The notes under the pieces: model-generated
The model's input: the letters and a program-made list of their open reading frames with translations, nothing else
The model's database searches: none
What the model was told of the DNA's origin: nothing
Part shown: in pieces, positions 1 to 64,000 of the stretch
Layout: each line of letters opens with the position of its first letter
How positions within the stretch are numbered: the stretch's first letter is position 1
Translations under genes and position numbers: made by a program
From: Podarcis pityusensis
Lineage: Eukaryota
Direction: 5' to 3' (one strand)
NCBI GenBank assembly: GCA_964106645.2
Contig: CAXKZF020000230.1
Length of the DNA stretch: 64,000 bases

Positions 1-586
1 GGACGCCTACCCGCACCAGCTCTCGGGCGGGATGAAGCAGCGCGCCGTCATTGCCATCGCACTGGCTTTAGAACCCGACCTCATCATCATGGACGAGCCG
101 ACCACTGCGCTCGATGTAGTGGTGCAGCGCACCCTCTTGCAAGAGATCGACAGGATTCGCCGCGAGCTCGGTATCGCCATCATCTTTATCACCCACGACC
201 TCTCGCTCTTAGTCGAAATCAGCGACAGCGTCGCCATCATGTATGCGGGCAAGATTATCGAGCGTTCGCCCTCGAGGGGTCTCTACACCGCGCCGCTGCA
301 CCCCTACACGCAAGGGCTCATGCGCGCGTTTCCGCCGCTGGTCGGAGAACGGGAGCGGCGTAGCGGCATCCCCGGCAAGCCGCCCGAACTGCGCGATCCG
401 CCACCGGGCTGCCCCTTCTTCGCCCGCTGCCCCGCCCGTATCGAAGGGCTCTGTGAAACTGTCTCGCCGCCGCTTCAGTCGGTCATGCCAGGGCACGAGG
501 TCGCCTGTCACCTCTACGACGAAGCGCTGCTCGCTGCGCACGGCAAGAGCAGCGCGGGCGTGCAGCCTGGGGAGCTAAGCTTATGA
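1..586 (+). CDS. Peptide/oligosaccharide ABC transporter ATP-binding subunit (DppD/OppD-like), 5'-truncated by window edge
   Basis: YPHQLSGGMKQR signature, DEPTTALD Walker B, C-terminal oligo_HPY motif (HPYT...GCPF..RC...VACH). Confidence 0.93.
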   Translation, partial: DAYPHQLSGGMKQRAVIAIALALEPDLIIMDEPTTALDVVVQRTLLQEIDRIRRELGIAIIFITHDLSLLVEISDSVAIMYAGKIIERSPSRGLYTAPLHPYTQGLMRAFPPLVGERERRSGIPGKPPELRDPPPGCPFFARCPARIEGLCETVSPPLQSVMPGHEVACHLYDEALLAAHGKSSAGVQPGELSL

Positions 587-1648
587 CGCAAGCCATCAAA
601 GTCACCCAACGACCAGCCCCTAAAGGGCCTGTCTTCGTCTCGGACGAGCTGGAAAAGACCTTCAGTATCGGCGGTTTTTTCGGCTCACGACAGGTTCCGG
701 CGGTCCGGGGCATTGACCTCACCATTGGACACCGCGAAGTCCTGGGGCTCGTCGGTGAATCGGGTTCAGGCAAGTCTACGGTTGCGCGCCTTATCGCCAA
801 GCTCTACGCGCCGAGCGGCGGAACCATGCGGCTCACGGGCCAGGAGATTCCTGCAACGCTACGCGGACGTGACCTCCTCGCCTACCGGCGTCGGGTACAG
901 ATGATTTTCCAGGACCCGTTTTCCTCGCTTAACACGGTCTATCCCGTGAGTTACATCTTGCAGCGGCCCCTCTTGGTGCACGGGTTGGCGACGCGGCAAA
1001 ACGTGCGGGACAAGGTCAAGGCGCTACTCGAGCGCTGCGGCCTCAAGCCCGCTGAGCGCTACATCGACAAGTACCCCTATGAACTTTCCGGCGGTGAGCG
1101 CCAGCGCGTGGGTATCGCGCGTGCCCTCGCAGTCGACCCCGAACTCATCCTAGCCGACGAGCCGACCTCGATGCTCGACGTCTCGATTCGCCTGGACATC
1201 ATGAACCTCCTCCTAGACCTCAAGGAGCAGGAAGGCTTGTCGCTGCTCTTTATCACCCACGACCTGGCAGGCGCGCACTACATGAGCGACCGTATCGCTG
1301 TCATGTACGCCGGCAGGCTCATGGAAGTGGGGCCGTCCACGGCGCTCATCCGTGCACCCAAGCACCCGTATACCCAACTCCTCAAACGTGCTGCGCCCAA
1401 ACCCGAAACGGGCCTCGAGCCCGATCAGATCAGGACCAAGGGGGAAGTTCCCGACCTCACGGCCCTGCCGCCGGGCTGCCCCTTCGAGCCGCGCTGCCCC
1501 TTCGCGCACGACCGCTGCCGTGAAACGGCTGCCCGACCTCGTCGAAGTGGCGCCGGGCCACGCCGCCCGCTGCGTGCTCTACTACCCGGACGCGGCCCAA
1601 CTTCAGCCCGAGCGCGTCCAAGGTGTACGGGAAGCCTCACGCGCCTAG
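583..1648 (+). CDS. ABC transporter ATP-binding subunit (DppF/OppF-like); frameshift near 1525
   Basis: GESGSGKS, LSGGERQR, DEPTSMLD; the true C-terminus (LPDLVEVAPGHAARCVLY) lies in the frame ending at 1648. Confidence 0.9.
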
Positions 1649-1687
1649 ACCCTTCGCCACCACGCTTTCACTAAAAGGAAAATTCTC

Positions 1688-2504
1688 ATGTCGTCAGTCG
1701 CTCTAAGTCAACTTTTCGTCTACCCGATCAAATCGGCTGCCGGAATTGCTCTCCCTAGTACAAAAGTAGTCGCGCGGGGTCTCGAGCACGACCGTCGCTG
1801 GATGGTGGTGGACCCCACGGGTATGCTCGTCACCCTGCGTGAACGCCCCGAAACTCGCGCACGTTCAGACGGAACTCGTCGGAGCCTGCTTGCGCCTGAG
1901 CGCGCCGGGGATGCCGCAGCTTACGTTGCCCCTAGAACTCCCGGTTGGCGCGTCAACAACCGCCATCATGTGGACGACGCCCGTCGAGGCGCTCATCGTC
2001 GAGGAGGCGACCGACTGGGTGCGCACTTTTCTGGAGGGCGATTACTGCCTGGTCTACATGCCTGAAGCAGCCTACCGAAACCACGATGTCAGAGCGGACA
2101 CACCCCTCTCGTTTGTTGACGGCAACCCGCTATCACTCATCTCCGAAGCTTCGCTCGCCGACCTGAACGCGCGACTGATGACCCCGGTGGACCTTAGAAG
2201 ATTTCGCCACAATCTTGTCGTCAGCGGTTGTGACGCCTACGCCGAAGATGACTGGGAGACACTCGAAATCGGGGAGCTGAGGCTCGAGCGGCTCGGCCCC
2301 TGTGTTCGCTGCATGCTCGTCAACGTGGACCCGGACAAGGGTATGAACGGACGCGAACCCCTGCGGACGCTGTCGGGTTACCGCCGCGTCGGGCAGGAGG
2401 TTCATTTCGGGCAGCTCTACCGCATCACGGGTGGCGTCTCGAGCACCCTCTCGTGCGGTGATAGCGTGACCCCTAATGGAGGAGACTTGCGTGGCGCGGC
2501 TTAA
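1688..2504 (+). CDS. MOSC-domain protein (YcbX/mARC-like), frameshifted near 1845
   Basis: LFVYPIKS and DRRWMVVD in the first frame; RFRHNLVVSG, AYAEDDW and CVRC in the second frame. Confidence 0.88.
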
Positions 2505-3804
2505 GTGGGTCTACCTGGGCGGCGGCAGTACCCGCGCACCCGGCACGATGGCGTCGTTCGTGGCTCAGGGGGAAAAACTTCGCGGGTTCAGAAGTGGTCC
2601 TCGTCGACCTTGATGCAGAGCGGCTCGAGCTTGTTGCCCGGCTCACACGCAAGCTTGCGGAGGCTCAGGGGCTGGCTTTGACCGTGCGCACGACGACGAA
2701 CCGTACCGAAGCCCCTCCCAGACGCCGACGCGGTACTCTCGAGCTTCCGCCCCGGTGGTTTCGAGATGCGCTACCTCGACGAGAGTATCCCGCTTAAACA
2801 TGGCGTCATCGGGCAGGAGACGCAAGGACCCGGCGGTTTTCTTTATGGCCCTGCGTTCGATTCACGTGATCAAGGAACTTGTCGCGGAGATGGAGCGGCT
2901 CTGTCCCCGAGCTGTCCTTTTCAACTACACCAACCCCGTCAACATCGTCGCTGAGGCCGTGACGCACAACAGCAGCGTTCAGACCATATCGCTCTGCGAA
3001 GGCCCTATCACCTTTCCTCGAGAGCTGACCGCTGCAGCAGGGCTCGACCCGGACAAGCTCGACGCAACGATGACGGGGCTCAACCACGCCTGCTGGAGCG
3101 TTCGGCATCTCTACGACGGCGAGGACATCATGCCGCTGATTCGGGAGGCGTACGCCCGCGAGCGGGCCGACGCCGAAAGGACGGGTCAGGTGCACTGGGC
3201 GCTCTGGTGGCTCGAGCTCGCCTCGACAATGGACAGCCTGCCCGCCTCGTACTTTCAGTATTACTACTATAAGGACGAGCGGCTCGCTGAGCTTCAGGCG
3301 AAGCCCACTACGCGCTCGCAGGACATCCTGGCGGCAGTGCCGGGATACTGGGCGCACTACCAGGAGCAGCTTGCTACCGACGCGCCCCAACTCGACCCGG
3401 CCCGCTCACGCGGCGGGATTCACGAGTTAGAACTCGCCTTCGACGTCATGGACGCGATGTTCAACGACCGCCGGGAGGTCTGGCCGGTCAACATTCCGAA
3501 CCGGGGCGCGCTCCCCGACTTTCCCGCTGACAGGGTCGTGGAGGTTCCGGCCCTCATCGGCGCACAGGGCGCGACACCCCTCGTTCAACCGCCTTTGCCG
3601 CGCGCGGTGGTTGGGCTCGTCAGGCAGCTTGGCGAGTACCAGGCGCTCACAGCCCAAGCCGCCTGGAATGGGAACCGCAAAGAGGCGATTAGGGCGCTCG
3701 CTAGCCATCCGCTGATGCTCTCGTTACCCAAAACTGAAGCTGTCTACAGCGAAATGGCGCACGCCATGAAGGCCTATTTGCCCGAGCGGCTCTGGCGGGC
3801 CTAA
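2491..3804 (+). CDS. Glycoside hydrolase family 4 (NAD-dependent 6-phospho-beta-glucosidase-like), several frameshifts
   Basis: YLGGGST Rossmann motif, DESIPLKHGVIGQETQGPGG, NYTNP, SLCE and GLNH motifs spread across frames. Confidence 0.9.
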
Positions 3805-3808
3805 CCTT

Positions 3809-4786
3809 ATGGCGGCAGACTATTTCTTAGGCGTCGATGCGGGCAATTCTAAAACTGTAGCGCTTGTCGCCCAGGCGGATGGCCGCATCATCGGCTGGGG
3901 GCGCAGTGGGGGCGGGGACATCTACGTTTCTGAAGAGGGGGCGATAGCAGCGGTAGAAGCAGCGGTGGCGCAGGCGCTCGAGGCTGCCATGCTGTGCCCC
4001 AAGGACCTTACAGCGTCGTGCCTCAGTCTTGTCGGGGCCGACTGGCCCGAGGACTTCGCCTTCTGGCAAGGTGAAGCCGAGGCACGGGGCTACGGTCAAA
4101 GGATACTTATCGTCAATGACGCCCTCGGCGCACTCCGGGCAGGTGCCGCGGGGGACGGCGTGGCCATCGTCTGTGGTACGGGAGCAGCAGTTGGTGCACG
4201 CCACGACGACAGGGTTTGGCACAGTTCGTTCTGGCAAGAACCCACCGGGGGCTTCGAATTGGGTGAACGCGCGTTACGGGCAGCCTATCGTGCTGAGCTC
4301 GGGCTAGCCCCGAGGACACACTTGACGGACATGGTCCTGCAGCACTGTAGCTACCCGAGTATCGAGGCACTTCTGCACGGGATGACAGCTCGGAGCACGC
4401 GAGCGAGCAGGCGCCCGGACGGCCTGTCGCGCCTGCTTCTAGACGCTGCAGCATTAGGGGATGAAGCAGCAGTGGAGGAAGTGAACCGCGCTGCCCAAAT
4501 TTTAGTGGACTACGCTTGGGTTGCGGCTCGCAAGGTGGGTTTGGGCGAGCATCCGTTTCCCGTGGTGCTGGCAGGCGGGGTGCTACGCCATGAGAGTGGC
4601 ATACTCCGAGAAACCATCGCCGCTGGTCTGGAGGATAAGTTCCCGCAGGCTGTCTGCGAGATTGCACCCTTTGAGCCTGTGGTGGGCGCGCTCATGCTGG
4701 CGTTTGATTCTCACCTCGCCAATCCCTTAAGCGACTACCGCGTGCTTACCGCGAGCTTGCCCGTCACGGAGTTTTTCGCCACCTGA
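3809..4786 (+). CDS. BadF/BcrAD-family sugar kinase (N-acetylglucosamine kinase-like)
   Basis: LGVDAGNSKT, VNDA, CGTGA and VVLAGGV ASKHA motifs. Confidence 0.88.
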   Translation: MAADYFLGVDAGNSKTVALVAQADGRIIGWGRSGGGDIYVSEEGAIAAVEAAVAQALEAAMLCPKDLTASCLSLVGADWPEDFAFWQGEAEARGYGQRILIVNDALGALRAGAAGDGVAIVCGTGAAVGARHDDRVWHSSFWQEPTGGFELGERALRAAYRAELGLAPRTHLTDMVLQHCSYPSIEALLHGMTARSTRASRRPDGLSRLLLDAAALGDEAAVEEVNRAAQILVDYAWVAARKVGLGEHPFPVVLAGGVLRHESGILRETIAAGLEDKFPQAVCEIAPFEPVVGALMLAFDSHLANPLSDYRVLTASLPVTEFFAT

Positions 4787-4838
4787 TGCTGGATTAAAAC
4801 GGAATGCAGAAGTCTTCCCCTTTTCGTGAGGATGTGCC

Positions 4839-5558
4839 ATGAACCTGTTTATTGCAGACGACTATGAGGCGCTAAGCCAACAAGGTGCCGACATCATCGC
4901 GCTCGAGCTAACCAAGAATCCCACTGCCGCTCTGCTAGTAGCTACCGGCAACACGCCTATGCGCATGTACCAACGGCTGGCCGCCCTCCGAGAACAGGGC
5001 GGGCTTGTCACCTCCGGATTGCAGGTGTTTCAGCTTGACGAGTACCTAGGCGTGAGTTTCGAGGATGACCGCTCCCTCTATGGCTGGATGAAGAGGTCTT
5101 TCCTGAATCCCCTGGGGATCCCTGATGATCGGGTCGTTCGCCTGAGGGGGGATACAAAAAGTTCGGAAACCGCTTGTCGAGTTTACGATGAGCAAGTGCG
5201 GGCCCGGCACGGTATCGATTTGGCTATTTTAGGCTTAGGACCCAACGGTCATTTGGGCTTTAACGAACCGCCCGCCGACCCAACCGCCCCGACTCGAGTT
5301 GTAACCCTGAGCCCCAGCAGCATCCAAAGCAACGCTGCCTACTGGGGAAGTTCTGAGCGTGTACTCCAACAGGCGGTGACGGCAGGGATGAACGTCATTC
5401 TGGGTGCAAAGCACATCGTGCTGGTGGTCTCAGGAAAACATAAGCATGATATCTTGCGCCGTAGTCTGCAAGGTCCCATTACACCGCAGCTACCGGCCTC
5501 GTACCTCCAGAAGGGCCAAGTCACGGTAATTGCAGACCGGGATGCCTGGGACGGATAG
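4839..5558 (+). CDS. nagB: Glucosamine-6-phosphate deaminase
   Basis: ATGNTP, QLDEY, LGLGPNGHLGFNEP, PASYLQ. Confidence 0.93.
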   Translation: MNLFIADDYEALSQQGADIIALELTKNPTAALLVATGNTPMRMYQRLAALREQGGLVTSGLQVFQLDEYLGVSFEDDRSLYGWMKRSFLNPLGIPDDRVVRLRGDTKSSETACRVYDEQVRARHGIDLAILGLGPNGHLGFNEPPADPTAPTRVVTLSPSSIQSNAAYWGSSERVLQQAVTAGMNVILGAKHIVLVVSGKHKHDILRRSLQGPITPQLPASYLQKGQVTVIADRDAWDG

Positions 5559-5567
5559 ACTGACCGA

Positions 5568-6532
5568 GTGGTTATTGTGACCACCGAAGAAGCCGAACTC
5601 ACCTTGCACTCGGCGCTAACCGGGAATGCTGAAGCGCCTGAGTTCACCGGGTGGTTCGACTTCGTGCCGGAGCTATTTCATCCGGTGGAGGTCTATAGGG
5701 CGTCGCATTACAGCTGGGAGAATGGTGATAAGCCTGAGTCAATGACGAAACCGTGCGCCAAACCGTCATGCCGGACGGTGTGGGTTGTGTTGAAACTAAA
5801 GCCAGGTGCCGCCCGAACGCACCGCCCGGGACGAAGCGCGGGCGGTGCAGACGATGCTCGAGAAGCTGATCAAGTACGACTGCCGCCCGCTCACCGAAGC
5901 GCGCCCCCGAGGCGCGCCTCGTCGGCTGCTGCCGCGACTTTGCGGTGCTGTTGTGCAGCCTGCTCCGCCAGCAGGGCGTCCCGGCGCGGGTACGCTACGG
6001 CTTCTCGCTGTACTTCACGCCGCGCTTCGGCTGCGACCACGTGATCACTGAGTACTGGGAGCATAAGTCCGCGAGATGGGTGCGGGTGGACCCACAACAG
6101 GACGCCCGGCACCGTGCCCTGAATAAGCTCGTGTTCAGCCCACAAGATGTCCCCCGCGACTGGTTCCTAAGCGCCGGACGGGCTTGGCAGTTGGCGTGCG
6201 GCGGTCTCACGGACGATAAGCGTTTCGGTTACGACCGCGGCCTCGCAGGGTTGTGGGTCATGCAGCAGTACTTGGTTCATGACGTGGCGGCGCTCAACCA
6301 GGTAGAACTGCTCAACGGAGACCAGTGGGGGCTCTGCCACATCGGTCCGGAAACGACCCTGACCAATGAAGAGGCGGCCGTGTTGGACGGGGCCGCCCTG
6401 CTGACGCAGGCGGACGACTTAGCGGCGCTACGCCAGGTTTACGAGGCGCAGCGCGGCTTGCGGGTGCCCAATACGTTCACGTCGCTGAGCCTGACTCACG
6501 AGCAGCGTGAGGTTCGCTTAGGGGCGGGCTGA
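5568..6532 (+). CDS. Transglutaminase-like domain protein (frameshifted)
   Basis: CCRDFAVLLCSLLRQQGVPARVRYGF...DHVITEYW...WVRVD (Cys-His-Asp) spread over several frames; 5' start uncertain. Confidence 0.75.
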
Positions 6533-6813
6533 AGGAGACCGCGAACGAAGTTTGTCAAGAGCTCCTCAAGTTGGCCGTCCGCCAGGCTCTTAGTTGCGTC
6601 CCTGGCAACCATCTGGGCGACCTCAAGCGTCGAGGTTTCTCGACCCCGGAACCCTTGTGCCGTGGCCGACGACGTACGACAGGCTGCTTTATCCATCAAA
6701 CTCCCCAAACCGACCGCTCGGCCGGGGAACAGCCCGACTCGACTTGGAAAGACGGCATTCCCGAATAAATTTGGAATGGAAAAACGATGTTGACGGGCGG
6801 CTAGAGTGACTAG

Positions 6814-8199
6814 TCCTACAGTTGCAGTTGGCGTCTTTGCCGTTGGTAATGAGCCCGTTTCGCGTGAGCTTGATGCCGTCGCCGCCAGCACGACCAAGCC
6901 AGGACAACCTGTGAATTCAACTTGTCACGCCAGAGTAGTAGACAAAGCAAGTGCCGCACCTCTGGCACGCTCAACACGATAAGTTCACCGCCCGCATCGC
7001 CCCCTTTTTCGCCTCACGGGCACGAATGACACTCAGGAACGCGTGAGCCAGCAGTAACAGCGTGGTATGGCGATACCAGCCTGTCCAGGAGCGTGTTTCG
7101 TACTCATCCAGACCAGCTTCTCCCTTGACAGCCTCGAACCCGGTTTCAATCGTCCATCGGGTACCCGCAATCTGTACCACCTCAGCGAACTCGGTGTGCT
7201 GAGGGGCGAAGACGACGTAATAGGCGAGTTCCTCAGGATCGTCCAGGCTGCGCCTTGCCAGGAACCACCGGTCGAACCCTGGTTCGATGAGGGGTGCAAG
7301 TGCAGGATACGTCGTGCTTAAGTCCCGCAGGCTCAACCACGCCCAGTCATAAACACGTTCTCCTTTACTGCCGCTGCCCGCCGATAAGCGTTCCCAAGCT
7401 TTTGGCTCGAGTGTCTAAACAACTCGGCGATGTGAGGCTGTTGCAGCCCGCGCTCAGCAATGAAACGCAGCATGAAGTTGGCAGGTACCGCCAGGATATA
7501 AGGTTGATGGCGTTTCTCTAGCAGCTGGCGCACCTTGCCTGAGGAGTACACCGTGTCGGCCGTAACCCACGCCGCTTGAACACCCGCCTTGAACGCACGC
7601 TGGAGCATTTGTTCAGCCAGTTGCGGTTTGGTCAGGAACGCCTGATCTTCGGGAACCTGGACTTGGTTGCGGCGCCTTTCATCACCTGCCCACTCTTGGG
7701 GTAAAAATAGCTCACGATCGATGAAGGCTGTGCCCGCTTTGCTCGCATAGGCCAGAAACACCCCTACCTGACAGTTCTCGATCCGTCCGGCTGTACCCGA
7801 ATACTGCCGCTTGACGCCCACCGAGCGTTCGCCCTTCTTCAAAAAGCCTGTTTCATCAATAACCAGCACAGCTTCTTTCGAGCCAAGGTTGTCTAAAACA
7901 TAGCTGCACAGGTCATCGCGTACTCCCTCTGCATCCCACTGCGAGTTGTTCAGCAAGCGCTGCGTACCGTAAGGTGTCGCTTCACCCGCCTGTTCGGCCA
8001 GCCGCCAGCCGTTCTTGCGCTTGACCGGGCCAAGTAGCCCTCGTAGGTAAGAAAGCGCTCGTTGCCGCGGCTCAGCCCGGCTGAAGCGAGGGGCGATTCG
8101 GGCGTGCAGGCTATCAAGCTCATCTGCCCACTCGCGTACCTGATCCAAAGACGGAATAGTCATGTCATCAGCTTAAAAGCTTTAACTGCAACTGTAGGA
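6814..8199 (-). mobile_element. IS701-family insertion sequence with a frameshifted transposase (ORFs 7333..8163 and 6971..7336)
   Basis: 16-bp terminal IRs TCCTACAGTTGCAGTT / AACTGCAACTGTAGGA, CTAG on both flanks, [29 protein letters not shown] and WRRRHQ motifs. Confidence 0.95.
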
Positions 8200-8203
8200 C
8201 TAG

Positions 8204-8776
8204 GATACCCCCGATGCTTGTCGGTCACGACCTCTGCTGGTGTAGCACCTCGCCGTTCGATGGCTTGTTTGAACAAGGCGTTGGCACTCTCCAAGTCGCG
8301 CTTTTCACACATAAGGATATCGACAACTTGCCCTTGATCATCGACTGCGCGGTAGAGGTAGGCCCACGTGCTCTCGACCCTGAGGTAAATTTCGTTGACG
8401 AACCAGCGCGTCCCAAGGACTTTGGCTTTGTGCCTCGCCGCCTCTGCCAGCAGGGGGCTGACCTTTTGTACCCAGTGGTGTACGGTATGCCGAGTGACGT
8501 CGACGCCACGCTCGGCCAGTAAGTCACGCACCTCGGCTGCCGAAAGCTGAAAGCGTAAATATCAGCGCACCGTCATCACAATCACAGCTTGCGACCAGCG
8601 GTGAGCCGCGAAAGGCGTGCCCGTTTTAGCTGTGAAGGTTCTGCGGCAGCTTAGACAGCGGTAGCGTTGGGTTAGGCCCGGTCGCGGCCGTCCTTCTTGC
8701 TCGTCGTACTGGCGCAGTGCGGGCAACTCGCCATGACCGACCCTACCCGCAGCACAGCCTGCTGCACCAGTCTCCT
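8204..8776 (-). mobile_element. IS6-family transposase remnant with N-terminal zinc ribbon, cut by IS701
   Basis: LLAERGVDV, YLYRAVDDQGQVVD, VVTDK; homologous to the copy at 24230-25169. Confidence 0.85.
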
Positions 8777-8869
8777 CATAGATCAAGGAGGTAGGTATAG
8801 AACGCCTCATCGCGCTCCCAACCTGAAGCTTCATACACGCTCTGAGCACTTCTGTTACTTACTCCTGTT

Positions 8870-9229
8870 CTAAGCAGCAAACCCTTTAGCCTGTGTCTCC
8901 AAAGCGTGCTGCTGCGCCCGTTCGAGCAGCGCTTTAGCAACCCCGCCGCGGCGCGCCTCCGGCATCACAAAAAGATCGTTGAGAAGCCACAACCGTTTCA
9001 TCGAAGGTGACGAAAACGAGGGAAAAAGCTGAGTGAATCCAACTGGCCCGTTCATATCAGCCAGGAAGATTACGCTGTCATTCTGCGTCAGGCGCGTTTC
9101 CAGAAACACGCGGGAAGCATCGAGATCGGACGGTTGCCGGTAAAACACCCTGTACCCGTCAAACAGCGGCACTAGTACTTCCGGGTGAGAGGCGTCGGCA
9201 CGGTAGATGGTGAGCGGTTCAGGTTGCAT
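8870..9229 (-). CDS. GNAT acetyltransferase (C-terminus frameshifted or truncated)
   Basis: LFDGYRVFY, GFTQLFPSFSS, WLLNDLFV..ARRGGVA. Confidence 0.85.
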   Translation of the reverse strand: MQPEPLTIYRADASHPEVLVPLFDGYRVFYRQPSDLDASRVFLETRLTQNDSVIFLADMNGPVGFTQLFPSFSSPSMKRLWLLNDLFVMPEARRGGVAKALLERAQQHALETQAKGFAA

Positions 9230-9379
9230 GTTTTTTCACTCTACCGCTCTACCTGTTCTTTGTCCTGGCTGGACAGTTTTCGTTTTTGCTCCGCCCACCA
9301 CCTAATACCGAATTGTTGGTAGTCGGTTCCGACTGTGAATTCGGCAGGGTTGTAACGGTCTGGATAGAGTGTTTCAGCT

Positions 9380-9553
9380 CTAGGTGTTGCGCTTGTTGAC
9401 AGCCGCGTTGTAAGAGAAAAAGCCGGAGGAAAAGCCTGCAACTGTAACGGCGATGAGCGCCCAAGTGCGATCATCGGTGGGGATGATAAGCGTCATAACA
9501 AAAGTAGCGACGAGACTGATAACCGCCGAGATAAGACCTGAACCAAACTCCAC
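9380..9553 (-). CDS. Small two-TM membrane protein, 57 aa (not in ORF track)
   Basis: Hand translation: GTG start, VEFGSGLISAVISLVATFVMTLIIPTDDRTWALIAVTVAGFSSGFFSYNAAVNKRNT*, preceded by AGAGGG. Confidence 0.55.
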   Translation of the reverse strand: MEFGSGLISAVISLVATFVMTLIIPTDDRTWALIAVTVAGFSSGFFSYNAAVNKRNT

Positions 9554-9669
9554 TTATGTTACACCCTCTTATCACCACGAGAAGTGAAGATGTGATAGCA
9601 CTATGGCGAGTTTAGCAGTTCAGGGCGCTCGGAGTGGTCATGACGAAATCAGCGAGATGGTTTCAACTC

Positions 9670-9850
9670 GGCATACACCAAAGTCGTTCCGAGTAAACGC
9701 CATCAGGCCGTAGGCGAGTGCAGCGGCAAAACAAACCACATCGAACGCTTCAACTGCACCCTAAGGCAACGGGTCTCACGGCTTGTCCGCAGCACCCTGT
9801 CGTTCTCAAAAAAGCTTGAGAACCACATCGGCGCCATCTGGACCTTCAAT
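9670..9850 (+). mobile_element. IS1-family InsB C-terminal remnant
   Basis: [39 protein letters not shown] on + strand. Confidence 0.85.
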
Positions 9851-10042
9851 CTCTCTCGAATCGAGGCGGGGCTGGATGTGGGCATAGCGGCTGATGCGCC
9901 GAAACTCGCTTAGCTGCCATTCAGTCGTAACAATATCGAAATCACCATTGAGCCAAAGCTTTAAGACGCTTGCCGTTGTTTCTTCAGGCGAGATGAGATG
10001 AAAAGCAGCAATCAGAACATTGGTATATAGCACCACCCGCAT
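9850..10042 (-). pseudogene. PIN-domain toxin, truncated by the IS1 remnant
   Basis: MRVVLYTNVLIAA (PIN start with first Asp changed to Tyr); follows a small antitoxin gene. Confidence 0.7.
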
Positions 10043-10273
10043 CTACTGATTGCGGTTCTGTCTTACCCACTTCATAGCATTAGTCGCCAGCTTCAGGGCG
10101 TCCTCATCGCTGAGGTCACGGTTACGCTCATGCACAGCGTCAAGAGTCTCAAAAAACTCCGGCGAGATGCCACGGCGACGCCGCTCGAAACGCTCGATCT
10201 GCTCGAGTAGGTCGGGCAGCGCTGCATCATCCATCCTGGCGATGCGCTCGCGGATTTCCTCACGGGTCATCAT
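10043..10273 (-). CDS. Putative antitoxin of the PIN module
   Basis: 76 aa charged helical protein directly upstream of the PIN gene. Confidence 0.6.
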   Translation of the reverse strand: MMTREEIRERIARMDDAALPDLLEQIERFERRRRGISPEFFETLDAVHERNRDLSDEDALKLATNAMKWVRQNRNQ

Positions 10274-10339
10274 ACTTTAAGGATAGGGATTTTCAAGGGC
10301 CGGTCAATTTCTCAAACGACCTTTTGCAAATTTTTATCT

Positions 10340-11115
10340 CGAGCCCATCTTGCAGGAGGTTCGGGTTTCGGTGACTCCGGGTCGCGCACGCTTAGAACGG
10401 TACTTGGGCGTGTTCAAGGCATAGAGCCCGTCACGCCGCATGAGCCGTTTGACGCGGCCTAGTGAGCAGGGCACTTCTTGCTTGTTGAGTTCAGCGTGAA
10501 CCCGAGGACTGCCATACCTGCCCTTATGGTTGGTGAACACCGTTTTGATCTGCTCTAGCAGCGCGAGATTAGCTTTTTCGCGTTCACTTGGTGATTGCCG
10601 CCGCTGGCGAGCGTGGTAGTAACTATTTCTCGGCACCGCCAACACTTCACAAAGGACGCTGACCGGAAACTCGTTTTTGTGGGCGTCAACGAAAGCGCAT
10701 TTTAGGTCGAGTGCCTGGCAAAATAAATGGCGGCCTTTTTTGTCAGCGAAGCGCCGAGGTTTTGCCGTCCAATCGCCTACTCCATTTCAAGCCGCTTCAC
10801 CTCACCTTGCAAGCGCCTCAATTCGGCTTCCTCAGCGGTTGGCTGCGCACGCTGATGACCTGGTAGCAAGCGACCTTCGCGGTATTGCCTCCGACCGAAG
10901 GAAGTGCCCGTGGCACGCCAATTCGTGGGGTTGGCTTTTGGGATCCCAAGACTATTATCTGCCCCCGAGACGGTGTAACCTTTCTCCTCTATAAGCTTCA
11001 CTGCATCAATCTCAAACTCCATCGGGTATTGCCTGACAACTCGTTTACTTTCGGACATGAGCTTCTCCTTGGCAAGATTCTAGACCCTGCTGGTTTTGTC
11101 CAAGGAAATGAACCA
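10340..11115 (-). mobile_element. IS3-family element, copy A (degenerate, 3'-truncated)
   Basis: orfA RQYPMEFEIDAV; orfB YGSPRVHAEL; TGGT...CCTTGGACAAAACC left end; inverted copy of 41530-42535. Confidence 0.88.
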
Positions 11116-11525
11116 AGGCCACCTTTCGTTTTCTCAAAACCACCCTCAACTGGCAAACGCCGCAGCTACGGCACCCTGAACAAGCAGACATTTGGTCGTG
11201 GCTGGTACTGCTCGCTTTCACGCAACTTAGACTCGCTAAGGGCATGGTGACGGACGTGAAGTTACCCTGGCAGCGACCTCAGGAGCCGCAGCGGATGACG
11301 CCAAGTAGGGTCCGGCGTGGCTTTATCGAACTTTTACCGGTACTTGCTACACCTGCATCCATGCCAAAATCCTGCGGCAAGTCACCAGGACGACCCCAGG
11401 GCAGCCTCTCTGGCAGAGCAACGCGCTTTCCTGCACGACAACGCCGTACCAGCAACGCCAAACACCTCCATCAACCACCCCAAAACCTCTACCCTGAATC
11501 TCCAAACAGTTAAATCACAAGCTAA
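11116..11525 (+). mobile_element. C-terminal half and right end of an IS701/IS4-like transposase
   Basis: TFRFLK..LNWQTPQLRHPEQADIWSWL..QLRLA..LPWQ..TPSRVRRGF..GKSPGRP; end CAAACAGTTAAATCACAAG is the inverted repeat of the end at about 20933-20951. Confidence 0.78.
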
Positions 11526-11851
11526 GTTTCCTTGGCTCATAGGCATTGACGCCGAGTGGCCCGTCAGAACACCACCGAGAATTTCCGCCTCGAGAATACG
11601 CGCGCTTTAAAGCGGCAAAGCCAGGGTAGAGGAGAGTTTTATATCGCTCTAGAAAATTCTCAATGGTAGGCAAAAAGCAAAAAGAATAGGTACGAGACCG
11701 ACATTAAGCGCATTTATTTTCGAGCCATAGTTTTCTGGGTGTCCGGCATGTAGTCGCCTGTCAATCCCGTTTGGGCGCACTTCGGTCGTGACGTGCTCAA
11801 GGATGAGCCCAATTACCTGTAGGACTACGCGCTAATGCTTTTTAGCGTGTT

Positions 11852-12271
11852 TCACAAACTCAGAAAGAGGGCTGGGTCGACGTCAAAGAATCTCCCAAGC
11901 TTTTTAGCAACCTCGACGCTGATACCGCGCTTACCAGAGAGCATGGCGCTAAGGGTTCCCTGAGTTGCGACTCCGGCCTTAGCAAGTTGGTATTGGCTGA
12001 CGCCGCGCGCCTCCATGTAATGCGCGAGCACATCTTTAGGCGGCGCGCTAGCCTCTTTGAGTTCCAGCTCATGCTGACGCTCATATTGATCCATGTAGCC
12101 GGTCACAATGTCGAACAACACTGCGTACTTGCCCGCCTCGACGTTGCGGGTGTCGATGAGGTAGTCGGCAAGCTCTTTGAGTTCGAGGTACTCGCCTTCG
12201 CTGGTGGGTCGCTCGAGCGGTGCCTGCTGGTAAAAGGTGTCCCATGCGTCAGCAACGGTGTATGCGCTCAT
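11852..12271 (-). CDS. higA: HigA-like HTH antitoxin
   Basis: XRE HTH (VSQYQLAKAG...SAMLSGKRGIS...LGRFF); follows HigB. Confidence 0.85.
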   Translation of the reverse strand: MSAYTVADAWDTFYQQAPLERPTSEGEYLELKELADYLIDTRNVEAGKYAVLFDIVTGYMDQYERQHELELKEASAPPKDVLAHYMEARGVSQYQLAKAGVATQGTLSAMLSGKRGISVEVAKKLGRFFDVDPALFLSL

Positions 12272-12579
12272 TCCGGTTTCCCCCTTTTGTTCCACTTCGT
12301 GTATTCAGCGTGCGTCATCACGTGGCGGATGTAGACGCGCTGCGCGGTGTAGCTGATAAACGTCATGAGCCTAAAGTTGTTGCCGCCGACGTTAAAAATT
12401 GTCAGTGTGTTGCCGCTGTCGGTCCTGGCGAGGTCGGCGGTTGGGAAGTCGGCACGTACTTCGTTCAGGTTCGCGTAACTGGCTTTTTGCATCGCCCGGA
12501 GCCACACCCGTAGCGGAACTTCGGCTTGGTCGTGCCCTTCCCAGAATTCGCGGAGGGTGCGGGGGGCGATGACGTTCAC
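12268..12579 (-). CDS. higB: HigB (RelE-family) toxin
   Basis: VIAPRTLREFW, FPTAD, IFNVGGNNFRL, VMTHAEY. Confidence 0.92.
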   Translation of the reverse strand: MNVIAPRTLREFWEGHDQAEVPLRVWLRAMQKASYANLNEVRADFPTADLARTDSGNTLTIFNVGGNNFRLMTFISYTAQRVYIRHVMTHAEYTKWNKRGKPE

Positions 12580-12581
12580 AA

Positions 12582-12629
12582 GACACTATAGCGCATATTG
12601 CCATATATGGCAATATGCGCTATAGTGTC
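12582..12629. promoter_or_regulatory. 48-bp perfect palindrome over the higBA promoter
   Basis: GACACTATAGCGCATATTGCCATA|TATGGCAATATGCGCTATAGTGTC; TATAGT box lies 5 nt before the higB GTG. Confidence 0.8.
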
Positions 12630-12916
12630 GGTAAGCGCAGGGCATCAGTGGCATGCACTTGTCGTGAAGTCGCTAAAGACATTGAGCGGACGGTCTCCGA
12701 AGCTCTCCGCGCGTCTGAAGTCTAGAGTTATCGAATCCCGGCCCAAACGCTGCATAACCGAGGTTCAAACTTCGCTACGATACTCCTCCCTACCGCGCTG
12801 CAGCACGCACAACTAAAAGTAAAAGTCGGTGCCTTACACCTTGCCGACAGTGACTGCGCTAGAAGGAAACCAGCATGTCTATTAGCGGTAGCTTTTGGTA
12901 AGACGGTTTTGAATAT

Positions 12917-13564
12917 TTACTGAGGTTTACACAAGAGTCGATTGAACTGCACTAAGGCGTTGGTTGCCTCTTCCTGTGAGAATTTCAGGAGGTTGCCCCG
13001 CGAACGAGGATCCAGGGCAACTTGCGCGAGCCCCGGTCCTAGAGCCCGGGCGGAGATGACTGCTTCGTGGATGTTCACGTCGTTACGTAAGATGCCTTGC
13101 GTTTTGGCAGCTTCGAGCGTTGTGGTTAGAGAATCGCGGATGTACGCTCCTGCCGAAGTCGTTTTTGCTTTTTCAGGGGAAGCGGTGGTTTTTAAATTTT
13201 GCATTTCGAGGAGCGTAAAGCGTTCAGGATTGGCGAAAATCCAGTTCATGTAACTTCGGGCGAGGGTCTCAAGCCGCTCGAGGAGGTGATTTTCGGGTAC
13301 TTGTTCGAGCTCGTTCTTGATGGCTTGTTGGAGTTGTTCGGCCGATTGGGTGCAGATTGCCGTAAAAAGTTCATCTTTGGTCTTGAAGTGGTTGAAGGGG
13401 GCGCTCGAGGAGACACCCGCTCGTTTGGCTGCCTCGCGTAAGGAGACTTTCCCTATACCTTGCTCCTCGATCAGCTCGAGCGTGACGTCCATGAGTGTCT
13501 GCGCGAGGTTGCCGTGATGGTAAGGTTTGTGTGCTGGTTCATCGTCCTTTGAGGTGCGCGTCAT
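12917..13564 (-). CDS. TetR/AcrR regulator
   Basis: YHHGNL, SLREAAKRAGVSSSAPFNHF; repeated CA(C/T)TGCT(C/T)ATAT boxes upstream (about 13623-13695). Confidence 0.92.
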   Translation of the reverse strand: MTRTSKDDEPAHKPYHHGNLAQTLMDVTLELIEEQGIGKVSLREAAKRAGVSSSAPFNHFKTKDELFTAICTQSAEQLQQAIKNELEQVPENHLLERLETLARSYMNWIFANPERFTLLEMQNLKTTASPEKAKTTSAGAYIRDSLTTTLEAAKTQGILRNDVNIHEAVISARALGPGLAQVALDPRSRGNLLKFSQEEATNALVQFNRLLCKPQ

Positions 13565-14014
13565 GGTGTGTAGGCAAGTTTACCATCAACGATTCCTAGC
13601 CTATCCTTAAGCTATGTGTTATCATTGCTCATATTATAAGCACTGCTCATATCCCTCACATTCTCACAGAATAATAATGTTCTCACTGCTTATATCTGTG
13701 ATAGGAGGTCAACCAGCCCAGCACCCTTGAGGAAAGCCCGATTGCCTTGTTAGACAAAGGCGCGTTGCCTGAGTGTGGAACGCCCGACCCTAGAACCAGC
13801 GCCACCCAGCGTATCGGCGGCGCGTGGCTATCGCGTCAGGAGCTGCCGGTTCTGGCGGTGCCGAGCGCGCTGCAGTTTGAGCGTGAGTAGCTCAATGACC
13901 TCGTTAATCCGCAGCACCCGACGTTTGCAGGAGGCGCGTCGGGGAGGCGCACGCCCACGACGGGAACTCATGCCTCAAAAGGCTGAAGGAATACCCCAAG
14001 CGTTGTCATGCCCC

Positions 14015-14995
14015 CTAAGGCAGTAACTTGTTGGTATAGAGGCTGGCAAGCTCAAGCTCGCGCACAACCTCTCCAGCGGTGTTGGTCATCGCACCGGCGT
14101 CCAGCAGAAACTGCGGGTAGCCACCCTCCCAGTATTCAGCCTTTTGCTCTCCCCAGGCCTGTCCCTTAGGGATGTAGTAGGGCGAAACGAAAGCTTGCGA
14201 AGCGCGCACAAGCACCTCATCCAAAATGGTTCCTGCATGCTTCTGGGCTTCCTGGATAAAGAGCGTAGCAGCTTCATTGGGATACTCGGCAGCGTAGGTG
14301 TACCCCTTGGTCGTCGCATCCAGAAACGCCCGCAGCGCTTCGCTGTTTTCACGAATGCCTGCGGGACTTGCGGTAAAAACAGGCGTGTAGTAGTCGGGAA
14401 CGCCGTAATCTTTGAAGTTGAAAAAGCGCATGGCAACCCCTTCCCGTTCAGCCAGCACGCCCTGCCAGCCCCGGAAGATCCAGGCAAAGTCCACCCGCCC
14501 GGCCAGGAGCGCGTCGAAGCCCGAAACGGCAAGCTGCACGCCACGAAACTCGCCCTTACCCCCATCGGCGCGAATGACGGTAGCGATAACTGGCTGTTCG
14601 TAGCGCGCGCCGAAGGCGGCGTGGGTGGTGCCATCGAGTTCACGGGGCCGGGTGATGCCGGAATCCTCACGGACCGCGAGGGCTGCGGTATTTGTAGACA
14701 TAATAGCGGCGATAGAAACGACCGGCTCACCGACAGCCGCCGCGCTCAGCACGCTCTCGGTACCGGAAATCCCTACCTCGGCGCGTCCACTGGCGACGAG
14801 CTGGCTGGGAGAGATGCTGCCGAAGGGCAAGAGCTGCAGGTCTACCCCGGCCTCGTCGTACCAGCCCTTAGCGAGGGCAACGTAGACCCCGGTATGGTTA
14901 GTGTTGGGTGCCCAGTCGAGGGCGAGGTGAATGGGATGCTGAGCACTCGCAAGGGCGGCAGCGAGCAGGGTAGCCAGGATCAGAAAGACCTTCAT
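14015..14995 (-). CDS. NMT1/THI5 (ThiY-like) thiamine-precursor ABC substrate-binding protein
   Basis: Signal peptide, LDWAPNTNH, YGVPDYY; lies downstream of a TPP riboswitch. Confidence 0.9.
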   Translation of the reverse strand: MKVFLILATLLAAALASAQHPIHLALDWAPNTNHTGVYVALAKGWYDEAGVDLQLLPFGSISPSQLVASGRAEVGISGTESVLSAAAVGEPVVSIAAIMSTNTAALAVREDSGITRPRELDGTTHAAFGARYEQPVIATVIRADGGKGEFRGVQLAVSGFDALLAGRVDFAWIFRGWQGVLAEREGVAMRFFNFKDYGVPDYYTPVFTASPAGIRENSEALRAFLDATTKGYTYAAEYPNEAATLFIQEAQKHAGTILDEVLVRASQAFVSPYYIPKGQAWGEQKAEYWEGGYPQFLLDAGAMTNTAGEVVRELELASLYTNKLLP

Positions 14996-14997
14996 GG

Positions 14998-15585
14998 CTA
15001 GGCGGCCCTACGGGTGGTTGAATTCGAGGGGCTGTTGGCGGCAAGGGTTGCGTGAATGACGATGTGCGCTGACGTCTCAGCCGCCCGGTCAAAAGCCGTG
15101 CGGAGCTGGCCCATGACCGCGCTGAGCGGTCCTTCGAGCCGCGTGCAGAAGTGTTGCGGCGTGACCTTGAGCCCAGCCGCTTCAGCCGCAGCGTGAATTT
15201 CGGCGTAAATGGCGTCCATATAGCCGCTGACACCGAGCGGATAGAGCGAGAACTGACAGGCAACCAGATGGTTACCGCCGGGAACCTCGAGCGGCTTCGT
15301 CTGCCGGCTGACTGTAGCGACGGGGTCGCACACATCCGCGCCAGGTTCACCGGGACAGCCACGAGACAAGAGCAGGCTGACGGCGACGTGCTCCTGAGTG
15401 TCTACAAAAGCGCCACAAACGCTTGTGAGCGTCTGAAAGAGTTCGTTCTCTTCACCCGAGAGGTAGGTCGAAACGTCGTCGGTCTCGCGCTCGAGCCGCG
15501 TTTTTTCAAGCGCCCCTAAAGAACCGAGGATAGTTTCGATAAAACCGTCGGACATCGCGTAGAGCGAAAACCGGGCACCGATCAC
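14998..15585 (-). CDS. ykoF: YkoF-family thiamine/HMP-binding protein
   Basis: Duplicated FSLY(A/P)(M/L) ferredoxin-like repeats, GCPGE, ANSPS ending. Confidence 0.88.
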   Translation of the reverse strand: MIGARFSLYAMSDGFIETILGSLGALEKTRLERETDDVSTYLSGEENELFQTLTSVCGAFVDTQEHVAVSLLLSRGCPGEPGADVCDPVATVSRQTKPLEVPGGNHLVACQFSLYPLGVSGYMDAIYAEIHAAAEAAGLKVTPQHFCTRLEGPLSAVMGQLRTAFDRAAETSAHIVIHATLAANSPSNSTTRRAA

Positions 15586-15685
15586 GACATAACACCTTGA
15601 GCGGAAACGAGTTGTAGCATATCAGCCCTCCCTGGTGGTGTCACCAAGAGGCTTGCCGAGCATTGTTGTGCTGGGAAACCGACTT

Positions 15686-15770
15686 GTCACGCTCCCTACG
15701 CCAGGATGAACTGGATCAGGTTCGGTGGGTTGAACGGGTGTTCTCTCAGCCTTACGGCACCCCTGGTGAC
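15686..15770 (-). ncRNA. TPP riboswitch
   Basis: Minus strand GTCACCAGGGGTGCC..GGCTGAGA..ACCC..GAACCTGATCCAGTTCATCCTGGCGTAGGGAGCGTGAC, upstream of ykoF. Confidence 0.96.
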
Positions 15771-16316
15771 TTACCCGACCATACCACAGCTAGGGTCCTG
15801 GCGTGTCTCCAGCGGGCTCGGTAAGCCAAAGCGGATGGACGCCCCAAGTCCTTCTTTCGTGAGGTTTATGCGGGTAGCATGGTGCATCCGTCGCACGCGA
15901 ATCCGGCCCTAGTTCACCTTTCGGACTCGACCACCCGCTAGGAGCTCATTATCCATCCCGCTTTTACTATCCAACTCACCCTCGAGATCAACCACGACAC
16001 AAAAAGCGAGGCCGACTCGACTTCTCCCCGCTCATTGCGTACGAAGATAGCGAGCGGCAGATAATCGTCGAAGCCCGTTCGCTGAATGTTCAAACTGTTG
16101 ATCTGGTCCTCGAGACTCTCGACGTCGATGGACTGGGGTGAAGACTCCACCTTAAGACTTTGGTCTAGCGGCACAGTGACCCCCTAAGTGAGGTTCATTC
16201 TAGAGCGCTGCTAGGTGAAGTAAGGCGCAGTCGCAGCCTGTCCGATAACGACCAGCTTCGTTTGACGTGAGGACTCGGCCTGAGCACCACGTCAATGCTA
16301 TGGTTGCCACGATCTA

Positions 16317-16960
16317 ATGACGCACTCCGAACCCCTTACCTCTACCCTCACCAGCCGTGAGCACTTCCGGGCTGCTGTGGGTGTCCTTACCCAAAGCTTC
16401 TACGATTCCCCGCAGTTTGTTGCTACCTGCCCCGATCCCCGCAGACGCAAGCGGGTTCTACCTATCTTCTTCGGTGTGGCGCTCCGCGACGCCCTTGCAC
16501 ACGGCTACGTCGACGTCATTCAGGAGCAAGAAGCTGTCGTAGCCCTTGCCCTGTGGTTACCACCGGGCAGCACAGAGATGATCCCAGTCCGGCAAGCACG
16601 TGCGGCTTTCTCCATGCTGCGTCTCGGGCTGATAGCCCCACGTGCACTACGTCGACTCGCCCACCTGGGCGCGAGCATCGACGCCTTGCACCCGTCTGAG
16701 CCACACGCCTACTTGCAAGGGTTGGCGGTTCACCCGAGTGTTCAGGGGAGGGGATACGGTTCACGGCTTCTGCTGCGTGGCTTAGGGCGTGCTGACGCTG
16801 AGGGGTGGCAATGCTAGCTGGAAACGATGACCGAGCGTAATGTCAGGCTCTACGAGCGGTTTGGCTTCCGGTTTATGCGCCAGCAGCATGAAATTCTGCC
16901 AGGTGGGCCACCGTTCTGGTTCATGTGGCGTTCTGGGCAGACCAAGGCCACAGGGCAGTA
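16317..16960 (+). pseudogene. GNAT acetyltransferase with in-frame TAG at 16815
   Basis: YLQGLAVHPSVQGRGYG; the frame continues after the stop as LET..RNVRLYERFGF. Confidence 0.8.
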
Positions 16961-16996
16961 ACGCCCTACCCGTCTCCAAGCCGCATTAGCGTAGTC

Positions 16997-17671
16997 TCAT
17001 GCCGACTTCTTTGTCGGGCGCTGAGTTTGAGTTAGAGAACGAAAGAGTTGCCGTTGCGTCAGGGGTGGGTGAGGAAGTTCGCTGGCATTCGACGCCCGCA
17101 GGCCATCTAAGATGAGCGCAAAGAACCTGCGCCACGCCTCAGGGGCTACCGCAGCAGTAGCCGCCACGATGCTGGAATTGCCCCACGCCACAAACGCTAG
17201 ATCTTCCGGTGTGATGTCCTGCCGCAACGTGCCTTGTACCTGCGCTCGACTAATAAGCTCTTGCATCTTTTCACGCAGCTCTACTCGACTGGCTTCAAGT
17301 TCGCGGTTCCCCGGAAGCGCGATGGTAAGAGCCTCCTTTAGACCAAGATCGCTAGCCTGCATTTCGGAAATACGCTCTAGATAGAAGCAGAAGCCCTGCC
17401 AAGCATCTTCGTAAAGAAGGGCTTCCGCTGCGGCTTGATGGCTCTGCTCGAACTCAGACGTAAATAATTCGGCCAAAAGCGCCTCGCGGTCAGGGAAGCG
17501 TCGGTAGAGCGTGGCGATGCCGACGCCCGCCTGAGCCGCTACGTCCTCCAAAGGTGCTGCTACGCCACGGGCAGAGAAAACGGCCCGGGCCGCATCGAGG
17601 ATTTTGGCGCGATTGTTTTCAGCATCTTTGCGTAGTTTGGTCCGCTCCTCTTTCACACCCCAATGTAGCAT
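16997..17671 (-). CDS. TetR/AcrR regulator
   Basis: RKDAENNR, VAAQAGVGIATLYRRFP; divergent from the redox operon. Confidence 0.92.
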   Translation of the reverse strand: MLHWGVKEERTKLRKDAENNRAKILDAARAVFSARGVAAPLEDVAAQAGVGIATLYRRFPDREALLAELFTSEFEQSHQAAAEALLYEDAWQGFCFYLERISEMQASDLGLKEALTIALPGNRELEASRVELREKMQELISRAQVQGTLRQDITPEDLAFVAWGNSSIVAATAAVAPEAWRRFFALILDGLRASNASELPHPPLTQRQLFRSLTQTQRPTKKSA

Positions 17672-17763
17672 AAATGAAGAGTACCCTCCGTTTTTGTGTT
17701 AGCGTATGGAATGTGGATAAAGACCTCCACTTTTGAAGAGTCTAAATCGAACGGAGCAACATC

Positions 17764-18615
17764 ATGAAAATCGGCATCAGCGGGGCAAGTGGACAACTCG
17801 GTCAGGCAACGGTAGCGGCACTCAAAGCACGAGTGCCCGAAGCGCAGATTATCGGCATCTCGCGTTCACCGGACAAGGTAAGCGCACTCGACATCGAGGC
17901 GCGCTTCGGCGACTTTGATCAGCCCGACTCGCTCACAGAGGCGTTCGCAAGTCTAGACCGACTGCTCATTATTCCCTCTGGCGACATGCGCCCCGGTGTT
18001 CGTGCAACGCAGGGACAAGACGCGATTCAGCATGCCACCGACGCGGGCGTCGAACATGTGGTCTACACCTCGTCGCTCGGCACGAGATACGCCGAAGTCC
18101 CACACCTCTGGCAGAGCTACTTCGTCCCCGAGCAGGCGCTCATGCGCACGGCTAAGAAGTGGACGATCCTGCGGATGGCCTACTACGCGGAGTCCTTCAG
18201 CGACGAGGCTGGGATGTCGTTGGCGCAGGGCGTCCACGCTTCTACGTCCAACACGCCCGTGAACTTCGTCTCGCGTGAGGACGTGGCAGCAGCGGCAGCG
18301 GGCATCCTCGCTAGTGACGGTCACAACGGGGCCATCTACCACGCGACCGGCCCAGCAGCGCTCGACGGTGCGTCCCGCGCCGCACTTGTCTCCGAAATCA
18401 CAGGCAAGAGCTTCGCGTTCGCCCCTGTGAGCGCTGAGCAGTACCGCGCGGGTCTCGAGGGCGCGGGCCTACCCCCCTTCGTTGTAGATGCGGTGCTCAG
18501 CATCCAGGACATGTGGGCGGTCGGCGGCTTCGACGTGACAACGGGTGACGTCGAACGGCTGGCAGGAAAACCACCCCGCTCGCTGGCTGAGGTCCTCGCG
18601 TCCCGGCTGGGATGA
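17764..18615 (+). CDS. NmrA/QorB-like NAD(P)H quinone oxidoreductase
   Basis: IGISGASGQLG, VSREDVA, TTGDVERLAG. Confidence 0.88.
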   Translation: MKIGISGASGQLGQATVAALKARVPEAQIIGISRSPDKVSALDIEARFGDFDQPDSLTEAFASLDRLLIIPSGDMRPGVRATQGQDAIQHATDAGVEHVVYTSSLGTRYAEVPHLWQSYFVPEQALMRTAKKWTILRMAYYAESFSDEAGMSLAQGVHASTSNTPVNFVSREDVAAAAAGILASDGHNGAIYHATGPAALDGASRAALVSEITGKSFAFAPVSAEQYRAGLEGAGLPPFVVDAVLSIQDMWAVGGFDVTTGDVERLAGKPPRSLAEVLASRLG

Positions 18616-18635
18616 CCTTGCAGGTCAAAGGAATA

Positions 18636-19691
18636 ATGATGATGGAAGCCAAAAAGTTTGAGCTCGGCGTCTACACGTTCGGCAACACCCCTCGTACCGC
18701 CGACGGTGGCTACGGCGCAACCGCCCAAGCGGTCCGCGACGTACTCGAGGCGGTTCACGTTGCCGAGCAGGTCGGTCTCGATTTCTTCGGCTTCGGCGAG
18801 CACCACACCCGCTCGATGCCGCTGTCGTCACCAACATCGCTTGTCAACGCGGCGGCAGCGTCCACTAAAACGATCAGGCTCGGGACGACGGTCACGGTGC
18901 TGTCCACTGACGACCCCATCCGGGTGTTTCAACAACTCGCTACCGCTGCGGCAATCGCGCCCGGTCGCATCGACCTCGTCGCCGGACGCGGCTCGTCGCC
19001 CGTCACGTTTCCGGTTTTCGACTTGGATGAGCGCGACTACGACATGCTCTACAGCTCCAAACTCGAGCTGCTGCTTGAACTCAACCGTCATGAACGGGTG
19101 ACTTGGAGCGGCCCGCACCGCCGCCGCGCACTCGAAGATGTGCACGTCGTTCCGCGCCCGGAGGAGCCGCTGCGGATCTGGCTTGGCACCGGGGGCAGCC
19201 CCGAATCGGTCATGCGCGCCGCCCAGCTCGGCCTACCTATGTTCCTTGGCATCCTCGGCGGGACGCCAGAGCACTGGGCGCAGTACGGACGCGCCTACCG
19301 CGAGGCCTGGGCTAGGTCTGGACACCTCAACAAACCTGCGGACATCGCCGTTGCCGTTCACGGCTTCGTCGCCGAGAACGAACGTGAAGCCAAGACAACC
19401 TACCTCGAGCACGAACTCCGCATGTTTGAAACGGGGATGGCAGAGATCGGCCGACCAGGGCGGGCACCCTCGGGCAGAGCAGCTGATCTCGAGCCAGGTG
19501 GAATGGTGTTCGCTGGCGGACCCGACGAGGTCGCCGACCGTATCCTCCACCTCCACGAACGCCTCGGTCACTCTCGGCAGATCCTGCAGATGGACGTCGG
19601 TGGCATGCCGCACGCGACCTTCCTCAAGGGCATCGAGCTGCTCGGCACCAGGGTCCTCCCCCAAATCCGAAAGGAGCTTAAACAGCGATGA
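18636..19691 (+). CDS. Luciferase-like (LLM) flavin-dependent oxidoreductase
   Basis: GEHH, TVLSTDDPIRVFQQ, GRGS, GTGGSPES. Confidence 0.92.
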   Translation: MMMEAKKFELGVYTFGNTPRTADGGYGATAQAVRDVLEAVHVAEQVGLDFFGFGEHHTRSMPLSSPTSLVNAAAASTKTIRLGTTVTVLSTDDPIRVFQQLATAAAIAPGRIDLVAGRGSSPVTFPVFDLDERDYDMLYSSKLELLLELNRHERVTWSGPHRRRALEDVHVVPRPEEPLRIWLGTGGSPESVMRAAQLGLPMFLGILGGTPEHWAQYGRAYREAWARSGHLNKPADIAVAVHGFVAENEREAKTTYLEHELRMFETGMAEIGRPGRAPSGRAADLEPGGMVFAGGPDEVADRILHLHERLGHSRQILQMDVGGMPHATFLKGIELLGTRVLPQIRKELKQR

Positions 19692-20344
19692 CCGACAAGA
19701 AGACGCTTCACGTCGCCGTGTTCGGCGCCAGCGGAAAGATCGGTCTGCACGTAGTCGACCAGCTCCTCGCCGTCGGCTACACAGTCACCGCCTACGTACG
19801 CAACCCCGCTAAGCTCACCCTCACGCACCCGAACCTGATGGTTGTCCAAGGTGAGCTCAACGACCCTTCCGGCGCGGCCCGGGCCGTCACCGGCGTCGAC
19901 GCCGTGATCAGCGCGCTCGGACCTACGCTGCGTCGGGGTGCGACTGGCACCCCGGTCACCGACGGCACCCGTAACATCGTAGCGGCGATGCAGATGTCCG
20001 GCATCCGCCGGTTCATCGGATTGGCAACCCCGGCCATCAGCGACCCTCAAGATCTCCCGACTTTCAAGGCAAAGCTCTTTCGGCTGATGCCGCGACTGGC
20101 GTTCCCCAACGCGCTGACCGAGCTCGTCGGGATGACCGAGGCCGTCACCAACTCGGACCTCGACTGGACAATCGCCCGCATCACCAGCCCGAACGACAGG
20201 CCGGCCAAGGGGACCATTCGATCGGGGTTCCTTGGGCGGGACAAGGTCCGCTCAGCCATGACGCGAGCGGACATTGCCGCCTTCCTCGTCCGCCAGCTCA
20301 CCGACGACAGCTACCGCCGCGCCGCACCCGCCATCAGCAACTGA
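19688..20344 (+). CDS. NAD(P)H-binding flavin reductase/BVR-B-like protein
   Basis: VFGASGKIG, SDLDWTIAR, TRADIA. Confidence 0.88.
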   Translation: MTDKKTLHVAVFGASGKIGLHVVDQLLAVGYTVTAYVRNPAKLTLTHPNLMVVQGELNDPSGAARAVTGVDAVISALGPTLRRGATGTPVTDGTRNIVAAMQMSGIRRFIGLATPAISDPQDLPTFKAKLFRLMPRLAFPNALTELVGMTEAVTNSDLDWTIARITSPNDRPAKGTIRSGFLGRDKVRSAMTRADIAAFLVRQLTDDSYRRAAPAISN

Positions 20345-20388
20345 GACACACTACCGTCGCGTCCCACACCGCAACCTAAGGAGAGACC

Positions 20389-20742
20389 ATGTTCATCGCG
20401 CTCGTCATTACTGCCGTCCTGCTCGCCCTGATGTGCGCCTCTTCCGCATTCATGAAACTCCGCAAACACGAGCAGGTCATCGCGATTATCAACGGCACCG
20501 TCGGCGTCCCGCTTCGCTACTTCCCTGTCTTGGCGTCGCTCGAACTCGCTGGTGCCGCCGGGGTCCTTGTGGGGCTATGGCTCGCACCGCTCGGCGTCGC
20601 AGCCGCAGCCGGCCTCGTCCTCTACTTCGTCGGTGCCGTCGCAGGCCACCTTCGTGTCGGGGACACTAAAAACTTCATGATGCCAGCGCCGCCGCTGGTG
20701 GTCTCTGTGACCGTGCTCGCCCTCCGGCTCGCGACTTTGTGA
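20389..20742 (+). CDS. DoxX-family membrane protein
   Basis: LELAGAAGVLVG, YFVGAVAGHLRVGD. Confidence 0.85.
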   Translation: MFIALVITAVLLALMCASSAFMKLRKHEQVIAIINGTVGVPLRYFPVLASLELAGAAGVLVGLWLAPLGVAAAAGLVLYFVGAVAGHLRVGDTKNFMMPAPPLVVSVTVLALRLATL

Positions 20743-20927
20743 CGGCGCGACTTTGTTGGCGCATCGCCTTCAGTGGCACAACTTTGTAAGACACCATTGG
20801 TGCCGTCTGACAAGCTTTGTAGGCATAAGCCGGAGCCCCATGCGACAAGAAGCATGAGCGCTCGGTGGCCTTACCAACGCCGTAGATGCTACGCAACCCG
20901 CTTGCCGGGAGCGTAACAGGATAGGCA

Positions 20928-21177
20928 CTAAACTTGTGATTTAACTGTTTGACCAGGGTAGTAGCGTAATGGATGGAGCTTTCAGCGCTCGAACAGCTAC
21001 GCGATTTTAGGCACGGCGTCCATGAACTTTGTTCTCACCGCGCTGACGCGCTCTGCGACGTTATCGATGGCGCGCTGAGCGCCGGGTTGGTGCCGAGTTT
21101 CGCTTACCTGAGCCTGCAAGCCGCTCATCAGCGGGGACACGGCAGCCTTTACGCGGCCCTGGCAAAGGGTCGAATGG
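20928..21177 (+). mobile_element. Left end and N-terminal fragment of an IS701/IS4-like transposase, cut by IS6
   Basis: RADAL...RGHGSLYAAL..G; end CTTGTGATTTAACTGTTTG. Confidence 0.75.
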
Positions 21178-22011
21178 GGTTCCGTCAACTTATTTTGGGT
21201 TGAGGTAGGCTGCTAAGATGTTCGCCTCAGCAGAGTGCCCCAAAGGTTACCGTTTCCCGAAGACCATCATCTCGTACGCCGTCTACCTCTACCACCGTTT
21301 TCTGCTTTCGTACCGGGACGTGCAGGAATTGCTGTTCGAGCGGGGTATCAACCTCAGCCACGAAACGGTACGGGTTTGGTGCGCCAAGTTCGGCCCTCAT
21401 ATGGCCGAGGCAGTACGTCGCCGTAACACGAGGCGTGGTCGGAGCTGGCATCTAGACGAAATGCGTGTCGTCGTTGGTGGATGTCGTCCGCTGGCTGTGG
21501 CGAGCCGTAAACGAACATGGCGAAGTCTTAGACGTGCTGCTACAAGAGAACCGTGATAAGGGAGCGGCCAAGCGCTTCTTTAGAAGGCTGATCGACGACC
21601 AGGAGCTACCTGAGCGGATCGTGACCGACGGACTTAGGAGCTACGGCGCAGCTCTCGAGGAACTGCCTGAATTAGGCGTGAGTGAACACGTCACCGTATC
21701 TGCGGCGGAGCGCCAGAATAACCTTATCGAGCAGAGCCACCGACCAACCCTAGAGCAGGAGCGGCAACAGCGAGGTTTTAGGAGCTCAAAACGTGCTCAG
21801 GGATTTCTGATGACCCACGCCGAAATTAACGGACTCTTCCCCTATGCTCGCGCTAGCACCACAGCGTGGTTACATCGGCAGATTTTGACACGCGGCTTCG
21901 CCTTATGGGCTGAACTGTCACAAGCTATCCCCTGATAAGCGTTCCTGCATAGCGACCTAACCGGATTTTCGTAGCTCGTGACCACGCCATCCAAAATAAG
22001 TTGACGGAACC
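21178..22011 (+). mobile_element. IS6-family element (transposase frameshifted)
   Basis: 20-bp IRs GGTTCCGTCAACTTATTTTG / CAAAATAAGTTGACGGAACC; GYRFP, WHLDE, NNLIEQSH; no target duplication seen. Confidence 0.93.
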
Positions 22012-22385
22012 ACTCGAGAACTACCTCCGGGCACTCGACGAGGCACTCGCCCGAGAGGACCCCTGGGAGGGGTTTCTCCTTTTTTCTCGAGCAGATGGGC
22101 CAGCTACAGGCATGCCATCCCGGCCTGTGCCACACCCCGTTCGTCGCGCTGCCGGGCGCGGAGCGCCTCGAGGAGGACCGCAAGCGGATGCAGCGCCTCC
22201 TCGGCGACCTGCTCGCCCGCGCCCAGCGTCACGGTGCCGTCCGCGCCGACGTCACCCCGCACGACCTGACGCTCGTCGCGCGGGGCAACGCGGGCATCAT
22301 CGCCAACAGCGCCAAGGCCGGATCGGACGACCTGAAGCGTTACCTCGACCTCATGCTGGACGCCTTCCGCGCGAACGCGCGGTAA
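22012..22385 (+). pseudogene. C-terminal remnant of a TetR regulator
   Basis: DPWEGF...RAQRHGAVRADVTPHDL...RYLDLMLDAFR, similar to the C-terminus of the 16997 TetR. Confidence 0.7.
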
Positions 22386-22512
22386 CGCCCGACCCGGCGA
22401 CGCCTCAGATGGTTGGGGGTGAAAGGGGGGTTGAGTAAACTTCTCGTGTTGCTGGCTGAAATTTCTTTCTGCTAGGACCATACGTTGCCGCTCGGTGACG
22501 GCGCTGGTTGCT

Positions 22513-23001
22513 CTAGTGGACAAGGTATTTGACCAAACCGATCAGGACGCCTAGCACCAGGGCGGAGACCCCGCTCAGCAGGCTGCGCCACCAAGACCCG
22601 TGGAGCAGTTGGCCGACCCGTAGCCCGTAGATGAAAAGCGCCAGGTAGATGGCATATTCGGCAATGCTAAGTGCGACGGCGACCGAATAGAGCCCGGTCG
22701 CCGAGAGGAGAAGGACGAGGGTAGGGAGGTTGGCCGAAAGCAGGATCGGCCGGGTTTGCCGCCAGATGGCTCGGGTTTCGTGAGCGTCCAGCCGCTTCCG
22801 CTGGGCGATAACCTCGGCAATCGTCTCGCTGTACGCCTCGGCCAGCGCGATGGCGAGCGCCGTGCCGAAAAGAGTTAAGGCAGCTTGCCAGGCGGTCGGC
22901 GGATGTTCCTCCATGACGAGCAGAACTGCCAGAACGCTGATCGAGCCGTAGATGGCTTTGGAGACGAAGTGCTTGTCGAAAAAACGCTTGGGCTTAACCA
23001 T
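22513..23001 (-). CDS. Integral membrane protein of unknown function
   Basis: Several hydrophobic helices, AIYG motif. Confidence 0.7.
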   Translation of the reverse strand: MVKPKRFFDKHFVSKAIYGSISVLAVLLVMEEHPPTAWQAALTLFGTALAIALAEAYSETIAEVIAQRKRLDAHETRAIWRQTRPILLSANLPTLVLLLSATGLYSVAVALSIAEYAIYLALFIYGLRVGQLLHGSWWRSLLSGVSALVLGVLIGLVKYLVH

Positions 23002-23084
23002 AGCTTATTTAACAACAAACCCCTCATCTTGCGGCTAGGCTCTGTAACCGCTCCATAAAGACATTCATCGCTCGAGCTATATGT

Positions 23085-23420
23085 TCAAGATGCCCCATCC
23101 CCGGCCTCGACATATACCTGTATCAGTTCCTCGAGCACGCTACTCATGTCTCGCCCCTCGAGGCTCACCTTCGCTGGTATCATCCCCGCCATCTGCGAAT
23201 ACCTCGGGTCGCCCCGCTTGCCCCGCTGGTCGGGTTTCGGCTCGGCGTACTTCGACCGGCTCGGCGTCTCGGCTTGCGGCTGGTTCGCCTTGTCAAAGGT
23301 CACGTAGCACCTCTACGTGAACGCCCGGAACTCTTCCCATACCCTCGCACTGCCGGTGTGCCCGGCAACCTTGACGCTCGTCCTCGAGAGTGCTGGGATC
23401 ATCATCAGCGCGGCATCAAC
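23085..23420 (-). pseudogene. Degraded plasmid parA C-terminus plus small ParG-like (RHH) partner
   Basis: GKRGDPRYSQ...RDMSSVLEELI in the small ORF; upstream SARVWEEF resembles a ParA end. Confidence 0.5.
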
Positions 23421-23500
23421 GGTGTTTTTTCACGCGGCAGTTCGGTCCGTTGAACGCATAAAACAGATTTTAATGGTAGCAAGTATGCTATCCTTCTACC

Positions 23501-23749
23501 ATGAGACAAGTTAATCTCAAAAGTGATCGGGTCGCGGTTCTACTCGAGCAGATCACGCGTCGAACAGGAGAAACAAACGTCGACGCTGTCATGAAGGCGC
23601 TCGAGGAGCGTTTGCAAGAGCTCGAAGCGAAAGACCGTACGGCGCGCACGCTCACCTGGCTAAGGACAACCGTCTGGCCGAATCTTCCCGAGATGCAGCA
23701 CGGTCGAGCACCTTCCAAAGAGGAGCAAGAAGAACTGCTCGGCTTCTGA
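23501..23749 (+). CDS. vapB: VapB antitoxin (Rv0623-like)
   Basis: NLKS, TGETNVDAVMKALEERL, EELLGF; translationally coupled to vapC. Confidence 0.85.
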   Translation: MRQVNLKSDRVAVLLEQITRRTGETNVDAVMKALEERLQELEAKDRTARTLTWLRTTVWPNLPEMQHGRAPSKEEQEELLGF

Positions 23750-24144
23750 TGGTCATCGACAGCAGCGTTCTCCTCCAAATCCTTTTTGAGGAACCTGGTG
23801 CCGAAGAAGCCGTGCTCACCCTGGGCCGAGCATCAAACCTGATCATGGCATCCCCGACGCTTCTAGAAACGGAGATCGTTTACGGGTCGAGGCGAGGTTT
23901 CAACTTGGGCGAGGTAGCGGAGCTTGTCGAGCGTCTCGGCATTGCCCTGCGCCCGTTCACCGCCGAGCACGTCATGGAAGCGAAACTAGCATACGCGCGC
24001 TTCGGTAAGGGGCAGGGGCATCCGGCGCAGTTAAACTTCGTCGACTGTGTGAGTTACGCGTTGGCTAAAGTGGCAGGACGGCCACTTGCTTTCAAGGGTG
24101 AGGATTTCAACCTGACCGACCTCGACGTTGTGAAGCTAGGCTAA
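23749..24144 (+). CDS. vapC: VapC PIN-domain toxin
   Basis: MVIDSS, EPGAE, FGKGQGHPAQLNFVDCVSYA, FKGEDF. Confidence 0.93.
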   Translation: MVIDSSVLLQILFEEPGAEEAVLTLGRASNLIMASPTLLETEIVYGSRRGFNLGEVAELVERLGIALRPFTAEHVMEAKLAYARFGKGQGHPAQLNFVDCVSYALAKVAGRPLAFKGEDFNLTDLDVVKLG

Positions 24145-24229
24145 TTCATTAAGAGCAAGTCCGCTCATCCCTCAGCTTCTGCAGACAACGCGCTCGTTAA
24201 CCGCATTAGTCTACGCCACGCCTTGAGAG

Positions 24230-25169
24230 GAGACTGTAAAGTTGTGCCGGGGTATGTAAGTCTCGAAGCTGCGAATGTGACAGGTTGCATCCCCTACGCT
24301 GCTCAGGCTGTGGTCCGTAACCCCGCAGCCAACCAAGAAAATGTCATCACGTCCAGCCTCACGCCCTCATGAACTGAGCTTGCCTCGCTTTGGTTGGGTA
24401 GGCAGATGTCGCCACGCTGCACGGCTTGAGCAAATTCGATGCCCTCCAGTAAACGTTGCCCAGTTGCGATAGAACCCAAACCGCGCATCGGCTTCACCCG
24501 ATCTTTGACGGGTACGTGCGAGCGTTCGATTGATTTAGTCGTAAGTGCTCGCTTGCGGTGTAACCCGGTACGGCGGTGTGTAGCGTTCGGCGCGTGCTGC
24601 CTTACTGACTGAAGATACGCCTGGTGCTTATCGGTGACGACCTCGTTTGGAACCACACCTCGCCGTCTAATCGCTTGTGCGAAAAACGCTTTGGCGCTCG
24701 CTAAGTCGCGTCTCTCGCGCAACAGCACGTCTACAACTTGGCCCGATTCGTCCACAGCACGGTAGAGGTACGCCCACCGTTTACCGATCCGCACGTACGT
24801 TTCGTCTACAAACCAGCGTTTACCAAGCGCTCTAGCGTGACGTCGCCCAGGAGCACGCCGAACTTCTGCACCCAGTCCGCCACCGTTTGTCGGGACACGT
24901 CGAGACCGCGCTCAGCCAGCAGATTACGGACGTTGGCGGCTTACAAGCGGTAGCTGAAATACCAGCGCACGGCCATGACAATCACGTCACGAGGCCAGCG
25001 GTGATGGGTGAAGGGCGTGCCGGTTCGGTCAGTGAAGCTGCGCCTGTATGAAGAGCAGCAATAGCGCTGTTTCTCAGCTCGATCATGTCCGTCTTTATGG
25101 GCCTTAGAGATTGAGCAGTGTGGGCAGGCTGGCATCCTCAACCCTACCCCAGTACAACTTTGCAGTCTC
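24230..25169 (-). mobile_element. IS6-family element with zinc-ribbon transposase (frameshifted)
   Basis: Imperfect IRs GAGACTGTAAAGTTGTGCCGGGGTA / TACCCCAGTACAACTTTGCAGTCTC; YLYRAVDESG, IERSH. Confidence 0.9.
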
Positions 25170-25400
25170 ACTCCACGAGCTGTTTTCTGCTGAGCGGGCA
25201 GCCGTTTTCTCCAGCGTCCATAAAGCCAAGGGAAAAGAAGCTGCGCGTGTTTTGTCCTCTACCCACACTTGATGCCTTTGCGGCTCGAAGATGGGGCTGA
25301 ATTGGAAGGGGAAGCATGCGTTCAGTTTGTGGCGCTCACGCGAGCCCAGGACACGCTAGTGTTTCTTGAAGATCTGCAAGAGCGTCGTGGTTGGTGGCGT
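25170..25400 (+). pseudogene. UvrD/Rep (SF1) helicase C-terminal remnant
   Basis: Hand translation: SSVHKAKGKEA...FVALTRAQDTL (motifs V/VI). Confidence 0.75.
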
Positions 25401-25465
25401 CAGGCACAGCATCGTCGGGCGGTTTGAAGTGTCTTTGCGCTATGATGATCATGATTTGGAGGCTT

Positions 25466-25798
25466 ATGACTCGTTATATTGCTGTGTTTCTTTTAGCATG
25501 TGCGCTAATAGCGTGTTCTCAAGCAACACCTAACCTCACCTGGGTGGCACCCACAGCAGGATCAGCGCTGAGCGGTATCGTAAACTTGCAAGTGAGCGCT
25601 TTGCAAGAGCCTCATCCTGAAAACGTGGTGTTTTACGCTGAGGGGCAACCCATCGCGAAAGCCTATCCGGAAGATGGTACGTACCAAACCCAATGGGACA
25701 CGACGGGTGTTCAGAAGGGCATAGTGACGCTTCGTGCGAAACCCTTCTCGGGTCCAGCTGTTGAAGCGACGGTGACCATACCCGCGAGACTACCCTAA
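25466..25798 (+). CDS. Small lipoprotein with an Ig-like domain
   Basis: Lipobox LIAC; P..GS.LSG.V.LQV and WDTT patterns. Confidence 0.75.
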   Translation: MTRYIAVFLLACALIACSQATPNLTWVAPTAGSALSGIVNLQVSALQEPHPENVVFYAEGQPIAKAYPEDGTYQTQWDTTGVQKGIVTLRAKPFSGPAVEATVTIPARLP

Positions 25799-25802
25799 TC
25801 TC

Positions 25803-26429
25803 GTGACGAAAACCGAGCGAATCAAAACCGGCTTCAAAGATCTTCGACACGAGGCGCTCTTATCGCAACGCGAGGTGGCCGATGCTATCGGGGGTGCTCA
25901 AAGTTTCATTGTGGTGCTGGAAGGGGGGCGCGGCAACCCCCGAATGGATACGATATACGCCGTCCTTATCGTGTTAGCCCGAACACTCAAGCGGAGTCCA
26001 AAAGAGGTTTGGGAGGCATTTTACCTTGAGGAGAGCTGCGCCGTATATGAACCCATTAGGGAACAGATCCGCACGGCCTTGACTGCAGAGCGTACCTTCC
26101 GGGGGAGTTACAAAGCCAAACGCTTTTTGCGTGACCGGACGACGGAGGGACCCAATCGGTGTCTGCCCGAGGCGGCTGACATGCGACGCTTTACGGAGCT
26201 TTTTGCCTCGAGCCCCTTGACGCTTACTGAACTTTCAAGGATTACACAAGTCAGCAAACGAAGAATGGACGTGATTTTTACTGAGGGTTCAGAACCCTCA
26301 GCGAACATGGCGTTAACGACCTTCACCAGGTTAGCGGCTGCCTTCGCACCAATCTACGGCGCAAGCATTAAGGAGACCGCGACGTACGCAATAGCAGGTG
26401 ATCTGGAGCAGTTAACTGAATTTGTCTAG
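25803..26429 (+). CDS. Tandem XRE-like HTH regulator
   Basis: LSQREVADAIG...LEGGRGNP and a second LTELSRITQVS repeat. Confidence 0.75.
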   Translation: MTKTERIKTGFKDLRHEALLSQREVADAIGGAQSFIVVLEGGRGNPRMDTIYAVLIVLARTLKRSPKEVWEAFYLEESCAVYEPIREQIRTALTAERTFRGSYKAKRFLRDRTTEGPNRCLPEAADMRRFTELFASSPLTLTELSRITQVSKRRMDVIFTEGSEPSANMALTTFTRLAAAFAPIYGASIKETATYAIAGDLEQLTEFV

Positions 26430-26432
26430 GCG

Positions 26433-28070
26433 TTAGTCTTCAGCAGCTTCGCCTGGCAACGTTTGAGATGAGGCGTTGGGGGAGAGTACAACGACTTTCA
26501 GGATGCTTTCTGCTGGAACCTGCGCGAGGCGAACGAGCGCCTGCTGATCATCGCCTTCAGGTGGGGTGAACAGGCGTGCGACGCTCCCGGCGACACTCGC
26601 TTCAATGGGTGGAGCGTCACGACTGATGATGGCGGTCCCGTCTGCGATACTTACATCCGATTCATTCCCCAGGGCTTGCACAAACTCGGAGACACCCCGC
26701 AAGGCGCCACGCGCAAGATCACTAGCGAGGGCCGGGGTGGTTTCCTGAACTTGCGCTTGCAGCCCCAGGTAGCCATCTTCGGCTTGAGCAATGGCATTAA
26801 TGCGTTGGGACGCGTTGGCGTTAAGGACTTCGTAAAAGCGAATGTCCACGCGTCCGGTTGGCGTTAGGGTAGCCTGGCCACTCCAGATACTGCCATCTTC
26901 CGCCTGAGCAAGGACAGGTAGGGGGGTATCGTCAATGGCGACGACACCAACTTGCAGGCGTGCCCCTAAAGCCTCACCCGTTTTATAGGGCGTCGGAGTG
27001 TTTGAGGTGGGGTTGTGGGCGGGAGGGGTGGACTGAACGACACGTTGCGCAGTAGGCTGTGCGCTTTCAACCCTAAGGTCAGTGGTTGCGGCTGGCGTGT
27101 TACCGGGAGTGGGGTTATTGGGTGCTGAGGCTTGCTGTGGTGGGGCGCTGTAGAGGCTCGGTTGGGGTTTGGGTGCGCCAGCGTAGAATACCCGCAGGGC
27201 GGTGTTGATTTCCTGACCCTCCGGTTCAGGGCTCTGGTAGACGCTAAGCCCCACGGGCGTTGCTTGCCCGGTGTCAGCTGGATCGTCAGCGAAGGGGTCG
27301 CCTGCACCACTTGTGTTTTGGGGGCTGCTGGACTGATCCGCTCGGTAAGCGCGGAGGTCGCCGCCACCACCTTGGCGGGTGAAGACACTAAGCCCGGCCT
27401 CTTCTTCGGTGCTGGGCAGCATGGGATCGCTCGAGCTTTGCAGCATGGGATCGTCGGTGGTTGCTTCGGTTCCACCACTGGCGGCAGGTGCCGGGTCCTG
27501 GCTGGCGGGTTGGGGGTTGCGTGGCTCGAGCATGGGTTGTTGAGCGGTGTCGGCGTTAGCAAAGGCGTCGGTGGCGCGTTCGTCCGCACGTGTTTGTTCG
27601 GCAGCGTCGTTGAAAGGATCCTGATCCTGAGGTTGGGCAGGCTGCGCGGGCTGGGTTGTGGCAGCAGGTTCAGGTGGGGTGGCAGCTTCTGTTTCTCCGC
27701 CGGCATTCATCATCAGGGAGCTACTGCCAAAGAGTAACCAGATGCCGAGCAGACTGGCGGTTGTGAACCAGCCCAGCAGCTTGGTTTTTGAGGTGTGCCA
27801 CTCGCCGGTGATGTCGTCGTGACGCTGAAAGAGTTGGCGGTGGATGCGGCGGCGTTGCTGGTCTCGCTTGACGTGCTTGCGTGCTTCCATCTCAACGTCA
27901 CCTAACTGTTCGGAGTAGATGGCGCTTTGCAAGAGCGCACCGGTCTCCGGGTCGGTCTCGAGCAGGTTGGTCAGCAGTTCCTTGAATTCGTCGCTATTAG
28001 GTGACGGAAGGGTTTTGCGTCCTAAACGCTCTTTAACTTCTTGCGCGAGTTCTGGATCCAGCTTCATCAT
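26433..28070 (-). CDS. VirB10/TrbI/TraM-like protein
   Basis: Cytoplasmic N-terminus, single TM, long P/Q/A-rich linker, C-terminal beta domain (GEALGARLQVGV...GRVDIRF...DGYLGL); divergent from the pilin gene. Confidence 0.6.
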   Translation of the reverse strand: MMKLDPELAQEVKERLGRKTLPSPNSDEFKELLTNLLETDPETGALLQSAIYSEQLGDVEMEARKHVKRDQQRRRIHRQLFQRHDDITGEWHTSKTKLLGWFTTASLLGIWLLFGSSSLMMNAGGETEAATPPEPAATTQPAQPAQPQDQDPFNDAAEQTRADERATDAFANADTAQQPMLEPRNPQPASQDPAPAASGGTEATTDDPMLQSSSDPMLPSTEEEAGLSVFTRQGGGGDLRAYRADQSSSPQNTSGAGDPFADDPADTGQATPVGLSVYQSPEPEGQEINTALRVFYAGAPKPQPSLYSAPPQQASAPNNPTPGNTPAATTDLRVESAQPTAQRVVQSTPPAHNPTSNTPTPYKTGEALGARLQVGVVAIDDTPLPVLAQAEDGSIWSGQATLTPTGRVDIRFYEVLNANASQRINAIAQAEDGYLGLQAQVQETTPALASDLARGALRGVSEFVQALGNESDVSIADGTAIISRDAPPIEASVAGSVARLFTPPEGDDQQALVRLAQVPAESILKVVVLSPNASSQTLPGEAAED

Positions 28071-28200
28071 CGCCTCCTCTTAGGGCGTACCACCAAGCTA
28101 TTTGGGCGGTACACTGCCTTAAATATGCCATATGGTAGTCTTTTTGCGAGTTTAATGCTATCATGCGCGCGTACAGGTGCTATACAGCTAAGGAGGCAGA

Positions 28201-28554
28201 ATGAACACCAAGCGACACCAACGGCCGTTTTTCCCAGCGCTCATCCGACTAGGCATGCTCCTGGGCATCCAGGCAAGCTTTCATCTTGCCTTTGCCGGCG
28301 GAGGCGGAGTTGATTTTGACGGCATTCTCGGAAGTATTCCCGAAACCATCTGCAACGCCGCAAACTTCCTCGCAGGCCCAATCGGAGCGGCCGTCGTCGT
28401 TGTCGTCTTCGTCATCGGCCTCATCCGCATGGCCGCAGGCAACCGAGGCGGACTAGGACTCATCATCACCGCCTTCGTCATCGGCCTCGTGTTGGTCGCC
28501 GCACCCCAGATTGTCGGCATCTTCACGGGTGGTGACTGCGCCCTCGCCGGATAA
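28201..28554 (+). CDS. VirB2/TrbC-like pilin
   Basis: Signal ending in AFA, L.GPIG, two hydrophobic helices; first gene of a virB2-3-4 order. Confidence 0.8.
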   Translation: MNTKRHQRPFFPALIRLGMLLGIQASFHLAFAGGGGVDFDGILGSIPETICNAANFLAGPIGAAVVVVVFVIGLIRMAAGNRGGLGLIITAFVIGLVLVAAPQIVGIFTGGDCALAG

Positions 28555-28562
28555 GCCCAGCC

Positions 28563-28907
28563 ATGGAAGAGACGCACGACACGCCCCACCCACTCGAGGT
28601 AGCCCGCGTATACCGCGCGGACGGCGCCATGCGCATCCTCTTTGGCCTCTCGGTCCTCGACCTGATGGTCATGGCAGGCATGCTGGTGGTCTTCTTAAAA
28701 CTCTTGCCCTTCGGGGATTTCTTCAATCTGGTGGCCTCCATTGGCGGAGCCTGGTTTTTAGGGCAAGCGTTCGCCAAGAACCGCACCAACCTGCCGATCG
28801 AAGCGATGAAGCAGTGGCTCGTGTGGGTTACGCAACCCAGCGTGTACGTTCCCGGCCCGGACTACGACGCCCGCCCGCTCGTGTACGAGGCTAGAAAGCG
28901 CGAATAA
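28563..28907 (+). CDS. VirB3/TraL-like membrane protein
   Basis: Two TMs, ILFGL motif, position between pilin and VirB4. Confidence 0.65.
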   Translation: MEETHDTPHPLEVARVYRADGAMRILFGLSVLDLMVMAGMLVVFLKLLPFGDFFNLVASIGGAWFLGQAFAKNRTNLPIEAMKQWLVWVTQPSVYVPGPDYDARPLVYEARKRE

Positions 28908-28908
28908 C

Positions 28909-31413
28909 ATGCTCAAGGCACTATTTGGCGACAAGCGCAACAACATCATGAAAGACCTCCCGTGGCATGAAATCAAAGATGAGATCATGCACAACCGGGA
29001 CGGCTCTTACGTCACAGGCTTTTTCGTCGATCTGCCTCAGACCGTTTTCGTTCCTGACTTCGTTTACCTCGTGACACTCCTCAGGGGCGGCTTGCAAAGT
29101 GACCTGCAAGAACGCATGCAACTCCGCTTCATGCTCGAAGCTGGCCCCGCCAACAGGGAAATCTTAAAGCGCGTCCGCAAACGCATTACTGCCCCCGAAC
29201 GGGGCTTGCGTTACCTCCTCGAAAAGCGCGCTGACATGCTCGAGCAGGACTGGGAGCGAGGCAGCGTCATCGGCTGGCGAGCGTACGTGCTAGTCCGCGT
29301 GAACACAAAAGCGAAGAAGTTCTACACCCTGACAGAAGCTGCCGCCAAGGAACGAAAGGAGCGCTCTCACCAGGTTAGGTCCGACCTCATGCAGGCCTTT
29401 ACAGCAGCGGGGTATAAGGCCAGCACCATGGGAGACCAGGATATTTTTCGGCTGGTGCATCGGTATATGAATCCGGGTCAGTGGCATTACGACCAGGCGG
29501 ACTACAAACCCACGTGGCAGCGTTACGCCACCAAGAGCGTCGAGCAGGTCGAAGGCAATCGCCCACCAACACTCAGGTCGCAACTCGCAGAGTCCACCAT
29601 CGATAACAAACGTGCCGGGCACCTCATCGTCGATGACCATTACGTCCGCATGATGACCATGAACAAGCAGCCGGACCAGCAGACGTTCGTGACGATGATG
29701 CAAGACGCCTTCAAGGGCGGCGAGAAGTTCTTTGTAGTGATCGACCTCTACCACCAGCCCTACGAACATGGGGCGACCGTCACGCGAGCCAGAGCCAGGC
29801 GCTTTAAGGCAGCCGCCGAGCAGACCGACACGGCCGTGGACGCAGAGACGAAAATGATGGCCGAGGAAACCGCTGGGCTGGCGGACCACATGGTGCGTCA
29901 TGGCGACCACCAGTTTTTAGTGAGTGTCGGCTTCATCCTTTACGACACGAATCTCAAGCACCTGAATAACCGCATCGAAAAGCTTCATAAGGCGATGCAG
30001 CGTGTGCCAGGCCGCCCCTTCCGCATCTTGGCTCAGGGCCTCTTCACTCCCTTCCTGGACTTCGCTCCCTTTTCAGGGCGCTCGTACTCCGAGCGGGTGA
30101 GCTTGACCACCACCAACGTCGTGCACCTCTTCCCTGTAGATGGCGAGTGGCGAGGTGCAAAAAAGCCCATCGCTTACTTCCGTAACCGTTACTGGGGCGT
30201 GTCGGGCCTCGACGCTTTTGAAGGTACTAACTTCAATAGCCTTATCGTCGGCAGGTCCGGGTCAGGCAAAACGTTTTTCATGAACTACACCCTGTCCGAG
30301 TTCCTGGGGGATGCCGCTACCCAAGTGGTCATCATCGACCGGGGGAGTGGCTACCTGCCGCTCGTGAAGGTCGCTGAGGGCGTGACTATTCCCTTACGTC
30401 CAGGGGGAGGCACACGCATCAACCCATTCGACATTCTGCCCGGACAGAATGCGCCGAGTGACATGGAAAAACAAAATCTTCTTAAGGTCATCCGGGCAAT
30501 GATTCCTGGGCAGGACGGCTCGGATTACGAGATTGAAAACAACATCCTGATGGCCGCCATCGATCAGCTCTACCGCGGGGCTGTGCATTACGACCGTGAG
30601 ACAGAACAATCCGTTTTTCGGACACCCACCATGACCGACCTGTACAAGAAACTCACGATCCTGACCGAAGTTGGACAGGTCAGGGCCAGCGACAAGGTCA
30701 GGGAAATTGCTTATAACCTCGCGTTACGCCTGCAAGCCTGGACGGGCAACACACCCCTCGGGAAGTTCGTCGATGGCCCCACGAACGTTCCCCTTTCCCA
30801 AGCTAGAACAGTTTATTACGACACTGAAGGGATTGCGTCTGACAAGCAACTCAAGGTCGTAGGTGTGCTCCTCATCGCGAACCTGGTGTGGCGGCGCGTA
30901 AGTCAAACCCTTGGCCAGAACACCCTTGTGGTGCTTGATGAAGGCTGGTCGATGCTGCAAGAGTCACTCGAGGCGAGATCGTTTGTCGATGAAATGTACC
31001 GCCGCTTCCGGAGGTATGGGGCAGGCATCTGGTCGGTATCCCAGTCTTACGACGATTTCAAGGGTTTGCCGGGCATCACCAACAACGCTGAGATGTTCTT
31101 TGGCCTGAGGGTGGATGAGGAAGAGAGGCGCATTTGGCGTGAGGCGATGAAGTTGCCGAAACGAACCCTGGAGCACTGCGCAAGCGTGCACCAGAAGCCT
31201 GGAGAGTACAGCGAAGCCATGTGCATGTTCAAGCGTGAAACAGGCTGGGAGGGAGGCATTATTGCGGTTCACCCCACCCCACAGGACTACTTCTGCTTCA
31301 CCACGAAGGATGCGGAAATGGCCCTTCGTGAAAAGGAGCTCGAGGCGAACGGTGGCGACTGGATAGCGACTTTAGAAGGCATGGGTCGTGGCGACTTAGC
31401 AACGGCAGCTTAG
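28909..31413 (+). CDS. virB4: VirB4/TraC-family conjugation ATPase
   Basis: GRSGSGKT, IIDRG, INPF, VVLDEGW, RRFRRYG, SQ. Confidence 0.9.
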   Translation: MLKALFGDKRNNIMKDLPWHEIKDEIMHNRDGSYVTGFFVDLPQTVFVPDFVYLVTLLRGGLQSDLQERMQLRFMLEAGPANREILKRVRKRITAPERGLRYLLEKRADMLEQDWERGSVIGWRAYVLVRVNTKAKKFYTLTEAAAKERKERSHQVRSDLMQAFTAAGYKASTMGDQDIFRLVHRYMNPGQWHYDQADYKPTWQRYATKSVEQVEGNRPPTLRSQLAESTIDNKRAGHLIVDDHYVRMMTMNKQPDQQTFVTMMQDAFKGGEKFFVVIDLYHQPYEHGATVTRARARRFKAAAEQTDTAVDAETKMMAEETAGLADHMVRHGDHQFLVSVGFILYDTNLKHLNNRIEKLHKAMQRVPGRPFRILAQGLFTPFLDFAPFSGRSYSERVSLTTTNVVHLFPVDGEWRGAKKPIAYFRNRYWGVSGLDAFEGTNFNSLIVGRSGSGKTFFMNYTLSEFLGDAATQVVIIDRGSGYLPLVKVAEGVTIPLRPGGGTRINPFDILPGQNAPSDMEKQNLLKVIRAMIPGQDGSDYEIENNILMAAIDQLYRGAVHYDRETEQSVFRTPTMTDLYKKLTILTEVGQVRASDKVREIAYNLALRLQAWTGNTPLGKFVDGPTNVPLSQARTVYYDTEGIASDKQLKVVGVLLIANLVWRRVSQTLGQNTLVVLDEGWSMLQESLEARSFVDEMYRRFRRYGAGIWSVSQSYDDFKGLPGITNNAEMFFGLRVDEEERRIWREAMKLPKRTLEHCASVHQKPGEYSEAMCMFKRETGWEGGIIAVHPTPQDYFCFTTKDAEMALREKELEANGGDWIATLEGMGRGDLATAA

Positions 31414-31481
31414 AAGGGAGGTTTAGGATGAGGCACAACTCCATAAAACCTGAAAGCGTGAGCTGTAACGAAAGGAGCCGT

Positions 31482-31961
31482 ATGAAACGCTCGATTTTTC
31501 TGTGCCTCATGGTGATTCTAGCCGCTTGTCAGACTCAACCCGGACCGGGTCCGGGAGAAGAACCCGGGGAGACGCCTGGAGAGAATGAGCCGCTCGTTTG
31601 TAATGACGGTCAGCACGCGGAGGTGTTCAACTCGAAGCCCATTGAGTTTGGTCAAGCGTACGAAGTGACCAACGAAACGACGTACTTTACGACCACACAG
31701 TCGGTTCCGGCTGGCACTACCCTGTCCATCCGTTTGGACAAGGTCCCGAGCACCGGTCTGATCGGTTATTCAGTAACTCCGGTAGGTGGAGGGGGTTTTG
31801 CCGATTCCTACAGTCATCTGGAAGAAGATATTCCCTCAACGATCGTTGGAAGTGGCACCGCAGAGGGGGAGGGACAGGTAACCGTAAGAATCACGTATAC
31901 GGATCCTGATTATGAACTCAATGGTTGTGCCAGGTTTCAGTTCATGCTGAATCAAGGCTAA
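31482..31961 (+). CDS. Lipoprotein of unknown function
   Basis: AAGGAG RBS, lipobox LAAC, PG-rich tether, beta-rich domain. Confidence 0.75.
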   Translation: MKRSIFLCLMVILAACQTQPGPGPGEEPGETPGENEPLVCNDGQHAEVFNSKPIEFGQAYEVTNETTYFTTTQSVPAGTTLSIRLDKVPSTGLIGYSVTPVGGGGFADSYSHLEEDIPSTIVGSGTAEGEGQVTVRITYTDPDYELNGCARFQFMLNQG

Positions 31962-31984
31962 AAGACCGAAAGGAGCTGCCTAAA

Positions 31985-33058
31985 GTGTTCTTTTTTAAAG
32001 CCAACAACCGCTTACTGAAAATCGTGTTGGCAATCTTTATTATTCCCACGGTTCTTGCACAACCAGCTCGAGCCCAGTGGGATTTAGGGCAGCTCGACGA
32101 CACTTTTAACGAGTTTGGTCGCTACTTCGCGCAGTTTTGCGCTGGGGTGGAGCAGGTAGACGGTTACGTTGATACTGGCAAAACAATAGGGGCTGCAACC
32201 AGCTGGGTATGTGCGTTGCAGCCTTCCATCCAGCGTGCCCAGGCCATTGTGGAGGGCTTTAGTCAGGATCTTAACGGCTTTTTCTCCGGTGCACTTGGCG
32301 ACACCTTTGCGTCTGTACTTGACGCCACTGGGATCGAGTTGGGAGACCCTAACCTTCAGGGGTTATTGACGCAAGGCCTTAACGATATCGGGACGGGCAA
32401 CTTCTCGATGGAGGAGTGGGCTGGAAAGCTGCTGGGAGAAACAAACATTCAGCTGCTCGAGAACCTCACGAAGGGGCCTGATGCGGGAGTTGCTGAGCTC
32501 GAGGCGGATGTCGTTAATGCCGACCGGAAGAGCCCTATCCGTATGGATCGGGAGTTGTCGGGGATGCGGCAGCGTTCGGCCACGACCATGCAGATGGCTG
32601 AGGCGCAAGATGCGGTTCGGACTTCGCAAGGGTTAGCTGCATCGTCGATTGCCAGGGGGGATGAGCAGCGTCTGTTGAACCGCGTCACCAGCCCAAACCC
32701 CGGGGCAAAAGGGACGGCAGATCTAGCGCAGCAGCGGGGTAAGGAGGCGAATAGTTCTCGAGCTGCGATTCAAGGCATGGTTCAGGCGCAGGCTGATTAC
32801 ATGCGTCAGGCGGCGGTGTCCACGAACAATCTTGTAACGGCAGTCAAGGAGAATGCTGCGCAGCAGGTTTACACGACGCAACAGTTGGGTACGCTCGCCA
32901 AGCAGATTGGGGATGAACAACTTCAGCAGTATAACGAGTGGCGCTCTGAGTACTACCGGGAGCTTGGGGAGTCTGTTGCAGAAGGTAAGCAGACTCGCTC
33001 TAACTTTATGACGCTCGCGGAGCTTCTTAGGGGCGCGAATGCTGGGGGAGCGGAATAG
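31985..33058 (+). CDS. Exported helical protein (VirB5/TrbJ-like)
   Basis: Signal peptide (ARA-Q), Q/A-rich coiled coil, directly before the VirB6-like gene. Confidence 0.55.
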   Translation: MFFFKANNRLLKIVLAIFIIPTVLAQPARAQWDLGQLDDTFNEFGRYFAQFCAGVEQVDGYVDTGKTIGAATSWVCALQPSIQRAQAIVEGFSQDLNGFFSGALGDTFASVLDATGIELGDPNLQGLLTQGLNDIGTGNFSMEEWAGKLLGETNIQLLENLTKGPDAGVAELEADVVNADRKSPIRMDRELSGMRQRSATTMQMAEAQDAVRTSQGLAASSIARGDEQRLLNRVTSPNPGAKGTADLAQQRGKEANSSRAAIQGMVQAQADYMRQAAVSTNNLVTAVKENAAQQVYTTQQLGTLAKQIGDEQLQQYNEWRSEYYRELGESVAEGKQTRSNFMTLAELLRGANAGGAE

Positions 33059-34452
33059 TGCGTAAGGTTTTATGCTTTACGCTTCTTGCGCTGTTCGGGT
33101 CAGTGGCGTTTGCTCAGGCGGACCTGATGAACGCCCTCATGAATATCGATGCGTGGTTTGCTGACCTTACAGCATATGTTGAGACGTACCGTACGGGGTT
33201 TGCAAATATTGCCTACGCTTTGGCGATCCTGGGTTTTGCTTCTTCGGTGGTGTACGTCGCGTACTCAGGTTCACTGGCGTCACTTAACGGGGCAGTCCTG
33301 CGTCTAATCATCGCGTCAGCTCTCGTAGCGTCGGCTCCGACGGTGAGCACGATGATGACGGGCGTGTGGAAGGATCTGCGTGCCTGGAGTGGTGCGCAGA
33401 TGCAAGAGACATTCAATGCTGGCTCGGATGAGTTCGAGCGTTTGGGTACCGACACGGGTCTTGTGGGTGCAGCCTTGACGGCAGGGGCGGGTGGCGCTGG
33501 CTTTGTGGCGAGTAGTGCTAAGGAGGCGGCTTACGCTGCGGGTCGTGCTACAGCTGGGAACTTTCTTCGCTGGCTCAACATCATGATTATTCCCATCGGG
33601 ACGATCGCTATGATTGCGAACTTCATTATTTTGGGTTCTGGCATCAGCATTTTTATTGCTTGTGCATTCTTGCCCGTTTCTGGTGCGTTGTTGGCAATTT
33701 CTCCGCGTTTAGGGGGTGAGTGGCTGGGTCGCATTGTGAGTGTGGTTGTGACCGCTCTGGTGGTCACTGCATTCATGCCGCTCATTTTCAAAGCTGTGTT
33801 TGATTTTACGGTTGTTCAGCCTGTCAAGGCGGTCAATGATGAGTTTGCTTCCTGGCAGGAGATGATTGATCCGGAACTGAATGTTCCGCCGCGTTTGGTT
33901 GAGATTGAACGTGAATTGTCGGCAGCTCGGTCTGAACGCGCGGAGATTTACGCCGAATTGAACGAGCGACGCTTTCTAGAAAAGGTCACCAGCTTCGGGG
34001 CGTGGAATCGAGTGGATCAAATCAACGCTCAGATCAACAGGTTGCAGTTTGAAGCTTCTCGGGTTCAGGCTCAGCATTCCTTGCGGCAACTTACGAACAT
34101 CAATCAGGCGTACGAGGCTGTCCTGAACGAGGTTATGAAGATGGTGGGGCGCATTTTCCTACTTATCCTGGGGACTATCATGGCATCGGGCATGATGTGG
34201 TACGTCGCGCGGAACACGGGCAGCCTAGCTGGCGGGTTGGTCATGGGTGGGCTGGGCAGAGCCCCCTTCATGATGGGTCTGGGTGGGGGTGCTCAGGGCA
34301 TGCGTGGCCTGGGGTCAGGTGGGGGTGGAAGTGGCGGGAGAGGAAATCGTGAACTTGATTCGGGTTCCTCACCAAGGTCACTACCGCCTTCGGGGATTGG
34401 CGCCCCAAGTAGCGGCGGGGGTCGGATGACGCAGAACAGAGAGTCTGCATGA
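33058..34452 (+). CDS. VirB6/TrbL-like polytopic membrane protein
   Basis: Multiple TMs and a Gly/Ser-rich C-terminal tail. Confidence 0.7.
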   Translation: MRKVLCFTLLALFGSVAFAQADLMNALMNIDAWFADLTAYVETYRTGFANIAYALAILGFASSVVYVAYSGSLASLNGAVLRLIIASALVASAPTVSTMMTGVWKDLRAWSGAQMQETFNAGSDEFERLGTDTGLVGAALTAGAGGAGFVASSAKEAAYAAGRATAGNFLRWLNIMIIPIGTIAMIANFIILGSGISIFIACAFLPVSGALLAISPRLGGEWLGRIVSVVVTALVVTAFMPLIFKAVFDFTVVQPVKAVNDEFASWQEMIDPELNVPPRLVEIERELSAARSERAEIYAELNERRFLEKVTSFGAWNRVDQINAQINRLQFEASRVQAQHSLRQLTNINQAYEAVLNEVMKMVGRIFLLILGTIMASGMMWYVARNTGSLAGGLVMGGLGRAPFMMGLGGGAQGMRGLGSGGGGSGGRGNRELDSGSSPRSLPPSGIGAPSSGGGRMTQNRESA

Positions 34453-35000
34453 AACGGCTCGTGATCCTAGCTGCGCTACTTTGGGCAACCTCAGAAGCTC
34501 AGGACTACCAGCAGTTAGCGAACTCGCAGGATGTAGCGCGCCGAATAGGTGGTGTTCGCACGCAGTTGATCTACGTGACGCCAGTTGTTGAAGACAAGGT
34601 TGTTGCCGAGTCTATTCGTCGAGCTGCCGTTGAGCGTGGCGTGAAGGTGTACATGCTGCTTACGCCTGAGCTTGTGGAGGCCCCCGGTTCGTACGCCGCG
34701 TCACTCGCCACGCTCGAGGGTGTGCAGGTCCGTTTGGCGCAGGTGGATCGTTCCTTCGCAATTTTGGATGTTGAGGAGGCTTCAGTTGTGCTGGAGGGTT
34801 CGTTGTTGGGTTCGGGCTCCGCTACATTTCGGGAGCAGGCTAGTTACGCAATTGCTGAGGGGCAGGTGGTCTCCGATCGTTCCGCCCTGTTTGGCAGCGT
34901 TTGGGACGGGGCCATACCGTATGTGTCGCTGGTGGAGCGAATTCAAAGTCCTGAGGAGGAAACAGAAATCTTCGATTGGGGTGTCTTAGGAGGCTCATGA
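34449..35000 (+). CDS. Exported hypothetical protein (possible degenerate PLD-like fold)
   Basis: Signal peptide; IRRAAVERGVKVYML; no HKD motif. Confidence 0.5.
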   Translation: MKRLVILAALLWATSEAQDYQQLANSQDVARRIGGVRTQLIYVTPVVEDKVVAESIRRAAVERGVKVYMLLTPELVEAPGSYAASLATLEGVQVRLAQVDRSFAILDVEEASVVLEGSLLGSGSATFREQASYAIAEGQVVSDRSALFGSVWDGAIPYVSLVERIQSPEEETEIFDWGVLGGS

Positions 35001-35350
35001 ACAGGTTCATGTTGATCGTAAGTTGGATTCTTCTTGGGGTTGGTTCTCTAGCGTTACTCGTTGGGATACTGACCTTAAACCTGATGCCGGCGGTTCTTGG
35101 AGCGCTATTAGTGGGGATCGCCGGGATCCTTTACTACCTTGTTCACCTGTATTTGTCACTGGGGGAGGCCGTTCCGAAGCTCTCGAGCCTTGCCAAAACT
35201 GCTGAGTTTCTTGCCCTGAAGGAGCCCCGTGCGTCACGTCGTGCTGCTGGTGCTGCTGAGCTTGAGTCTGGCGAACGCGTGCGGGAGCATCCCGACCGGG
35301 TTGTGGACGCTGACGCAAGAGGCGGCCATCTCACAGGCTCTGGAGCCTGA
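34997..35350 (+). CDS. Small two-TM membrane protein
   Basis: Hydrophobic N-terminal half; 3' end overlaps the next gene, so it is uncertain. Confidence 0.55.
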
Positions 35351-35726
35351 ACTTTTAGGTGCGCTGGTGTTTGTCGAGAGTCGTTACTGCCAGGATGCTG
35401 TAAGTCCGAAGGGAGCGTTGGGGCTGGGGCAACTGATGCCTCGCACGGCTGCGGCGTTAGGGGTGGACGCGTCAGACCCAGCGCAGAACCTTTCCGGGGC
35501 AGCACGCTACTTACGTGAGCAGCTTGACGCTTTTGGTGACGTGACGTTAGCGCTTGCCGCCTACAACGCTGGACCGGGCGCCGTTTCTCGGTATGGCAGG
35601 GTGCCACCTTATGCGGAGACAAAAGCATACGTGCGGGAAGTGCGTCGGCTTTATACCGTGTTCGTGACGCAAAACCGCGAGGCGGCAGGCACATCCTTGC
35701 GGGTGTTTTCGAGGGGGCAAAAGTGA
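35229..35726 (+). CDS. Lytic transglycosylase (SLT, VirB1-like)
   Basis: [34 protein letters not shown]. Confidence 0.93.
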
Positions 35727-36715
35727 GTGACGCAGCGTTGGAGTACAACATCGACGCGTTCGAGAGGATTCTCGACGCACTTCCCCCAAGCGTTCAGAGG
35801 ACGACCATCATACACGCAGCTGATCTCGAGGAGGTTTACCTGGACGCAGGTCGCATGCTGACGTTCAATTGTGGGCGGCAAATCAAAACGGATTATTTGG
35901 TGACGCTCGATGACGTGCAGATTGTGCGTGACAAGATTGGGGGCTTTCGTAGCGATTTTCGCGCTGGAATCGAAGGAACACTGCACCGCTTTTCAGGAAT
36001 TCCTGACGACCAGCAGGTGCTTGTTGGAATGACCATCCGCCTTGGGCGGCACGTCTATGACGTGGCTGAGCCATTAAGGCCCCAGCTTGAGGCTGAAGGC
36101 TCATTGATGGTTGTGGGACCACCTGGGGTAGGGAAGACGACGCTCTTGCGTGATGTTGTGCGCATTCTGGGTGAGCATCACGGCATGAAGTGCATTGCGG
36201 TGGACACCAGTAATGAGATCGGCGGGGACGGCACCCTTTCGCATCCAGCTATTGGCGAAGCGCGCCGCATGAAAGTGGGAGACCCGAAACGCCAAGGTGA
36301 AGTCCTGCGGCAGGCCGTCGCAAACCACGGGCCAGAAGTGATTGTGGTTGACGAGATCGGCTATCACGGCGGGGACGTGGAGCAGATTGAAACCACCTCA
36401 CGGCGGGGCGTGCGCGTCGTCTCTACGCTGCACGGGCATGTCCTGCGAGACGTACTGCAAAATCCCCGGTTCTCCGCTCTCTTAGGCAACGTCAACCTCC
36501 ATGAAGGACGCAGAACAACCGACACCGTCTTCAAGTCCGCCGTGGAAGTCCGCGGGAAAGGCAAACTGGTGCTCCACCCCAACCTGCAAGAAGCTGTCGA
36601 TAAGCTCCTGCAAGGACTCGAGCCGAGCGGCATCAGGCTCGGGGGCGGTTGGAAGCAAGAAGCTGCCGGTGACGGTGAAGCACCCGCAAAGGAGAAGGGT
36701 TATGTCCACGTTTGA
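35723..36715 (+). CDS. SpoIIIAA/Ycf45-family AAA ATPase
   Basis: [57 protein letters not shown]. Confidence 0.88.
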
Positions 36716-36971
36716 GCAACTTCGGCGGGAGGAGAAGGCGCACGAAAGACAAAAGGCAAAAAGCCAAGGAAAGGAAACGGGCATGGCTAGCTTCATCATC
36801 ACCCTCGGCATCCTTATCCTGTGCTGGAACGGCCTATCCCCACTCGCGCGGTTCATGATGATCGGCGCGCTCGTCGTCATGTTCTTTGGTTACGGCACCC
36901 TCGCCTCAATGTTCAGCACCCGAAGCCAACGAGACTACCTTCCAGCTAGACCCACTCGCTCGAAGCGCTAA
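36702..36971 (+). CDS. Small two-TM membrane protein
   Basis: Hydrophobic hairpin in operon context. Confidence 0.6.
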   Translation: MSTFEQLRREEKAHERQKAKSQGKETGMASFIITLGILILCWNGLSPLARFMMIGALVVMFFGYGTLASMFSTRSQRDYLPARPTRSKR

Positions 36972-36985
36972 AGGAGGAAACAACC

Positions 36986-38519
36986 ATGCAACGGCTTGGT
37001 CTACTCGCACTCGTGCTACTCACCGCCTGCGGCTTACGCAGCTCCCCGCTGGTGTGACCAGCCCAGGCGAAAACAGCACCCTGGTAGGGGAGAGCACCCT
37101 CACCGTCGAAAAGTCCAACTGACGCCATCACGTCCGTCACCTTCTACGCGGGCGACAAGCTCCTCGGGGAAAGCCGAAGTTAACGGCAACACCTTTTCCC
37201 TCGGCTTTAACGCCACTGCGTACCCCGAAGGAAACCTTTTACTACGCGCCGTCCCCAACACGGGAGCACCCAGCACCCTTAGCGTGCAGATCGCCCACAG
37301 CGGCACCGGAACCGTCAACACACCAGGACAACCCCAGGAAAATGACCCGAGCGAGAGTGCTGTAGGCGACGACCCACTGAACCTCGGAGGACTCGAGGGT
37401 CTGGTACCAGGCATCGACGAGAACCCTCTGGGGGAGGCGATAGCGAACTTCCCGCCCGGTTTTCCTGTCGAGGGCCTCATGAAGCGGCAGTGGGTGGTGC
37501 AGACGGTCAGGTCACTCTTGCCCATGCAGGAGTCTGAACCCGTGCTGTTACCGCGTGGTATCTGGACGTTCAATGCCGACCTGGAGATGTGGGAGGTTGA
37601 GGAAGCACCCTTCGACGCGGCCCAAATCAACTTCAGTTACGTGGATGGCGAAGGGCAAAACCACGACATCATGGCTACCGTCTGGTGGGACAGGTACGAC
37701 GAGACAATCATGGCGCAACAGTCGGGTGTAGACATCGAGCTACCCACGTCGATGTGGCTTGAGGTTCGGGATAACGAAGAAACCATCCTTGATGTTGATG
37801 TGACCACCGACTGGCTTCAGCCTGCCGGGTGTGACGTGCCGATGGTGGTTCCGGAGACGCTCGAGCTTGACGGGTGGGTGAATGAGGAGCGGCCCCTTGA
37901 GACGTACGAACCGCCAGAAGGTGCACCCGAACCTGGAACCCTAGGGGTGATGCAAGAGGGTGGTGATGGGGGAGAGGGGAGTGCCGATGAAGTCATTAAG
38001 CACCTCCTGTTGGGTACGGGCTTGCAGTTTAGTGTCACGTACGACCAGACAAAGCCTGAGGAAACGCTCGAGGCTGAGTTTTACCTGGATGCGGTGACGG
38101 ATCAGGATCTGCACGTGTCAACCTACTGGCTTTTGGAATCTGAAGGGGAACTGGCGATTGAGGATTGTAACGTCACGGGCGGGACGCTGGATATGTTCAA
38201 ACTCTACGCCTCACTGGTTTACGGGCCGGAAGGTGAAGCGTATAACGGCCCTGTGTTGAACTTCAGCCTGAGTGACCTCACCTACGACGAGGACGGCGTG
38301 CCAACCTCAGCGAAACTCGATTCCGTCCTGAACGTCCTGGCCGCAGACGAACCAGCCCAAACCACCTATATAGAGGGCGACCTGAGCCTAGATGACGAGG
38401 GTTTTGCGGCGGACGGGACCGTCACTCTCCCTGACACGAGCACCCTGACGCTCATGGATTACCTCAAGCAACTCTGGGCGTACTACACGGGAGCTGCAAG
38501 CGAGGCGGCAACCCCATGA
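36986..38519 (+). CDS. Large acidic lipoprotein with N-terminal Ig-like domain (5' frameshifts)
   Basis: AAGGAGG then MQRLGLLALVLLTAC lipobox; SVTFYAGDKLLG; joins the long ORF ending at 38519. Confidence 0.7.
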
Positions 38520-38611
38520 CCATGCAGCCTATTGCAGCACCCAAGCTAGGTTTCTTCAACCCGAAAGAACCACACAAAGCCTCAAGTCCAGCGCTGCTGC
38601 TGGGATACGAG

Positions 38612-39894
38612 GTCAGATACCCCGCTCTAAAGAGACGGGGCTTGTCCTTGAGAGCAAACATGGCCCATTTTGCGACCATCTCCCAGAACAGTAGGCTGTC
38701 TGATATCAGCCCTAGCGGCGATATTCCGCGCCGCTACTTTGTCAGCGTTTTCGGCATAGCCGCACGCCTGACAGACAAACTCGGCCTGAGTCTTACGGTT
38801 CGCCTTTTCGCAATGTCCACACGTGGGGCACGTCCGGCTGGTATTGCGCGGGTCAACTTCGACCAGCTTCACCCCAGCGAGGCGAGGCTTATATCGCAAG
38901 AACTCTCCGAGTTGTTGGAACGCCCAAGAGTGCAGGTCGTCCCGCTGACTGCGCTTAACCTTTACGCGCCCCCGGATGCCTATGAGCTTTTCAACGGCAA
39001 TCCCGAGGCGGTTGCATTCGGCAGTCTTGACAATGGCCTTAGCGACCACGTGGTTAGTGTTGCGAGCAAAACGGGCCTCACGACCCGAGAGTTTTTTGAG
39101 CTTACGCTTTGCACTTTTAGAGCCGCACTTTTGCAGACTCTTTCTCAGGCGGCGGTGCTTCCGGCGTATCCGTTTGACCTTTTCTCCGCTGTACGACATG
39201 CCGAGGCTGTCCGTAGCCAGCTCAACAATTCCGAGGTCGATTCCCAAATAGCCCTCAACATCTTCGGGCGTCGGCTCAGGCACTTCGCATGTTGCCAAAA
39301 GGTAGAACTCGCCGCCCGAATATACAAGGTCGGATTCGCCTTGCTGAAACTTGAGCCACTCGAGCTGACGCTCCCCCGTCGTAAAGAGCATTTCTTGACG
39401 GCCTTCAAGCGTCCAGATGTTGACGCTGAACTTGTCCAGTTTCCATCTGAGGATGCGGGCATCGTAGGCAATCGCGCCGTGCAGCCTAAAGCTGCGCTTG
39501 ATGGCCTTATCCAGCTTGTAAGAGTCGGCTACTTTCCCTTCGCACCGCACTGCCATTTGAGCTGTCAGCTTGAACCGTTCTCGCACGTCGTAGTAGACGC
39601 GTTTATGGAGGCTGAATTGTCTAAACGTCTTGGTGTCCCAAGCCACGTCCGAGATGTAGTTACACGCTTCGTTGGCACGCTCAAGGGTTGCCAAGAGCGC
39701 CGCGTGTTGCTCGGGTGTCGTCAGGAGTTTGACTTTAGAAGTCAGCTTCACGACGCAATTATAGCGTATTTTCAACGCCTTGAACGTATCCTCTTAGCGC
39801 CCTTGACGGCAGAAAGGGCAAGGCTACCGCCTTGCGGACTGCGCTCCTCTCCGGTTTGGAAAACCGGAGTATCCGCTACGTCCACGTCTTTTTT
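38612..39894 (-). mobile_element. IS200/IS605-family TnpB-only (IS1341-type) element
   Basis: Left-end hairpin CTCCGGTTTTCCAAACCGGAG after TCAT; right-end AAGCCCCGTCTCTTTAGAGCGGGGTATCTGAC; no tnpA, no target duplication. Confidence 0.9.
38627..39775 (-). CDS. tnpB: RNA-guided endonuclease TnpB
   Basis: RuvC I GIDLG, RuvC II IAVEKL, TSRTCPTCG..FVCQACG zinc finger, RuvC III NADKVAARNI. Confidence 0.95.
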   Translation of the reverse strand: MKIRYNCVVKLTSKVKLLTTPEQHAALLATLERANEACNYISDVAWDTKTFRQFSLHKRVYYDVRERFKLTAQMAVRCEGKVADSYKLDKAIKRSFRLHGAIAYDARILRWKLDKFSVNIWTLEGRQEMLFTTGERQLEWLKFQQGESDLVYSGGEFYLLATCEVPEPTPEDVEGYLGIDLGIVELATDSLGMSYSGEKVKRIRRKHRRLRKSLQKCGSKSAKRKLKKLSGREARFARNTNHVVAKAIVKTAECNRLGIAVEKLIGIRGRVKVKRSQRDDLHSWAFQQLGEFLRYKPRLAGVKLVEVDPRNTSRTCPTCGHCEKANRKTQAEFVCQACGYAENADKVAARNIAARADIRQPTVLGDGRKMGHVCSQGQAPSL

Positions 39895-40104
39895 ATGATC
39901 CTTGGGGTGCTAGGGCAGGGTCAGGTGGACGAGGCGTTACTCGAGCGGATTGGGGGCATTGAGAAGGAGCTGGAGGAACGCGGGCTGCTGGGTACCTTCT
40001 GGAGGATGCTCGAGCAGGATCGGCAAGTGAACCGGAGTTTGAGGATGGAAGCTGTGCGAGAGCAGCCTGCTGGGGTGACGCCTCAAGATGCCTCTTCATA
40101 ACAG

Positions 40105-40305
40105 GTGCTTTTCCTCTACCGTCACCTGACGCACAAGATTCAGGAAGTTAGGAACGCTGGGGATAAGAACCTGCTGTATCGACTCGAGGCGCACCTCGAG
40201 GTGGCTGAGCGGGAGATGCACAGACGGGCATTGTGGCCTGTGCTGGAGCAGCTCGATGAGGTGGATGCCAGGCGGGCTGAGGCGAGAGGGCATGCGGCGA
40301 ACTAG
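40105..40305 (+). CDS. Hypothetical helical protein
   Basis: Fills the operon gap on the same strand. Confidence 0.5.
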   Translation: MLFLYRHLTHKIQEVRNAGDKNLLYRLEAHLEVAEREMHRRALWPVLEQLDEVDARRAEARGHAAN

Positions 40306-41329
40306 CGGCATCGTTGTTCTTGCGCTGCTTTTGGGTGGCTGTACCTTCGAGCTGCACCGCTCTGAGCGTCCTGTCGAGGAGCCTGCTCCTTCTGAAGCGA
40401 TGCCGAGCGCTGCACCCTTAGAGTTCCTTTGGTCTGAGGTTGCTGCTGCTCCGCTGTCTCGCTTCGAAGGTCAGAGTGCGGTAGTCAACGGCAAACTTTA
40501 TGTGTTTGGGGGGTATACGGATGGTTCGATCCTGCCGAAGTCGTACGAGGCGAACGTGTACGACCCGGAGACGGACACGTGGGGGAAGCTGGCGGACATG
40601 CCGGTGCCGATGACGCACGCAGGCATTGCAGCGCACGAGGGCGTCATCTACCTTGCCGGGGGCGTTGTGGGTTCTGTTGATCCCACTCAGGTTGAGAAGC
40701 ACCCGGCGAGTATCGAGGTTTGAGCGTACGACACGAACACGGATTCCTGGTCACCTATGGTTGTGCTTCCTGAAGCTCGAGGTGCGGGTGCTCTAGCGGT
40801 GGTGGGCGGCACCCTGCATTACCTGGGCGGCACGAACACCGATAGGGAAACCGCCCTAACGGACCACTACACCCTCAAACTCGGTGAGATTGCCGATTGG
40901 AAAGTAGCCGAGCCGATGCGGCATGGCAGGAATCACCTGGCGGCTGTCGTGCTCGACGAGAAGATCTACGTCATCGGCGGCCAGACGGGCCATAACAAGA
41001 GTCTTGTCACCCAGGACGCTGTTGAACGCTACGACCCGACCACAGGCGCGTGGGAGGAGCTCGCTCCTTTACCGCACGGCATTGGGCACATTTCGAACAG
41101 CACCTTCGTCCTGAACAGGCAGATTGTGGTGTTGGGGGGAGAAACGCGTGCGTTTGGCACGTACATCGACGAAGTGTGGGTCTACGACTCCGCTGCGGAT
41201 AGCTGGACTAAGAGCACACCCTTCCCGCTGGTGCAGAACTCGATGATGGGTGGGGTGATAGGGGAGACCCTGTACCTCACTGGGGGTTCAGCACGAACTT
41301 CACAGACCTTTAAGGGAGCCTTGCGGTGA
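40292..41329 (+). pseudogene. Kelch-repeat beta-propeller lipoprotein with in-frame TGA at 40721
   Basis: LGGC lipobox; repeated (K/T)LYVxGG...YDP...W; stop lies within EV*AYD. Confidence 0.85.
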
Positions 41330-41529
41330 GAGGCCACGATCCGCAAGAGCTCATGACGCCCCATTCGGGCCTGAAAGGAGGCGATTAACGAAAGGTGCCC
41401 CCAACTCGGGTAGCCCCCCGAGCTGGAGGCTTGATGTTAGGCGAGGCATTCTCACCCGCTTCGAGGATAGGCCAAGAAGCGGGCCAAACACAAGGAAGCT
41501 GATGAAATTACTCAATGTGGGACTGGTCC

Positions 41530-42535
41530 TGGTCTAACTCCTTGGACAAAACCAGCAGGGTCTAGAATCTTGCCAAGGAGAAGCTCATGTCCGAAAGTAA
41601 ACGAGTTGTCAGGCAATACCCGATGGAGTTTGAGATTGATGCAGTGAAGCTTATAGAGGAGAAAGGTTACACCGTCTCGGGGGCAGATAATAGTCTTGGG
41701 ATCCCAAAAGCCAACCCCACGAATTGGCGTGCCACGGGCACTTCCTTCGGTCGGAGGCAATACCGCGAAGGTCGCTTGCTACCAGGTCATCAGCGTGCGC
41801 AGCCAACCGCTGAGGAAGCCGAATTGAGGCGCTTGCAAGGTGAGGTGAAGCGGCTTGAAATGGAGTAGGCGATTGGACGGCAAAACCTCGGCGCTTCGCT
41901 GACAAAAAAGGCCGCCATTTATTTTGCCAGGCACTCGACCTAAAATGCGCTTTCGTTGACGCCCACAAAAACGAGTTTCCGGTCAGCGTCCTTTGTGAAG
42001 TGTTGGCGGTGCCGAGAAATAGTTACTACCACGCTCGCCAGCGGCGGCAATCACCAAGTGAACGCGAAAAAGCTAATCTCGCGCTGCTAGAGCAGATCAA
42101 AACGGTGTTCACCAACCATAAGGGCAGGTATGGCAGTCCTCGGGTTCACGCTGAACTCAACAAGCAAGAAGTGCCCTGCTCACTAGGCCGCGTCAAACGG
42201 CTCATGCGGCGTGACGGGCTCTATGCCTTGAACACGCCCAAGTACCGTTCTAAGCGTGCGCGACCCGGAGTGACTGAGACCCGCAACCTGCTCTTTCAAG
42301 ACGGCTGCGAGATCACGGCTATCGATCAGCTCTGGCACGTTGATATCACCTATATCCCCACAGCTGAAGGCTGGCTTTATCTGGCAGGTGTCATCGACGG
42401 CTTCTCGAAGCGCATCGTCGGCTACGCCATGGACGGCAACATAAAGACCAATCTCGTGGTGCAAGCGCTGCGCAGTGCCGTCACTAAACGAAAACCTGCG
42501 CCTGGACTCATCCACCAGTCGGATCGGGGAAGTCA
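41530..42535 (+). mobile_element. IS3-family element, copy B, truncated by IS30
   Basis: Core identical to copy A; WHVDITYI, WLYLAGVID, HQSDRGSQ. Confidence 0.9.
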
Positions 42536-42760
42536 AGGCGGATTCAATCGGTCGATGCAACACGTTTCTGAATCAATGATAGCTGATTATCAAACGCTTC
42601 TGCAGGGGTCTTCCAAGCAAGCGTCTTGCGGGGTCGGGTATTGAGGGTGTGAGCGACAGCTTCGAGGTTGTCACGGCTGTGCTTGCTGAGGTCAGTGCCT
42701 TTGGGGAAGTACTGGCGCAATAAGCCATTGGTGTTCTCATTCGTACCGCGCTGCCACAAG
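42536..42760 (-). mobile_element. IS30-family 3' remnant
   Basis: [23 protein letters not shown]...LNTRPRKTL; end GGCGGATTCAATCGGTCGATGCAACAC. Confidence 0.88.
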
Positions 42761-42963
42761 CGTGTTTTTGTATACCGTCTTTGAGAAACGGAGCACTAAA
42801 GTGCATAGTGTGGACTAGCGGGCTGGGACAATCAACGTGGAGGCCACGTGAGCTTCTAGAATCGACGCCTTTATATGGATCGCCTGAGATTTACAAGCGA
42901 AGTGTGCAGGGATAAGCGCGCTGAATCGCCCAAGTCGTAGAACTCATCACGTCTCAGCGCCAT

Positions 42964-43281
42964 TCATACCTCAATGATGACGCCGGCTGCGATGATTGCC
43001 AGAACCAGAGCCGCAATAATAGTGTAGAGGTAATCGCGCTCGCGCAGGAAGATGGTCAGCATCAGCGCCACCCGGGCAACCGGCAGGAGGATGAACACCG
43101 CAACGCCGGCTTTCACCAGGTCATGCCCGCTCAGCTGGAGAGCGAGCGAAGCTGGAAACGGCTCGACAGCCGTTAAGAGTACGCCCGCAGCAATCAGGGC
43201 AGAGGCGGACCACGTTCCGTACCAGAGCAGCCCGGCAATGATCTGGTCCCGCCGCACAAAATTATCTGCTGTAGGTTTCAT
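42964..43281 (-). CDS. DUF1634-like membrane protein
   Basis: ILLPVARV..FLRERD; follows the TauE gene. Confidence 0.8.
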   Translation of the reverse strand: MKPTADNFVRRDQIIAGLLWYGTWSASALIAAGVLLTAVEPFPASLALQLSGHDLVKAGVAVFILLPVARVALMLTIFLRERDYLYTIIAALVLAIIAAGVIIEV

Positions 43282-44129
43282 ATGGACTCTCCGAGAACAT
43301 GGATACCGAAGGCGCTCAGGAGCATCTGAATCGCTACCAGGACGAGGACGATCACGAAGAAGATGCGTAACTTATCAGCCGGAAGCCTCATCAACAGGCG
43401 TGCACCGACGAGCGCACCGACGACCGAGCCAAGTGCGATGGGGCCGGCAATGCCAATATCGATATCCCCCCGCACGAAGTAGGCACCCGCGCTGGCGGCC
43501 GCCGTCACCCCGATCATGAAGTTCGACGTAGCAGATGAAACTTTGATGGGAAGTCGCAAGGCGGTGTCCATCGCCGGAATTTTCAGGACGCCAGAGCCGA
43601 TACCCAGCAGTGCAGAGATCAGGCCCGCGCCGTACATCAGCACCATGCCGAGCGGGACACGGCCGACCTGATAGGGCACCTCCTGCCCCGACACGTAATC
43701 GGGAAAGCTGGAGTGCAGGCGTAGGACCGTGGCCCAACTCTTCACGTTCGGGGCGCTCGCGTCAATCACTTCGCGCCGCTGCGCCAGCATCTGCTTTGCC
43801 GAAAGCGCTAGGATGGTCGCAAACAGACCATACAGAACCGACGTCGAGACGGTGCCGATGAGAAACACGCCGGTCAGCGCGCCGAGCGTGGTGGCTATCT
43901 CGAGGACAATTGCAAGCCGGATATTGGTCAGGCGACCTTTCAGGAACGGGGCCGCACTGCCGCACGAGCAGGCGATCACCGAAACGATGCTCGCGCCAAT
44001 CGCGACATGGATGTCCATGCCGAAAAGCAGAGTGAGGATCGGCACGATGAAGATGCCGCTGGCCATCCCTAGCACGCCACCGAGGGCACTTGCGATGAAA
44101 GCGGCCACGAATAGCCATAAGATTTCCAT
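43278..44129 (-). CDS. TauE/SafE sulfite-exporter family protein
   Basis: GVLGMASG, LLGIGSGVLKIPAMD, KVSSATSNFMIGVT. Confidence 0.9.
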   Translation of the reverse strand: MEILWLFVAAFIASALGGVLGMASGIFIVPILTLLFGMDIHVAIGASIVSVIACSCGSAAPFLKGRLTNIRLAIVLEIATTLGALTGVFLIGTVSTSVLYGLFATILALSAKQMLAQRREVIDASAPNVKSWATVLRLHSSFPDYVSGQEVPYQVGRVPLGMVLMYGAGLISALLGIGSGVLKIPAMDTALRLPIKVSSATSNFMIGVTAAASAGAYFVRGDIDIGIAGPIALGSVVGALVGARLLMRLPADKLRIFFVIVLVLVAIQMLLSAFGIHVLGESI

Positions 44130-44144
44130 TGCTCTGCCTCCGCG

Positions 44145-44888
44145 TTACGAACGGTCGCGCGGACGCCGGGCCAAGCGAGTGACGAAGCTGATTAGGTCAC
44201 CGCGATAGTGGAGCTTTTCGTAGTCGATGGGCCGCTGCCCCTCGGTGTAGGACGTGCGCTCGATCAGGAAAACCGCGCTGCCGGGATCGACGGCGAGGGC
44301 CTGCGCTACATCCGGCGTGGCAGTTACGGCTTCGAGCCGATACTCCGCCTCGGTGAGCGGCAAGTCGTATTTGCCTTCGAGCAGCGAGAAGATCGGCTCG
44401 GCGTCCAGATCGTGCATGACAATCTTCTCCCCGATCTCGCGCGGCAGGTAGGTTTCATCGAAGGACATGGCGATGCTATCGGCCAGCCGGACACGCTGAA
44501 TCCGCATGACGAGGTTGCCGGATGGCACGCCGAGCTGCCGGGCAACGCCTGCATCGGCAGGTACCACCTGCTTATCCAGCAGCCGGGCGGTCGGGGTGCG
44601 GCCAAGTGCCTGCATCTCCTCGACGAAGCCGGTCAGCTCGGTCAATTCCTGGGTAACCTTCGGCTGTGCGACGAAGGTGCCTTTGCCGCGCCGGATTTCG
44701 ACCAAGCCGCGTGCCACAAGGTTTTCAATCGCTTTGCGCACTGTTGTGCGGCTGACGCTGAACCGCTCGATTAAGCGATCTTCCGGCGGGAGCTGGCTCC
44801 CGGGAGAGAGCACCTCGGCCGAAATGTCAGAAGCCAGAGCCGCTTCGATCCTCGCATAAAGAGGACTGGATTCGTGGTCGCTGTTCAT
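44145..44888 (-). CDS. GntR (HutC/UTRA) regulator
   Basis: LPPE..L..FSVSRTTVRKA, GKGTFV, UTRA C-terminus. Confidence 0.93.
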   Translation of the reverse strand: MNSDHESSPLYARIEAALASDISAEVLSPGSQLPPEDRLIERFSVSRTTVRKAIENLVARGLVEIRRGKGTFVAQPKVTQELTELTGFVEEMQALGRTPTARLLDKQVVPADAGVARQLGVPSGNLVMRIQRVRLADSIAMSFDETYLPREIGEKIVMHDLDAEPIFSLLEGKYDLPLTEAEYRLEAVTATPDVAQALAVDPGSAVFLIERTSYTEGQRPIDYEKLHYRGDLISFVTRLARRPRDRS

Positions 44889-44925
44889 ATTGACATAGTG
44901 ACATCATGATGTCACTATGTCAATA
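44888..44925. promoter_or_regulatory. 38-bp perfect palindrome abutting the gntR start codon
   Basis: TATTGACATAGTGACATCA|TGATGTCACTATGTCAATA. Confidence 0.8.
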
Positions 44926-44929
44926 ATGA

Positions 44930-46020
44930 TGACCTGCTTCCAAGAAACGAGTCCAAGCTAAGCGAGAGGAAACGACCTAATCTAGAGCTATCAGGAGGCT
45001 CGTATGAAAAGGTCGAAGTTTACTGAGGAGCAGATTGCGTTCGCCCTCAAACAGGCAGAGTCAGGCGTGACGGTTCTGAGATCTGCCGGAAAATGGGCGT
45101 GTCGGAGCCTACCTTCTACACTTGGAAGAAAAAGTTCTCCGGTCTTGGTGTCTCTGAGCTGCGACGACTCAGGCAACTCGAAGAGGAGAACCGCAAACTC
45201 AAACAGCTGGTAGCCGACTTGAGTCTCGATAAAGCCATGCTTCAGGACGTGCTGGGAAAAAAGCTCTGAAGCCAGCGGCAAAACGGGAACTCGTGCTGAA
45301 GCTGCAAGACAGCTGGCGAATAAGCGAACGTCGAGCGGTCAAGGTGCTTGGGGCACACCGCTCGGGCATTCGCTACCGAGCCAAGCGTCCTCTGCTCGAC
45401 GCACCCATCCGCAAGCGCATGGAAGAGATCGCTGCCGTCCGGATCCGTTACGGCTACCGGCGCATACATATCCTCTTGCAACGGGAGGGATGGCGCGTCA
45501 ACAGCAAGCGCGTGTACCGCATTTACTGTCTGGCTGGACTCAACCTCCGAGCTAAGCGACCCAAAAGAAGACGCATGGCAAGTCACCGCAGCGCTCGGCC
45601 TGAGCTAACACTGGCAAATGACTGCTGGACGTTTGCTTTCGTCTCCGACGCCCTATTTAACGGCAGGCGCTTTCGTGCCTTGAGCGTGATGGATCAGTTC
45701 ACCAGAGAGTGCCTAACCATCCACGCCGACCAACACATCAAAGGAGAGCAGGTCGTTGCTTTAATGCGCCAGCTGGCAGCTTCTCGTGGCATCCCCAAAC
45801 GCCTCCAGACGGATAACGGTAGCGAGTTCATCAGCAAAACCCTAGACCGTTGGGCGTGCGAGCATCGGGTGGCCATGGACTTCTCCCGGCCTGGTCGCCC
45901 TACCGACAATCCCTTCATCGAATCGTTCAATGGCTCATTCAGAGATGAATGTCTCAACATCCACTGGTTTTTATCGCTCGACGATGCTCGGGAGAAAATC
46001 GAAAACTGGAGGGTTGACTG
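44930..46020 (+). mobile_element. IS3-family (IS407-like) element, 3'-truncated
   Basis: MKRSKFTEEQI orfA; AAAAAAG slippery site; YGYRR, DNGSEF, NPFIESFNG in orfB. Confidence 0.92.
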
Positions 46021-46230
46021 TTATAGAGCGTCTTCTATGGACCATAAGCCGGTGGCGCATCTTTCCATTGCGCAGAACATAGATGATTCCGCTCACCACT
46101 AGCCGATCATCCACTCGTGCTATCCCATGTGAACGTGGAAAGTACGGTTTGATCTGCTCCAGCTGCGACTCACTCAGCAAGTAAGGTGAGTCCATAGCAA
46201 GTTATACCGATTAATGAGTCCTGAGCCTAG
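46021..46230 (-). mobile_element. IS5-family (IS427-like) 5' remnant
   Basis: LSESQ..IKPYFP.SHG..RVDDR.VVSGIIYV.RNG. Confidence 0.8.
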
Positions 46231-46231
46231 C

Positions 46232-46384
46232 ATCCCTGTTCGTTTACGACGTTACAACTTGGCGCGAGGCTTCGCTTTGTGGAACGAGTTGTCGCTTTCT
46301 ATCCCCCAAAAGCTTTACAAGAGCAATGACTTCTCGGCCTGCTGTAACTTGATTTTGCCTCATGCAAAATAACTTGACGGAGCC
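46232..46384 (+). mobile_element. IS6 3' remnant
   Basis: RGFALWNELS and end CAAAATAACTTGACGGAGCC match the IS6 at 21178-22011. Confidence 0.75.
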
Positions 46385-46431
46385 CCTTGGGTGTAGTCAT
46401 ACCTCACTACAGATTATAGCCTAAGGGCATC

Positions 46432-47763
46432 TTACCTGCGCTTCTTAAATGTATAAATGCCCAACACTGAGTAAAACCCAAGCCGTTTGTACACGAAATA
46501 CGACAGCAGGGTGTTCCACGCGAGCGTTCCCAGAGCCGTAGCAATGGCTGCACCCTCGAGCCCCAACCTCGGAATGAGCAGCAGATTGAGGGCAATGTTA
46601 ACAACTGCACTGATGCCGACGACCAGCCCTGTGTCGCGTTCGTGTCCAGTCATATTCAGCAGCATGGCGACGGTCCCGGTTGCGGCGTTGATAAGCTGTC
46701 CGATGCTGAGAATCGTTAGGGTAGCGCGGGCCGCAGAAAAATCTGAAGGATAGAGGCCGAGGAAAATGTTGCCGAGAAAGATGAAGCCCAAGGCGATAGG
46801 CAGCGAAACGAGCGTGATGGTGACGGTGCTGCGGGCGACGACTGACTCAAGCTGTCGCTTCTTCCCTTCGGCGTAAAGCCTTGCCAAGAGCGGCGCAAAA
46901 GCCGTATTTACAGCAAGCAGAACCATCGCAATAAAGTCGGCTCCGCGTGAGGCAACTTGATAAAGACTTACCTCAGTCGGTGTGCCAAGTGTAGTAAGCA
47001 TTAGGATGCCGGTACGGGCGTTCAGCACATACATCCCACTGATAAGCATAAACGGGAGCGCCGTTTTGAGCCAGGAGGTCTTATAACTTGGCGCGACTAC
47101 CGGAGCGTTCCGTAAAACGCGGGCGAGCAAATACGCGCCGACCCAAAAGGCGACCAGCGTCGCGGTGCAGAGCGCAGCAATGGCCCACGGCGCAGAAAAC
47201 TGTACTGAAAACCGAGGGAGTATAAACCACGCCGACACGCTCAAGCCGATGATGAGTAGGGGCCGTAAAACAAGTTCAGGCCACTGTCCGCCGACGATGT
47301 GGTCGAAACCGCGCATGGCAGCCTGCCGTAACGTTGTCAGAGACATCAGCGGTAGCGCAGCGAGAACGAAATACAAACTCAGGCGCAGCGCGTCCCGGTC
47401 TCGGACGACATACGTCACGATGAGCGCCCCGGCTCCGACAACGACGAATGAAAAGGTCAAGACGGCGAGATTGCCCCACCGTAAAAAGCCGTAAAGCTTG
47501 TCCCATTTGCCCTGCGCCCGAAACACCGCAATCTCCCGAACCATAAACCTGTCCATTCCGAGGGAGGTCGGAACGGTTAAAAACGTGAGCCACTCAAGCG
47601 CTGTTGTATATGTGCCATATCCTCTTGCCCCGAGGAGATGTGTCAAAACTAGGCTGGTCACAAAGGCCAGGCCGGTTGAGATAATTCGGAGGCCAAAAGT
47701 AAAGACTGCGCCGCGTCCTGCGCTGCTCGGTCTATTGAGGATAGCGTTAAGAGACGTGACCAT
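46432..47763 (-). CDS. Oligosaccharide flippase (Wzx/MATE-like)
   Basis: About 12 TMs, LGARGYGTY, LLIPRLGLEGAAIAT. Confidence 0.88.
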   Translation of the reverse strand: MVTSLNAILNRPSSAGRGAVFTFGLRIISTGLAFVTSLVLTHLLGARGYGTYTTALEWLTFLTVPTSLGMDRFMVREIAVFRAQGKWDKLYGFLRWGNLAVLTFSFVVVGAGALIVTYVVRDRDALRLSLYFVLAALPLMSLTTLRQAAMRGFDHIVGGQWPELVLRPLLIIGLSVSAWFILPRFSVQFSAPWAIAALCTATLVAFWVGAYLLARVLRNAPVVAPSYKTSWLKTALPFMLISGMYVLNARTGILMLTTLGTPTEVSLYQVASRGADFIAMVLLAVNTAFAPLLARLYAEGKKRQLESVVARSTVTITLVSLPIALGFIFLGNIFLGLYPSDFSAARATLTILSIGQLINAATGTVAMLLNMTGHERDTGLVVGISAVVNIALNLLLIPRLGLEGAAIATALGTLAWNTLLSYFVYKRLGFYSVLGIYTFKKRR

Positions 47764-47843
47764 AGAAACAGTATATGATGAAGCTGGAGTTGACCTAATT
47801 AAGTATAGCTTGTATGTCGTTGATGGGTTATGGGAAAGGCCAA

Positions 47844-48580
47844 TTAGTAGTTTGAATCTTGAGTTCGGTCATCCTCCTGTAAGTGATCGAACGAGTAACC
47901 TTCTAGCTGTTTCAAATATAGGTGTGAATATTCATCCTGTAGAGTCATGAGTTCACTGTGGGTGCCTACTTCAACAATTTCGCCGTGATTTAGTACAATA
48001 ATTGAGTACGCATTGCAAATTGTATTGAAACGATGAGAGATCAGGAGTGACGTCGAATGTTTGAAACTCCTTTCGACGTTTACGAGAAGGCGAGCCTCTG
48101 TATCTGCGTCTAGTGCGTAAGTAGGCTCGTCCAAAATTACAAGTGAAGCGTTACGCATAGCGGCGCGGGCTATAGCGATTCTCTGCCATTGACCTCCTGA
48201 TAGATCGACGCCGGTATTTTCGTAGTCATCAAAACGGCGACTGAGTAGCGTATTGGTTCCGTCTGGCAACTCGCTTATCATTTCATCGAGTTCAGAAACT
48301 TGCAAAGCAAAGGGTATCATCGTTTCAGCTTCAGGATTATCAATGTCCCCTACTGCTATGTTCTCAAAAGGCTAAGGTCATATTGCTGAAAATCTTGAAA
48401 AACTGCGCTAAGGTTCTTTTTGTACGCTTCCAAGTCAAGAGACTCTATATCATGACCGTCCCATAAGATTTTGCCTTCGGTCGGTTTGTACATTCGAGTG
48501 AGAAGCTTCACCACAGTTGACTTTCCCGAACCGTTAAGGCCTACTAAGGCTGTTGTTTTATTGGCGGGGATGGACATATT
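47844..48580 (-). pseudogene. ABC exporter ATPase domain remnant (low GC, 5'-deleted, frameshifted)
   Basis: GLNGSGKST, VFQDF, LSGGQWQR, LDEPT, ISHR. Confidence 0.85.
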
Positions 48581-48841
48581 TATACGCGAGCCTCTGCCGT
48601 CACGCAGCCCGGCGCATGGCCGGGACGCTGATTCCCATTCTGGTAGGGGAGAACACCAGCCCTGAGCAGTTCGAGCGGATCTTTGGCCGCGTCTATTCGG
48701 CAACTTCAGCCTCGGAGATCCCGGCGCTCATCAAGCGGGTGCTGCTGGCAACCCGGCGGAGCTGAGTCTACGCGTGGCCCCAAGGGGCAAGTAGAACGAA
48801 CGCGCGCTCAGGGCGCGCAGGCCCAAGCCAAGGAGGCCAGT

Positions 48842-48964
48842 ATGGGCAAAGCCAGCCGCGTCCGCATCCCCGCAGGGCATCGCCCTCGGCGACACACCCG
48901 CGTTATGCGCGATAAGCGTACTCGCCGCGCTCGCGACAAGCTCCGCCGGGAACTCTCCCACTAA
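48842..48964 (+). CDS. 40-aa Arg-rich peptide
   Basis: AAGGAGG RBS; MGKASRVRIPAGHRPRRHTRVMRDKRTRRARDKLRRELSH. Confidence 0.55.
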   Translation: MGKASRVRIPAGHRPRRHTRVMRDKRTRRARDKLRRELSH

Positions 48965-49259
48965 ACCCACAGGGATGTTCGCAAAGCCACCAAAGGGCAG
49001 AAAGCACAAGCGAGTAACCCCGAGTAGTGGCGCGAGCGTCCCTCAGCGTTTACACGGACGCGTGCCTCGATGACCTCCCTGCGGTCGGTCCGGCACGCGA
49101 CCTCAAAAGGGTAAAGTCCGCACTTTTGCGGGTAACCACCGCACTTTACAAAAACTAGGCACCGTCCAACACGGCTCAAACACGCGCTCAGAAACGCATT
49201 AAGGCTTAACGAGCGCACGCTACTCGTGCAGCCGCTCCCTCAAAGGGAGCGTGATGAGC

Positions 49260-49466
49260 ATGATTGTCAGCGTAAAGAGCCTCTACAGCGGCACCCTCAA
49301 CCACATGGACTTGCGGGTAACTCGAGAGCAGCTCGAGCGTTGGCACAAAGAGGGCGAAGCGATCCTGGTGGCGATGCCTAACCTGAATGCCGACGAGGTG
49401 CAGTTTCTGGTGTCGGGCATGACCCCACAGGAGCGGGTGGCTCGGTTTGGTCCGCTCGCCAGATAA
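49260..49466 (+). CDS. Small phage/plasmid-type hypothetical protein, family A copy 1
   Basis: W..G..I...MP.L....FL.SG.TP.E pattern shared with 49952..50155. Confidence 0.75.
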   Translation: MIVSVKSLYSGTLNHMDLRVTREQLERWHKEGEAILVAMPNLNADEVQFLVSGMTPQERVARFGPLAR

Positions 49467-49555
49467 AAAAGAGCACGCCCTTGGGGGGCGCGCAGTCTGA
49501 AGGTGTTCCTCGAAGAGGCCGTGCTTCGGGGAACATTCTACTACCGGAGGCGATC

Positions 49556-49855
49556 ATGACTAAGGAACGAATCGTCTACGTCGATGGCGACAGTTGCTGG
49601 CTGGAGACTCCCAAAAGCGACATTGAGGAGCTTGATCTGGACGCCTTCAGCATGGCGTACGCCTATAAGGACGGTGACACGCTCTACCTGAGCTAATTCG
49701 ACGAGATGCCCGCGTACCTCGAAGCGGCTGAAGCTGCGGGCTGGCACCTCACCCTCAAACCCGTCATCTCGGAAGGGAAGAGCAAGCTGGTGGTGGACCT
49801 GCCGCACCTGCTCGCCCCGAAAGAAGCCGACGGCTTCTGCTACCGTTACGCCTGA
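49556..49855 (+). pseudogene. Small hypothetical protein, family B copy 1, in-frame TAA at 49694
   Basis: Aligns across the stop with 51144..51404 (YKDGDTLYLS*FDEMPAYL..A.A.GW vs YEQGERVFLEEDQDAPLFM..A.A.GW). Confidence 0.7.
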
Positions 49856-49951
49856 GCGAAAAAAGGCGCTCGGGTGAGTACCGAGCAGTCGGGAAGGGTC
49901 CCTTGTAGCAGGCCGTGTCTACGGGGGACATTCTACGTCTGGAGGTACTGG

Positions 49952-50155
49952 ATGATCGTCGCGAAAGTCTCACCCATGAACGGGCAGGTCAATCAGCTCG
50001 AACTGCCCATCACCCAAGGCGCGTACGAAGCGTGGCGCTCGGGTGCCCTGATCCAGAGCGTCATGCCGCACCTCTCGCCCGTCCAGCGTGAGTTTCTCAT
50101 CAGCGGCTACACACCCGAAGAGCAAAACATCCTGTTCGCTCCCTACAACGAGTAA
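49952..50155 (+). CDS. Small hypothetical protein, family A copy 2
   Basis: GGAGG RBS; LIQSVMPHLSPVQREFLISGYTPEE. Confidence 0.78.
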   Translation: MIVAKVSPMNGQVNQLELPITQGAYEAWRSGALIQSVMPHLSPVQREFLISGYTPEEQNILFAPYNE

Positions 50156-50262
50156 GCCCGGATCGGGGTAACTCGAGCGACAAAAGTAACGCGTCCGGAG
50201 GACGCAGAAAAGAGCTATAGGGAGCAAAGGGTTCCCTAGCATTCAGCCTTAGGAGGCACAGC

Positions 50263-51012
50263 ATGAAAGGTATCAACGAAGCAACATTTGTCGGCGCAGT
50301 AGCCACCAGCGAACTCCGTTACACCACCGGAGGTATGGGCATCCTCGAGCTTACCCTCGCAGGGCGCACCCCGGTCGAAACCGACGGGGGTGAAACCAAG
50401 CACCTGAGCTTCTACCAGCGCGTCAAGGCGTTCGGAAAGTTCGCCGAGTCGCTCTCGGAGAGTATCAGCGTCGGTGACGTGGTGCACGTTGAAGGGCGGT
50501 CGGATTACCGCTCGTGGGACAGTGAAAACGGCAAACGCTCCAGCGTCGAGGTGGTTATCGAAACCATCAACACGCTCAATCCCGAGCACTTCACCATCGA
50601 GAATGACACCAAAGGCCAGCCGGTACTGGTCGAGGGCGTTAACGAAGTGACGCTCGGCGGGAACCTCACTAAGGACGCCGAACTGCGCTATCTGCCGACT
50701 GGCGCGGCTGTTGCTGCTTTCAACATCGCTGTGAACGAACGTGTCGGTAAGGACGAGCGCGTGGGCTTCCACCGTATTGAAGCGTGGCGCGCGCTTGCTG
50801 AAGCGAACGCCGAAGCCGCCAAGGGGGAAGGTGTCATCGTCACCGGGCGGCTCGTGAACGAGTCGTGGGACGACAAGGACGGCAACCGGCAGTACGGCAC
50901 CAAGGTCGAAGCCACCCGCCTCTACCGCGTCGCTGCCAGGGCCGACCGGCCAGCAGCCCCGCCGCCCGTTCAGGACGAAAAGATCGCGCCTGAAGCCGAT
51001 CTACCCTTCTAG
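50263..51012 (+). CDS. ssb: Single-stranded DNA-binding protein, Deinococcus/Thermus two-OB-fold type
   Basis: Two N(E)..G....ELRY repeats, GRLVNESW, acidic DLPF tail. Confidence 0.95.
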   Translation: MKGINEATFVGAVATSELRYTTGGMGILELTLAGRTPVETDGGETKHLSFYQRVKAFGKFAESLSESISVGDVVHVEGRSDYRSWDSENGKRSSVEVVIETINTLNPEHFTIENDTKGQPVLVEGVNEVTLGGNLTKDAELRYLPTGAAVAAFNIAVNERVGKDERVGFHRIEAWRALAEANAEAAKGEGVIVTGRLVNESWDDKDGNRQYGTKVEATRLYRVAARADRPAAPPPVQDEKIAPEADLPF

Positions 51013-51099
51013 AAATTATCCCAAGGCGGGGCCGGTTGGCCCCGCACCAGCACCCCCTGACCCAACGGTCAGGTTCAACCCAACAGAACCCAATAAGAC

Positions 51100-51131
51100 G
51101 CGCGGGAGCTTCGGCTCCCGCGCTATTTTTT
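51100..51131 (+). terminator. Rho-independent terminator after ssb
   Basis: GCGCGGGAGC-TTCG-GCTCCCGCGC-TATTTTTT. Confidence 0.85.
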
Positions 51132-51143
51132 ATGGGAGACACC

Positions 51144-51404
51144 ATGCACAAGACTTTGAACTTCCACAACGACCCCGGACATGGCTGGCTAGAGGTCGAG
51201 AAACCTGACCTCATGGCGCTCGGGATTGCCGAACAGATCACCCCCTTCTCGTACGAGCAAGGCGAACGCGTCTTCCTCGAGGAGGACCAGGATGCCCCCT
51301 TGTTCATGAGGGAGGCTCGAGCCACCGGCTGGCGCGTCGAGACCACCGACTGCTATACCCCCGGAAGTAGCTTCGTCCGGAACCTCGAGCCCTACCGTCC
51401 GTAA
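51144..51404 (+). CDS. Small hypothetical protein, family B copy 2 (DPGHGWL...LEED type)
   Basis: FHNDPGHGWLEV, ITPFSY, FLEEDQDA. Confidence 0.8.
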   Translation: MHKTLNFHNDPGHGWLEVEKPDLMALGIAEQITPFSYEQGERVFLEEDQDAPLFMREARATGWRVETTDCYTPGSSFVRNLEPYRP

Positions 51405-51437
51405 AAGGAGCGCACCCGAGGCGTGCAGCCCAGAGGT

Positions 51438-51803
51438 ATGGAAAAGATTACGGTGGTGAAAAGGGGAGCGCTGCGTCGGGACGTCAACCGCTTCAGTGTC
51501 GGCAGAGGGAGTAGCGGCACGGGCAAGGGTTGCACACCCCTGCACGAACTCGCCAACCCCTTTAAGATCAAGCCTTACGGGCAATATGAGCGGGGCGAGA
51601 CCTTAAAGCACTATGAGGCTTACCTGCGCGAGAAGATCACCGAGCGGGATGAAGCTATCTGCAGGGCGCTCAACACTCTCTGGCTGGCTGCCAGCAAAGG
51701 CGAGATCGAACTCGAGTGTTTCTGTGCTCCGCAAGGGTGCCACAGCGACGTCATCGTGAAGCTGCTTAACGAGGTAGCTCGAGCTCGGGACCACGCAACC
51801 TAA
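51438..51803 (+). CDS. DUF4326-family protein
   Basis: VGRG..LANPF, LECFCAPQGCHSDVI. Confidence 0.85.
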   Translation: MEKITVVKRGALRRDVNRFSVGRGSSGTGKGCTPLHELANPFKIKPYGQYERGETLKHYEAYLREKITERDEAICRALNTLWLAASKGEIELECFCAPQGCHSDVIVKLLNEVARARDHAT

Positions 51804-51859
51804 AAGGGTACGCGCCCCCAAAAAGGCGGGGGCGCACTGGAGTGAGCAAGGAGGTGGTT

Positions 51860-52387
51860 ATGGTTCTAGCTGGAACAGGACATAGACCCGCAGACTTGCT
51901 CACAGTCGGTAAAGGCATCTACCGTGACTCGGGCTTGCTGGCTCGGCTCGACGAACGGCTTATCGATCTGGCGGTGGCAGCCCTGCGTCGCTATAAGCCC
52001 GAGCGGGTGATCAGCGGCATGGCTTTGGGGTGGGACATGGCCCTGGCAGACGCTGCCATTCGTGAGGGCATTCCACTCGTTGCCGCCATTCCCTTCGAGG
52101 GTCAGGAGGGCTGCTGGAGTGCCGACCAACAAGCGCGGTTCTGGCGGCTCCGGCGGGGGGCGACTGAGGTCGTGATCGTGTGCGAGGGCAGCTTTTCCCC
52201 GGCTTCGATGCAGCGCCGCAACGAGTACATGGTCGATTCGGCGGATTTGGTGCTGGCGCTGTGGTCCGGCAAGTCCGGCGGTACCGGAAATTGCGTTCGC
52301 TACGCTGAGTCGGTGGGTGCGCGGATCGTGAATGTCTACGGCGCGTTCGTGCGTCACTCGGGCTTGCCAGCAAGACCCCCGGAATAA
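51860..52387 (+). CDS. YspA/DUF1273-like SLOG protein
   Basis: TGHRP, ISGMALGWD, MQRRNEYMVD, SGGTGNCV. Confidence 0.9.
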   Translation: MVLAGTGHRPADLLTVGKGIYRDSGLLARLDERLIDLAVAALRRYKPERVISGMALGWDMALADAAIREGIPLVAAIPFEGQEGCWSADQQARFWRLRRGATEVVIVCEGSFSPASMQRRNEYMVDSADLVLALWSGKSGGTGNCVRYAESVGARIVNVYGAFVRHSGLPARPPE

Positions 52388-52435
52388 CTGGCGGTCATCC
52401 TTCTTCTTTCCCTCGGCCCTTTTCTGGAGGTCACC

Positions 52436-52879
52436 ATGAAACGCATCCTGTTCATCGCCCTACTGAGTCTGTTCGCGAGCGCCCACGCCCAACGCTTCTC
52501 CATCATCCCCTGCATCGGCTTCGAAGCGTCCTACGTCACGCCCCAGCCCAGCATGCTCATCCTGGGAGCACAACTCGGCTACGCCGAAGGCCCCTACCAG
52601 GTGAGAGTCGGTATCGAAACGAACCCCAGCATGGGAGAAGTGTCCCTGCAAGCTGACGTGGTCTACACCTTCTACGCCGGAACCGTTCAGGGTTACTTTG
52701 GCGCTGGCGGACACCAAATCTTCTACGGTGAAGGCGAAGAAGAACAGGGTGGTTACCTGATCGCGGGGTCGCGCTTTGTCAGCGGCCACGTCGCACCGTT
52801 CGCTGAGCTTCAGCCGGTGTTCCGGCTTGACAGTGGCTTTCGGTTACGGGTCATCAGCGGTGTAGAGTTCGCTTTCTAG
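52436..52879 (+). CDS. Small outer-membrane beta-barrel-like protein
   Basis: Signal peptide AHA, amphipathic strands, C-terminal Phe. Confidence 0.7.
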   Translation: MKRILFIALLSLFASAHAQRFSIIPCIGFEASYVTPQPSMLILGAQLGYAEGPYQVRVGIETNPSMGEVSLQADVVYTFYAGTVQGYFGAGGHQIFYGEGEEEQGGYLIAGSRFVSGHVAPFAELQPVFRLDSGFRLRVISGVEFAF

Positions 52880-53016
52880 CTCGATTTAGCCCAGCAACGC
52901 CCAAGGGGTACACCTTCTCTTTTGTCAAAGCACCCGTTTTCTCCCACCCCTGACGTGACAGGACCGGACACCTAAGTCTTTTCGGCAACAATTCAAAGCT
53001 CGCATACGCTATATCC

Positions 53017-53613
53017 ATGAATTCACGCCGTCTCGTTCAACTCACTGGCCTCGGCCTCATCCTGCTCTCCGGCGCGTACTTCACCTACGCTAACCTCACC
53101 AGAGGCAAGCCCTACGCCGTTACCGAGATCGACACACCCGCGCCCACCCTCGGAAGCACTAGCCCAAAAGTCATTCTCGTGGCCGACCTTGCGTGCCCCC
53201 ACTGCCGAGACTTCGACAGCGCCAAAGGCAAACGCCTTGAGCAGCAAGCCCGCTCAGGCGAAAGTCAACTCACGTACGTGCTCATCGCCCGTCAGGAAGG
53301 CGGTGACGTCGCTGGCAACGCCGCACTGTGCGCCTTCGAGCAGAACCCACAAGCCTTCTGGCCGTACAAGAGCGAGCTATACAAGCTCGAGCAGATCACA
53401 GCCGAAAGCGTCTTGAGTGCTGCGGCAACCCTCGACCTCGACCAGAGCACCCTGACCGAGTGCGTCGCGCAGCAGAAGCACGTGCAAACCCTCGAGCATA
53501 ATGAGCAACTTGTGCGGGACGCCGGAATTCAGGGAACACCCACCCTCATTGTGAACGGTCTCGCCCACCCCAACCCCAGTACCGCGACTGTCGTGGAGGT
53601 AACTGGTGAGTGA
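53017..53613 (+). CDS. DsbA/BdbD-like thioredoxin
   Basis: N-terminal TM, CPHC, GIQGTPTLIVNG. Confidence 0.9.
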   Translation: MNSRRLVQLTGLGLILLSGAYFTYANLTRGKPYAVTEIDTPAPTLGSTSPKVILVADLACPHCRDFDSAKGKRLEQQARSGESQLTYVLIARQEGGDVAGNAALCAFEQNPQAFWPYKSELYKLEQITAESVLSAAATLDLDQSTLTECVAQQKHVQTLEHNEQLVRDAGIQGTPTLIVNGLAHPNPSTATVVEVTGE

Positions 53614-53857
53614 CGCCACCCTCGAACTGCGCGACGTCACCACCCTCACCAATATCGCGCTGCTGTTCGCCTTTGAGAGCCTCAAACAGATGAGTGAAAC
53701 TGCCTTGCAGCAAGGACATGCGAAAGCCTCGCAGCTCTACATTGACAAGTGGCGCGAGGTGGAAGCAGAAGTTAAACGTAGAAAGCTGCAGGAACCCTAT
53801 TCGAGGCTCAAAGCGCTCGAAATGCACCTGCAGCTGCCACAGCGCATGACGAACTAA
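53606..53857 (+). CDS. Hypothetical helical protein
   Basis: GGAGG RBS; overlaps the end of the DsbA-like gene. Confidence 0.55.
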   Translation: MSDATLELRDVTTLTNIALLFAFESLKQMSETALQQGHAKASQLYIDKWREVEAEVKRRKLQEPYSRLKALEMHLQLPQRMTN

Positions 53858-53892
53858 CGTCGGGCTTAGTGTGATGCCCATATGCAGACAAG

Positions 53893-53917
53893 AAGACAGG
53901 GGGTCTACCCCTGTCTT
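53893..53917. terminator. Bidirectional terminator
   Basis: AAGACAGGGG-GTCTA-CCCCTGTCTT between convergent genes. Confidence 0.75.
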
Positions 53918-53926
53918 TGCTGGTGT

Positions 53927-54100
53927 CTAGGCGCTCACACTGCCTAAACGTTCAAGTTGCCGCGCCGCTCGCCACTTCGCCAGATAGTTTGTTGGGGAAT
54001 AACCCAGGCGGGTAGCGACTTCTTCAACGAAGAAGCCTACAGCCAAACCCAACATGACGGTGCTACCGAGCAACATGCCGTTCTCTAAAGCACAAAGCAT
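53927..54100 (-). CDS. 57-aa single-TM peptide (not in ORF track)
   Basis: AAGGAG RBS; MLCALENGMLLGSTVMLGLAVGFFVEEVATRLGYSPTNYLAKWRAARQLERLGSVSA*; terminator follows directly. Confidence 0.65.
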   Translation of the reverse strand: MLCALENGMLLGSTVMLGLAVGFFVEEVATRLGYSPTNYLAKWRAARQLERLGSVSA

Positions 54101-54217
54101 ACTCAACTCCTTCCATCCTGATGCTAAAAGCTACGCGCTTTTCTGCTGGAAAGACTTGCCAGCACGTGTTCTGCCCAAAATTTTTATGCCGCACTAGGCT
54201 TGGTTCAAGGAGACGGC

Positions 54218-54835
54218 ATGACCCAAGACCTTAGCCAACCTCTGCGACTGAATTACGTCATCCTTCTACTGCTCGATAACACGGCCCAGCCACCCACGTA
54301 TTGGGAGCTGGAGAAACAGCTCGAGGTAAGGCGCTGGATGGTCGCCGAGCAGACCCTAAGCCTTATCGCAACGCTCGAGTGGCTCCTGCACTCGGGTTAC
54401 GTCGAGGGCAGGCTACCTGAACACGGTGATGACCCAGGCGGCTTCTTTACTCTCACAGACAAAGGAACAGCCGAACTTTACCATCCCGGCAAGCTTTTCC
54501 TAACCCATACCTCCGAACCACACCAAACAAAACACCTGTTGCTCAAACGCTTGATCCTCGAGCGCCTCGCTGTGGAGGGACTCATGGGCGCATTGCAGCT
54601 TGTATGAAGCATCTCGATCTGCACGCACGAGCGCATCCGCCCCTGTATTGGGAGCCTCTACCCATCCCTGCGCCGTCTGCGCAAAGATAACCTGATTGCG
54701 TCTGCAAACCGCAGGCTGCCCGAGGGCAGCACATATACGTATTACCGTCTCACCGACGCTGGATTCGACGCGCTCTCAGAGCCCGAAAGACCCTGGCATC
54801 ATCCCCTAAGCCGCCACTTCCGGAGGATGTTGTGA
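54218..54835 (+). CDS. Tandem PadR-like winged-helix protein (frameshift near 54600)
   Basis: FFTLTDKG in domain 1; GSLYPSLRRL...YYRLTDAG in the shifted frame. Confidence 0.65.
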
Positions 54836-55434
54836 CCAGCAGCTTGCCCAATCCTGTTCCCGACGCACCCGGCCTCGTCGAGTACCGTGGTCTGGACGCA
54901 GTAGCAGAAGCCCGCCACTACCCTAGCCGCCTCGACATCAGAACCGTCGAATACGACACCAGCCCAGACAGGGCTGAACAGTACCTCGCTAAGGGCGGCA
55001 ATCCCGAGGACGTCCGCTTCCGACGCGGCATCGATCCTGACGCCGAAGACACTTTCGTCCTCGAGCAACTCCGCAAGGTCCCGGACTCCCTGGGTGACGC
55101 AGCGTGGCTCGAGACGTTCGAACCGGATATCGAGTTAGGCATGGACGTGCTCCTGGCAAGCGTTGAGCGACTCGTAGGGAAAGGGGTGCTCGAGTACGTC
55201 GGGCGTGAGCGAGGAAAACACGCGACTGTGCGCTTCGTCGATCCTGCCGACGTGCCCCCGACCGCCGCAGAAGTCGAGTATGCCCTCGGCACGTTCTTCG
55301 AGGTGCTCAATGATCCTGAAGGTTCAGGATTCATCAGCCTGGGGGACGCCCGCCGTTTGTTCTTGCGTGCCCTCATTGCTACTGACCCGCGCACTCGTGA
55401 TACGCGCCAAAATGCACGTAATTTAAGGGTCTAG
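54832..55434 (+). CDS. Hypothetical protein (possible C-terminal winged helix)
   Basis: GGAGG RBS, coupled start, SVERLVGKGVLEY. Confidence 0.6.
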   Translation: MTSSLPNPVPDAPGLVEYRGLDAVAEARHYPSRLDIRTVEYDTSPDRAEQYLAKGGNPEDVRFRRGIDPDAEDTFVLEQLRKVPDSLGDAAWLETFEPDIELGMDVLLASVERLVGKGVLEYVGRERGKHATVRFVDPADVPPTAAEVEYALGTFFEVLNDPEGSGFISLGDARRLFLRALIATDPRTRDTRQNARNLRV

Positions 55435-55442
55435 ACTGGCCC

Positions 55443-55688
55443 ATGAAAGCGCGCGTCACCTTTCAGGACAATCTCTTTAGCCCCCAGCGGGTCGTAGAGC
55501 GCACGCTGGACAGTGGCACCATCTTGCAACTCACGCTCGAACCCCTACCGGGAGAGCGCGTGCGCGTCATTCAGTACCGGCGAAAAGCCAAGGGAGAACG
55601 GTGGGTGACCGTCAAGGCCGAGGCGGGAAGAACGGTCGCGTGGAACCAGCTTGGCTTGGGGATGAGGTTCGATGAAGTTTTTGCTTGA
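55443..55688 (+). CDS. Hypothetical basic beta-rich protein
   Basis: 81-aa ORF in operon order. Confidence 0.6.
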   Translation: MKARVTFQDNLFSPQRVVERTLDSGTILQLTLEPLPGERVRVIQYRRKAKGERWVTVKAEAGRTVAWNQLGLGMRFDEVFA

Positions 55689-55916
55689 CTGATAGATCTG
55701 GTTTCGCGTGGCGCAAGAACGGACTGGGGAGGCGATAGCCAGGCATGATGATGTTGGACGCGCATTGAGTGAGCAACCCCCACCCTGGTCCCAGTCCGTG
55801 TGGGCAGGCTCGTTGCTGAAGTCGCCTCCGGTTTTTCCCCAGACACCCGTCATCCCTCCCACTCGGCGACTCCAATAATGGAGTAGAGTTGTTACGGAAT
55901 AGGAGTGCATCCTAAA

Positions 55917-56372
55917 ATGACGCTTAACGCCCCTACCTTCACCCCCACCCGCCCGCGAAAAGGTTTGCCGGGCACGCAGGCTCTCGAGATTGAGGCCAGA
56001 AATGAAGTTCAACTTGTCGAAGCCCTGACCAATGGCCTCAAGCCAGAGAGTGCGGAACGACTGGCAAGATACCTTGATTTGAGCTTAACCGAACTGCTCG
56101 AGCTGACGGGCATCAAGAGCAGCACCTATCATGACCGGAAAAAGCGGAGGAGACCTTTATCCTCAGAAGAGTCGGAACGTCTCTACCGTTTGGCCAAGGT
56201 GGCCGAGACGGCAGAAGCCTATTTTGAAGATAAGACCGCTGCAAGGCGTTGGCTGGCGCATCCGAAGGTTGCCCTCGGAGGCAAGGCCCCGCTGGCATTC
56301 GGGCGCACTGCCGAGGGCGCCGCTTACGTGCTGGCGTTACTCGGACGGATGGCGTACGGGGTTATCTCCTGA
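55917..56372 (+). CDS. Xre/MbcA/ParS antitoxin
   Basis: LSSEESERLYRLA, ARRWL.HP..ALGG.AP, YGV end. Confidence 0.92.
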   Translation: MTLNAPTFTPTRPRKGLPGTQALEIEARNEVQLVEALTNGLKPESAERLARYLDLSLTELLELTGIKSSTYHDRKKRRRPLSSEESERLYRLAKVAETAEAYFEDKTAARRWLAHPKVALGGKAPLAFGRTAEGAAYVLALLGRMAYGVIS

Positions 56373-56873
56373 GGACGGTCAGCGCGTTCCGGATCAGCGA
56401 CGCACGCTACCAGGACAGCACCCTCTCAGGCATAGGGGCTTACCTTTACGGCGGTCGCTGGAACAGTCCAGGGCAGTACGTCGTGTATGCCAGTGGGAAA
56501 CCTCAGCCTAGCCATGCTCGAGGTGCTCGTGCATATCGACGACGCGGAGGCGTTCGCCAGCCAGGCCCACGTCTATCAGCGCTTACGCTTTGATGAGACG
56601 CAAATAGCCGTGCTCGATCAGGACGTTTTACCAACGGACTGGAATGCCCGTCCCGAGACGTTCGAGACGCAAAGCATAGGGGATGAATGGGTCGCACGCC
56701 AAGAGACCCCTGTCCTGGCGGTACCCAGTGTTGTCGTGCCAAAAGCCCTGCGTTTTGAGCAGGCGTATCTGAATTACCTTGTGAACCCGCACCACCCTGA
56801 TTTCGCAACTGAGATCGAGGTTGGTGAGCTTGGCGTTCTGGATTGGGATCCACGGTTTACCCAAAGACGCTGA
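56369..56873 (+). CDS. RES-domain toxin (frameshift near 56500)
   Basis: SGIGA..GGRWNSPG..VVYAS | LSLAMLEVLVH, VPSVVVP, NYLVNP.HPDF. Confidence 0.9.
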
Positions 56874-56943
56874 GGCTGGGGGTCCGTAAAGGTGCTTAAA
56901 GGTCTAACCTGGACGTACAGCTAGTGGGCTCACCAGCGCCGCG

Positions 56944-57345
56944 TTAGGCACTGGCAACTTCTGACGTCATCACCCAGCCACTTGGCCCAATAGCACCTTG
57001 CTGAAGCAACACCGAACGGCAAACAGCCAACGGGAAGGTCTCGGCTTCTGAGAGGCTGCGCCAGCCATGCTGCAAAAGGAGATCGTCCGATGTTTCCTCC
57101 GGCTCGACCTCGAGAAAACCCAAATAGCCTATCGGCGGCTCTTCTGGCAAGATGCCCCGGGCAGCGAAGAAGTGCGAGTGGTTGGGTTCGTGCATGGGAA
57201 TGACCTCGAGCCCAACCTCCTTGGCTAGAGCTTTGGCGGTCGCCTTATCTGTAGAGTAGGGGAGAGGCTCACCCGTCTTCCCCAGCAGCGCGTGAATGCG
57301 CGCATCCGTTTCCCGGCAAGCCATGACCTCGTGCTCGAATACCAT
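56944..57345 (-). CDS. Hypothetical protein resembling the phage ABA-sandwich domain
   Basis: PYSTD..TA...A and AETFPLAVCR motifs; 10 bp downstream of dnaE2. Confidence 0.55.
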   Translation of the reverse strand: MVFEHEVMACRETDARIHALLGKTGEPLPYSTDKATAKALAKEVGLEVIPMHEPNHSHFFAARGILPEEPPIGYLGFLEVEPEETSDDLLLQHGWRSLSEAETFPLAVCRSVLLQQGAIGPSGWVMTSEVASA

Positions 57346-57355
57346 TTCGCACTCC

Positions 57356-60300
57356 TCAATCTAAAAGTAGCCGTCCCGCAAACGGATCGATAATCCTCTC
57401 GGCCCGCAGCGTCCAGGCTTTACCACGCTTCTCGAGCCAGCCTGCGACCAAGAGCACCCGCACCGACACCATCATTGCCCGGTGCGTCTCGCCCATCTCC
57501 GGCGAGATAATGACCTGGCAGCGATCTGGACCATCTTCGATGTCGAAGAAGGCGTAGCCCTTAGCGGTCGGCGGTTTCTGCTTAACGACGACCTGCCCCA
57601 CCGTGGTGACGTAGCCATCCTTGAGCTTCATCATCGGCGTCGCGCCGAGCGCGGTAAGCTCTTGCCTCATCAGGTCGATGGGATGGACACCCCACTCGTT
57701 CATGCTCTTTAGCGCGTAATCCCAAACGATCCGCTCCTTGATACCGAGTTCCGGCAGGGGTGGCGTCTCCGGAAACGCCGAGAGTAGGGGCTTCTGGGCA
57801 GGGGGCTGGATGTTGACGAGCGCCCCGAGCTGATAGAGGGCGTCACGGCGCTTTTGCAGCCTGTCGAAGGCCCCTGCACGCACGAGCGCCCCTAGTACGT
57901 CTTCGTCGAGTCTCACTCTTTCAAAGAGGTCTTTGACACCTGTGTAGGGTCCGTACTCGAGACGCTCCAGAACGATCTTCCGGGCCGTCTCGGTGGTTAC
58001 AGGCTTCACACTTGTCAGCGGCACCCGGATGGACTTGCTGCCGCCCGGATCGCGTTCGGTACTAAAACTCATCCCTGAAAGGTTGATGTCGAGGTGGGCG
58101 ATCCCCACACCTTTGGCTTTGACATCTTGCGTAAGCGACGATCTAGGCCACATCCCCGGCTCCTCCGTCAGAATCGCTGAAAAATACTCAGCGGGAAAGT
58201 GGTAACGCAGCCAGGCCGAGGTGTAAGCGTGCATCCCGAAGGCCCACGCATGGCTCTCGGCGAAGCCGTAGCCGCGAAAGGTGGCGCACATGGCGAACAC
58301 GCCGGTCGCCTCTGACTCCGTGAGACCCGACTTGCTTTTGCACCCCGTGATAAAGCGCTTCCTGTCATCTTCGATCTCCCAGTCCTCTTCATACGAAGCC
58401 ACCTTTTTGCGGAACGCTTCGGCCTCGGTCCACGAGAAACCCGCGACCTGCGTGGCGATCCTCAAAACGTCCTCCTGAAACAGCAACACCCCGTAGGACT
58501 TCTCAAGGATTGGCTCGAGGCTCTTGTGAATATAGGTCACGGGCTCGAGGCCCTTCTTGCGTTTGACGTAGGGCTGCACCGTGCCGCTCTGAATCGGGCC
58601 GGGGCGGATGAGCGCCACCTGATGCGCGAGGTCTTTGAAGCTCGTAGGCTGGACATCGACGGTGATGTGGGTCTGGGCGGGCGACTCGATCTGAAAAATG
58701 CCCATCGTGTCCCCGGCGCGGATGCTGCCCCATACCTTAGGGTCGTCGGGCAGGTTGCCCAGCTCGAGCCAGTTGTGTTCAATCCGGAAGACCTCCTCAC
58801 GACACCTCTCGAACACGCCGAGCATCCGGAGTCCCAGCAGGTCGAGCTTGATGAGGCCCAGTGCTTCACTGTCATCCTTATTAAACTGGATGAGCCTTAT
58901 CCCCCCCTTGGAGCGTTGCCGCGGGCTGTAGTGCGATAGCGAGGTCTTGGAGAGAATCACGCCTCCGGAATGCGGGGTGATGTGCCGCACCGTGCCCTTC
59001 TCGAGCCCCTCCAAAAGCCTTATCAGCACGGGCTTGATGGGCGCGTTCTGCAACACCGCGTCGAAGATCTCTTGCGCTTTTCTGGCTTTGTGAGGCCGGT
59101 GGCTGCGAAAGTCCCGACCCAGCTTCTCGGTAAGCTCGTCGCGCCACACCTTCGGGATGCCGAGACCTCGCCCCAAGTCCTGCACCGCCGAGGGCAGCTT
59201 GTAGGTCTGACGGTTGCAGACCATAGCGTGCGTGTTCTGCCCAAACCGTCGTTCGGCCCAGGCCAGCACCTCGTCTCGCCGGGAGGAGCCGATGTCGATG
59301 TCTACATCGGGTAAGCTCGTCCTCCCCGTGTGCAAAAACCTCTCGAAGAGGAGATCGTGCTCGATGGGGTCTACGGTCGTAATCCCCAGCAAGTAGCAGG
59401 TGACCGACGCAGCGGCGCTCCCCCTTCCCGACGCGACGATGCCATGACTGCGACAGTAGTCGGTAATCTCGGCGGCAAGGAGGAAAAACTCGCTGAGGCC
59501 CAGCGACTTCATGGTGACGAGCTCTTGCTCGAGGCGCGTTTTCGCTGCCGAGAAGTTGGTATTGGCGTACTTCTCGCTCAGGGCGGTATAGAGGCGCTCG
59601 TCGAGGTATTGATCTAAAGTCGAACCTTCAGGGACACGGGCGGGCGGCGGTATGAGGCGCTGGGCAAGCAGGTCGAGGGCGCAACTCTGCGCGATGACCT
59701 GGGCGTTCTGGAGGCCATCGGGGAAGGGCAGCGGGTGCCGGGGGAGCCGTTTCCATTCCTCCGGGTCGGGGATGTGATGGCGGTCGTTGCGAGGCCGCAG
59801 CGGGTGAAACTCGTAGATGGTGATGCCGAGCCGTCCACACACCAATGTGTCGTAGATGGAAAACATGTCCGGCGTAGCGTAGCGCACCTCGGGAGCCGAG
59901 ACGACGGGTAGCCCTCTGTTCGGATAGTGCGCAAAGTCGCGCAGCTTGCGGATGATGAGCCCGTCGTCGGGGTCGGCGTTATAGGAAAGCTGCATGTAGA
60001 GCCGTTCGGGAAATGCCCCTTTGAGCGCGTCGGTGATGTCTTCTAAGTCGTAGAGCTTCCGGGCCGTCATCAGCCGTGTAGGAAAGCCTTGACGCCCCCC
60101 GGTGAGGCAGAGGAGCCCTTCGGTGTGGGCGAGCAGGACAGGCAGCGTCACCGTCTTGTCCTTGGCTTCATGCACTACCGTCAGCAGGTCGCAGAGCACT
60201 TCGTAGCCGCGCCGGTTCTGGGCGATGAGCACCAGCGGATAGGTTGTTTTGCGATACTCCACGGTAATGGTCGCGCCGACGAGCACCTTGACGCCATATT

Positions 60301-60463
60301 TGCGCCCTGCCTGCTGTGCTTCCACAGCCCCGTAGACGCCATTCTGGTCCGCTAAGACGACAGCGGGGTAACTCAGCTCCGCCGCCCTTTCAATGAGCCG
60401 CGTCGGGCTCGAGACCCCCGTACCGAAGGTGAAGTAGCTGTAGAGAATCGGCAGGGGACGCAT
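57356..60463 (-). CDS. dnaE2: Error-prone DNA polymerase III alpha (DnaE2/ImuC)
   Basis: PHP domain, GRGSAAAS, PDVDID, KLDLLGL, FQIES, YGFAESHA, OB fold QKPPTAKG. Confidence 0.95.
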   Translation of the reverse strand: MRPLPILYSYFTFGTGVSSPTRLIERAAELSYPAVVLADQNGVYGAVEAQQAGRKYGVKVLVGATITVEYRKTTYPLVLIAQNRRGYEVLCDLLTVVHEAKDKTVTLPVLLAHTEGLLCLTGGRQGFPTRLMTARKLYDLEDITDALKGAFPERLYMQLSYNADPDDGLIIRKLRDFAHYPNRGLPVVSAPEVRYATPDMFSIYDTLVCGRLGITIYEFHPLRPRNDRHHIPDPEEWKRLPRHPLPFPDGLQNAQVIAQSCALDLLAQRLIPPPARVPEGSTLDQYLDERLYTALSEKYANTNFSAAKTRLEQELVTMKSLGLSEFFLLAAEITDYCRSHGIVASGRGSAAASVTCYLLGITTVDPIEHDLLFERFLHTGRTSLPDVDIDIGSSRRDEVLAWAERRFGQNTHAMVCNRQTYKLPSAVQDLGRGLGIPKVWRDELTEKLGRDFRSHRPHKARKAQEIFDAVLQNAPIKPVLIRLLEGLEKGTVRHITPHSGGVILSKTSLSHYSPRQRSKGGIRLIQFNKDDSEALGLIKLDLLGLRMLGVFERCREEVFRIEHNWLELGNLPDDPKVWGSIRAGDTMGIFQIESPAQTHITVDVQPTSFKDLAHQVALIRPGPIQSGTVQPYVKRKKGLEPVTYIHKSLEPILEKSYGVLLFQEDVLRIATQVAGFSWTEAEAFRKKVASYEEDWEIEDDRKRFITGCKSKSGLTESEATGVFAMCATFRGYGFAESHAWAFGMHAYTSAWLRYHFPAEYFSAILTEEPGMWPRSSLTQDVKAKGVGIAHLDINLSGMSFSTERDPGGSKSIRVPLTSVKPVTTETARKIVLERLEYGPYTGVKDLFERVRLDEDVLGALVRAGAFDRLQKRRDALYQLGALVNIQPPAQKPLLSAFPETPPLPELGIKERIVWDYALKSMNEWGVHPIDLMRQELTALGATPMMKLKDGYVTTVGQVVVKQKPPTAKGYAFFDIEDGPDRCQVIISPEMGETHRAMMVSVRVLLVAGWLEKRGKAWTLRAERIIDPFAGRLLLD

Positions 60464-60702
60464 CAGTCGGAGATCCGCGAGAGCGTCCAGGCGTCACCCG
60501 ATTTATAAACTTCCCAGATGTCGCCCGTCTCGAGTTCGACCTGGTAGTAGTCCCTGGGCAGTTCATCCAGCCACCACGCGCCCCCCGCTCGCCAGGAGTC
60601 GAGGATCCGCGTGACCGTAACGGTATCCCTGGGTCCCTTAAGCCCGCACGGGTGTCCGTTCTCGTTCTCGATGATGTTGACCGCTGTCATCATGAGTTTC
60701 AC
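60463..60702 (-). CDS. Small ImuB C-terminal-like (DUF6504-like) protein
   Basis: ILDSWRAGGAWW..RDYYQVE..W; lies between imuB and dnaE2. Confidence 0.75.
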   Translation of the reverse strand: MKLMMTAVNIIENENGHPCGLKGPRDTVTVTRILDSWRAGGAWWLDELPRDYYQVELETGDIWEVYKSGDAWTLSRISD

Positions 60703-61837
60703 GCATGACCTCCTCTCCTGTAGAGCGAACGACCAGCCGCATCTGCTCATCCGGCGCGTTCGAGTAGATGTTGTGCTCCACGACCTTCAGAATCGCTCTT
60801 GGGTAACGGTCTTCGACAGCGGCGATGGCCAGCTCGAGCCGTTCTTTCTTGGGCCAAAGGCTTCCCTGAATGGCAGGCAGGGATAGGCCGCCGAGTTCGA
60901 GGGTCAACCTGTCGATGCCGAGGGGCTGGGCCTTAGTGTCCTCGAGGGTCAACAGCGCCAGGCGGTAGATCTCCTCGTGACGGTGTAGAAAACGCTTGGA
61001 CAAGCGCGACGCTTTGTGCTCGAGTCCTTGCGCGAGCGCATGGATGCTGAGTCTTGAGGCGACCTTTTTCCCCAGCTCGGCGGAAAGCTCTTTGGATAAC
61101 CGTTTCAGGACGGGCTCGATCTCGAAAGGTTCAAAGATCGCCTCTTCGAAGGACAGGCCGAGGGAGAGGCGCGGGGCCGGGGTGTAGCGCCCCAGGACCG
61201 TTCGGTAAGGCCCGAACAGGTAAGGCATCAGGTGCTTGCCCGGCTTGCCCAGGAACGCACTCGCCTGGGACTTGCTCCACTGCCGCAGTTGCCCAGCCCG
61301 GTTGATACCGAGCAAGCCGAACTTGGCTAGCAGCCGCTGACTGAGGCCGACGCCCCGTAAGAAGTAGAGGGGCAGCGCGTCGAGAATAGCAGCTTCGTTG
61401 TCTTTGCTGATGACCTTGACCCGGCCTGGAGACGAGATGAAGGCCGCCAAAGTGGCCACCTCGAGACTCTCAGCCATGCCTACCCTGATCTTGTAGCTCT
61501 CCGCGAGCTGCACCGCGTCGGGTAGCTCCAACTCCAGATAGACCCGCCCGATACTGGGAGCCTCGAGCGTCCTCGTGAGGCCCGACAGCTCTTCGACGAG
61601 CCTTTCCCAGCTCGCCGTGAGGTAGACACTCGAGGTCTCGACAACCTCCAGATCGGGTACTTTGGCGATCGCGCTGGGTAAGCTCGAGCCCGCTTTGATG
61701 CCCTGCGCCCTGGCCATCGCAGAAGCGTGCATGACCTTAGTCTTGCTCACCGCGACCAGCGGAATCTGGGCCAGACTCGGTTGCTCCCACTCCGCCAGCC
61801 AGAGGGAGAATGGTTCGTAGAGGGCGGCCACAATCAT
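60638..61837 (-). CDS. imuB: Y-family polymerase-like accessory protein (ImuB/ImuY)
   Basis: ARAQGIKAG..L.SA...P.L, LRGVG..LGI...GQL; DinB catalytic acidic motifs not evident. Confidence 0.85.
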   Translation of the reverse strand: MIVAALYEPFSLWLAEWEQPSLAQIPLVAVSKTKVMHASAMARAQGIKAGSSLPSAIAKVPDLEVVETSSVYLTASWERLVEELSGLTRTLEAPSIGRVYLELELPDAVQLAESYKIRVGMAESLEVATLAAFISSPGRVKVISKDNEAAILDALPLYFLRGVGLSQRLLAKFGLLGINRAGQLRQWSKSQASAFLGKPGKHLMPYLFGPYRTVLGRYTPAPRLSLGLSFEEAIFEPFEIEPVLKRLSKELSAELGKKVASRLSIHALAQGLEHKASRLSKRFLHRHEEIYRLALLTLEDTKAQPLGIDRLTLELGGLSLPAIQGSLWPKKERLELAIAAVEDRYPRAILKVVEHNIYSNAPDEQMRLVVRSTGEEVMRETHDDSGQHHRERERTPVRA

Positions 61838-61991
61838 CGCCGTTTCTGCGTTCTGGACGGCAGAAACACCCCGTTTATGCTAGAATACGAGTAGGGCAAG
61901 AGGCACCTCCAGTCAGTGTCTTTTCGCTCACGTTAGGGGCGCACGGTATCCCGCCAAAGATGAAGTGCGTCCCTGCCTTTTGGTCCTTTTC

Positions 61992-62600
61992 CTAATTCAC
62001 AGCGCTCCCCTCGAGCAAATCGGCCACCAGATCCCCGCGCAAGAGTCCGGAGTAAACGCCGTCCACGGCGATGCGGTCCACGTCCACCTCGAGGCTCGGG
62101 AAGTCGGGGTTGTGTGGTCGCAAGAGGATCGTGCCGTTAATGTAATGATCCAGATATTTAAGCGTCGCGTCGCTGTTATCCACCCTGACCGCGCAGACCT
62201 CACCACTCTTGTAGGCACGCTTTTGCAAGATGACCACGTCGCCATCCTGAATGGCGTCGGCCATCGAATTTCCTTCGACTCTAAGCCCAAACCTGTCGGG
62301 ATAGAAGGGGAGACGCAGGTAGCCCTCGGGGTACTCGAGCGCTTCGGCGAGCGATCCGGCACGGATGTAGCCGATAAGCGGAATGCCCGCGCGTCGCAGA
62401 CGGATGTTGGGCGTCTTGCCCCGGCCCCTACTCTCGACGCTCAGGTAGCCCTTGCGCTCGAGCGCCCGAAGATGCTCGCTTACTGTGACGACGTGAATCC
62501 CCAGCTCCCTGGCAAGCTCGCTCGGCTGGATGCCGCCGCGCTCTTCCTGCTTTTGGATGGCGGCCCAGAGACGGGCCTGCTGCCGGGTCAGGTCGCTCAC
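61992..62600 (-). CDS. lexA: LexA-family repressor
   Basis: LTRQQ winged helix, HLRALERKGY, Ala-Gly cleavage site (IRAG), catalytic Ser (GNSM) and Lys (TLKY). Confidence 0.93.
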   Translation of the reverse strand: MSDLTRQQARLWAAIQKQEERGGIQPSELARELGIHVVTVSEHLRALERKGYLSVESRGRGKTPNIRLRRAGIPLIGYIRAGSLAEALEYPEGYLRLPFYPDRFGLRVEGNSMADAIQDGDVVILQKRAYKSGEVCAVRVDNSDATLKYLDHYINGTILLRPHNPDFPSLEVDVDRIAVDGVYSGLLRGDLVADLLEGSAVN

Positions 62601-62610
62601 ACTTCTCCTT

Positions 62611-62633
62611 ATACCCTTAATATTTAAGGGTAT
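62611..62633. promoter_or_regulatory. Candidate LexA operator
   Basis: ATACCCTTAA-TAT-TTAAGGGTAT next to the lexA RBS. Confidence 0.7.
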
Positions 62634-62718
62634 CCCAAAGATAGGCTTTGGGGAGTGGGTATGTCAAGAGGATATTTGCCTCGCTTGAGGATACTGTGGG
62701 CGTTATTATTTTTCTTGG

Positions 62719-63639
62719 GTGAACTCATTTGCCTCTTCTACAGAAGATGAGCTGCAGCAGCTTAGGGAAGTCCTGCGCCTCCCGGGTTGTGTGGCATTTG
62801 TGGGTTCTGGACCATCAACAGGCAAAGGTAAATACAAATCATGGTCTGGGCTTGTGAGGGCGGTTTGTAAAAAGTGCGGATTAACTCTACATAAAAGGCA
62901 CTTGGAGCAGGGGCTTGATGCCGAAGTGCTCATGGCACTTGCTGAGACGGCAAAGCGCTTAGATCCCGAAAATTATCGCTTGGCGCTCGCCCACGAATAT
63001 GGCTCTCCCATAACAAAAGTTCCTGCTGTCTATAAAACCCTCTTCGACCTACCCTTCTACAGTTACGTTACTCTGAACTTCGACCCACTGTTAGGTCATA
63101 TCGCTAGCATCAAGGAAAAAACGATCTGTGCATACCCCGACCTTCCACCAGCCAGACTGGCGGAAAGTGCCTATTATCTTCACGGGAGAGTCGAAAAAAA
63201 TTGCGTTCCCCATCTTGATGCGCTTGTTTTGAGTACGAGCGAGTTTGATCGAGCCTATGAGGAAAAAAGTCGCCTCTACACCTTTCTGAGAGAGCTATTT
63301 TTGGAGCAGCCTGTGGTGTTTATTGGGTGTAGCCTAAAAGAGCCTCAGATAAGACAACTCTTCGCATTGACCAAGGACCTGGCTTTTGACCGAGAGGCTC
63401 GAACTGGCAACACACTACCAAGGCGGTTTATCTTGCTTCCTAATATCTACTATGATGCTGTGCAAATCGACAAAGGTCGCGAAAAGGAAGAAAACGCCGA
63501 CTATTTGAGTAGCGACATCACAGTCGTAAGATATCCCAATCCAGACGGCTCCTATTCGGGCTTGGGTAAAATGCTCGAGAGCCTCATTGATCCCATTATC
63601 CCTCGGCCGAGTCAATTCGGGGAACCCGAACTACGCTGA
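62719..63639 (+). CDS. SIR2-like (SIR2_2) domain protein
   Basis: FVGSGPS..W..L, VTLNFD, YLHG, VVFIGCSLKEP; lower GC. Confidence 0.88.
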   Translation: MNSFASSTEDELQQLREVLRLPGCVAFVGSGPSTGKGKYKSWSGLVRAVCKKCGLTLHKRHLEQGLDAEVLMALAETAKRLDPENYRLALAHEYGSPITKVPAVYKTLFDLPFYSYVTLNFDPLLGHIASIKEKTICAYPDLPPARLAESAYYLHGRVEKNCVPHLDALVLSTSEFDRAYEEKSRLYTFLRELFLEQPVVFIGCSLKEPQIRQLFALTKDLAFDREARTGNTLPRRFILLPNIYYDAVQIDKGREKEENADYLSSDITVVRYPNPDGSYSGLGKMLESLIDPIIPRPSQFGEPELR

Positions 63640-64000
63640 TGAGCAAACTCTTTTTTACCAAGCTGGACGAAATCGACGGCATTATCGACAAGAGACCTCA
63701 GAACTTGTCTGAGATGGCTGATTATCTTGCTGATGTGCAGCTGCGAACCTATTTCCTGGCAAGAATTGTTGGTAAGCAAAATCCAGACTGGTTAGACCAC
63801 CTCGTAGCTGCTGGGTTCTACACCTGGAGTGCTGATCAGGTTCAGGAGCCCAGGGTAATCCATCACCTCCTCCAGTACCTCTTAGGCATCGCCCTACAGC
63901 GTCCTGAAGCCGTTAGGGATGTCATCGACTCTCTTCCTAATAGTGTTGTGCTCCACGATTTGGCGGTTATCGCAGAGATCGCTCGAGCATTGCCTGCACC
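63639..64000 (+). CDS. Helical hypothetical protein, runs off the window end
   Basis: TGATG coupling; open to the window end: MSKLFFTKLDEIDG...YFL...NPDWLDHLVAAGFY...QYLLGIA. Confidence 0.75.
   Translation, partial: MSKLFFTKLDEIDGIIDKRPQNLSEMADYLADVQLRTYFLARIVGKQNPDWLDHLVAAGFYTWSADQVQEPRVIHHLLQYLLGIALQRPEAVRDVIDSLPNSVVLHDLAVIAEIARALPA

What the first reader, a model, noticed from the sequence alone, without database searches (positions are those of the whole stretch)
48790..51860. Cassette-like array of small genes, each preceded by a structure-conserved, sequence-variable hairpin
Seen: all eight successive intergenic gaps contain a hairpin, mostly after an A/purine-rich run, closed by 5'-GC...GC-3' and followed by AG (6 copies) or AC (2). 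The copies are GCGCGC/GCGCGC (48802), GCACG/CGTGC (49215), GCACGCCC/GGGCGCGC (49473), GCTCGG/CCGAGC (49868), GCGTCC/GGACGC (50191), GCGGGGCC/GGCCCCGC (51026), GCAC/GTGC (51412) and GCGCCCCC/GGGGGCGC (51812). Six have (A/G)C just 5' of the stem. Stem interiors differ but still pair, so a sequence-repeat finder would miss them. Established: plasmid leading regions around ssb carry ssDNA-folded signals (Frpo promoters, ssi priming sites) and small anti-defence genes. Inference: one element per gene suggests a dedicated system, such as RNA processing/binding sites that cut a polycistron into gene units, ssDNA priming or promoter sites (the minus strand reads CTG-hairpin), or attC-like cassette recombination sites.
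Basis: partly seen in the sequence, partly recalled or inferred. Interest (0 to 1): 0.8.

Follow-up and report, generated by a model that had tools for sequence, protein, structure and literature searches.

The report
Per-gene ssDNA hairpin start sites
A conjugative element from a Deinococcus-Thermus-group bacterium carries a small conserved hairpin in front of almost every early "establishment" gene, most likely a start signal that is read on the incoming single-stranded DNA so that each gene can be copied into RNA as soon as it enters a new cell.

Summary
The eight hairpins are real, and seven belong to a conserved motif: A-run, RC, GC-stem-GC, then A(G). I found 65 copies (57 distinct) in this window and 11 related Trueperaceae-like loci. 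Stems covary strongly (92% paired vs 46% shuffled).

The motif travels with the downstream gene. It precedes ssb, ArdC-N, DarG-like macro, NADAR, SLOG and RNase H genes, but not the secreted or toxin-antitoxin genes. Its foot lies about 24 nt before the start codon.

Stem mismatches (A·C 7, G·T 2) favour folding of the template strand, whereas neighbouring leader hairpins show RNA-type G·U pairs. Thermus and Oceanithermus plasmids have analogous per-gene hairpins with DNA-type GNNA loops on the template strand (17/24 vs 9/92).

Best reading (about 0.5): initiation sites on the transferred single strand, giving gene-by-gene RNA that starts at the invariant A (template CTG, as for DnaG). The enzyme is unknown; related elements encode a DnaG-like primase, but this window does not.

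They fail the tests for Frpo (no -35/-10) and attC. RNA-processing sites and antisense terminators remain possible. There are no expression data. The scan's notes show no such finding on other DNA.

The parts
48802..48818 (-). Hairpin copy 1 (6-bp stem; on + AC before, AG after); 24 nt before a 39-codon basic ORF. The strand given for all copies is the inferred folding (template) strand.
   Evidence: (22.6 bits)
49215..49229 (-). Hairpin copy 2, before gene A; followed by a small leader hairpin that hides the SD
49473..49493 (-). Hairpin copy 3, before gene B; A.C on + (G.T on template) at stem position 3, shared with L006 and L025
49868..49886 (-). Hairpin copy 4, before gene A'
50191..50205 (-). 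Hairpin copy 5, before ssb; conserved in seven related arrays
51026..51045 (.). Hairpin copy 6, atypical (no RC, no A-run, deleted in L005): doubtful member
51412..51426 (-). Hairpin copy 7, 11 nt before the DUF4326 start codon (no well-spaced SD)
51812..51835 (-). Hairpin copy 8, 24 nt before YspA/SLOG; moves with this gene in L006, L007 and L013
49502..49540 (+). Second (leader) hairpin with AGGCCGTG loop before gene B; G.U-rich, RNA-type
49893..49934 (+). Homologous leader hairpin before gene A'
   Evidence: (D7)
50218..50238 (+). Leader hairpin of ssb
51100..51131 (+). Intrinsic terminator-like hairpin plus T-run after ssb, directly before the SD of gene B'; conserved in relatives
48553..48765 (+). 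3' remnant of the VWA gene of the AAA+/VWA pair; left end of the truncated array
48843..48964 (+). Short basic ORF (39 aa); DNA conserved in L012 without an intact start
49251..49466 (+). Gene A, phrog_20898 family, unknown function
49556..49855 (+). Gene B, paralogue of B'; interrupted by a stop at 49694-49696 in this strain
49952..50155 (+). Gene A', phrog_20898, 37% identical to A
50263..51012 (+). ssb, two-OB-fold Deinococcus-Thermus type
51144..51404 (+). Gene B', small protein also found on other plasmids
51438..51803 (+). DUF4326 gene
51860..52387 (+). YspA/SLOG-family gene; last gene with the motif

Best explanation
The hairpins are single-strand start signals on the strand that enters the recipient during conjugation (here the minus, template strand). 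While the DNA is single-stranded and SSB-coated, each short GC-clamped hairpin persists, with a T-rich tail on its 3' side. An RNA-synthesising enzyme docks at the foot (5'-CTGC...GCGY-3') and starts at or near the invariant T, giving an RNA that begins pppA(G), carries an SD about 12-13 nt in and covers one gene. The RNA serves as an early message and/or as a primer for second-strand synthesis. Because genes enter before any upstream operon promoter, one site per gene allows expression in order of entry, and conversion to double strand erases the sites. Shown: the motif, covariation, gene-linked position, strand bias of mismatches, and the type of genes served. Inferred: which strand is transferred, initiation itself, the start base, and the enzyme (an element-encoded DnaG-like primase, host DnaG, or host RNA polymerase with a plasmid factor).
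For: Covariation: stem positions 3-5 are paired 92% vs 46% in arm shuffles, and 91% vs 46% with one copy per gene family; 16 double-sided changes, 0/500 shuffles. Sequence specificity at the foot: in an unbiased survey of perfect gap hairpins with A-rich upstream, 37/59 close GC..GC and 30 of these 37 are followed by A, none by G; the other 7 are mostly + strand terminators. The element travels with the downstream gene and also occurs after + strand terminators. It serves ssb, ArdC-N, DarG-like macro, NADAR, SLOG and RNase H genes, not the secreted 147-aa, DsbA or Xre/RES genes. Foot-to-ATG distance is 21-30 nt in 24 of 53 copies and 48-70 nt when a leader hairpin intervenes; the SD starts 11-14 nt after the foot in 12 leaders. 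Stem mismatches are A.C 7 vs G.T 2, against 23 G.U cells in the leader hairpin (Fisher p=0.04 by family); the flanking C/A pair (46/57) is a T.G wobble on the template. Thermus and Oceanithermus plasmid arrays have hairpins 16-29 nt before the ATG whose template-strand loops are GNNA, mostly not GNRA (17/24 vs 9/92, p=6e-9); this is the DNA mini-hairpin type found at N4 promoters, RSF1010 ssiA and the G4 origin (PMC13037366). E. coli DnaG starts pppApG at CTG (PMC2532735). Related elements encode a DnaG-like primase inside the array. Leading-region anti-defence genes and ssb lie on the T-strand (PMC11541004).
Against: No RNA data. Neither oriT nor a relaxase was located, so the transferred strand is inferred. 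The window itself has no primase gene. The mismatch bias rests on five vs two independent families and fits an antisense RNA equally well. Loops of the Trueperaceae copies are not GNA-type on the template (1 of 30); three are GNA on the coding strand. The Thermales hairpins are analogous, not shown homologous (the model does not hit them), and 5 of 24 have the GNNA loop on the coding strand. DnaG-type primases normally make only short RNAs (own knowledge), so gene-length messages would need another or an unusual enzyme. A fixed 24-nt spacing is also what ribosome clearance would give for an mRNA hairpin.
Confidence: 0.5

Rival explanations
1. RNA-level elements in a polycistronic early message: an endonuclease cuts in the A-run or at the 3' foot of each hairpin, or the hairpin blocks 5'-3' decay, giving stable one-gene units.
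For: An A-rich single strand before a GC hairpin is typical of RNase Y/E sites (own knowledge). The spacing of about 24 nt matches ribosome clearance. In L005 the leader hairpin starts exactly at the A after the motif. Some Thermus pTA69 hairpins have GNRA loops on the coding strand.
Against: G.U is nearly absent and A.C is present in the + strand stems, unlike adjacent leader hairpins. The base after the stem is A and never G, although G stacks equally well. Copies occur right after + strand terminators (L006, L012). No sigma70-type promoter was found at the array head, and no candidate endoribonuclease was seen in the arrays.
Confidence: 0.2
2. Intrinsic terminators for antisense (minus-strand) transcription, one per gene, limiting antisense read-through across the array.
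For: Hairpin plus T-rich tail on the minus strand; five window copies pass a terminator scan. With a T.G closing pair, 20 of 57 copies have 6 or more T in 8. Minus-strand wobble fits.
Against: 23 of 57 copies have 4 or fewer T, and only 11 have TTT right after the stem. Terminators do not need an invariant CTGC...GC foot across 27 gene families. Position is fixed relative to the + strand SD. Ordinary genes of the same loci lack the element.
Confidence: 0.12
3. Structural roles on ssDNA without initiation (SSB-free landmarks or second-strand-synthesis roadblocks like F ssp2), or operators for an establishment-gene repressor on dsDNA (Reg576/ArdK-like).
For: ssp2 stalls second-strand synthesis (10.64898/2026.01.09.698686). 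Repeated upstream elements regulate establishment genes in p576 and pKM101 (PMC6294495). The half-sites RCGCR/YGCA are conserved.
Against: The hairpins are small (DNA folding about -6 to -12 kcal/mol). Spacers vary 14-25 nt and pair internally, unlike an operator. No -10 hexamer lies at any fixed offset (6 of 57 copies have one within range), so there is no promoter to repress.
Confidence: 0.11
4. attC-like or HUH-type recombination sites that shuffle gene cassettes.
For: Gene content varies between related arrays, and the hairpin moves with its gene.
Against: No GTTRRRY core on + in the array; hairpins far shorter than attC; no integrase seen beside the array among the proteins scanned. Loss of gene B left junctions at different places (at the foot in L012/L013, in the A-run in L008). 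No clean single-cassette joints in four read sets (contigs only).
Confidence: 0.05

Closest known systems
Frpo/ssi (ssp1-3) single-stranded promoters of F, ColIb-P9 and pESBL
   Same: Leading-region location before ssb and anti-defence genes; stem-loop proposed to act only on the transferred strand; dual use for transcription and priming (PMC11541004, PMC12672017).
   Different: Those are large stem-loops that rebuild -35/-10 boxes and drive operons. Here the hairpins are 14-25 nt, have no -35/-10, and occur once per gene.
Phage N4 virion RNA polymerase hairpin promoters
   Same: Short template-strand hairpin with conserved and free-but-paired positions, start site on the 5' side of the stem, SSB context (PMC4496689). 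The Thermales analogues share GNNA-type loops.
   Different: N4 has a fixed 5-7 bp stem, a conserved 3-nt loop and +1 four bases from the stem. Here the loop is free, the foot is conserved, and no T7-like polymerase was found.
DnaG-dependent G4-type origins and RSF1010 ssiA/RepB' priming sites
   Same: Small hairpin as a primase landmark on SSB-coated DNA; CTG with a pppAG start matches E. coli DnaG (PMC2532735, PMC13037366); element-encoded primase.
   Different: In ssiA the start (T32) lies 3' of the hairpin and the primer reads into it (PMC8567376), and these sites are one or two per replicon. Here the conserved T is 5' of the hairpin, and the sites are many and tied to ribosome-binding sites.
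CUP elements of pKM101 and Reg576-controlled promoters of p576
   Same: A repeated element upstream of each establishment unit.
   Different: Those are long (over 400 bp for CUP) or sequence-conserved dsDNA promoter/operator repeats (PMC6294495). Here the conservation is structural, about 30 nt, with no -10.
Integron attC sites
   Same: One folded element per small gene; variable gene content.
   Different: No R-box, much shorter, no adjacent integrase, no fixed crossover.

Membership tests
Frpo/ssp ssDNA promoters | Long stem-loop rebuilding -35 and -10 boxes | tested here: not met
   Hairpins 14-25 nt; TANNNT near only 6 of 57 copies, at no fixed offset; no promoter-scan hit on + in the array
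Frpo/ssp ssDNA promoters | Upstream of ssb/anti-defence genes in a conjugative element | tested here: met
   ssb, ArdC-N, DarG-like macro, NADAR; VirB4 in the window
Frpo/ssp ssDNA promoters | Located on the T-strand next to oriT | tested here: inconclusive
   No relaxase or oriT identified; strand inferred from gene orientation and mismatch bias
Frpo/ssp ssDNA promoters | Active on ssDNA, silent on dsDNA | not testable with these tools
   No RNA runs hold the locus
N4 vRNAP hairpin promoter | Conserved GNA triloop on the template strand, 5-7 bp stem | tested here: not met
   1 of 30 short loops is template GNA/GNNA in the Trueperaceae set; met only by the Thermales analogues
N4 vRNAP hairpin promoter | Cognate single-subunit RNA polymerase encoded | tested here: inconclusive
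   None among the scanned proteins; the elements are incomplete
DnaG G-site / primase ssi | Initiation triplet CTG on the template beside a hairpin | tested here: met
   CTG in 43 of 57, T invariant; the G is the first stem base
DnaG G-site / primase ssi | Primer synthesis at the site by a primase | not testable with these tools
   A DnaG-like primase is present in L029 and L032 and absent from the window
RSF1010 ssiA/RepB' | Start T lies 3' of the hairpin; AEP-type primase | tested here: not met
   The invariant T is 5' of the stem on the template; the element primase is TOPRIM-type
Integron attC | RYYYAAC...GTTRRRY boxes, long stem, adjacent integrase, fixed crossover | tested here: not met
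Intrinsic terminator (minus strand) | GC hairpin followed directly by a U-tract | tested here: inconclusive
   20 of 57 copies have 6 or more T in 8; 23 have 4 or fewer
Known Rfam RNA families | Match above the gathering score | tested here: not met
   Only a TPP riboswitch at 15675 in the window

The most novel reading that the evidence does not exclude
Deinococcota conjugative elements run a private early-expression system. The element's own DnaG-like TOPRIM primase (or a plasmid factor) recognises an element-specific mini-hairpin before each gene on the incoming single strand and makes gene-length, translatable RNAs. That would be a primase working as an ssDNA-dependent transcriptase, with site and enzyme co-evolving in each lineage (foot-conserved in Trueperaceae, GGGGCC stem in Thermus, TGYC loop in Oceanithermus).
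Probability: 0.12. Interest if true: 0.92.

Novelty: new variant of a known kind. Interest (0 to 1): 0.63.

Why it matters
Known ssDNA promoters come almost entirely from enterobacterial plasmids and are found by looking for long stem-loops with -35/-10 boxes. How leading-region genes are switched on in other phyla is open. This motif is compact and invisible to repeat finders, and its analogues sit on plasmids of culturable, genetically tractable Thermus. It therefore gives a direct test of a sigma-box-independent, gene-by-gene way to express or prime incoming ssDNA. It also marks which unannotated small genes are likely establishment or anti-defence genes.

Tried and rejected
Searches that found nothing useful:
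- Rfam: no match in the array.
- BLASTN of the array against PLSDB: no match.
- ssb and 147-aa alignments against genome and metagenome contigs, and a leader pattern against metagenomes: nothing. Viral pattern hits were unrelated single matches.
- Atlas search of the 339-aa protein after the array: uninformative.
- Public runs: no RNA holder, contigs only, so no start sites or excision joints could be read.
- Paper searches found no description of this motif or of Deinococcota leading-region hairpins; the library lacks most subscription papers.

Ideas considered and rejected:
- attC sites (see rivals).
- A fixed-spacing palindromic operator: spacer lengths run 14-25 nt with paired interiors.
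- Sigma fork-junction mimic with A(-11): no T at the -7 equivalent.
- Special-loop preference in the Trueperaceae copies: none found.
- Sequence homology to the Thermus and Deinococcus hairpins: the model gives no hit.

The large representative-protein search was not used.
Full report
Context. The window is part of a Deinococcota conjugative element. It has a VirB4 at 28909-31413 whose best plasmid relatives are Thermus (38%), other transfer genes shared with Thermus and Deinococcus plasmids, and a two-OB ssb. A related element shares Rep, primase and ArdC homologues with a Truepera MAG, so a Trueperaceae-like host is inferred, not shown. The array runs: VWA remnant, basic ORF, A, B (interrupted), A', ssb, B', DUF4326, YspA. 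It is followed by a secreted 147-aa gene and a DsbA-like gene. Its left part was replaced by cargo; relatives continue leftwards through AAA+/VWA, RNase H, ArdC-N and a primase.

Observation. All eight hairpins are as described. In the region, the loose pattern gives 13 starts against 2.3+/-1.6 in shuffles, and the strict pattern 7 against 0.09. Elsewhere in the window the loose rate is about nine times lower. Copy 6 is atypical and deleted in L005. A covariance model from 14 copies of the 15-nt class finds the other copies on the + strand of all related arrays, nothing above 14 bits elsewhere in the window, and nothing convincing in Thermus or Deinococcus plasmids. It misses window copies 6 and 8; copy 8 belongs to the long class.

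Anatomy from 65 copies (57 distinct) in the window and 11 loci (about nine other elements). On +: an A-run peaking at -7/-6 (47 and 48 of 57), R at -2 (52), C at -1 (46), stem GC-R..Y-GC, total length 14-25 nt, then A, then G (43). GC..GC-A was part of my filter, so I repeated the survey without it. Among perfect gap hairpins with A-rich upstream, 37 of 59 close GC..GC and 30 of those are followed by A, none by G; the rest are mostly + strand terminators. Inner positions pair in 92% of cells against 46% for shuffled arms, and 91% against 46% with one copy per gene family. The alignment count gives 16 double-sided changes, 0 of 500 shuffles. Structure and foot sequence are therefore both under selection.

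The element belongs to the downstream gene. The YspA hairpin follows three different upstream sequences, and the NADAR one two. Copies appear right after + strand terminators (L006, L012). Genes with the motif are ssb, ArdC-N, a DarG-like macrodomain, NADAR, SLOG, DUF4326, RNase H and small unknowns. The secreted 147-aa gene, DsbA and Xre/RES lack it. The foot lies 21-30 nt before the start codon in 24 of 53 measurable copies, and 48-70 nt in 20, nearly all with a second leader hairpin. It lies 7-11 nt away in four copies that have no well-spaced SD. The SD begins 11-14 nt after the foot in 12 leaders from about nine unrelated genes. This points to an RNA 5' end near the invariant A (inference).

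Which strand folds. Non-Watson-Crick cells in the motif stems are A.C 7 (five families), G.T 2 and A.G 3. The adjacent AGGCCGTG leader hairpin has 23 G.U cells and 5 unpaired. By family the contrast gives p=0.04. The -1 C and +1 A form a T.G wobble on the minus strand. The leader hairpin thus behaves as + strand RNA and the motif as a minus-strand structure. That fits the T-strand as template (PMC11541004), but it also fits an antisense RNA. As terminators the copies are uneven: 20 of 57 have six or more T in the tail and 23 have four or fewer.

Wider pattern. The Thermus plasmids NZ_CP092444.1 and pTA69 and Oceanithermus pOCEPR01 have arrays of small genes (with ssb, Rad52 and, in one, ArdC in the Thermus cases) carrying a hairpin about 21-29 nt before many start codons, each lineage with its own signature. 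Among four-base-loop hairpins in that position, 17 of 24 read GNNA on the template strand, against 9 of 92 elsewhere on those plasmids; 13 of the 17 are not GNRA. That is the DNA mini-hairpin class found at N4 promoters, ssiA and the G4 origin, which binds SSB poorly (PMC13037366). This supports ssDNA function for the architecture, but only by analogy, since the Trueperaceae loops are free. Deinococcus ficus and D. proteolyticus arrays have other recurring hairpins nearer the start codon, which I did not analyse further.

Candidate enzyme. L029 encodes a 395-aa protein at the head of its array. It has TOPRIM motifs, and its predicted fold matches DnaG primases, including the zinc-binding-domain region. 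Homologues occur on 19 Thermus and 4 Deinococcus plasmids and beside ArdC in the Truepera MAG, which also has a motif copy before ArdC. The template triplet CTG with a pppAG start matches E. coli DnaG (PMC2532735). Conjugative TOPRIM primases are known to be transferred and to prime incoming DNA (PMC5512222). However, the window has no such gene, and the primase sits next to Rep in L029 and may simply serve replication. Thermus plasmids also encode a sigma70-like protein. The enzyme is therefore open.

Comparison with known systems. It works like Frpo/ssi (location, gene set, proposed transient ssDNA activity), but it is not a member: there is no long stem and no -35/-10 (PMC12672017). The geometry resembles N4 promoters (hairpin upstream, start on the 5' side of the template), but the conserved loop and the polymerase are missing (PMC4496689). 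It is the reverse of RepB'/ssiA (PMC8567376). It is not attC and not a CUP or Reg576-type repeat (PMC6294495). I found no paper describing it.

Verdict. This is a real, conserved, apparently undescribed cis-element family that marks early genes one by one. Template-strand initiation site 0.5; RNA processing 0.2; antisense terminator 0.12; roadblock or operator 0.11; recombination site 0.05. It is a new variant of a known kind, interest 0.63. Nothing about function is demonstrated: no RNA data exist for the locus.

Noticed in passing
window 49502-49540 and 49893-49934: Duplicated leader hairpin with a conserved AGGCCGTG loop and G.U-rich stem before genes B and A', conserved in nine related loci; a candidate protein-binding or translational-control RNA element.
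   Followed up: partly
window 51100-51143; L012:757-847; L029:7480-7523: Terminator-like hairpin plus T-run placed directly before the SD of the next gene (B', AAA+, orf165), often downstream of a motif copy; may silence read-through from dsDNA.
   Followed up: no
window 48845-49048 and 49113-49146: Structured non-coding-like stretch 89% identical in L012, and a conserved CGCACTTTT-containing repeat after the VWA stop codon in L008, L025 and L026; possible small RNA or operator.
   Followed up: no
L030:30.9-35.3 kb, L192:31-46.5 kb, L193:32.5-37.4 kb: Thermus (GGGGCC-TNNC-GGCCCC) and Oceanithermus (GC-TGYC-GC loop) per-gene hairpins about 25 nt before start codons, with GNNA loops on the template strand; worth a finding of their own.
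   Followed up: partly
L031:18.7-28.4 kb (D. ficus pDFI3); L003 (D. proteolyticus pDEIPR02): Recurring YTCACCC...GGGTG hairpins about 10 nt before ATG that look like anti-SD mimics; three ssb genes in the pDFI3 array; a different repeat hairpin (CCTCCCAG...CTGG) in pDEIPR02.
   Followed up: partly
L029:5649-6836; L032:2937-4640; L030:2694-3641: Family of DnaG-like primases on Deinococcota mobile elements whose N-terminal zinc-binding-like domain appears to lack most canonical cysteines.
   Followed up: partly
L030:28515-29261; L192:48593-49348: Plasmid-encoded sigma70-like protein just upstream of the small-gene array in Thermus plasmids.
   Followed up: no
L005:6978-8322: DarG-like macrodomain and NADAR genes, each with the motif: likely protect incoming ssDNA from DarT-type ADP-ribosylation.
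   Followed up: partly
window 57356-62600; 38627-39775; 62719-63639; 15675-15774: LexA-like, Y-family-like and DnaE-like genes resembling an SOS mutagenesis cassette (by inspection only); a TnpB gene in the transfer region; a stand-alone SIR2-like gene; a TPP riboswitch.
   Followed up: no
whole window: Other scan notes on this genome concern eukaryotic features, so this bacterial element is probably a co-assembled cobiont or contaminant contig; not pursued.
   Followed up: no
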